From the IMG/VR virus record IMGVR_UViG_3300032261_000051, positions 1 through 30,591 of that record: 30,591 nucleotides of DNA; one strand, given 5' to 3'. The position numbers and the translations under genes are program-made. Origin of the DNA: a virus (Duplodnaviria > Caudoviricetes). The first letter of the stretch is position 1. Every line of letters starts with the position of its first letter. The notes under the pieces are model-generated. The model was given only the letters and a program-made list of their open reading frames with translations. It had not been told where the DNA came from and did not search any database. This document shows positions 1-30,591 of the stretch, piece by piece.

Positions 1-585
1 GTCGAAGCTGAGCTGGCGTGGGGGCCGGATGCCCTGGGGAATGGGATCGTCGGAGGCCAGGGCTGCAGGGCGGTCGGGCCGGAGGAGGGGCTCCACGAGG
101 CGCTTCGGGGCCTCCGGCGCCGAGACATGCTCGCTCGTGATTCGCACCGGGATGATGTTCCCGCGGATCGCGGGGCTGAAGGCTTGGAGCTGAGCGAGCT
201 GAGCCTGGGCTTCGCCCTCGGTGCTGTAGACGGAGGGGAAGATCTCCCGTGTGTGCGGGATCATGATGGCCCAGCCCGTGGTGGTGGGCCGGTTCGTGAG
301 GTGAAGCAGCATTCGGGGCAGCATGGTCATGAGCTGGCCGATCTCTTCGATCGCGGGCTTGGCGGGATAGGATGGGTTGATCACGGTCCGGCAGACGTTG
401 ACGGCGGCGGCCAGCGTCTTGTAGACGTCCTGGCGGTATTCGGGGTGGACGTCCCGGGCCTCGAAGTCTTCGATGAGCTTCGCAAGGTAGTCCGGGAGGT
501 CGAAGAGGTGCTCCTTGGCGGAGGAGACGGCCAGGGCCTCGGCGAGGCGGCTGGTTCGCTTCTGTGGCTTGGTGAACATTGACAT
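1..585 (-). CDS. Hypothetical protein, 3'-truncated by the window edge (MSMFTKPQKRTSRLAEALAVSSAKEHLFDLPDYL...)
   Basis: Not in the ORF track. Hand translation shows an open frame from ATG 585 to base 1, GAGGGA RBS upstream and strong GC3 bias. Confidence 0.8.
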   Translation of the reverse strand, partial: MSMFTKPQKRTSRLAEALAVSSAKEHLFDLPDYLAKLIEDFEARDVHPEYRQDVYKTLAAAVNVCRTVINPSYPAKPAIEEIGQLMTMLPRMLLHLTNRPTTTGWAIMIPHTREIFPSVYSTEGEAQAQLAQLQAFSPAIRGNIIPVRITSEHVSAPEAPKRLVEPLLRPDRPAALASDDPIPQGIRPPRQLSFD

Positions 586-597
586 GGTGATGGTCCC

Positions 598-681
598 TCA
601 AATGCGATGGCCGCCGGCCTTCGGCCGGGGGGGAGCCCGGGGCGTGACAACGGCAGCTCTGCCTCGGGCTCCGACTGACAT
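598..681 (-). CDS. 27-aa basic peptide MSVGARGRAAVVTPRAPPRPKAGGHRI
   Basis: Its ATG overlaps the TAA of the upstream minigene (TAATG). Its TGA adjoins the RBS of the next gene. Confidence 0.45.
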   Translation of the reverse strand: MSVGARGRAAVVTPRAPPRPKAGGHRI

Positions 682-695
682 TACTTCTTCTTCAT
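681..695 (-). CDS. Minigene MKKK*
   Basis: ATG AAG AAG AAG TAA, 8 nt downstream of a near-perfect SD, GGAGGAGGT. Confidence 0.45.
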   Translation of the reverse strand: MKKK

Positions 696-701
696 GACGA
701 T

Positions 702-887
702 CTACCTCCTCCCTCGTTTAGAGCCCCCCGCTTTCCCCTTCCGGACTTTCTCCGGAAGCCGCTTTGAGATGTGCGATCCTTTCGGCACGAACTCGCGCCC
801 GACTTTTTGGCTTACGCCGCCGAAGCCCCCTGGAGTGTGGGCTGCTGCGGCCATCAAGCGCGCTTGGGCTTTTGAGCGTGGAGGCAT
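702..887 (-). CDS. Small basic protein (MPPRSKAQARLMAAAAH...), 61 aa
   Basis: K/R/G-rich. The MPxxSKAQARLMAAAAH start resembles a recurrent phage hypothetical family (from memory). Confidence 0.8.
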   Translation of the reverse strand: MPPRSKAQARLMAAAAHTPGGFGGVSQKVGREFVPKGSHISKRLPEKVRKGKAGGSKRGRR

Positions 888-1083
888 GGGTTCCGAGCCT
901 TTCGACTTTGGCGTTGACGTTGGTGCCTTGGAAGTGGTGGGCGAACTCGAGGGCTGTGGCTTTGGAGGCGAAGGTCGTGGCCGCCCCCGGGGAGGTGACC
1001 CAGCCCAGGAGATCGTTGGAGTCTCGAGGAACCCGAAGGTAGACGTGGGGCCGGTTCGGCTTCCGCGAGACGATTCGCCACAT
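718..1083 (-). CDS. Small-domain paralogue A3 (MWRIVSRKPN...GWVTSPGAATTFASK...)
   Basis: TGATG coupling to the upstream peptide and a W-x(6)-A-xx-F motif shared with A1 and A2. Its last 170 nt overlap 702-887. Confidence 0.65.
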   Translation of the reverse strand: MWRIVSRKPNRPHVYLRVPRDSNDLLGWVTSPGAATTFASKATALEFAHHFQGTNVNAKVERLGTHASTLKSPSALDGRSSPHSRGLRRRKPKSRARVRAERIAHLKAASGESPEGESGGL

Positions 1084-1704
1084 CAGCGACCCCGCTTCGG
1101 GCGCTTGGGCGGCCGGGGCCGCGCCGCAGCCCCACCCTTCGCGAAGCCTTGGAAGCCCGGCCGGTCCTTCGTGATGCCTTCCTTTCGGGCGGCGCGGGAT
1201 GTGATTGGGTTCTTTGCCATGGGTCAGCCTTTCACTCTCTTGAGTCGGGGGTTGGCTTTCTTCGCTCCGGCGCTTGCGCGCCGAGTCCCTGCTGCTAGCA
1301 TCGCTCCCGCCCGCGCGGGGGAGACGCCTTGCTTTCGGGCGATCCTGTTCTGCACGGCCTTGAAGCCGGGGTGTGCTTTTGCCACTGGTATGCTCTCCTT
1401 TACTTTGACGTCTTCGACCTTTGGTCGAACGAACTGGCGGAGCCAGGTGAGCGCCGGGCCAGTCTCTCCCTTGCTTCGGAAGATTCTCGCCTCGTCTTGG
1501 CGAGTTGTCCATCCGATCTGCCCGTGATCCCCCAGGTGGAAGAAGAACAGAGTTTGGGTCGCGGGATTGAACCACGTTATCACGTGGCGCTTGACTAGCT
1601 TCTCTTTGTATTTCTCCACGGCTTGGACCACAGTTCATTGTGCAGAGATCGTCCCAGCAATCTCTGCAAGTCGGTGATCGTCTGGGACCGAACACGTAGA
1701 TCAT
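718..1704 (-). CDS. Cys-rich N-terminal peptide (MIYVFGPRRSPTCRDCWDDLCTMNCGP) on a frame that stays open to 718
   Basis: GGGAGG SD 6 nt before ATG 1704 and a CxxC-x4-C-x3-C cluster. The middle of the frame looks like shadow sequence of other genes. Confidence 0.4.
   Translation of the reverse strand: MIYVFGPRRSPTCRDCWDDLCTMNCGPSRGEIQREASQAPRDNVVQSRDPNSVLLPPGGSRADRMDNSPRRGENLPKQGRDWPGAHLAPPVRSTKGRRRQSKGEHTSGKSTPRLQGRAEQDRPKARRLPRAGGSDASSRDSARKRRSEESQPPTQESERLTHGKEPNHIPRRPKGRHHEGPAGLPRLREGWGCGAAPAAQAPEAGSLMWRIVSRKPNRPHVYLRVPRDSNDLLGWVTSPGAATTFASKATALEFAHHFQGTNVNAKVERLGTHASTLKSPSALDGRSSPHSRGLRRRKPKSRARVRAERIAHLKAASGESPEGESGGL
1083..1220 (-). CDS. 45-aa basic peptide MAKNPITSRAARKEGITKDRPGFQGFAKGGAAARPRPPKRPKRGR
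   Basis: Hand translation, below the ORF-track cutoff. It starts 3 nt after the upstream stop and its stop overlaps the next ATG. Confidence 0.75.
   Translation of the reverse strand: MAKNPITSRAARKEGITKDRPGFQGFAKGGAAARPRPPKRPKRGR
1224..1631 (-). CDS. Paralogue A2 fused in frame to a basic peptide (internal GTG start at 1385: MAKAHPGFKAVQNRIARKQGVS...)
   Basis: N-terminal ITW...WTTRQDEARIF domain. An AAGGAG SD precedes GTG 1385, so a separate 53-aa product is likely. Confidence 0.75.
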   Translation of the reverse strand: MVQAVEKYKEKLVKRHVITWFNPATQTLFFFHLGDHGQIGWTTRQDEARIFRSKGETGPALTWLRQFVRPKVEDVKVKESIPVAKAHPGFKAVQNRIARKQGVSPARAGAMLAAGTRRASAGAKKANPRLKRVKG

Positions 1705-1709
1705 GGTGG

Positions 1710-1726
1710 GCCTCCCGAAGGGAGGC
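1710..1726 (-). promoter_or_regulatory. 7-bp hairpin that sequesters the SD of the ORF starting at 1704
   Basis: GCCTCCC-TTC-GGGAGGC on the minus strand; the 3' arm is the SD. Confidence 0.5.
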
Positions 1727-1954
1727 TCAGCCGCCTTTGGCCGGGGTCATGATGAGCCGCACTCGGATCGTCTCGATCTGGGGCTTCACGAGGCGAGAGA
1801 GCCAGCGGAAGCTGGTCTCCACCTCGGACCGGGTCTTGAAGATCCGAGCCTCGTTCCGCTCCGGCGTCCACAAGGTGAGGCCCCCGCTGTCGGGATGGTA
1901 GTAGTATTGCTCTCCCGAGAGGGGGCTCTTCCATGTGATGATCCAACGTGTGAT
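1727..1954 (-). CDS. Paralogue A1 (ITRWIITWKSPLSGEQYYYHPDSGGLTLWTPERNEARIFKTRSEVETSFRWLSRLVKPQIETIRVRLIMTPAKGG); no canonical start codon
   Basis: Hand translation aligns clearly with the N-terminal half of 1224-1631. There is no suitably placed ATG/GTG/TTG start, so the ORF track missed it. Confidence 0.7.
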   Translation of the reverse strand: MTRWIITWKSPLSGEQYYYHPDSGGLTLWTPERNEARIFKTRSEVETSFRWLSRLVKPQIETIRVRLIMTPAKGG

Positions 1955-1958
1955 GACC

Positions 1959-2369
1959 TCACCATCTGCCGAAGAGGAACCCGAGGGGGCACCAGTCCCA
2001 GGCGCCGTAGGGCTCCGCTTCGATGAAGACCCTTGGACGACGCGGACGCTCGAGGAGGATGGCCTCCTCGTCGTCGTAGTCGTAGTAGGCGGGGGCGGGG
2101 GCGCGCCCGTAGCGAGGTCCGGGCTCGTATAGTACCTCCTCCTCCCGGGCCGGGCGTCGAACCCGCACCTGTGTACGAGAGGTTCGAGAGGCCCGGGGTC
2201 GGCCCCGGACGAAGGCGCAGTCGAGGTTCATCCTGACGTTGCCTCGGGCCCTGGTTCCGTCGAAGTCTCCGATGCACTCGACGGGGGACTGGGCGGCGGC
2301 CGGGCAAGCGTAGAGGAGGGCTCCGAGGGCTCCGATGGCGCCCACGGCAGCGGTTGACAGCTTGAGCAT
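1959..2369 (-). CDS. Putative secreted Arg/Pro/Tyr-rich protein
   Basis: GGAG SD before ATG 2369. MLKLSTAAVGAIGALGALLYACPAAA|Q looks like a Sec signal peptide. Confidence 0.7.
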   Translation of the reverse strand: MLKLSTAAVGAIGALGALLYACPAAAQSPVECIGDFDGTRARGNVRMNLDCAFVRGRPRASRTSRTQVRVRRPAREEEVLYEPGPRYGRAPAPAYYDYDDEEAILLERPRRPRVFIEAEPYGAWDWCPLGFLFGRW

Positions 2370-3355
2370 TTCGAGTCTCCATTCCCTTGTGTGGAGGTGA
2401 GCTCTGTAACGGGATTCCGCGAGAGCGGATCCCAGCGGTGGCGGATGTAGTTGGAGAAGAATGGCTGGGGACGCTTTGCTTCGCAGAGCGTGGTGAAGGC
2501 ACAGCCCCCGTAGGACGAGCATGCGTCCGCAAGGTTCATGTCCCAATAGCCTTCGACCAGCTTCTCCTCAGTTGCCCTAGGTTCCCATGCTTTGAAGGTC
2601 TCCGTGATGTCGATGAGATCGTTGATGAGTTGCCCCTCCCAGCGGGCCACGAGATGGTGGCCGAATGTGGGAAGGGCGGTGGCGAATTTGAATTGAGTCT
2701 TCTGAATCGCGATCCCTCGCACCGCGACGTTGTGAACGCTGAAGCCGAGCTGCTGGAGAGCCCAGACGTAGCCGAGGAACTGGCCCCGGAGACTCCACTG
2801 GTTCTCCCAGGCGTAGCCGATCGAGGAGGTCGTCTTCTCGTCCACGATGACGGGCAGGCGTTCGGAGCCGTAGTAGCCAAGCATGTCGAAGCGGCCGACG
2901 AAGACGAAGGGCTCGCCTGAGGGGTGGCGTGGAAAGCGGGTCTCCACGAGGGGAATCGCGAAGGTGAATTCGACGGCGGGCGAACCATCTTCCCTCATGT
3001 GGGGTTGGATGACGTCACGGAGGGGATGGTGCAGCTCGAGATACTCCGAGAGGGCGGAAAAGGTGTTGACGAGGGACTTGGGGCTGGCGTCGGGGGGCTC
3101 GAAGTCTCCCCATTCTCGCAGGAAAGGAGGTAGAGCGACCTCAAGCAGAGCTTGATGCGAGCTATCGCTGCCCGCCGTGAAAGCCAGACGTCGGGCGGCT
3201 TCCATTCCGGCGGCGAAGGCTGCTCCGGCGATGAGGTGGACGCTTCGTCCTGTGGGATAGAGGGCATGGATGGTGCTCCAGAAGAACTTGCGCTTGCAGG
3301 CGCGGAGAGTCGAGAGCATGGAGCTGTCGACGTAGAGAGGCAGGCCGGGCGTCAT
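2228..3355 (-). CDS. PD-(D/E)XK superfamily exonuclease (Cas4/RecB-like)
   Basis: DSSMLSTLRACKRKFFW, GRFDMLG, IVDEKTT, QFLGY, and C-terminal C-x5-C-x5-C plus an N-terminal Cys. Confidence 0.88.
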   Translation of the reverse strand: MTPGLPLYVDSSMLSTLRACKRKFFWSTIHALYPTGRSVHLIAGAAFAAGMEAARRLAFTAGSDSSHQALLEVALPPFLREWGDFEPPDASPKSLVNTFSALSEYLELHHPLRDVIQPHMREDGSPAVEFTFAIPLVETRFPRHPSGEPFVFVGRFDMLGYYGSERLPVIVDEKTTSSIGYAWENQWSLRGQFLGYVWALQQLGFSVHNVAVRGIAIQKTQFKFATALPTFGHHLVARWEGQLINDLIDITETFKAWEPRATEEKLVEGYWDMNLADACSSYGGCAFTTLCEAKRPQPFFSNYIRHRWDPLSRNPVTELTSTQGNGDSKCSSCQPLPWAPSEPSEPSSTLARPPPSPPSSASETSTEPGPEATSG

Positions 3356-3657
3356 CAGGTCTTGCCTCCCACGATGCCGAGGCTGGCTTCAAAGTCGGCC
3401 AGGGAGCTGAGCTTCCTCGCTGCCCGGGGCTTCGCCTTCGGTCCCGCCGTCGACATCGTCCCACGAAGGATCTGGATCAAAGTGATACTCTCCCGAATTT
3501 CCGACGGCTCCAATTCCCTCTTCGTCTGGAGAACTTGGACCTCTCGAAGGCGAGCGTTCAGGGCTGCCGGGTCCAGCTTCTCCGGGCTCTCGAGGGGAGT
3601 GAGGAGTGGGGGCTCCAGGTCCGCCGGGCTGCCCGGCAAACTGTTGGCGTCGTTCAT
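3355..3657 (-). CDS. Hypothetical helical protein
   Basis: Stop coupled to the nuclease ATG (TGATG). Start is ATG 3657 or GTG 3666. Confidence 0.75.
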   Translation of the reverse strand: MNDANSLPGSPADLEPPLLTPLESPEKLDPAALNARLREVQVLQTKRELEPSEIRESITLIQILRGTMSTAGPKAKPRAARKLSSLADFEASLGIVGGKT

Positions 3658-3859
3658 GGATTTCACTCTTCCTTTCTGTGAGCCATTGCTGGAGTAGGGC
3701 AGTCACGAGATGTGAGCGGCTGCCGTAGGTGATCCTCATGCTGCCTGAGTCGTAGAACATGAGGTCGATCTCGTGCGCCAGAGATTCCGGGAGGGTGACC
3801 TTCCAGTACTTCTTCCGGCCGGGCACACGGCGGCCAAGTCCGATACGTCCTCTTGTCAT
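3389..3859 (-). CDS. Ribbon-helix-helix DNA-binding protein (core about 3665-3859)
   Basis: KYWKVTLPESLAHEID...YGSRSHLVTALLQQWL has the RHH strand-helix-helix pattern; ATGA coupling upstream. Confidence 0.7.
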   Translation of the reverse strand: MTRGRIGLGRRVPGRKKYWKVTLPESLAHEIDLMFYDSGSMRITYGSRSHLVTALLQQWLTERKSEIHERRQQFAGQPGGPGAPTPHSPREPGEAGPGSPERSPSRGPSSPDEEGIGAVGNSGEYHFDPDPSWDDVDGGTEGEAPGSEEAQLPGRL

Positions 3860-4182
3860 TCATAGCTCGTGAGAGGTTTGATTGCGATCTGGGTGAGGGT
3901 CGGCTGCGGCGGGGCCGCGAGAATGTTGAGGAGGAGGGCGCTCTGGTAGCTGCGCCCGCCGACGGAGAGGGCAACTTGCACCAGGTCGCTGCCGGCGCCC
4001 TGGGCCTCGACCTGAGCGGTGAGGCCATCTGGGGCGACGGTCAGCGTTGCGATTGCCGGATTCTCATGCGTCCAGCGCGGGGTGTAGTCGAGCAGAGCTG
4101 GCGCTTGCATTGGCCTCTCCGTTTCGTCGAGGTAGGCGATGCCAAGCTCGACCAACTGTCCGGGCTGGAGCGTGAGGATCAT
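3856..4182 (-). CDS. Small beta-sandwich (Ig-like) protein
   Basis: Alternating hydrophobic strands and WTHENPAIATLTV..DGLTAQV, like bacterial Ig-like group 2 repeats. Confidence 0.65.
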   Translation of the reverse strand: MILTLQPGQLVELGIAYLDETERPMQAPALLDYTPRWTHENPAIATLTVAPDGLTAQVEAQGAGSDLVQVALSVGGRSYQSALLLNILAAPPQPTLTQIAIKPLTSYE

Positions 4183-4185
4183 GGT

Positions 4186-4506
4186 TCAGACCTTCGTTGG
4201 ATCGTAGCCAGAGGGCATGTGAGGCTCGGCTGGCTCTGAGGGGGCCCGGCCTCCACTACCTGGGACGGTTCCGCCGCCCATCGGGAACCGCTGGGTTTGG
4301 ACTGCCGGGTCCTGGGACTTCGTCCGGAGGCTCTGCGGGTTTGGCTTTGCCGCGTGGACGTTGTGACCCGAGGCTTGGGGTATCGCCCGGGTCCTCTTCA
4401 ACGGGGTCCGTCCCTTGCTGTACAGGTCGGCCATGTGGTCGGCCTGATTGGGCTCGTTCGTTGGGCGATTCTTGCCCATGAAGTTGCGATTTCGGGTGAG
4501 GGCCAT
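4186..4506 (-). CDS. Disordered basic P/G/N-rich protein
   Basis: AGGAG upstream; tight packing with the downstream gene. Confidence 0.7.
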   Translation of the reverse strand: MALTRNRNFMGKNRPTNEPNQADHMADLYSKGRTPLKRTRAIPQASGHNVHAAKPNPQSLRTKSQDPAVQTQRFPMGGGTVPGSGGRAPSEPAEPHMPSGYDPTKV

Positions 4507-4729
4507 GAGTTTTCCATTCTCCTGTGCTGTGGTCGCCTTGCCAGCTGCTGATGCGGGTCTGCGCGGGGTTGATCCTCCGGTGCCTCTTCTCGAAATAGGC
4601 GTCTGCGCCCCGGAGGAAGATGTAGAAGTCGAAGCCGTGGTTCCTGGCGTGCTCCACGGCCTCGAGGATTGCGTCTTCGAGCTCTTCCTTCGTATAGTCC
4701 ACGATCTTGGTGAAAGGCTTCGCGGTCAT
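4256..4729 (-). CDS. Hypothetical protein (MTAKPFTKIVDYTKEELEDAILEAVEHAR...)
   Basis: AAGGA SD and a protein-like first ~60 aa. The tail overlaps 4186-4506 by 251 nt. Confidence 0.65.
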   Translation of the reverse strand: MTAKPFTKIVDYTKEELEDAILEAVEHARNHGFDFYIFLRGADAYFEKRHRRINPAQTRISSWQGDHSTGEWKTHGPHPKSQLHGQESPNERAQSGRPHGRPVQQGTDPVEEDPGDTPSLGSQRPRGKAKPAEPPDEVPGPGSPNPAVPDGRRNRPR

Positions 4730-4796
4730 TGGTGGCGTGTTCCTTTGTTGACCTTCAAGAGAGGAGGCGGCAGAACCGCCTCCAGAGTTGGGCGAG

Positions 4797-5078
4797 TCAG
4801 CCACTTCCTGGGGGCTGTGGCTTTCCGCCGCCGCCGGGGAAGTAGCCCCAGCCATATTCGGGATGGTAGCCCCAGCCACCACCTGGAGGGGGAGGCTTGA
4901 CGCCTTCCGTGGGCGGCTCGCCTGGCATTGGAGGAAGGTCGGGCGGCAGGTCCGGGGGAGTCCCCGGGCCGCTGCTGACGGCACCGATGAGGGTGACGGC
5001 TCGACCGGCCTTCAGAGCTTTGTCCCAAAGGATCCCGTCGATCTGGAGCAGTGTGCCGGCTGGAACATCGCGACGCAT
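4797..5078 (-). CDS. Pro/Gly-rich protein with a GWGYHPEYGWGY motif
   Basis: AAGGAAGGTGA SD before ATG; coherent composition. Confidence 0.75.
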   Translation of the reverse strand: MRRDVPAGTLLQIDGILWDKALKAGRAVTLIGAVSSGPGTPPDLPPDLPPMPGEPPTEGVKPPPPGGGWGYHPEYGWGYFPGGGGKPQPPGSG

Positions 5079-5157
5079 GATTCACCTTCCTTTGAGCACC
5101 ATCGGGGAGGATATGGCCCAAGCGGTGGTGCATCCACTTGGGCCAATGGAGCGCCGA

Positions 5158-5397
5158 CTACTGGCTCGAGCCTCCGCTCTGCCAGCGGTCGTTGTAGTCC
5201 CAGAACTTCTTGGGGCTGCTCAGGGGATTTCCACGCTCGGAGGGCAGATATGTGCCGCCTTCCCAGCTGCCATATGATGGCCTGCTCTGCTTGACAATCT
5301 TGACCACGAGGATTCGCTTCGGGGTCTGCTTGGCCTCTGCTCCGGCAATGGGGCAGAGGATGAGTCCAGTGAATAAGAGCCCGCACAACGTCTTCAT
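5158..5397 (-). CDS. Small putative secreted protein
   Basis: AGGAG SD; MKTLCGLLFTGLILCPIAGAEA|K signal-peptide pattern. Confidence 0.7.
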   Translation of the reverse strand: MKTLCGLLFTGLILCPIAGAEAKQTPKRILVVKIVKQSRPSYGSWEGGTYLPSERGNPLSSPKKFWDYNDRWQSGGSSQ

Positions 5398-5432
5398 GCT
5401 AGTTCTCCTAAGGTCTGCTTCGCTTCGAAATG

Positions 5433-5508
5433 CCCTTGGAGCACCAGGGACGATGTGCCAGCTCGGGGTGTGTTGGGGGGAGTGAGCCGGCATCTGGTGC
5501 TCCAAGGG
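5433..5508 (-). ncRNA. Long stem-loop leader or candidate small RNA with a C-rich loop
   Basis: Perfect 15-bp inverted repeat at 5433-5447/5494-5508. An inner 9-bp stem has a G-U pair that forms only on the minus strand. Confidence 0.5.
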
Positions 5509-5515
5509 TGTGGCA

Positions 5516-5543
5516 ATTATGCACACAAGGGGAGAAAAGTCAA
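5516..5543 (-). promoter_or_regulatory. Sigma70-like promoter TTGACT-N16-CATAAT
   Basis: Near-consensus hexamers in an AT-richer intergenic gap, directly upstream of the stem-loop. Confidence 0.6.
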
Positions 5544-5565
5544 CTCTGATCAGTGTTCAGTTCCA

Positions 5566-5790
5566 TCACTTTGCATTACGGGATGTTACGTCCTCGTCAT
5601 CTGGTCCTTCACTAGTACCTTCGGGGGTTAAGATGTCGAACATGACCTTGACTTGGATCCCCATTACCTTGAGCTGGAGCTCGAGGTTCTTCGCAAGGAG
5701 GTGGCCGTATTCATGGCGCTCCTTCGGAGTTCGGAAGAGAGCTGGAACTGGTGAGCTGAGATTAACGGTGAAGTCTGACATATCCTTCAT
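5566..5790 (-). CDS. Hypothetical protein
   Basis: GAGGA SD and ATGA coupling. Confidence 0.7.
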   Translation of the reverse strand: MKDMSDFTVNLSSPVPALFRTPKERHEYGHLLAKNLELQLKVMGIQVKVMFDILTPEGTSEGPDDEDVTSRNAK

Positions 5791-6098
5791 GGAATGGCGT
5801 CCTCATCTAGGGGGGGTGGGCCGGCTGAGATTCCAGCTTCTTCGAGTGCCTGGTGGAGCGCGCGGTTCTTCGACTTGATCTCCAGGATCCAGTATTCGCC
5901 TTGCTGGTAGACGAAGACGCCGAGGCTGTTGAGCTCGGGATGGGCCTCGGCCATCTGCTTGCGGACGTAGTAGAGCTGATGGCGGTAGTAGTTGGCGTTG
6001 GCCTTGAGCTCGAAGGTGAGCTTGAGGGGAGCGCGGAACCAGAGGGCGGCAACTTCGTCCTCGACGGCTTTCGGGGCGTGTGAGCGCGGGGCGGTCAT
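5787..6098 (-). CDS. Hypothetical protein
   Basis: AAGGA SD, ATGA coupling at both ends and GC3 bias. Confidence 0.8.
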   Translation of the reverse strand: MTAPRSHAPKAVEDEVAALWFRAPLKLTFELKANANYYRHQLYYVRKQMAEAHPELNSLGVFVYQQGEYWILEIKSKNRALHQALEEAGISAGPPPLDEDAIP

Positions 6099-6301
6099 TC
6101 GCGGTTGTCCTTTCGAGCTTGGAGCAGGTAGTGCAGCTCCCGAAGGATCTCACTCAAATAGTAGCAGAAGAGAATGAAGCCGGCTCCCATAGTGAGCCAG
6201 CTCCAGTAGATGAGCCCGAGACTGACAGCGACGAAGGATGCGACGGCGCAGGCGGTCAGGAGCACCATGTGAGTGAGGGAGGATGGCTCGGGGGCGAACA
6301 T
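6095..6301 (-). CDS. Small membrane protein (two hydrophobic segments)
   Basis: VLLTACAVASFVAVSLGLIYWSWLTMGAGFILFCYYL; coupled start and stop. Confidence 0.75.
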   Translation of the reverse strand: MFAPEPSSLTHMVLLTACAVASFVAVSLGLIYWSWLTMGAGFILFCYYLSEILRELHYLLQARKDNRE

Positions 6302-6645
6302 CAGGGGCGGCCCTTCTTGTTCTCGACCATGTAGTGTGTCATCTCCTCCATGAGCGTGGCAAAGATGAGGCTCGCGCTGCGCTCCATCTTGTCGTCTCCC
6401 GCGGTGGAGGCGAGGAGTGCGACCATGTGGCTGATGCCTCGGGTTGCAGCGGTTGCGGCTTGATCGATCTCGCCGGTGCTGGCCTCGTCACGGAACCAGT
6501 CGATGAATGGCACGAAGACGTTGAGGGCGAACCGGGCCTTCATCTGCTTGTAGCGGTCGGGGTCGTTGAGACGCCGGGCAGCGTGTGTGGTGAGCCCCTC
6601 TCTGGTCTCCTCGAGGGCTTCATTCAGTTGAGGATGTAGACTCAT
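6301..6645 (-). CDS. Hypothetical helical protein
   Basis: GGAGGGA SD and TGATG coupling downstream. Confidence 0.8.
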   Translation of the reverse strand: MSLHPQLNEALEETREGLTTHAARRLNDPDRYKQMKARFALNVFVPFIDWFRDEASTGEIDQAATAATRGISHMVALLASTAGDDKMERSASLIFATLMEEMTHYMVENKKGRP

Positions 6646-6853
6646 TGCTATGTCCCTCCATTTCAGCTGCGACGTTCAGGGTCTCGGCCATTTGGTAGCC
6701 GAGCTTGGTGAGAAGGTTGTGCATCAGGCGGATGTGGGTGGTTTGGTGATCTCCGAAGAGGTGGCGGCTCTCGAAGAGCTCGATGGCGTATTTGAGGCTG
6801 AGGGTCGTCATGTCCGCGATCATGCGGATCTTCGTAATGTGCTGGGGGTCCAT
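6620..6853 (-). CDS. Hypothetical protein (MDPQHITKIRMIAD...)
   Basis: AAGGA SD before ATG 6853; GC3 bias. Confidence 0.75.
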   Translation of the reverse strand: MDPQHITKIRMIADMTTLSLKYAIELFESRHLFGDHQTTHIRLMHNLLTKLGYQMAETLNVAAEMEGHSNESTSSTE

Positions 6854-7037
6854 TGGCGTGGTCCTTCTGATGGGAGGCAATCCAGTTGATAAGGTGGATG
6901 CAGAGGCGGCTCCATCCGCGCTCGCTGTCGGGGTGTGGGATCTCACGGAGAATGTCGGGATCACAGGTGGCCTCAGCTACCCGGCGGAGGCTGAGTCGGA
7001 GGATCTCGAGTTCCATTCTGGAGATCCGCTCGTTCAT
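6663..7037 (-). CDS. Hypothetical protein (MNERISRMELEILRLSL...)
   Basis: AAGGAG SD and ATGA coupling. The tail overlaps the next gene by 191 nt. Confidence 0.65.
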   Translation of the reverse strand: MNERISRMELEILRLSLRRVAEATCDPDILREIPHPDSERGWSRLCIHLINWIASHQKDHANGPPAHYEDPHDRGHDDPQPQIRHRALREPPPLRRSPNHPHPPDAQPSHQARLPNGRDPERRS

Positions 7038-7276
7038 TTGGTGAACTCCTTCTCGAAGTCATCGAGGCTGTAGTCCGGCTGCTTGGCCTTCTTGTCCTCG
7101 TCAGACATGGCGCGCTTGAGCTTGAGGACTTCCTTTGCCTCGTCCTCGGTGAGTGGTCGCTTGCCCCGGACGATGCCGTAGATGAGGGCGATCCGGGCGG
7201 CCTCTCGGCCCTGGTAGTCGACTAGCATGAGTAGCTCCGGTGGGTTGACTCGGGATTGAGATTTGCGGTCGGTCAT
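7034..7276 (-). CDS. Hypothetical protein
   Basis: ATGA coupling at both ends. Confidence 0.8.
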   Translation of the reverse strand: MTDRKSQSRVNPPELLMLVDYQGREAARIALIYGIVRGKRPLTEDEAKEVLKLKRAMSDEDKKAKQPDYSLDDFEKEFTK

Positions 7277-7482
7277 GGCACGACCTTCACGATTACGTAC
7301 CGCGGGGTGTTGGCTCCTTCTGTGATTTTGCGGTAGACGATGTTGAAAGCCTTGGCGAATGGGGACTCAGTGCCATAGGCGTATTTGAGATCCTTGGAGA
7401 CGTTGAGGGATTCGTCCATTGTGAGCTCGACCATCTCAGCCTTATCGATGGCCATGAGTTCAACTTCGTAGATCGTTTTCAT
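7273..7482 (-). CDS. Hypothetical protein (MKTIYEVELMAIDK...)
   Basis: ATGA coupling; protein-like composition only from ATG 7482. Confidence 0.75.
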   Translation of the reverse strand: MKTIYEVELMAIDKAEMVELTMDESLNVSKDLKYAYGTESPFAKAFNIVYRKITEGANTPRYVIVKVVP

Positions 7483-7556
7483 CGTTGGAGGGTTCCAATG
7501 AGCCAGGCGTAGAAGCCGAAGATGAGGATGAGCACGAGGGCGGTGTCGTAGGTCAT
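7479..7556 (-). CDS. 25-aa single-pass membrane peptide MTYDTALVLILIFGFYAWLIGTLQR
   Basis: Hand translation; GGAGAG SD; ATGA overlaps at both ends fill the gap exactly. Confidence 0.7.
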   Translation of the reverse strand: MTYDTALVLILIFGFYAWLIGTLQR

Positions 7557-7780
7557 GGCGTGGGCTCTCTCCATTCGCCTTTGCGCAGGATGTCGAGGCG
7601 CTTTGAGATTGCGAGAGTCCGGGCTTCGTGATCGGCTGCACCGCTTGCGGAGACGGCGTTGCGCAGGGTGGTCTCGAGGCCGAAGAGCGCGGCTCGGTGT
7701 AGGATCTTTGGTGAGAGCTTTGAGATGTCGGCTCGGAACATCTCACCTCGGATTGTGAATGAGATGATGTTTGTGCGCAT
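7553..7780 (-). CDS. Short paralogue of 8826-9461 (AALFGL...NA...GEW domain)
   Basis: Shares the AAxFG-x5-NA-xS...R-xxx-[LF]RxG[EQ]W pattern; GGAG SD. Confidence 0.75.
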   Translation of the reverse strand: MRTNIISFTIRGEMFRADISKLSPKILHRAALFGLETTLRNAVSASGAADHEARTLAISKRLDILRKGEWREPTP

Positions 7781-7793
7781 GGCATGGGCTCCG

Positions 7794-7832
7794 AAAGAGG
7801 AAGGCCAGCCGCTCCGAAGGAGCGGGCCGGCC
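7794..7832 (-). terminator. Possible intrinsic terminator or attenuator
   Basis: About 13-bp GC stem followed by an imperfect TTCCTCTTT tail. Confidence 0.45.
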
Positions 7833-7842
7833 GCTGTTGGCG

Positions 7843-8040
7843 CTAGTTGAAAGGCGTGACGGTTGGGAGCATTTCCGCGATGGTCTTCGGCTGCATCCTC
7901 CGGGCGATGGACTGGAGCTGGTCAATGAGACCGTGGATCTCAGTCTTGGTGTAGAGCGTCCGCGTGTGGCGTATGCTCACGAGGCCGTCCTGGTGCTTGC
8001 CTTCGCCTTGGCGAGCGATGATGTGGTGAGTGAGGTGCAT
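7843..8040 (-). CDS. Hypothetical protein
   Basis: AAAGGA SD; starts 2 nt after the upstream stop. Confidence 0.7.
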   Translation of the reverse strand: MHLTHHIIARQGEGKHQDGLVSIRHTRTLYTKTEIHGLIDQLQSIARRMQPKTIAEMLPTVTPFN

Positions 8041-8042
8041 GA

Positions 8043-8291
8043 CTACTGTCCTTTCTTCTCCTTTGAGTGCGTGACCTCGATCTTGACCTTGTCAACGAGG
8101 AAAGACTCGTTGTTGAGGACTTCGATCAAGAGGTCCGGATCATGATAGATGTCCATCAGGACGTCGTGGACGGCGTCAGAGTCCTCGGCGTCGAGATCGC
8201 TGTCATTCTCAGTGAACTGGTCGAGGTCGTCTGTGTCGACCTCGGTGTCGAAGGTGAGCGTGATAGTTGCCTCGACTTTGTGCTTTGCCAT
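8043..8291 (-). CDS. Small, highly acidic protein
   Basis: GAGGAG SD; D/E-rich; first gene after the promoter at 8341-8363. Confidence 0.85.
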   Translation of the reverse strand: MAKHKVEATITLTFDTEVDTDDLDQFTENDSDLDAEDSDAVHDVLMDIYHDPDLLIEVLNNESFLVDKVKIEVTHSKEKKGQ

Positions 8292-8340
8292 GGTCAGTGC
8301 TCCTCGTCTAGTGCTGGCGGATTTCTGGTCCGAAGAAGCT

Positions 8341-8363
8341 ATTATGGCACATGATTGTGGCGG
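8341..8363 (-). promoter_or_regulatory. Repeated promoter motif, copy 1: CCGCCACAATCATGTGCCATAAT
   Basis: 19/23 identical to the copy at 9922-9944; ends in a -10-like CATAAT. Confidence 0.6.
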
Positions 8364-8382
8364 GAATGTGATGAACGGCGTT

Positions 8383-8699
8383 CATTCGGGAGAAGGCGTG
8401 AGATTCGGGAGTCCGGGAGCAGGGGGGGTCTGTGCCCTGCACACATGGGCCCTTGTGTGCATTAAGGTCGCGCCGGGCAGCTACAGGCCAAGGTCCGTGT
8501 CTCGGCTCCCGCTTCCCTCTGACCTCCTCTCTTGACTCTATTATATATATATAGTAAAAAAAAAAAAAAAATAAGGTTAGAAGGTAGAGAAGGGTCAAGG
8601 GGTCTATAGGGGGAGATGTGTGCCGCCATACAAGGGGAGATGTGCCCCGGCGTGGGGGGGTGCTCCCGGACTCCCGTATGTCACGAAATGTCCCGAATG
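8383..8699. repeat. 39-bp inverted repeats flanking a (TA)6 and A16 tract; candidate replication origin
   Basis: 8383-8421 matches the reverse complement of 8661-8699 at 33/39, with the inner 16 bp perfect. (TA)6 is at 8542-8553 and A16 at 8556-8571. GGGGAGATGTG occurs twice. Confidence 0.65.
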
Positions 8700-8774
8700 G
8701 GGGGCCGCATTCGCGGCCCTGGAGCTCCGAAGGAGTCTGACTTGATTTCTGTCCCGAGCCTTTGCGCGGGGCGC

Positions 8775-8802
8775 AAAGAAAAGAGCCCGCCGAAGCGGGC
8801 TC
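8775..8802 (-). terminator. Rho-independent terminator
   Basis: GAGCCCGC-TTCG-GCGGGCTC followed by TTTTCTTT, just after the stop at 8826. Confidence 0.9.
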
Positions 8803-8825
8803 AGTGGGATGGCGGCTGAACGCCG

Positions 8826-9461
8826 TTAGGCGTTCAGGAGGTCGTCGAGATCCGTCGAGATGCTCGCGCCCTCGGCCTTCTCTTGAGCCTGAGCCGCGCG
8901 CTCTGCGGCCTTCCGGGCCTTGATGGCCTGATATGCGGCTCTGACCTTGACATCTTCCATCATCTTCTTTGGCGTGAGCGACTCATTCGCGAGGCGCTCG
9001 CGCAAAGCTTCGATGGTCGACTCTGTCACATTGATGCCAGCGGCTCGCCGCGACTCAATGTAAGCGAGAACAAAGTCGTTCGTCCTTGGCCCAGCGGCCT
9101 CTGCAGACCACTGACCATCCCTGAACATGGCGAATCGGTCCTCCGCCGCAGAAATCATGTCCTCGAGGTCCGGCTTGGTGTCCGTTTCCGACTTGGCCGA
9201 AGTCGCCGCGTTGGCGGCTGCGGTCAAGGCCCCGAAGGCGGCCGCGGCGTAGAGCCAATTAGGATGCTCTTCGCCAATGGCTCGCAAATTGAGATCCATG
9301 AGATAGCCATTCTCCTTGAAGTGGAGCCTGGCCGTGTGGATTAGGGACTCCACACTAGCTCGAACATCTCCCTTGGGCGCGTCCGCAGAAATGTAGACTT
9401 TCTGCACCCGCACGGTCCGGGGTTCTTTCTTGCCATTCCCAGTCGTCTCGATCATAGCCAT
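8826..9461 (-). CDS. Early helical protein, possibly an N4 gp2-like ssDNA-binding/transcription factor
   Basis: It has its own promoter and terminator, an AAAAFGA...FRDGQW core and an Ala/Lys-rich C-terminal helix. The family call is from memory and tentative. Confidence 0.8.
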   Translation of the reverse strand: MAMIETTGNGKKEPRTVRVQKVYISADAPKGDVRASVESLIHTARLHFKENGYLMDLNLRAIGEEHPNWLYAAAAFGALTAAANAATSAKSETDTKPDLEDMISAAEDRFAMFRDGQWSAEAAGPRTNDFVLAYIESRRAAGINVTESTIEALRERLANESLTPKKMMEDVKVRAAYQAIKARKAAERAAQAQEKAEGASISTDLDDLLNA

Positions 9462-9498
9462 AGTCGCTGTCCGGGGCGTCAGCCCCGGCTCCCTTGTA

Positions 9499-9524
9499 TC
9501 CTCGCGGGACCATTCCCTCGAGGA
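9499..9524 (-). promoter_or_regulatory. Leader hairpin with a GGGA-ATGG-TCCC core
   Basis: TCCTCG-A-GGGA-ATGG-TCCC-G-CGAGGA, 7 nt downstream of a -10 box. Confidence 0.6.
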
Positions 9525-9531
9525 ATTCCGA

Positions 9532-9560
9532 ATGATAGCTCAAACTTGACTAAAAGTCCA
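9532..9560 (-). promoter_or_regulatory. Sigma70-like promoter TGGACT-N17-TATCAT
   Basis: 17-bp spacing; shares TGAGCTAT with the promoter at 9922. Confidence 0.6.
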
Positions 9561-9667
9561 CGCCTGAGTCTGAAACAATTATCAAATCCGCGTTACCCGA
9601 AGTGTCCGTTCCTGTTGCGTTTCTGCCACATGAGCCCTGAAATATGTCCAGGGTATGCGCGACCTTA

Positions 9668-9700
9668 TCGAAAGAGGCCGGCTCGCGCCGGCACTCTCGA
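9668..9700 (-). terminator. GNRA-capped hairpin, probable terminator
   Basis: GCCGGC-GCGA-GCCGGC followed by CTCTTTC, 5 nt after the stop at 9706. Confidence 0.5.
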
Positions 9701-9705
9701 GTCAA

Positions 9706-9867
9706 CTAGTCGCTGGCCAAAATCCACCCGGCGTACGAGCCGGCTACGCCGATCGTACCTAGTCCCGGGAAGACTGCCTCAGATATAGCATAGGCTGACA
9801 GCCCTGTCAAGCCCAAGATGACGAGCTTGGCGAACACGACTCCAGCCTCACGCAAATACCATTGCAT
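9706..9867 (-). CDS. 53-aa hydrophobic protein MQWYLREAGVVFAKLVILGLTGLSAYAISEAVFPGLGTIGVAGSYAGWILASD
   Basis: Hand translation; GAGAGG SD; lies between a promoter plus leader hairpin and a terminator-like hairpin. Confidence 0.65.
   Translation of the reverse strand: MQWYLREAGVVFAKLVILGLTGLSAYAISEAVFPGLGTIGVAGSYAGWILASD
9782..9810 (-). promoter_or_regulatory. Sigma70-like promoter TTGACA-N17-TATATC with an overlapping palindrome
   Basis: Consensus -35, TG before the -10, and a TGACAG-GG-CTGTCA dyad over the -35. It lies inside the 53-aa ORF. Confidence 0.45.
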
Positions 9868-9887
9868 GGCGCAGACCTCTCACGTTT

Positions 9888-9913
9888 GTCCGGAGGGACT
9901 ATTCCCTCCCGAC
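9888..9913 (-). promoter_or_regulatory. Leader hairpin with a GGGA-ATAG-TCCC core
   Basis: GTC-G-GGAGGGA-ATAG-TCCCTCC-G-GAC, 8 nt downstream of TATACT. Confidence 0.6.
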
Positions 9914-9921
9914 CATGATTA

Positions 9922-9944
9922 AGTATAGCTCAGGATTGTGGCGG
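9922..9944 (-). promoter_or_regulatory. Repeated promoter motif, copy 2: CCGCCACAATCCTGAGCTATACT
   Basis: -10 TATACT; near-identical to 8341-8363. Confidence 0.6.
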
Positions 9945-10187
9945 AAATAAGGCACGACTTTGTCAAAATTGTGGTCTGAACGATGTTCAGCCCCTACGGT
10001 CCCCCCCATCGGCTCACGGGCCCGTTCGGGCCCAACCACTTCGCCGCCGAGCCCTGGTCGCCCATAAGGGGAGTTGTGTGCAAACACATTGATCCCCCTA
10101 CACCTGCCATGCAACGCTTGCCCCGCGCGTCATGCGCCCCCCGGCCTTCGGCCGGAGTCAGCGCAGGGGAAACTTGGAGATCATCCG

Positions 10188-10442
10188 ATGGCAAAGAGCG
10201 GACACAGAGTCGGCGGCCGGCATCACCGCTACAACGGCAGCGGCCACTCGAGCATCAAAGGCTACGACACGAAGAACGCGCCGGAGCAGAGTTCGGCGAA
10301 CAAGGTCGACCCGGGCAAGCACCACCAGGCCAGCTACATGCCGGGCATCGGCAAGGGCCACGGAGTGAGCCACATGGGCTCCGGCGAGCGCCGCGGCCTC
10401 GAGCACATGCCCCGCGCGATGAAGGGTCGAGGCGGTTACTGA
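10188..10442 (+). CDS. Small basic His/Gly-rich disordered protein (MAKSGHRVGGRHH...)
   Basis: GGAG SD before ATG 10188 and strong GC3 bias; first gene of the rightward arm. Confidence 0.8.
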   Translation: MAKSGHRVGGRHHRYNGSGHSSIKGYDTKNAPEQSSANKVDPGKHHQASYMPGIGKGHGVSHMGSGERRGLEHMPRAMKGRGGY

Positions 10443-10483
10443 GCCCGGGGGCCGTAGGCCCCGCAGCGGAAGGAGCCCCTTCC

Positions 10484-10864
10484 ATGAAACTCAACGTAAA
10501 GCTCCAGTCCTTCGAGGACACCTTCGGGGACCGCTGGAGCGATCCACACGGGCGCGCCGTCCGGGTGCGGGTGGTCCGCATGGCCTTCGTCCTCGACGCT
10601 CCGCCGCCCCCGCTGGGCTATCCGGTGGAGCCCGAGGTCCTCTTCGCCGTCGGGACAAGTGATCCGGACAGTCTTGAGGGGATTGACTTTGGCAACAAAG
10701 ACCAGGTCTACACGATCGACCTCGAGCCGGTCAGGACGCCCATCCGGCCGCCCGGCCCACGCCCGCCAGGGGCCGAAGGCCCCGGGGGCAGCCACCAGCA
10801 GCAGAAAGAAAAGGCTCCCGCCCATGGCAGCAAAGAACCCGGAACGCCACACCGCCGCGGCTGA
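10484..10864 (+). CDS. Hypothetical protein (MKLNVKLQSF...)
   Basis: AAGGAG SD before ATG 10484. Confidence 0.8.
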   Translation: MKLNVKLQSFEDTFGDRWSDPHGRAVRVRVVRMAFVLDAPPPPLGYPVEPEVLFAVGTSDPDSLEGIDFGNKDQVYTIDLEPVRTPIRPPGPRPPGAEGPGGSHQQQKEKAPAHGSKEPGTPHRRG

Positions 10865-11231
10865 CGCGGCCCCCCCGGGGCCGGAGCAGCAGGCCGGCAT
10901 CGTCACGGTGAGTCTCTTCGTGACGAACTTCGATCAGACGAGCATGCTTCGCTGGGATGAGCCCGTCGACTGCCCCCAGGGCCGACCCTGCCAGACCCCC
11001 GGCACGCAGCTCCAGGCCCAGACCCCGACGCTCCAGGATCCCTGCCCGGACGAACCTGAGGTCTTCCTCACAATCCGGACAGGGAACCCGAACTTCTGGC
11101 AGGGCGGCTACGTTGTCCCCGGGTCTCAGATCCAGCTCAAGATCGTCCTGCCCACGTCTCCGATCCCGGCGGCGGAGCGCCACATGCTTCCGCCCCGGCC
11201 GGTGCCCGGGCCAACGGATCGGATCGCCTGA
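10824..11231 (+). CDS. Hypothetical protein, distant paralogue of 10484-10864
   Basis: Shared EPEV...T..P motif; stop coupled to the terS ATG. Confidence 0.75.
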   Translation: MAAKNPERHTAAADAAPPGPEQQAGIVTVSLFVTNFDQTSMLRWDEPVDCPQGRPCQTPGTQLQAQTPTLQDPCPDEPEVFLTIRTGNPNFWQGGYVVPGSQIQLKIVLPTSPIPAAERHMLPPRPVPGPTDRIA

Positions 11232-11716
11232 TGTCGCCTCCGGCCAAGATCCTCTGGTGGTACGAGCGGCTGGCGGACTCGCTCATCGCGAACCCGCAGC
11301 TGACGCTGGGCGAGATCGCTGCGCAATTTGGGTGCACCCAGGCTTGGCTCTCGACCATCAAGAACTCCGACGTCTTTAAGGAGTACTGGACCCGGCGGTC
11401 GAACGAGGCGAGCAAGGACCTCCTGGGCGAGCTCCGAAGCAAAGGGATGGCGGCAGCTGAGATGGCAGTCGACGCCTTGAACCGCCGACTTGAGCTCGAG
11501 GCCGACTCGCTCCCCATCCCGACTCTCCTCGAGGTGGCCGACATCAGCATGAAGAGGTTCGGCTACGACAGCGGCGGGAAGAAGGGCCAGGCCCCCACGG
11601 TGAACAACTTCAACCTGGGCGTTGTGACTCCCACGGAGCTGGCCGAGGCCCGCGCGCGGATGCGGGCGCTGCGCTCCGAGGTGCTGGAGGCGTTGCCGAA
11701 TGGAACAGAATCGTGA
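11231..11716 (+). CDS. terS: Probable terminase small subunit (N-terminal HTH)
   Basis: TLGEIAAQFGCTQAWLSTI helix-turn-helix, a helical middle, and position upstream of the large terminase. Confidence 0.7.
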   Translation: MSPPAKILWWYERLADSLIANPQLTLGEIAAQFGCTQAWLSTIKNSDVFKEYWTRRSNEASKDLLGELRSKGMAAAEMAVDALNRRLELEADSLPIPTLLEVADISMKRFGYDSGGKKGQAPTVNNFNLGVVTPTELAEARARMRALRSEVLEALPNGTES

Positions 11717-12089
11717 GGCATGCTTTGCAGTGGTTAAGGAGGAGCAGGCCAAGGATCCGCACCCTGGTCCTGATGTTTTTCTTTCTCGTTGGACTCGTTG
11801 CCGGTGCGACTCCCTCCCTGCTGGTCTTGATCTCTTCGTCCTTGACACAGCACTTGTATGTGGGGAGGAGCCAACACTTCGGTGGCTTGAACTCTCCGCG
11901 GGCCCCGGAGTTAATCCTGCTGCGGTTCCCTCACGTCCCGTGATCCTGGACCTCGAGAGCTACCGCAAGCGCGCGCTCCGCAGCCGCCCGGGCTGGGTCG
12001 AGTTCCATACGAAGTGGGTCAACCGGACCCTTCGGGTGAAGAAGAAGGCGGTTCGAATGGTGAACGCGGTGTTGGAGGGCAAGGGGTGA
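11700..12089 (+). CDS. Degenerate glycosyl hydrolase 108 (lysozyme)-like protein
   Basis: CDSLPAGLDLFVLDTALVCG and WVEFHTKWVNR match GH108 and its C-terminal motifs. The catalytic EGGY motif is absent. GGAGG SD upstream. Confidence 0.65.
   Translation: MEQNREACFAVVKEEQAKDPHPGPDVFLSRWTRCRCDSLPAGLDLFVLDTALVCGEEPTLRWLELSAGPGVNPAAVPSRPVILDLESYRKRALRSRPGWVEFHTKWVNRTLRVKKKAVRMVNAVLEGKG
11713..11943 (+). CDS. Overprinted +1-frame membrane protein (76 aa), holin/lysis candidate
   Basis: GTG overlaps the terS stop (GTGA). A basic N-terminus precedes LVLMFFFLVGLVAGATPSLLVLI. Host-frame third positions are T-rich over this span only. Confidence 0.5.
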   Translation: MRHALQWLRRSRPRIRTLVLMFFFLVGLVAGATPSLLVLISSSLTQHLYVGRSQHFGGLNSPRAPELILLRFPHVP

Positions 12090-13765
12090 GGAACTTCGGC
12101 CCGCCGCCCATAGTGAGTCCTGGCTTCGCCGAAGGCGAAGCAGGCGAAGGAGACGGCCTGCGGAGTGGTGAGCTGCAGGCCGAGCTGCCCGTGCTCGACG
12201 TTGGCGTGTCGTCACCGGGCGGAGGAGAGGGGGGAGCGGTCCGGCTTCCCCCATCTCTTCTTGAGATGGTGAGCCTCGGCGCGACCGACAGCCTCTTCTT
12301 CTGCAAGACGTTCTTCCCCAAGACCTTCCGCCAGGACTTCGCCCCCCTCCATCGCAAGGTGTGGGATCTGCTAGATGACCCGAAGGCTCGCTTCCCGAAC
12401 ATTATCCTACCTCGGGACTTTGCTAAGACGACTACGCTCCGGGCGTATGCCGGAAAGCGAATTGCATATGGTATCAGCCGAACCGTCGTATACGTGGGGA
12501 AGTCTGAAAAGCATGCTAGGCGAAGCGTTCGATGGCTCCGGATGCAGATCGAGGTCAACAAGCCCCTTGTGGCCGCCTTCGGACTCGGGCCCGGGCGAAC
12601 GTGGACCGATGAGGAGATCGAGATCAAGCATGGCCCAGAAGGCCACAGCGTCTGGGTCATCGCCCTCGGTATCACGGGGTCCACACGCGGCATCAACATC
12701 GATGATTACCGCCCTGACCTTATCATCATCGACGATGTGGTCGATGGACAGAACAGTGCTACGAAGGAGCAGAGAGAGAAGATCGCGGACCTGGTTCTGG
12801 CTGACCTCAAAGACAGCTTGCAACCGGAGACGGAGGCCCCAGATGCTAAGATGGTCCTCCTTAATACGCCACAGGACTTCGAAGACATATCCCAGCGGGC
12901 GCTGAAGGATGAGCAATTCACGAGTGCCAGGTTCCCTTGCTGGACGCCCGAGACCCTTGGGCTCCCGCTGGAATTTCAAGAGTCCGCGTGGCCCGCCAGG
13001 TACCCGAGCGCCGCCCTGCGTCGGGACAAGAAGGGCGCCATCGCCCGGAACAAGCTCAGCCTCTGGATGAAGGAGAAGGAAGTTGAACTCATCAGTCCGG
13101 AGGACTGCGCCTTCAGGCACGATTGGCTCCAGTACTTCGGGATCGATGAGCAGGAGCCCGAGCCGCCCAAGGGCGGCCGCTGGGTCGAGATGGCAATTGA
13201 TCCGGTCCCGCCTCCAACGGAGCAGCAAATTGCTAAGGGTTTTGCGAAGAAGGACTATGAGGCCTTTGTCGTTGCTTGCCGCTGGGACGGGGCTTACTAC
13301 ATTCTGGAGACTATTGCGAACAGGGGCCATGAGCCGAACTGGACCGTGAACACGTTCTTCAGCCTGTGTCTGAAGTGGAACCCGAGGAAGATCATTGTTG
13401 AGACCGTGGCTTATCAGAAGACCCTCGAATGGCTTCTTCGCGAAGCAATGCGAACGAGGGGCCGCTACTGGGTCATCACCCCATTCGACGACAAGAGGAG
13501 AAAGCTCGACGTCATTGTCGACGGCCTTAGTGGCCCTGCCAGCAACGGGCAGCTGTACATCCGGCGGAACCAGTTCGAGCTCATCTCCCAGTTCCTCCAC
13601 TACCCGGGCAAGAACCCGGACGGGGACCACGACGATGTGCTCAACGCGGCGGCCATTGTGGTTGCCAGCCTCGAGAAGGGCCAAGTGAGCCAGGTGCTGG
13701 AGGACCAGTATAAGGAGCTCGAGGAGCGGATCCCGGTGCTCGACTACGAGCGGGGGGCCCCATGA
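12086..13765 (+). CDS. terL: Terminase large subunit
   Basis: Walker A PRDFAKTT, GITGSTRG, Walker B PDLIIIDD, RNase H-like AIDP and HDDVLNA. Start is probably GTG 12086 (GTGA overlap); the frame opens at 12014. Confidence 0.95.
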   Translation: MRNFGPPPIVSPGFAEGEAGEGDGLRSGELQAELPVLDVGVSSPGGGEGGAVRLPPSLLEMVSLGATDSLFFCKTFFPKTFRQDFAPLHRKVWDLLDDPKARFPNIILPRDFAKTTTLRAYAGKRIAYGISRTVVYVGKSEKHARRSVRWLRMQIEVNKPLVAAFGLGPGRTWTDEEIEIKHGPEGHSVWVIALGITGSTRGINIDDYRPDLIIIDDVVDGQNSATKEQREKIADLVLADLKDSLQPETEAPDAKMVLLNTPQDFEDISQRALKDEQFTSARFPCWTPETLGLPLEFQESAWPARYPSAALRRDKKGAIARNKLSLWMKEKEVELISPEDCAFRHDWLQYFGIDEQEPEPPKGGRWVEMAIDPVPPPTEQQIAKGFAKKDYEAFVVACRWDGAYYILETIANRGHEPNWTVNTFFSLCLKWNPRKIIVETVAYQKTLEWLLREAMRTRGRYWVITPFDDKRRKLDVIVDGLSGPASNGQLYIRRNQFELISQFLHYPGKNPDGDHDDVLNAAAIVVASLEKGQVSQVLEDQYKELEERIPVLDYERGAP

Positions 13766-15759
13766 CGACCGGCCTCACGCGGAACATCAGGTATGGCTCC
13801 GACCAGGAGCGGCGGATCCTCCAGGAGATCCGGGACCGCGTGCGCTTCTGGGAGCGCATTGTGGGCAAGAAATTCACCGAGTGGAGAGAGGCGGAGGAGA
13901 GGGTCCTAGCGGCCCTACCAACAGATGATGCAGATGCAATCCGACAGAGTGACCGAGAGGACGCCGGCCACCCGCAATATACCACCATGCAGATTCCGTA
14001 CTCCTACGCGGTCGTCATGGCGGCACATACTTACCTCACGTCGGTCTTCATGGGCCGGAATCCCGTGTTCCAGGTTGACGGGCGGCACGGGGAAGGTCAG
14101 CAGCAAGTCCAGGCCATGGAGGCCTTGCTGCAATACCAGATGCTTGTCGGCCAGATGGGCCCGATACTCTACACTTGGCTCTACGACTCGCTGAAGTACG
14201 GCTTCGGCGTGGTGGGAGCGTATTGGGAAGAGAGGCTCGAGAACATCACCCAGATCATGCCGGGCACCGATATGCTCGGGCAGCCCACACGGGACCACAC
14301 GCAGCAGACAATCCAGATCCGGAGGTACTCTGGCAACACCCTATACAACGTGCAACCACAGTTCTTCATCTGGGACGTCCGGTACCCGGTGAAGAACTTT
14401 CAGAAGGGGGAATTCTGTGGCAGACGAGTCAAGATTCCATGGAATGAAGTGGTCCGTAAGATCAGCGCTGGCCAGTACATGCAGCAGAATGTTGCTGCGA
14501 TTGGTCCCGGAAAGGGCGAGGACTACTCTATCACCGATATGGGTTCTCCTCTTCTTGATCGCCCCGAAGCTTACGCTCAGACTCAGCAGTGGAACGAAGT
14601 TCTGAATATCTTCAGAACGCATCCTATGATGGTCGACGCGTATGAGATGGTCATCGACATTATACCTCGAGAATGGGGAATTAGTCAGTCCGACTTCCCT
14701 GAGAAATGGGTCTTCACTTGTACGGCAAACTACGGGGTTCTATTTGGTGCGCAACCACTCGGGGCGTATCACTGCCAGTATCCATATATGGTATGCTCCA
14801 TGGACGCAGAGGCGTACGGGCTTGCCACCCGAGGTTACCCTGCGGTCCTTACAGATATACAGAATACCATTGACTGGTTGCTCAATTCTCATTTCTACAA
14901 CGTACGAGCGGCTTTGAATAATAAGGTCGTGGTCGACCCGAGCCGGGTCGTGATGAAGGACCTGCTGAGTCCGCTCCCCGGGGGTGTCATCCGACTCAAA
15001 CCCGAAGCATATGGCACGGATACCCGACTCCCCGTGAGTCAGCTGACCCTCGTCGACATCACCAGGGAGCACATGCAGGACCTGCCCGCGATGATCGGCA
15101 TCGGGGAGCGGACGGCCGGCGTCAATGATCAAATCATGGGCCTGTTGGCGACTGGTGGGCGTAAGACCGCCACGGAGGTCAGAACCAGTACGTCATTCGG
15201 CGTCAACAGGCTCAAGACCATCGCAGAGTACATGAGTAGTGCCAGCTGGGCTCCGCTGATTCAGATCCTGATTCAGAACTCGCAGCAGTATTATGACATG
15301 GAGATGAAGCTCAAGATCGCGGGCGATCTGGCCCCGGGCGCCGGGCAAGGCTTCGCCGTGGTGGACCCGAACATCATCGCCGGCTTCTACGACTTCATCC
15401 CAGTCGATGGGACCCTCCCGATCGATCGCTTCGCGCAGGCGCAGCTGTGGAAGGAGCTGCTGCAGGGGGTGATGGTGATGCCGCAAATTGCGGCCCAATA
15501 CGACCTCGCTGGCATTTTCCAGTGGGTCGCACAGCTGTCGGGCCTCAAGAACGTGACCCAGTTCAAAGTCCAGATCACGCCGGACCAGCAGTTCCAGCTC
15601 GCGATGCAGCAGGGGAACAGCGTGCCTCTGGTTGGAGGTCGGGGGCGCCGGAACGGCGCCGGCGCCGCGCCGCCGCCGATGCAGAGGGGATCTAACATGG
15701 GCATGGTCGGGCCGATGGCCCCGACGGGGCAGCAGGCACCCGGGCCCGTGATGCAATGA
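13762..15759 (+). CDS. Portal protein (podovirus type)
   Basis: 665 aa directly after TerL; DSLKYGFGV, ERTAGVND...TATEV motifs; low-complexity Q/P/M tail. Confidence 0.92.
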   Translation: MTTGLTRNIRYGSDQERRILQEIRDRVRFWERIVGKKFTEWREAEERVLAALPTDDADAIRQSDREDAGHPQYTTMQIPYSYAVVMAAHTYLTSVFMGRNPVFQVDGRHGEGQQQVQAMEALLQYQMLVGQMGPILYTWLYDSLKYGFGVVGAYWEERLENITQIMPGTDMLGQPTRDHTQQTIQIRRYSGNTLYNVQPQFFIWDVRYPVKNFQKGEFCGRRVKIPWNEVVRKISAGQYMQQNVAAIGPGKGEDYSITDMGSPLLDRPEAYAQTQQWNEVLNIFRTHPMMVDAYEMVIDIIPREWGISQSDFPEKWVFTCTANYGVLFGAQPLGAYHCQYPYMVCSMDAEAYGLATRGYPAVLTDIQNTIDWLLNSHFYNVRAALNNKVVVDPSRVVMKDLLSPLPGGVIRLKPEAYGTDTRLPVSQLTLVDITREHMQDLPAMIGIGERTAGVNDQIMGLLATGGRKTATEVRTSTSFGVNRLKTIAEYMSSASWAPLIQILIQNSQQYYDMEMKLKIAGDLAPGAGQGFAVVDPNIIAGFYDFIPVDGTLPIDRFAQAQLWKELLQGVMVMPQIAAQYDLAGIFQWVAQLSGLKNVTQFKVQITPDQQFQLAMQQGNSVPLVGGRGRRNGAGAAPPPMQRGSNMGMVGPMAPTGQQAPGPVMQ

Positions 15760-16127
15760 ACAAGGTGGAGCGGATACAGGATGCGAGGTCCGAGCAGCGC
15801 ACAGAGGCCATTAAGCAGAGAGATGCGATGCGGGGGTTGACAGAGTCGCCGGGCTGGCAGATGGTTGTCGCGTTCTTGCGCGAACAGGTTCGGGCTCGAG
15901 AGGGGCAGCTCTTCCTGGTGGCTGGGTGCGAAAATGTGGACTTCATTCGAGGTGAGACTGGGATGGCCCTGCTCGTGGAGAAGTACCCCGAGTCCGTCAT
16001 CCAGGCGGCAGACAGTGCGCTCAGCGCACTAGACATGGAGCTTGAGAATGCCAGCGGCACCAAACGGACGCGCAGCGCCGACCCAGACGCCGACGACACC
16101 AGCGGGTGGACGGCAGACGATGACTGA
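15756..16127 (+). CDS. Small helical head-module protein
   Basis: ATGA coupling; LTESPGWQ motif; between portal and scaffold. Confidence 0.8.
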   Translation: MNKVERIQDARSEQRTEAIKQRDAMRGLTESPGWQMVVAFLREQVRAREGQLFLVAGCENVDFIRGETGMALLVEKYPESVIQAADSALSALDMELENASGTKRTRSADPDADDTSGWTADDD

Positions 16128-17124
16128 GACGGGTCGGCCGCCGATCCCCCGGGACGAGTTGCCGGCGGGAAGCGGGACGATCGACGAGGGCGACCCGCAG
16201 GACGAGATCCAAGAGACGCTTGAAGCTTTTCGCCAGCTGAGCGGAGAGGCCGAGGCCGAAGGCCAGGCTCCGCCGCCGGCGACAGAAGATCCGGGGCAGG
16301 ACGAGTTTGTCCCGGCTCCAGGGGATGAAGGCTTTGCCGACCCCCTGCGAGAGCCTACGCCGGAACCGCCACCTGTCGAGGCACGCGAGGCGCCGCAGCC
16401 CGTCCCTCCGCAGGAGGCACCAGTTCCCACGGAGGCTCAACCGGCGGTGCCAACGGCACCACCACAGCCTGGTGCGCCCGCGCAGCAAGAGCCGGATCCG
16501 TATCAGACTTTCCATAGTCTCTCGCAGCAGCTAGACGAGAACCTTGGAGCGTTTCAGAGTGCTCTGGCTGATCGGGTGTACACCATCAGTGATAAGGATC
16601 TGGATGATCTCCAGACCGATCCCAAGCGGGTGTACGCGCAGATGATGGCTCGAGTTCACATCAACGCTGTGAGTAGTGTGATGCGGACCGTGGCCCAACA
16701 GATGCCGGTGGTGGTGTCTGGAATGCTGAGGGCGCACTCTGCCAACACGGAGGCCGAAGGCCGCTTCTGGCAGCAGTACCCGCAGCTGAACAAGACGGAT
16801 CCGAATGTCCGGCAGCTTGTTGGTCGAATCGCACGGACTGTGAGAGCCATGAATCCGCAGATGGCGGAGACTGACATGGTGAGGATGACAGGGGCGCAAG
16901 CCATTGTCATGCTGGGGTTGCAGGGGGCGCCGACGGCTGCTCCGCGTGCGGCTCCGCCTCCCCAGATGCCGGGGAGGCAGGTCCGAACGACCCCGGCGGC
17001 GTACCAGCCGGCGGCCGCGAAGGCCCAAGGTGGGACGCCTCAGCGGAGTTCTCGCAATCAGTGGGATGTAATGGCACAGCTCATGCAGTATGACAACCAA
17101 GGGGTCTTTGATCCCAACGGCTAG
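16120..17124 (+). CDS. Capsid scaffolding protein
   Basis: Acidic Pro-rich N-terminus, helical core, directly before the major capsid gene. Likely start is ATG 16120. Confidence 0.8.
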   Translation: MTETGRPPIPRDELPAGSGTIDEGDPQDEIQETLEAFRQLSGEAEAEGQAPPPATEDPGQDEFVPAPGDEGFADPLREPTPEPPPVEAREAPQPVPPQEAPVPTEAQPAVPTAPPQPGAPAQQEPDPYQTFHSLSQQLDENLGAFQSALADRVYTISDKDLDDLQTDPKRVYAQMMARVHINAVSSVMRTVAQQMPVVVSGMLRAHSANTEAEGRFWQQYPQLNKTDPNVRQLVGRIARTVRAMNPQMAETDMVRMTGAQAIVMLGLQGAPTAAPRAAPPPQMPGRQVRTTPAAYQPAAAKAQGGTPQRSSRNQWDVMAQLMQYDNQGVFDPNG

Positions 17125-17138
17125 TAGGAGATGTCTCG

Positions 17139-18371
17139 ATGGCTGCGGTAGCAGGTCTGAGAGGAACCGGAGACTTCGGGGCAAATGAACGCCCGAAGAA
17201 CTTCCGGGAGATGATCCTCTTTTTGAATCCAAACGGCTCGGCTCCCCTCTTTGCGCTCACGAGTAAGGTCCGGAAGCGGACCGTGTCTGACGCGGAGTAC
17301 AACTGGTGGGATGAGCCGAACGATCTTGTCCGCCTGACGGTGAATGGGACGTTCCTGGCTGCGGCCACGGACATCATTGTGAACAGCGTGGATCCGACCT
17401 CGACCACCCTCGACTCCGGGTGGGGCGTGGCCTCGCATCTCAAGCCCGGGGACATGCTACTGGTGGAGCCCACCACGGACAACGCGACGTTCAACCAGGA
17501 GGTGATCCAGGTTCAGAACGTGATCTCCGACACGGAGTTCACCGCCTCACGCGGGGCTCAGGGCACGACGCCCGCGACGATCAACAGTGGGCAGAGCCTG
17601 CTGCTGATCGCGTCGGCCTACGCCGAAGGCACGGCCGCGCCGAAGGCGGTCAGCCGCAACCCGATCATGTTCACGAACAAGACCCAGATCTTCAAGGACA
17701 CCTACGAGCTCAGCGGCACGGCTGAGATGACCTTCTTCCGGACCGGGGACCCCTGGAGCAATGACAAGAAGAGGAAGATGTTCGACCACTCGAGGGCGAT
17801 TGAGTGGTCCATGCTGTTCGGCCGGGTCAGCGAGATCACGGGCAGCAACGGCAAGCCCATGCGGACGATGAACGGGATTCGGGCGCAGCTGCCCACGACC
17901 CGGCAGGTCGTCTTCAGCTCGAGTGTGACGTGGAACCAGCTGCTGGACAACCTGTTCCCCGTGTTCAACTTCGACACCCCGGCGGGAGACGAGCGAATCG
18001 CCTTCGTCGGGAACGGGGCGCTCAACGCGCTGAACAAGATCATCGCGGCTGACGCGAACAGCCAGATCTTCTATGGGGGGCCGGTTGAGGTCTACGGAAT
18101 GAACTTCCGTGAGATGGTGCTCCCTCAGGGCCGAATTCTCCTCCGGTCCCATCCTCTGCTCAACCGGCACCCCCTCTACACTAATAGCATGTGGGTGCTG
18201 GACTTCGCCTCGATCACGTACGTCACGCTCAAGGGCCGGGACACGCGGACCAAGGATGACGTGCAGCTCAAGGATGAGGACCTCCGCCGGGGCTTCATCC
18301 AGACGGAGTGCTCAATTGAGCTGGACCGGGGCGGCCTCACCTGTCAGTACCTTGGAGGTATCCAGCCATGA
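17139..18371 (+). CDS. Major capsid protein (HK97 fold, SU10/DUF5309-like)
   Basis: AGGAG SD; 410 aa; PLFALT, YNWWDE, NKTQIFKD, IEWSMLFG, RTMNGI motifs; strongly biased codons. Confidence 0.92.
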   Translation: MAAVAGLRGTGDFGANERPKNFREMILFLNPNGSAPLFALTSKVRKRTVSDAEYNWWDEPNDLVRLTVNGTFLAAATDIIVNSVDPTSTTLDSGWGVASHLKPGDMLLVEPTTDNATFNQEVIQVQNVISDTEFTASRGAQGTTPATINSGQSLLLIASAYAEGTAAPKAVSRNPIMFTNKTQIFKDTYELSGTAEMTFFRTGDPWSNDKKRKMFDHSRAIEWSMLFGRVSEITGSNGKPMRTMNGIRAQLPTTRQVVFSSSVTWNQLLDNLFPVFNFDTPAGDERIAFVGNGALNALNKIIAADANSQIFYGGPVEVYGMNFREMVLPQGRILLRSHPLLNRHPLYTNSMWVLDFASITYVTLKGRDTRTKDDVQLKDEDLRRGFIQTECSIELDRGGLTCQYLGGIQP

Positions 18372-18733
18372 CGCGGCCAACCCTTGAGAATCCGGATGTA
18401 TATGATCCCACGATCTGGCGCGGGATGAAAGGTGGAATTGCGTTCGAGCCCGATGCGGCGCTGACGCTGACCACGAGCCATCCCATGATCATCTCGATGG
18501 TGCCCACGGCAGGGCGCATTGTGAAGCTGCCGCTGGAGACCGCGAGCGCGGGGCTGATGTTCATCATCATCAACAACGCCGCAGGTGCGTTCGCCATCAC
18601 GCTGCAGACGAGCGTGGGTGGCGCGCTGCCCTTCGGAGCTGGCGCCATCGCGCAGAACCAGATGGGGCTGTGCGTGTGTGATGGTGTGCAGTGGCGGGCG
18701 ATCGTGGCGGCCGCGACGCAGACGAGCCCATGA
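18368..18733 (+). CDS. Putative capsid decoration protein
   Basis: GGAGG SD, ATGA-coupled to the capsid gene and co-terminated with it; beta-rich. Confidence 0.7.
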   Translation: MTRPTLENPDVYDPTIWRGMKGGIAFEPDAALTLTTSHPMIISMVPTAGRIVKLPLETASAGLMFIIINNAAGAFAITLQTSVGGALPFGAGAIAQNQMGLCVCDGVQWRAIVAAATQTSP

Positions 18734-18741
18734 GGATGGTT

Positions 18742-18777
18742 GGGGGAGGTGCCTGCGCGGGCATCTCTCCCCCTTTT
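18742..18777 (+). terminator. Rho-independent terminator after the capsid and decoration genes
   Basis: GGGGGAG-GTGCCT-GCGC-GGGCAT-CT-CTCCCCC followed by TTTT. Confidence 0.7.
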
Positions 18778-18792
18778 CACCGGAGGTGAGAA

Positions 18793-19197
18793 GTGGCCCA
18801 GCAACGCTACCTCCAAACGCTCCTTGCGTCCGGCATCTTGGGCTCAGGAGCCGGCCGCACCTTCACCCTGTCGAACTCGGGCCCGGCGCTCCTGAACGTG
18901 GTGAGGGTGAACCTCACAACGACGGCCACCGCTGGGAACCGGCTGCTGAAGCTCCGAGTGCTCGACTCGGCCAACAACGTCCTGTACGAGTTCATTGATG
19001 GTAACGCAGTTGCTGCTGGTGGCGGCGCTGGGATCAACTGGGCCGCAGGCGTAGCTCCGGCGATCTCCGGCATCACACACGCGGTGCCTCTGCCGGCGAA
19101 CTTCATGATCCCGGTGGGAGCTCAGATCAACATCTTCGACTCCGCGGGTGTCGATGTGAACGATACCATCACGGCTCAGGTCTCAATGGCACTCTGA
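18793..19197 (+). CDS. Beta-rich putative virion protein
   Basis: GGAGGTG SD before GTG; coupled stop. Confidence 0.8.
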   Translation: MAQQRYLQTLLASGILGSGAGRTFTLSNSGPALLNVVRVNLTTTATAGNRLLKLRVLDSANNVLYEFIDGNAVAAGGGAGINWAAGVAPAISGITHAVPLPANFMIPVGAQINIFDSAGVDVNDTITAQVSMAL

Positions 19198-19478
19198 TGG
19201 CAACGACCCTTCTCATCGGCGGAGGCCCCATGGACTCGAAGCCCACGGCCCGCATTGAGTTCAAAGACGCGAACGATGTCGACGACATCGACCTCGACGA
19301 CGAAGTGACGCTGATGGTGAAGGGCAAGGTGAAGGCGCTGCGGGGCCCCGAGCGGTCCCGAATGGGGAAGAAAGAGACCTTCGAGATGCCGGGCTGCATG
19401 GAGCTCGAGAACTGCAAGTTTAAGGTCGTCGAGGCCGGTGAGTGGTCCAAGGCGACTGAAGCGATGGAGGAAGACTGA
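19197..19478 (+). CDS. Small acidic hypothetical protein
   Basis: TGATG coupling at both ends. Confidence 0.8.
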   Translation: MATTLLIGGGPMDSKPTARIEFKDANDVDDIDLDDEVTLMVKGKVKALRGPERSRMGKKETFEMPGCMELENCKFKVVEAGEWSKATEAMEED

Positions 19479-19849
19479 TGGCTCCGACTCAATTCTGGAA
19501 GAAAGACCACGGAGTGGGCCACATCGGGACGCTCGCGAGCGCGGGGGCGAACCAGGCCACGGCCGCTGTGATCCCGCCCCCAACGTCGATCGGTCTGGCC
19601 CGCGGACATGATGCGCTGTGCGAGGTGACGGGCAGCGCCTTCGTCAATTTGCCGCCGGGGACCTCGGTCCAGGTGGGCGACCTCGTTATCTGCTACACGA
19701 AAACGGGCGTGACGCCGACCATCAACAGCGCCGTGGGCGATACGCTGCTGGGAGGCGCAGTGGCGTACGGTGCGGGGCCCGTCTCCCACACGTTTCGGGC
19801 GATCGAGGTGACGGCTGCTGGCGTAGCCACTTGGATCTTGGAGAAGTGA
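19478..19849 (+). CDS. Beta-rich putative virion protein
   Basis: GGAGG SD; VNLP...GD.V motif shared with 18368-18733 and the fibre. Confidence 0.8.
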   Translation: MAPTQFWKKDHGVGHIGTLASAGANQATAAVIPPPTSIGLARGHDALCEVTGSAFVNLPPGTSVQVGDLVICYTKTGVTPTINSAVGDTLLGGAVAYGAGPVSHTFRAIEVTAAGVATWILEK

Positions 19850-19852
19850 TGG

Positions 19853-20278
19853 TTGAGCGCGCTCGTCCCGTTCAACAGCTTCGTGTACGACATGGCGAAT
19901 GGCGCGAATGCGCCAGGGTTGCACACGATCAAGCTTGCGTTGACAAACACGGCGCCGGATGTGACGTGGACGCGGTTCAGTCAGGTCCCCGAGATCCCGG
20001 CGGGCAACGGGTATCCGGCGGGCGGGCTGCCACTGACAGTCACAAGCAACGCGCAGGTGGGAGGCTTCTGGAGCCTGTTCGTCGCGAACGCGGTCCTCGT
20101 GGCCTCGGGCGGAGTCATCCCGGTGTGGAGGTGGGCCGTGGTCTACGACACTAGCGTGGGAAGCCTGATCGGCTTCTCCGACTATGGAATCGCTGTGGGC
20201 CTTAGCCCGTCGGAGCTGGTGAACTTCGTGTTCGACCAAGTGAACGGGCTCATCACAGGAGTGGCGACCAGTGGCTAA
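19853..20278 (+). CDS. Conserved phage structural-module protein (IKLALT...GNGY.AGG)
   Basis: FNSFV, KLALTN, GNGYPAGG, ASGG, LIGF.DYG motifs recalled from many phage virion modules; TTG start with GGAG SD. Confidence 0.8.
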   Translation: MSALVPFNSFVYDMANGANAPGLHTIKLALTNTAPDVTWTRFSQVPEIPAGNGYPAGGLPLTVTSNAQVGGFWSLFVANAVLVASGGVIPVWRWAVVYDTSVGSLIGFSDYGIAVGLSPSELVNFVFDQVNGLITGVATSG

Positions 20279-20735
20279 GTATGCGATAGCGCAAGAGGCG
20301 AACCAGCAGAACCTGGCTGCGACCTTCAAGACGCAGGCTGCGGTCCTCGCGGGGGCAACGGCCCGGCGGGGGAAGCTCTACGAGTTCATGGTGGGCGTGA
20401 ATGGGAGCCCGCCGGCCGACAACGAGCTCGAGATCGACACCATCCGCATGACGGTGGATGGCACGGGCACCGCGTTTACGCCGAACCCGCTGGACCCTGC
20501 GGACGCGGCCGCGCTGGCCACGGGGAAGGTGGGCTACACGGTTGAGCCCACCACGACGGCTAACACGTTTCTGGTGTACTTTGCGATGAACCAGAGGGCC
20601 ACGGTCCGGTGGCTCGCGGCGCCTGGTTCCGAGCTGATCTACCCGGCCACGACGGCGAGTGGACTCTGCCTCCGGGCGAAAGCCGCTGCATACGCGAGCA
20701 CGATGTCGGCGAACATCCTATTTGAGGAACAATGA
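20271..20735 (+). CDS. Beta-sandwich putative virion protein
   Basis: AGGAG SD; TP.PLDP.D, EPT, RW.A.PG.E and terminal FEE motifs. Confidence 0.8.
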   Translation: MAKYAIAQEANQQNLAATFKTQAAVLAGATARRGKLYEFMVGVNGSPPADNELEIDTIRMTVDGTGTAFTPNPLDPADAAALATGKVGYTVEPTTTANTFLVYFAMNQRATVRWLAAPGSELIYPATTASGLCLRAKAAAYASTMSANILFEEQ

Positions 20736-20989
20736 GAAATCCCGGCGGCGTCTTCATTTCGAGTGGCCCGGCGGGCGACCACGAAGTGGACACCTTCACG
20801 TGCGCACATTGTCAGCGGGTCACGCAGGTTCGGCCGAAGGAGAGGCCCGAGGACCTCGGCGGGTTCTGCACGTGCTGCGCGAAGCTGGTGTGCGCCAGCT
20901 GCCACGCCGCAGGGGTTTGCAGACCCATAGAGAAGTGGCTCGAGCAACAAGAGGCGAAGGCGGACCGGCGGCGCGAATATGGGCTCTAG
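20732..20989 (+). CDS. Small Cys-rich zinc-binding protein
   Basis: CAHC, CTCC, CASC and a further Cys; GAGGA SD; ATGA coupling. Confidence 0.85.
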   Translation: MRNPGGVFISSGPAGDHEVDTFTCAHCQRVTQVRPKERPEDLGGFCTCCAKLVCASCHAAGVCRPIEKWLEQQEAKADRRREYGL

Positions 20990-22207
20990 ATGGATCCACT
21001 TGACCGATTCTGGCTCCATGCGCCTTTGAAGCGGCTGCGGCGGCTCTGCCGCCGGAAGCCTCGGGCCTTCGTCTTTGCTTCGGTTGCTGCGGTTGGCCTG
21101 GTCCTCGGGCACACCTATTCCCTCACGGTCGACGGGCACGTCCAGCGGCGCTTCTGGATCCAGACGCCGAACGACCGGGTTCCTATTGTCCTGAGTGTTG
21201 TGGTCTTCCTGACTTCGGGCACCACGTGGACGGTCCCGGGGGACTGGAACAACGCTTCGAATACTATTGAGACCGTTGGGGGTGGCGGCGGTGGAGGGTG
21301 TCCAACCGCCAACACTAACTCCGGATCCGGCGGCGGTGGCGGCGGGTATTCGTTGGTATCCAACCAATCATACACGCAGCTCGCAAGCAGAACGATTGCA
21401 ATAGGTGGCGCGGGCACCGGTGGAACGACCTCCGGCACCGCCGGCACGGCCGGCGGCGATACGTCGATAAGGCAGGACGACAACGTAACGACAGCCTGTC
21501 TCGCCAAGGGTGGAAGCGGCGGAGGAGTCGGGGCGGCAACCGGAGGCGCCGGCGGTGCGGCGGCATCCGGCACAGGATCGACAAAGCAAAGCGGTGGTGC
21601 TGGGGGATCCGGCGCAGGCTCGGGAACGGGCGGAGGAGGAGGGGGCGGCGGCGCAGGTCCTAATGGTGACGGCAAGGCGGGAGGTGGACCAGGGACGACG
21701 GGCGCCGGTGGCGGTGGTGGCGCGAATGGAGGAACGGCGGGAAACAATGGAACCACCACAACAGGCGGCGCCGGCGGGAATGGTCGCGGAGGAACCGGCG
21801 GCGGAGCTTCCGGCGCGGGCGCTGCAACGGCGGGATCAGGCGGCGGAGGTGGTGGTGCGAATGGAGCATCAAGCAGCCAGGGCAACGGCGCTCAAGACAA
21901 TGTGTGGGTCTCGAACCCGGGCGGAGCAAATGGAGGACCTGGCGGCGGTGGCGGTGGCGGAGGCGGATCGACTGCCAGCGCCAACGGCGGCAACCCCGGT
22001 GGTTCCGGTGGCGGCGGTGGTGGCGGCGGCGGCCCAGTCGGTATCAACCCGAGCGGCCACGGCGCCAACGGCACCGCAGGAATAATCGTCATCAGCTACA
22101 CGGCACTCGTGCCGGCGCTCCTGACGGACACGGGGACTTTGGGCGTGGCTGCTAGCGCGGTCGTCAATTTGTACTTCCGTGAGGGTCGGGGGGTCTATCG
22201 CACATGA
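20990..22207 (+). CDS. Glycine-rich (polyglycine) domain protein
   Basis: FLTSGTTWTVP...VGGGGGGG start and GANGTAGIIVISY end typical of Gly-rich domains; basic then hydrophobic N-terminus. Confidence 0.85.
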   Translation: MDPLDRFWLHAPLKRLRRLCRRKPRAFVFASVAAVGLVLGHTYSLTVDGHVQRRFWIQTPNDRVPIVLSVVVFLTSGTTWTVPGDWNNASNTIETVGGGGGGGCPTANTNSGSGGGGGGYSLVSNQSYTQLASRTIAIGGAGTGGTTSGTAGTAGGDTSIRQDDNVTTACLAKGGSGGGVGAATGGAGGAAASGTGSTKQSGGAGGSGAGSGTGGGGGGGGAGPNGDGKAGGGPGTTGAGGGGGANGGTAGNNGTTTTGGAGGNGRGGTGGGASGAGAATAGSGGGGGGANGASSSQGNGAQDNVWVSNPGGANGGPGGGGGGGGGSTASANGGNPGGSGGGGGGGGGPVGINPSGHGANGTAGIIVISYTALVPALLTDTGTLGVAASAVVNLYFREGRGVYRT

Positions 22208-22908
22208 CCCAGCCCCGCCAAATCCAGTACCAGGACGTGTTTTTCCCCGTCCTCCCGGTCGTAGTGGTCGTCACGGACCCCGGGGCGGCCGCTTGGCAGG
22301 GCTCAAATGAGCGGCCTTGGCAGTTCCAGCAGCCGGTGGGAGCGCTGAACTACCTCCGGCCGAGCGTTTTCTGGACCCCGATCACAGACCTCGACCAGGG
22401 AATCACGCTCGCGGCTTTCCAGGGCAGCAATGAGCGGCATCTGAGCATGCGGTTGGGGCCTCCGAACGTCCGAAATGTGGACAAGCCGAGCGTTTTCCAG
22501 ACGTTTGTAGGGGATCGGGAGCGCGGAATCACGTTCGCGGCCTTCCAAGGAAGCAATGTCCGGCCAAATCCGAGGCCGACGGATCAAAATGTGCTCCGCG
22601 AATGGACCTTCATGGAGCCAATGATGCTCCGGACGCTGGCTCCGTTCGGAATTGGCGTCCTGAGGGTGTTTTTCACCCTCCGACAGGTCTTGATGTCCTT
22701 CGGAGTGGCGTGCAATTGGCAGATGGAGGGCGGGACTTCGAGCGTTTTCACCCCAGACATGGCCGCGGCGGCCGCTTGGGCCGGGGATCCGGCTCAAAAT
22801 GTCGTCTGGGCCTATGATCCGCCGGCAGGTGGATCCTGGGGAGGCGATCCGGGGGGTGGTGGGACGTGGACTCCACAGAATCCGTATTGTAAACCGGGAC
22901 AACCGTGA
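22204..22908 (+). CDS. Repeat-containing hypothetical protein
   Basis: Three AA[WF]QGSN repeats and six 10-aa aromatic repeats; coupled at both ends. Confidence 0.8.
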   Translation: MTQPRQIQYQDVFFPVLPVVVVVTDPGAAAWQGSNERPWQFQQPVGALNYLRPSVFWTPITDLDQGITLAAFQGSNERHLSMRLGPPNVRNVDKPSVFQTFVGDRERGITFAAFQGSNVRPNPRPTDQNVLREWTFMEPMMLRTLAPFGIGVLRVFFTLRQVLMSFGVACNWQMEGGTSSVFTPDMAAAAAWAGDPAQNVVWAYDPPAGGSWGGDPGGGGTWTPQNPYCKPGQP

Positions 22909-23627
22909 TGCTCCGAGACGACGCGGCAGGAATTGCGCAGACTTTGCTAGGGTTCCGCACGGACCAGCTGGCAAACATCGCTACCATGATGCAATTTGTG
23001 CAAAATCAGCTCGAAATGGGCCCAATTCGGCCCTGGTTTCTGCTCCAGGAGGATTCCCTTGTCCGAACGACCATCGGAGACGAGCGGATCGAGATCCCGG
23101 CGGACTTTATCGCGGAATGTGACGAGCTCCCGCTGAGGTACCGCCCAGATGACTATCCGACGGAGGACGAGGTCCAGCTCCGCAAGGACGCGTATGATTT
23201 GCTGAAGCGGAACTTTAAGCCCTCGGCGATTTTGACGGGATCGAAGCAGATTCCGCAGGCGTATGCGAGGGTCGGCTACTACTTTCGGATCTTTCCGACG
23301 CCGGACAACAACTATGCGATCCGTCTGATCTACTACGCCCGGGATTCGGTCCTGACGAGCAACGTGGAGAACAAGTGGCTCAAGTGGAGCCCGGACATTC
23401 TGATTGGACGGGCGGGCAAGCTGCTCGCGACGGGCCTCCGAGACGCGGGCGCGTACGGGGAGTTCGTCAAGATGGAAGCGGCGGGCCAGGACCGGCTGCT
23501 GAGGGAGAACGAGGAGCAGAAGCACGTCAACACGACCCCGCAGATGGGCGGTGTGGTGTGGGCGAAGGCGGGCGTTGGCCTGCCTCCTGCTGGTGTCAGC
23601 GATGCTGAGATAGATGATGGACATTGA
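22905..23627 (+). CDS. Head-tail adaptor (tail tubular A-like)
   Basis: IEIPADF, PQAY, IFPTPDNNY.I.L.YY, NKWL...PD motifs; position before fibre and nozzle. Confidence 0.8.
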   Translation: MMLRDDAAGIAQTLLGFRTDQLANIATMMQFVQNQLEMGPIRPWFLLQEDSLVRTTIGDERIEIPADFIAECDELPLRYRPDDYPTEDEVQLRKDAYDLLKRNFKPSAILTGSKQIPQAYARVGYYFRIFPTPDNNYAIRLIYYARDSVLTSNVENKWLKWSPDILIGRAGKLLATGLRDAGAYGEFVKMEAAGQDRLLRENEEQKHVNTTPQMGGVVWAKAGVGLPPAGVSDAEIDDGH

Positions 23628-25132
23628 CCATGCCAATCGAAGCCGCGACGTACATCAGTGACTTCAGCCCGACGCTGCCCGGGGTCTCCGACCTGGAGTC
23701 GGAGGGCGATGATCATCTGAGGCTGATCAAGCTCGTGTGCCAGAGCACGTTCCCACGGACGGGGAAGGCGTGGTATTTTCCCATGACGAAGAAGACCGTT
23801 GGGAGCTACACGGTCCTCTTCCCGAGTGATCAGAACACGACTCAATTCATCGACGCGACGGGCGGCGCGGCCACCGTGTCCCTGCCGAACCCGGTTGGGG
23901 TGAATGCGGACGGGTGGATGGTGGAGGTCGTCAAATACGACAGCTCGGCGAACCCCGTCACGATCGACCCCGGGGCGAACACGCTGAACGGGCTGTCCGC
24001 CACGTACTCGTTTGGCTTCCAGTGGCAGACGCTCACCCTCGTGTGGAGCACGGCCTTCAATGGGTGGCTCCTGCTGGACAACACGGTGCCCTTCGCGACC
24101 ACGAGCAGCCATGGGCGGGTGCAGCTCGCGACGCAGGCCGAGGCCGGAACTGGCACTAACAACACGGACGCGGTGACCCCGCTCGCGCTGTACCAGCCGG
24201 AGCAGAGCGTCAGCAGCGGGGGGACCGTGGATCTGTCCGTCGTCACCAGTGAGAACATCCAAGTGACGGGCAATACGGGGCCCATCACGAGCTTCGGTCC
24301 CGCGGCGGCGGGCGTTCGGCGGAAGCTGAGGTTCGCCTCGAATCCTAAGATCACCTACAACGCGGGCTCGATGATCCTGCCCGCGGGCGTCGACTTCCAG
24401 GCCGCGGCGGGAGATGAGCTCGAGGCCTTCAGCCTGGGCGCGAGCAACTGGGTTGTCCGGTGGATCCAGCTGATGTCGGGGAAGCCGCTGGCCGGGTCGA
24501 GCGTCCCCACCACGCAGAGGTTCCTTTCGGGCTCCGGCACGTGTACGCCGACGGCAGGCGTGACGAAGTGGCGGGTTCGGATGTGCGGCTCCGGAGGTGG
24601 TGGCGGCGCCTCCCTGACGAACAATGGTAATCCGGGGAACACGACGACCTTCGGTGCGTGGACGGCGGCAGGGGGCGGTGCTGGCGGCCACAGCAACCCG
24701 CCGGTGGCTGGTGGTGTTGGCGGCACCGGGGGGTCGAACGGAACGGGCAACTTGATCGCGCGGTTCCAGGGTGGCCAGGGCGGTCCTGGCATAACTGGCG
24801 CTGGCGGCAACACCGGATGTCCGGGCGGCAACGGCGGAGTGAATCCCTTCGGCGGGGGTGGTGGTGGTGGCGCGGGCACGACTGGGACGCCCGTGGGCCT
24901 TGCTGGAGCCCCCAACACAGGCGCTGGTGGTGGCGGTGCGGGTGCGTTTGCCACGAGCCCGAACGGCTCCGCCTCTGGCGGTGGCGCCGGGGAGTATGTG
25001 GAGTTCTGGGTCAACGCGCCGACGGCGACGACCTATGCGATTGGGGCCGCCGGCACCGGAGGCGCGGCTGGCACGACCGCGGGTGGAGACGGGGCAGCCG
25101 GCATTGCCATTGTTGAGGAGTACTATAACTGA
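23624..25132 (+). CDS. Tail fibre-like protein with a C-terminal Gly-rich domain
   Basis: N-terminal ATYISD...GDDHLRLIK...TFP attachment motif, a T4 fibre-like GRVQLATQAEA..G....AVTP repeat and a polyglycine C-terminus. Confidence 0.85.
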   Translation: MTMPIEAATYISDFSPTLPGVSDLESEGDDHLRLIKLVCQSTFPRTGKAWYFPMTKKTVGSYTVLFPSDQNTTQFIDATGGAATVSLPNPVGVNADGWMVEVVKYDSSANPVTIDPGANTLNGLSATYSFGFQWQTLTLVWSTAFNGWLLLDNTVPFATTSSHGRVQLATQAEAGTGTNNTDAVTPLALYQPEQSVSSGGTVDLSVVTSENIQVTGNTGPITSFGPAAAGVRRKLRFASNPKITYNAGSMILPAGVDFQAAAGDELEAFSLGASNWVVRWIQLMSGKPLAGSSVPTTQRFLSGSGTCTPTAGVTKWRVRMCGSGGGGGASLTNNGNPGNTTTFGAWTAAGGGAGGHSNPPVAGGVGGTGGSNGTGNLIARFQGGQGGPGITGAGGNTGCPGGNGGVNPFGGGGGGGAGTTGTPVGLAGAPNTGAGGGGAGAFATSPNGSASGGGAGEYVEFWVNAPTATTYAIGAAGTGGAAGTTAGGDGAAGIAIVEEYYN

Positions 25133-26748
25133 TGGCCCGGTCAGCTGCATCGGATGCTTTGGCTCCTAGCTTTGGGATGCCGCAAGTCATCACGTTGGCG
25201 AACCTTGGGACCCTTGGGGTCATCAAGGATCGGCCGAACCATGAGGTTGAGCCTGAGGCGTTCACGGACGGGAACAATGTGCGCTTCACCAAGCGGAACA
25301 TTCAGCGGATCCTGGGCCACGTGCAGGTGTACGGGAGCCCGCTGGGGGGCCCAGACTGGGTCTTCCAGGTCCCGAGCGCGACGCAGAACTTCTGGCTCTA
25401 CGGGACGAAGACCGCCGCGTACGTGTACGATGGGACGCACCATACGATCACGCGGGCCTCGGGCGCGTACACGGCGGCGAACCAGTGGGACTGGAACTTT
25501 AGCCTCATTGGGGGCGTCCCGATCCTGAACAACGGCACGGACAAGCCACAGTATTGGCCCGCCCTGAGCAGCGTGACGGACCTGGCGGACCTGGCGAACT
25601 GGCCCGCGCTGACAACTGCGAAGATGGTGAAGGCGTTCGGCAGCTATCTGGTGGCGCTGAACATTGTGAGCAGTGGGGTGGTGAGCCAGCACATGGTGTG
25701 GTGGAGCGCGAAGGCCCCGCTGGGCGGAGTGCCCGCAACGTGGGACCCCAGCGACGCCACGCATGACGCGGGGCAGATCGAGCTGACGGATGTGGAGGGC
25801 GGTGAGATCCTCGGCGGCGACATGCTGGGCAACTACTTCATCATCTACAAGCGGATGTCGACGCATGTGATGCGCTACATCGGGGGTCAGGATGTGATGG
25901 GCTTCGAGATGATCCTCGCGACGAGCGGGACGCTGACGCCTCGGAGCTACTGCCCCATCCAATTCGGCTCCAAGCACTTCGTGGTGACCCAGGATGATGT
26001 CATCCAGCATCAGGGCTATAGGCTTAGCGCTCAGAGCATTCTGGAGGAGAGGGATCGGAACTTCCTCTTCACGGACATGGACGCGACCAACTTCGTCAGC
26101 GCGTTCGCCTTCGACAACATCAGCCAGCGTGAAGCGTGGTTCTGCTACCCCAGCAGCGGAAACGTCCTCCCAAATAAGGCCCTTATCTGGAACTATTTCT
26201 ATAACACGGTTACGTTCCGTGACTTTAACGGGCTCTACGCCGACGTTGGAGTTATCCTTGCGGCTCCGGGCCGGACCTGGAATCTGGCTACGTTCCCTTG
26301 GAGCACAGACACGGGAGTTTGGGGGACCCAAGGGTCCCGCGGAGTCGTGTTCTCTAGTCCTTCAGCCGGGAAGCTGTATAGACTTGACCAAGGGCTCCTC
26401 TTCGACGGGGTTACACCTCTCTGCTTTGTTGAACGACAGGGACTGGCAATTATTGGAAAAGATCGTCAAGGGAACCCGCTGGTGAATTATGATCGACGCA
26501 AGCTGCTCAGTCGGGTCTGGCCGAAGGTCCAGGGGAGCTCGCTGCTGACGATCAAGTGCGGGGCCCAGGAGCAGATCAACGGGGCGCTGACGTGGCAGCC
26601 CTCGCAAACCTTTAATCCCCTTACGCAGAAATACCTTGACTTCACCGCGAATGGGCGCTTGCTGGCCTACAATGTGACGAGCCAGGATGGCAACGCCTGG
26701 GAGCTCCAAGGCATGGACCTCGAGGTCAGCGATTTAGGGAATCAGTGA
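25132..26748 (+). CDS. Tail nozzle / stabilisation protein (tail tubular B or P22 gp10-like)
   Basis: 538 aa, beta-propeller-like; GVIKD, NNVRF, NNG.D.PQYW, EAWFCYP, ALIWNY motifs. Confidence 0.82.
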   Translation: MARSAASDALAPSFGMPQVITLANLGTLGVIKDRPNHEVEPEAFTDGNNVRFTKRNIQRILGHVQVYGSPLGGPDWVFQVPSATQNFWLYGTKTAAYVYDGTHHTITRASGAYTAANQWDWNFSLIGGVPILNNGTDKPQYWPALSSVTDLADLANWPALTTAKMVKAFGSYLVALNIVSSGVVSQHMVWWSAKAPLGGVPATWDPSDATHDAGQIELTDVEGGEILGGDMLGNYFIIYKRMSTHVMRYIGGQDVMGFEMILATSGTLTPRSYCPIQFGSKHFVVTQDDVIQHQGYRLSAQSILEERDRNFLFTDMDATNFVSAFAFDNISQREAWFCYPSSGNVLPNKALIWNYFYNTVTFRDFNGLYADVGVILAAPGRTWNLATFPWSTDTGVWGTQGSRGVVFSSPSAGKLYRLDQGLLFDGVTPLCFVERQGLAIIGKDRQGNPLVNYDRRKLLSRVWPKVQGSSLLTIKCGAQEQINGALTWQPSQTFNPLTQKYLDFTANGRLLAYNVTSQDGNAWELQGMDLEVSDLGNQ

Positions 26749-26749
26749 G

Positions 26750-27007
26750 ATGGTCAAGTTCATCCCCAGCCGGCCCCCGGATCAGCAGACCGCCTCGACG
26801 GCGGACGTGATCGAGTGGGCCAAGCAAGAGTTCGAGACGGTCGCGAGGAATCTGCAGGAGCACGACATCACGGCACTGAAGCCGTTGCATGTGGCTCCGG
26901 CGAAGCCGAGGGAGGGCAACATCGCGTTTGCCGACGGTACGGATTGGAATCCGGGGAGCGGGAGGGGCATCTACGAGTATAGGGGTGGGGCATGGCAGAA
27001 GCTGTAG
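26750..27007 (+). CDS. Small tail-associated protein
   Basis: P.KPREG.I.FADGTDWNPGSG.G.Y.Y.GG.W motif, recalled after podovirus nozzle genes. Confidence 0.8.
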   Translation: MVKFIPSRPPDQQTASTADVIEWAKQEFETVARNLQEHDITALKPLHVAPAKPREGNIAFADGTDWNPGSGRGIYEYRGGAWQKL

Positions 27008-27016
27008 GAGGAGAAG

Positions 27017-27301
27017 GTGGCACAGATTGCGCTAATTCTGATGCTGGTGTCCGTTGGGGGCATTGCGGGAGGCGGCGGCCTCTGGTACTTCCAGCACGAG
27101 GTGATTGAGACTTGCAACGCGCACTGGCGCAGGGAGATTCAGGATGCGACGCTCAAAGCGCTTAGGACAACGAAGGAGGGAGACCAGGAGCTCGATGCCG
27201 CTCGGGTTCGAGCCCTCCAGGGCCTCGAAGGGGCCCGAAAAAGCGTGGCTCCAGCGGCGGGGGACGTGGGCGTGGCGGGCAGCCAACCTCCGGCGAGGTA
27301 A
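27017..27301 (+). CDS. N-terminally anchored membrane protein, i-spanin (Rz)-like
   Basis: AGGAGGAG SD; a hydrophobic N-terminus followed by a helical domain with one Cys. Confidence 0.55.
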   Translation: MAQIALILMLVSVGGIAGGGGLWYFQHEVIETCNAHWRREIQDATLKALRTTKEGDQELDAARVRALQGLEGARKSVAPAAGDVGVAGSQPPAR

Positions 27302-27781
27302 GTGATGCTCCACATAGTGGCAGATCCGAAGGACCCACATTCGAAGCCGAATCGGATCGGCCGGATTCGGCCGGACGATGTGAAGTATATGTGGGAGGAC
27401 TTGAAGCTGTTCCTCGAGACGCACCCGGAGTGGCCCGTGACGGTCGACTCACCGGACGTGATTCTCCAGCGGTGTGCGATGGGCATGTGGGAGCCCTGGA
27501 TTGCGCTTGGGGAGAAAGGTGAGATCGAGGTCCTGGGCCTGTGTGTGTGGGACCGGCACGAGAGGGAGAGCTATTATCGGATCATCTACCTCGCGGGGAG
27601 CAACCTCTGGCGCCACTTCAAGGCGGGCCTGGAGGAGGCCGAACGCTACGTGCTCCTAAATGGGGGTGCTGAGATCATTCTCGTTGGGCGGGTGGGCTGG
27701 AAGCGGGCGCTGAGGCGCTTCGGCTACACCTCGCCCAAGGAGTATCTGTCGAAGAATGTTCGTAGGTCAAGGGGTCACTAA
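27302..27781 (+). CDS. GNAT-fold-like protein preceding the ejection genes
   Basis: IIYLAG...G...I.L.GRVGWKRALRRFGY motif; GAGGT SD. Confidence 0.75.
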   Translation: MMLHIVADPKDPHSKPNRIGRIRPDDVKYMWEDLKLFLETHPEWPVTVDSPDVILQRCAMGMWEPWIALGEKGEIEVLGLCVWDRHERESYYRIIYLAGSNLWRHFKAGLEEAERYVLLNGGAEIILVGRVGWKRALRRFGYTSPKEYLSKNVRRSRGH

Positions 27782-28752
27782 TGTCTGGTGGTGGCGGCAA
27801 CGTCAATACGACCCAACAGGTCACTCAGACTCCGAGCGCGAATCAGCAGAGCATCATTGATATGCTGATGCCGCGGGTCAAGAGTCAGCTTGGCCAGGGC
27901 TTCCAGCAGTATCAGGGGCCCACGGTTGCGGGCTTCACACCGCTGCAGGAGCAGGGCCAGGCTGGGGCAGTGGGCGCCGCGGGAGGCGCCGGGACCACGC
28001 TGGGCTCCCAGGGCGCGGGAGCCTTGGGCACGTTGCTCGACCCGAAGATGCTCGATGTCGCGTCGAACCCAAACTTCACGAACCTTGCTGGGACCATGAC
28101 GGGCCTGGCAAACAGAAACTTGCTCCAGAACATCCTGCCGTCTGTGACGAGCGGGAGCACCATCGCAGGAGGCCAATATGCAGGAGGAGGAACCAGGGGC
28201 GACCTCGCCGTCGGAAAGGCCATTGGAGACACGGCGATTGGGACCAATGCGGGCATTTCTCAGCTGGCTGAGCAGATGTATCAGACGGGTGTTCAGGGGA
28301 TGACGAGTGCGGCTGGGATGGTGCCGCTGATGCAGCAGGCCCAGCTGTTCGCGCCGAACGTGATGTCCCAGGTCGGGGGCATGCAACAGGCGATGACACA
28401 GGAGCAGATGAACGCGGCGATGAGCCAGTTCTATGGGGGGCAGATGCTGCCGTGGCTCAGCACGGAGTTGGGCTCGAGCTTCCTGGGTTCGCTCCCGGGC
28501 GGGACGACGACAACGACCACGCAGGGGCAGGTGCCGTCAGCCTCGCCGTTCCAGCAGGCGATGGGCGGGTTGGCGGGAGCTGGGGCGATGGCCCCGTTCC
28601 TCAACTGGATGTTCCCCTCAGCCGGTGGTGCGGGTGGCCTCGGGTCTATGTTCGGAGGCCTCGGGTCCATGTTCGGCAGTATTGGGAGCGGCTTGGGCTC
28701 CATGGGCAGCGGCCTGATGAGCATATTGCCTGAGCTAGGAATGATGCTCTAG
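27781..28752 (+). CDS. Ejection (internal virion/pilot) protein
   Basis: MSGGGG..TTQQ start, YQGPTVAGFTPLQ motif, G/A/Q-rich with a hydrophobic Gly-rich C-terminus. Confidence 0.8.
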   Translation: MSGGGGNVNTTQQVTQTPSANQQSIIDMLMPRVKSQLGQGFQQYQGPTVAGFTPLQEQGQAGAVGAAGGAGTTLGSQGAGALGTLLDPKMLDVASNPNFTNLAGTMTGLANRNLLQNILPSVTSGSTIAGGQYAGGGTRGDLAVGKAIGDTAIGTNAGISQLAEQMYQTGVQGMTSAAGMVPLMQQAQLFAPNVMSQVGGMQQAMTQEQMNAAMSQFYGGQMLPWLSTELGSSFLGSLPGGTTTTTTQGQVPSASPFQQAMGGLAGAGAMAPFLNWMFPSAGGAGGLGSMFGGLGSMFGSIGSGLGSMGSGLMSILPELGMML

Positions 28753-28766
28753 AAGCGGAGAGACTG

Positions 28767-29441
28767 ATGGATCCCACAATGGACCCCAATATGGCGCCAC
28801 TGTTGCTGGCGTTGTTGCAGCAGCAGGGTGGAGCCGCAGCTGCCGGCTACGGGACGCCCGGCGCGACGCCGAGTCCGATGCCAGGGGCGATGCCAGGCAT
28901 GGGCCCGGGACCTGGCGGGACGGCGTTCGACCTGGGGGCGATGCTCCGAGGGCAGAGCCCTGCGGGCACGGCTCCGACGTTCAGCGGCAACTCGCCCACC
29001 CCGCCGCCCCCCGATAATCAGACGGGCTACATGGGGGTGAACCCGATGGCGGGAGTCTCGCTGGGTGGCGCTCCGCCGGGAATGCCGGGAGGCTTGCCCG
29101 GGGGACTGCCGGGAACCACGGTGGCTCCGTTCAGCACGAGCACGCAGAGCCCGGGAGCGACTGGGGGCGTGACACCTGGGATCCCGGGTGTGCCGGGAGG
29201 TGGCGGGGTGCCCTCGACGGCGGCGCAAGCCGCTGGGAACCCGCTGGCGGGTTTGGCGGCCTTCAAGGCTCCGCCGACGCCGCAGCCGATCATGCCGCAC
29301 GCGGGACCGGGCTCGCCGCAGGCGATCCATCCGATGGTGCCCGGGCACGCGGCGACGGCGATGGCCCAACTCCTCAACGCGATCATGGGTGCCCGTGGGG
29401 CTCAGCCGCTGTTCACCCCGCCGGGAGGTAGGTTCGGCTGA
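28767..29441 (+). CDS. Pro/Gly/Ala-rich probable ejection protein
   Basis: GGAGAG SD; low-complexity; between ejection genes. Confidence 0.75.
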   Translation: MDPTMDPNMAPLLLALLQQQGGAAAAGYGTPGATPSPMPGAMPGMGPGPGGTAFDLGAMLRGQSPAGTAPTFSGNSPTPPPPDNQTGYMGVNPMAGVSLGGAPPGMPGGLPGGLPGTTVAPFSTSTQSPGATGGVTPGIPGVPGGGGVPSTAAQAAGNPLAGLAAFKAPPTPQPIMPHAGPGSPQAIHPMVPGHAATAMAQLLNAIMGARGAQPLFTPPGGRFG

Positions 29442-30591
29442 TGGCAGACGACGACCAGTTCTGGCCCGCTGATTGGCTTGGGATCCAGCCGACGGAGGCT
29501 TGGCAGCCCGCGGCTGCGGCTGCGCAGCAGCCGGCGAGCGATACGCCCATGGGCTTGTCCCAGGCCGGGATCGACTACATCAAGGGGAAAGAGGCGTGGA
29601 GGCCGCACGCGTATTATGATGGGAGCCAGTATTCCATTGGGTGGGGCTCGAAGGCGAACAATCGGAATGAGGTGATTGATCAGGATGAAGGCGAGCAGCG
29701 GCTGCGGGCTGAGACACAGCCCTTGTCGGACTGGCTCAATAAGAATGTGGGCCCGCTGACGCAGGGGCAGCATGATGCGCTGGTCTCTTTCGGCTACAAT
29801 ACGGGCCAGGGAAATCTGGCGAAGCTGAAGGACGACATCAACGCGGGGGACTGGCAGCAAATCACGGAGCGGATGAAGTCGTTCAACAAGGCTCCGAGCT
29901 TCCCCGAGGCGCAGAGGCCGGGGATCGAGCGGGCGCTGCTGGCTCGGAGGACGGAAGAAGGGCAGATGGCCCTCGGTGGGCAGGGTCCCGCGATCGGGGG
30001 GCCTGCGATGGCAATGGCTGGGGCGCAGCCCCAGGGGGCGCCGCAAGCGGCGGCTGGAGCACCCGCGGCACCCGGTCGAACGGCAATGCGTCTTGGAGGA
30101 CCTCCAGTGGCAACCGCGACAGATGATGGCAGCGATCTTGGGTCGAATTTGCAGCAGAAGCCGAGCTTGATGAGTGTGCTGTCTGCCCCGGGGATGCAGG
30201 CGGGCCTGCTGGCGGCGGCGTCGAGCCTGCTTCAGGGAGGTTGGGGTGGGACTGGATCGGCATTTGGCAGGGCGCTGGGAGCGGCGGGAGAGGCGGCGGG
30301 CTCTTCGCAGGCGTACCAGACGGCGCAGGAGCAGGAGAAGCAGAAGATGGCCCAAGCTAAGGCCATCTCGGATGCACATAATGAGACGCAGCTTGAGGTT
30401 GCGAAGATCCATGCGCAGAGCCTGAAGGATGTGGCCCAGCAGCGGGCGATCAATAGGAACGATCCCGAGTGGGTCAAGATTCACACGACGCTCCTGAACG
30501 ATCCAAAGCTTATCACAATGGATCCGACGGAGAGGTATGCGATGACGATGAAGCAGGCGGATGAGATCTACTTGCATATGAAGGGGACCAC
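29441..30591 (+). CDS. Ejection protein with an N-terminal GH24 phage lysozyme domain, truncated by the window edge
   Basis: Not in the ORF track. Hand translation gives LSQAGIDYIKGKEAWRPHAYYDGSQYSIGWG...LTQGQHDALVSFGYNTG...LLARRTEE; TGATG coupling. Confidence 0.88.
   Translation, partial: MADDDQFWPADWLGIQPTEAWQPAAAAAQQPASDTPMGLSQAGIDYIKGKEAWRPHAYYDGSQYSIGWGSKANNRNEVIDQDEGEQRLRAETQPLSDWLNKNVGPLTQGQHDALVSFGYNTGQGNLAKLKDDINAGDWQQITERMKSFNKAPSFPEAQRPGIERALLARRTEEGQMALGGQGPAIGGPAMAMAGAQPQGAPQAAAGAPAAPGRTAMRLGGPPVATATDDGSDLGSNLQQKPSLMSVLSAPGMQAGLLAAASSLLQGGWGGTGSAFGRALGAAGEAAGSSQAYQTAQEQEKQKMAQAKAISDAHNETQLEVAKIHAQSLKDVAQQRAINRNDPEWVKIHTTLLNDPKLITMDPTERYAMTMKQADEIYLHMKGT

Follow-up and report, generated by a model that had tools for sequence, protein, structure and literature searches.

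Lysis genes that are read out of frame within another gene are already known. In 1999, Loessner and colleagues reportedly described a holin-like gene that lies out of frame within ply187, a gene of Staphylococcus phage 187; phiX174 E is an overprinted single-gene lysis protein, and MS2 L has a basic N-terminus. In excerpts of the published accounts, Ply187 is described as probably a virion-associated lysin (PMC6023083), the o-spanin Rz1 of lambda as lying within Rz in the +1 frame (PMC6139136), the sgl genes of ssRNA phages as mostly embedded in the +1 frame of rep (PMC7693330), and the releasin gp25 of Mu, a phage that has no holin, as a small lysis helper tethered to the membrane (PMC9239132).

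Here we compare with these systems a phage locus in which a short open reading frame (ORF) lies in the +1 frame of a GH108-derived gene. Likened by description to ply187, it differs in that its host gene is catalytically eroded. With lambda Rz1 it shares the same-strand +1 embedding in a lysis gene; however, the host gene is not an i-spanin, the relatives have separate spanin genes, and the +1 protein has no cysteine among its 76 aa and hence no lipobox, so that an o-spanin of the Rz1 type was rejected. The single-gene lysis proteins (MS2 L, the embedded sgl genes), as far as the excerpts describe them, are likewise small, de novo, unconserved, single-helix and in the +1 frame, whereas the present locus belongs to a dsDNA tailed phage of ~46-48 kb, a close relative of which keeps an endolysin and spanins. 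Mu releasin, in the excerpts, differs in having an N-terminal helix and a cytoplasmic domain and in serving a SAR endolysin; this comparison is again by description, and the +1 protein matches no family. What sets this locus apart is the host gene, a conserved pseudo-enzyme, together with a series of intermediates; literature listings yielded no description of such a host gene, nor of such intermediates. Our preferred reading, to which we assign a probability of roughly 0.4, is that this GH108 gene, conserved in spite of its lost loop, carries an overprinted single-pass inner-membrane lysis protein that would act like a holin or regulate one.

A +1 reading frame between terS and terL

The window, by which we mean the whole stretch of DNA that was analysed, is a 30.6 kb record (67% complete, found in soil metagenomes) with terminase, SU10-type portal, capsid and adaptor genes on its plus strand. 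The GH108-derived gene (11700..12089, +; 129 aa, ATG start) encodes a protein without the catalytic loop and with a basic C-terminal helix, and a GGAGG ribosome-binding site (11686..11690, +), recognised from its sequence, lies 9 nt before the ATG. The terS-like (terminase small subunit-like) gene at 11231..11716 (+) was assigned from its position, from homologs upstream of terL in G001-G004 and from a match to phrog_2538 at E=0.014 only. On the other side lies terL (terminase large subunit; 12086..13765, +; phrog_38, E=1e-58), whose ORF is open from 12014 and whose start is likely GTG 12086, overlapping the GH108-like stop; terL of the relative L006 begins with sequence matching the window terL from this GTG. 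Overlaps of -4 are common in this phage (6 of the 21 true junctions listed).

The +1 ORF (11713..11943, +; 76 aa) starts 13 nt after the main start, with a GTG in the GTGA (11713-11716) that also contains the TGA stop of the terS-like gene. It encodes a basic N-terminus, one hydrophobic helix and a short polar tail, and its best 19-residue window on the Kyte-Doolittle hydropathy scale (KD19) reaches 2.33 at residues 22-40 (11776..11832, +). An earlier note on this DNA had described both ORFs, the GTGA start at the terS stop, and the basic N-terminus with its hydrophobic stretch, all of which we found as described.

Four distinct short-form relatives are available as DNA, L005, L006, L007 and L008, with 72%, 51%, 53% and 42% identity to the window main frame, giving five loci with the window. 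Further DNA loci are the long eroded forms L009 (with its near-copy L010) and L011 and the intact GH108 genes of L020 and L078; in all of them a GH108-type gene lies between terS and terL. The DNA-level counts leave out P0002-P0007 and P0009, seven relatives (69-81% and 46-52% identity) represented by protein sequence only. Among 80 capsid-linked loci, L078 alone added a GH108 gene in the terS-terL slot beyond the phages already sampled. In the terL tree, the window, L005, L006 and L008 group together at 100/100, L009 and L011 form the sister group (89/84), and the intact pair L020/L078 falls outside; L007 was omitted, its terL being a fragment. G001 and G005, which share 99.9% identity and overlap at each end, represent a single phage, and its capsid is 88% identical to that of the window. 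The intact GH108 genes lie at 3316-3894 of L020 and 4705-5229 of L078, and elsewhere both phages have a full lysis cassette of M15-endolysin, holin and spanins, which gives them two wall hydrolases.

The earlier note had allowed that the +1 frame might be interrupted in close relatives; it is open and hydrophobic in all four distinct relatives with DNA. Across the five short-form loci the ORF is kept (5/5), its GTG overlaps the TGA of the upstream gene, and it encodes proteins of 69-84 aa with a net-basic N-terminus and KD19 values, a measure of hydropathy only, of 2.2-2.8. The upstream gene varies, being terS in L005 and the window and a small ORF in the remaining three loci, while the junction is constant, and +1 is the only one of the five alternative frames that is stop-free in all five loci. 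A hydrophobic +1 ORF is absent from the intact GH108 genes in the same slot (0/2; L020, L078), the L009 frame is open but not hydrophobic, and that of L011 is borderline (z 3.3, P 0.045). Intact L020/L078, eroded long L009/L011 and the loop-deleted clade with its hydrophobic +1 frame would form a datable gene-birth series by overprinting in a tailed phage.

The +1 frame of L011 (2412-2741) has an internal ATG and a signal-like helix that ends in a lipobox-like LLSC and is followed by a 22-residue tail, possibly an embedded lipoprotein or an earlier overprint stage. The M15-type endolysin gene of G003 also contains an 80-aa +1 ORF (L039 17632-17871) whose C-terminal helix is hydrophobic (KD19 2.36); this ORF may be due to chance or be a second embedded membrane gene.

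No homolog or family match was found for the window +1 protein, and one of the five copies, that of L006, touches the holin PHROG phrog_198 at E=0.04. None of seven such +1 sequences (0/7) occurs in a collection of 15 billion proteins. Gene callers miss the +1 protein, so phage genomes regarded as 'holin-less' may hide holins in the same way.

Should the +1 gene be real, we would put even odds on a role in lysis. The protein fits the small holin-type format (at least one membrane helix by hydropathy, 69-84 aa, location with late genes) and matches no described holin family. In our preferred reading, it would be made by re-initiation at the GTGA, coupled to the upstream stop, and is predicted to adopt an N-in, C-out topology. 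In what is the weakest step, it would accumulate late in infection and permeabilise the membrane or set the timing for a separate intact endolysin; the dead GH108 protein might, at a guess, be a non-catalytic cytoplasmic partner whose basic C-terminal helix binds an anionic ligand. An i-spanin was rejected, since the tail after the helix has just 28-46 aa, is polar and unconserved, and forms no long periplasmic coiled coil.

The dual-coding evidence fits equally well with a real +1 protein that has a non-lytic membrane role, such as superinfection exclusion or tethering of the dead GH108 or of packaging or assembly proteins. The position between terS and terL, with the canonical lysis slot far downstream, is consistent with such a role, as is the presence in five relatives of another membrane gene that could be the holin. 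However, with a membrane gene ahead of GH108, intact in L020 and L078, the slot resembles a second lysis-type cassette, and we hold a non-lytic role to be somewhat unlikely.

Codon usage over the overlap

The earlier note had reported T-rich third positions over about 11720-11940. The excess is real, with third-position T in 31 of the 77 overlapped codons as compared with a fraction of 0.06 in the 48 codons past the +1 stop, but it is not even, being concentrated in ~25 codons over the helix (15 T, 0 A). The level over the 77 codons is reached in none of 908 windows of that length from 15 other window genes (maximum 0.34). Over 36 codons, the excess of third-position T (T3) gives z=6.2, 4.9, 2.6, 4.5 and 4.7 in the five loci, while z lies between -1.6 and 0.1 in their C-terminal part. 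Under synonymous recoding with the codon usage of each own genome (20000 trials per locus), the probability of a hydrophobicity (KD) at least as high as observed is 0.0001, 0/20000, 0.005, 0.0017 and 0.00005. Pooled over these related sequences, four-fold sites in the helix stretch show 51 T to 3 A; the corresponding counts are 236:149 for reference genes and 18:21 for the 25 codons that follow. The bias is T-specific and A-depleted and ends after the helix. Because synonymous codons in this stretch are just 42% identical between loci, T-richness persists while the sites turn over. In 26 other window genes, none of the 79 +1 segments that are free of stops reaches KD 1.8, and the +1 hydrophobicity shared by the window and G001 is 2.33 here and at most 0.73 in nine orthologous genes. 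Although individual residues of the +1 frame are replaced across the clade, its basic N-terminus and single hydrophobic helix persist. Dual coding, as the earlier note had proposed, is the best account of the codon pattern, and from the sequences we consider the +1 ORF to be probably a selected, translated gene.

A check of synonymous-site constraint, which the earlier note had suggested, revealed no suppression in the main frame over the overlap: pS is 0.71 in the overlap, 0.64 over the helix and 0.67 outside, values whose nearness to saturation limits power. The +1-frame pN/pS of 1.07 and 0.87, compared with 1.17 in the control part, likewise gave no residue-level conservation of the +1 protein. 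The open +1 frame is by itself weak evidence (null P 0.01-0.34 per locus), the five +1 loci share ancestry, and conservation of the GTG is not independent evidence because an Arg and the upstream TGA force it. Chance hydrophobic shadow ORFs were also seen in the relatives.

The +1 ORF could itself be such a shadow: a hydrophobic +1 frame follows mechanically once third-position T is raised, whether by drift or by a local T-rich signal in the DNA or RNA (attenuator, pause site, unstructured mRNA). When T3 is raised evenly over the overlap, the null attains the observed hydrophobicity in 22%, 1%, 5%, 15% and 1% of trials and thus accounts for much of it, the hydrophobicity being no longer rare in two of the five loci; the case therefore hinges on why T3 is high. 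The absence of synonymous-site suppression is in keeping with a shadow, as is the weak +1 ribosome site (-3.3 kcal/mol in 4/5 loci; in the window, the duplex energy is -9.3 kcal/mol at the GH108-like frame site and -3.3 at the +1 start). A terminator-like hairpin with a T run also lies within the overlap (11752..11781, +), at the same offset in the window and L007 (2/5 loci). However, L005, L006 and L008 have no such plus-strand hairpin inside the gene, and the excess covers ~75 nt at third positions only, is depleted in A and ends abruptly. In addition, 2889 control windows contain no comparable shared patch (maximum 9/25, versus 13). We regard a shadow as an unlikely explanation.

Lysis genes of the window and its relatives

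In G001/G005, the dead GH108 gene and its +1 ORF coexist with an intact GH108 endolysin followed by i-spanin-like and o-spanin-like genes, indicating that the dead copy is not the lytic enzyme. The start of this endolysin shows no evident hydrophobic signal (KD19 0.83) and, by established lysis models, the enzyme would thus need a holin. Holin families match none of 45 hydrophobic ORFs of G001/G005, and the candidates are the +1 protein and the upstream 85-aa helix-plus-coil protein. The holin PF23987 is present in G002, G004 and G007, three phages without a hydrophobic +1 ORF, and was not found in G000, G001, G005 and G003, three phages with a clear or borderline one, a complementarity that is suggestive only, the three phages on either side being related and mostly incomplete.

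A conserved 84-95-aa helix-plus-coiled-coil protein without a Pfam family is encoded between terS and the GH108 gene in L006 (284-559), L007 (554-808), L008 (5056-5313), L009 (3330-3605) and L011 (1925-2212). This membrane protein could be a holin; its gene is missing from the window and L005.

The lysis slot holds an endolysin and spanins, with a holin in some, in G003, G004, G005 and G007, and is empty in G002. In the window its sole gene is a shortened i-spanin-like one (27017..27301, +; 94 aa), and there is no endolysin or o-spanin there. This gene was identified by slot comparison and by its 38% identity over 68 aa (E=1e-13) to a G005 protein that matches Rz-like spanin PHROGs, and it and the +1 ORF are the only ones on the late strand of the late region with a KD19 of at least 1.9. 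A change of host, or relocation, may account for the missing cassette.

With this reduced slot and no upstream membrane gene, the window might rely on the +1 protein for single-gene lysis, one of the two roles, next to that of a holin, that the earlier note had suggested; the protein would block wall synthesis or trigger autolysis and replace the endolysin in this phage, and its basic N-terminus and one helix in the +1 frame resemble the ssRNA-phage lysis genes of the excerpted account (PMC7693330). However, the record is incomplete, and G001/G005, the nearest relative sampled in full, has no need of such a role, as it combines the +1 ORF with an intact endolysin and both spanins. G002, in which three family searches found no recognisable active endolysin either, nevertheless has no hydrophobic +1 ORF. 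We regard single-gene lysis as very improbable, and only marginally less so the broader proposal that in this phage lysis has passed to a de novo gene inside a dead endolysin, which acts as a single-gene 'protein antibiotic', and that the dead GH108 belongs to a widespread pseudo-lysozyme family with its own job.

Several other genes of these phages were observed. The window gene at 29441-30589 likely encodes an ejection protein that begins with a GH24 lysozyme domain (PF00959, E=2e-16); PF00959 was not found in G002, G003, G005 and G007, and by eye the G005 counterpart appears to be without the domain. Small hydrophobic ORFs lie on the early strand at 6098-6301 (-), 7482-7574 (-) and 9709-9867 (-), and a scan of all but the 31-aa one gave no family match. 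G001 encodes an outer-membrane beta-barrel protein (L036 10202-10861; PF13505, E=2e-11), and L011 2942-3586 resembles, by eye, a similar secreted barrel protein.

A GH108 protein without its catalytic loop

The descent from GH108 that the earlier note had proposed for the main frame was borne out. The GH108-like motifs that it quoted are found in the 129-aa frame, which matches the endolysin family phrog_315 at E=2.4e-5 and triad-bearing relatives such as P0029 at E=2e-8; a main frame lacking GH108 similarity, the other outcome that it had allowed for, is not what we found. Profile comparison with GH108 agreed in part, as a profile of eight homologs matches SagA (7dnp) at E=9e-4 but the PF05838 score of the frame is below the curated cut-off (12.2 vs 21.2 bits). 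The AlphaFold model of the protein is of modest confidence (pLDDT 67.8), and its top Foldseek match is again 7dnp, with a probability of 0.97 and a TM of 0.53, but E=0.39. Over the C-terminal two thirds, the sequence and, at this modest confidence, the predicted fold resemble those of GH108 muramidases (PF05838 with PG_binding_3; SagA 7dnp, TtsA-type).

In excerpts of the SagA account, the catalytic Glu17, Asp26 and Thr31 (Glu-x8-Asp-x4-Thr) lie in one alpha1-alpha2 loop (PMC8334348). Compared with intact L020 in the same slot, the window protein is without ~40 residues spanning this loop; the catalytic Asp and Thr are gone, together with most wall-binding residues, in line with the catalytic erosion described in the earlier note. 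In the profile alignment, SagA Tyr69 and His92 become Arg30 and Val53, with Val in place of the Asn/His motif, and SagA residues 112-121, the DAP-binding loop, have no counterpart. The Phe and Trp of the substrate site are kept, Phe102 and Trp106 matching SagA Phe151 and Trp155. Unlike the muramidases, the window protein has a basic RKR...W.NR C-terminal motif that is common to many triad-less relatives, and its last 45 aa contain 13 K/R and 3 D/E. From these losses, the main frame is very probably catalytically dead, and its product would neither cut nor bind peptidoglycan in the usual manner. An active atypical muramidase using the retained Glu15 region is scarcely credible. The window, L005 and L006 do retain a Glu and Asp-Pro close to the start, and Phe102 and Trp106 match, but P0007, L008 and P0009 do not have the Glu, the loop with Asp26 and Thr31 of the excerpted SagA account (PMC8334348) is deleted, and Arg and Val occupy the Tyr69 and His92 positions.

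The eroded gene is maintained under purifying selection, with a main-frame pN/pS of 0.35 in codons 82-127, the single-coding part, and its ribosome site is good in 4/5 loci. Erosion is family-wide: by a crude pattern, 70 of the 94 protein matches have no triad, and ~35 of the 94 are of loop-deleted length, some of them truncated gene calls. We therefore rejected the idea that the overprint caused the erosion, as triad-less GH108 proteins are common and occur in L009 without a hydrophobic +1 frame; the erosion likely predates the overprint. The triad-less proteins, widespread and still conserved, look like an apparently undescribed pseudo-lysozyme family, whose members annotation would label endolysins. 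Dozens of 50%-identity clusters of triad-less GH108 homologs (P0009-P0090) share a basic RRR...W[TS]NR.NR C-terminal motif.
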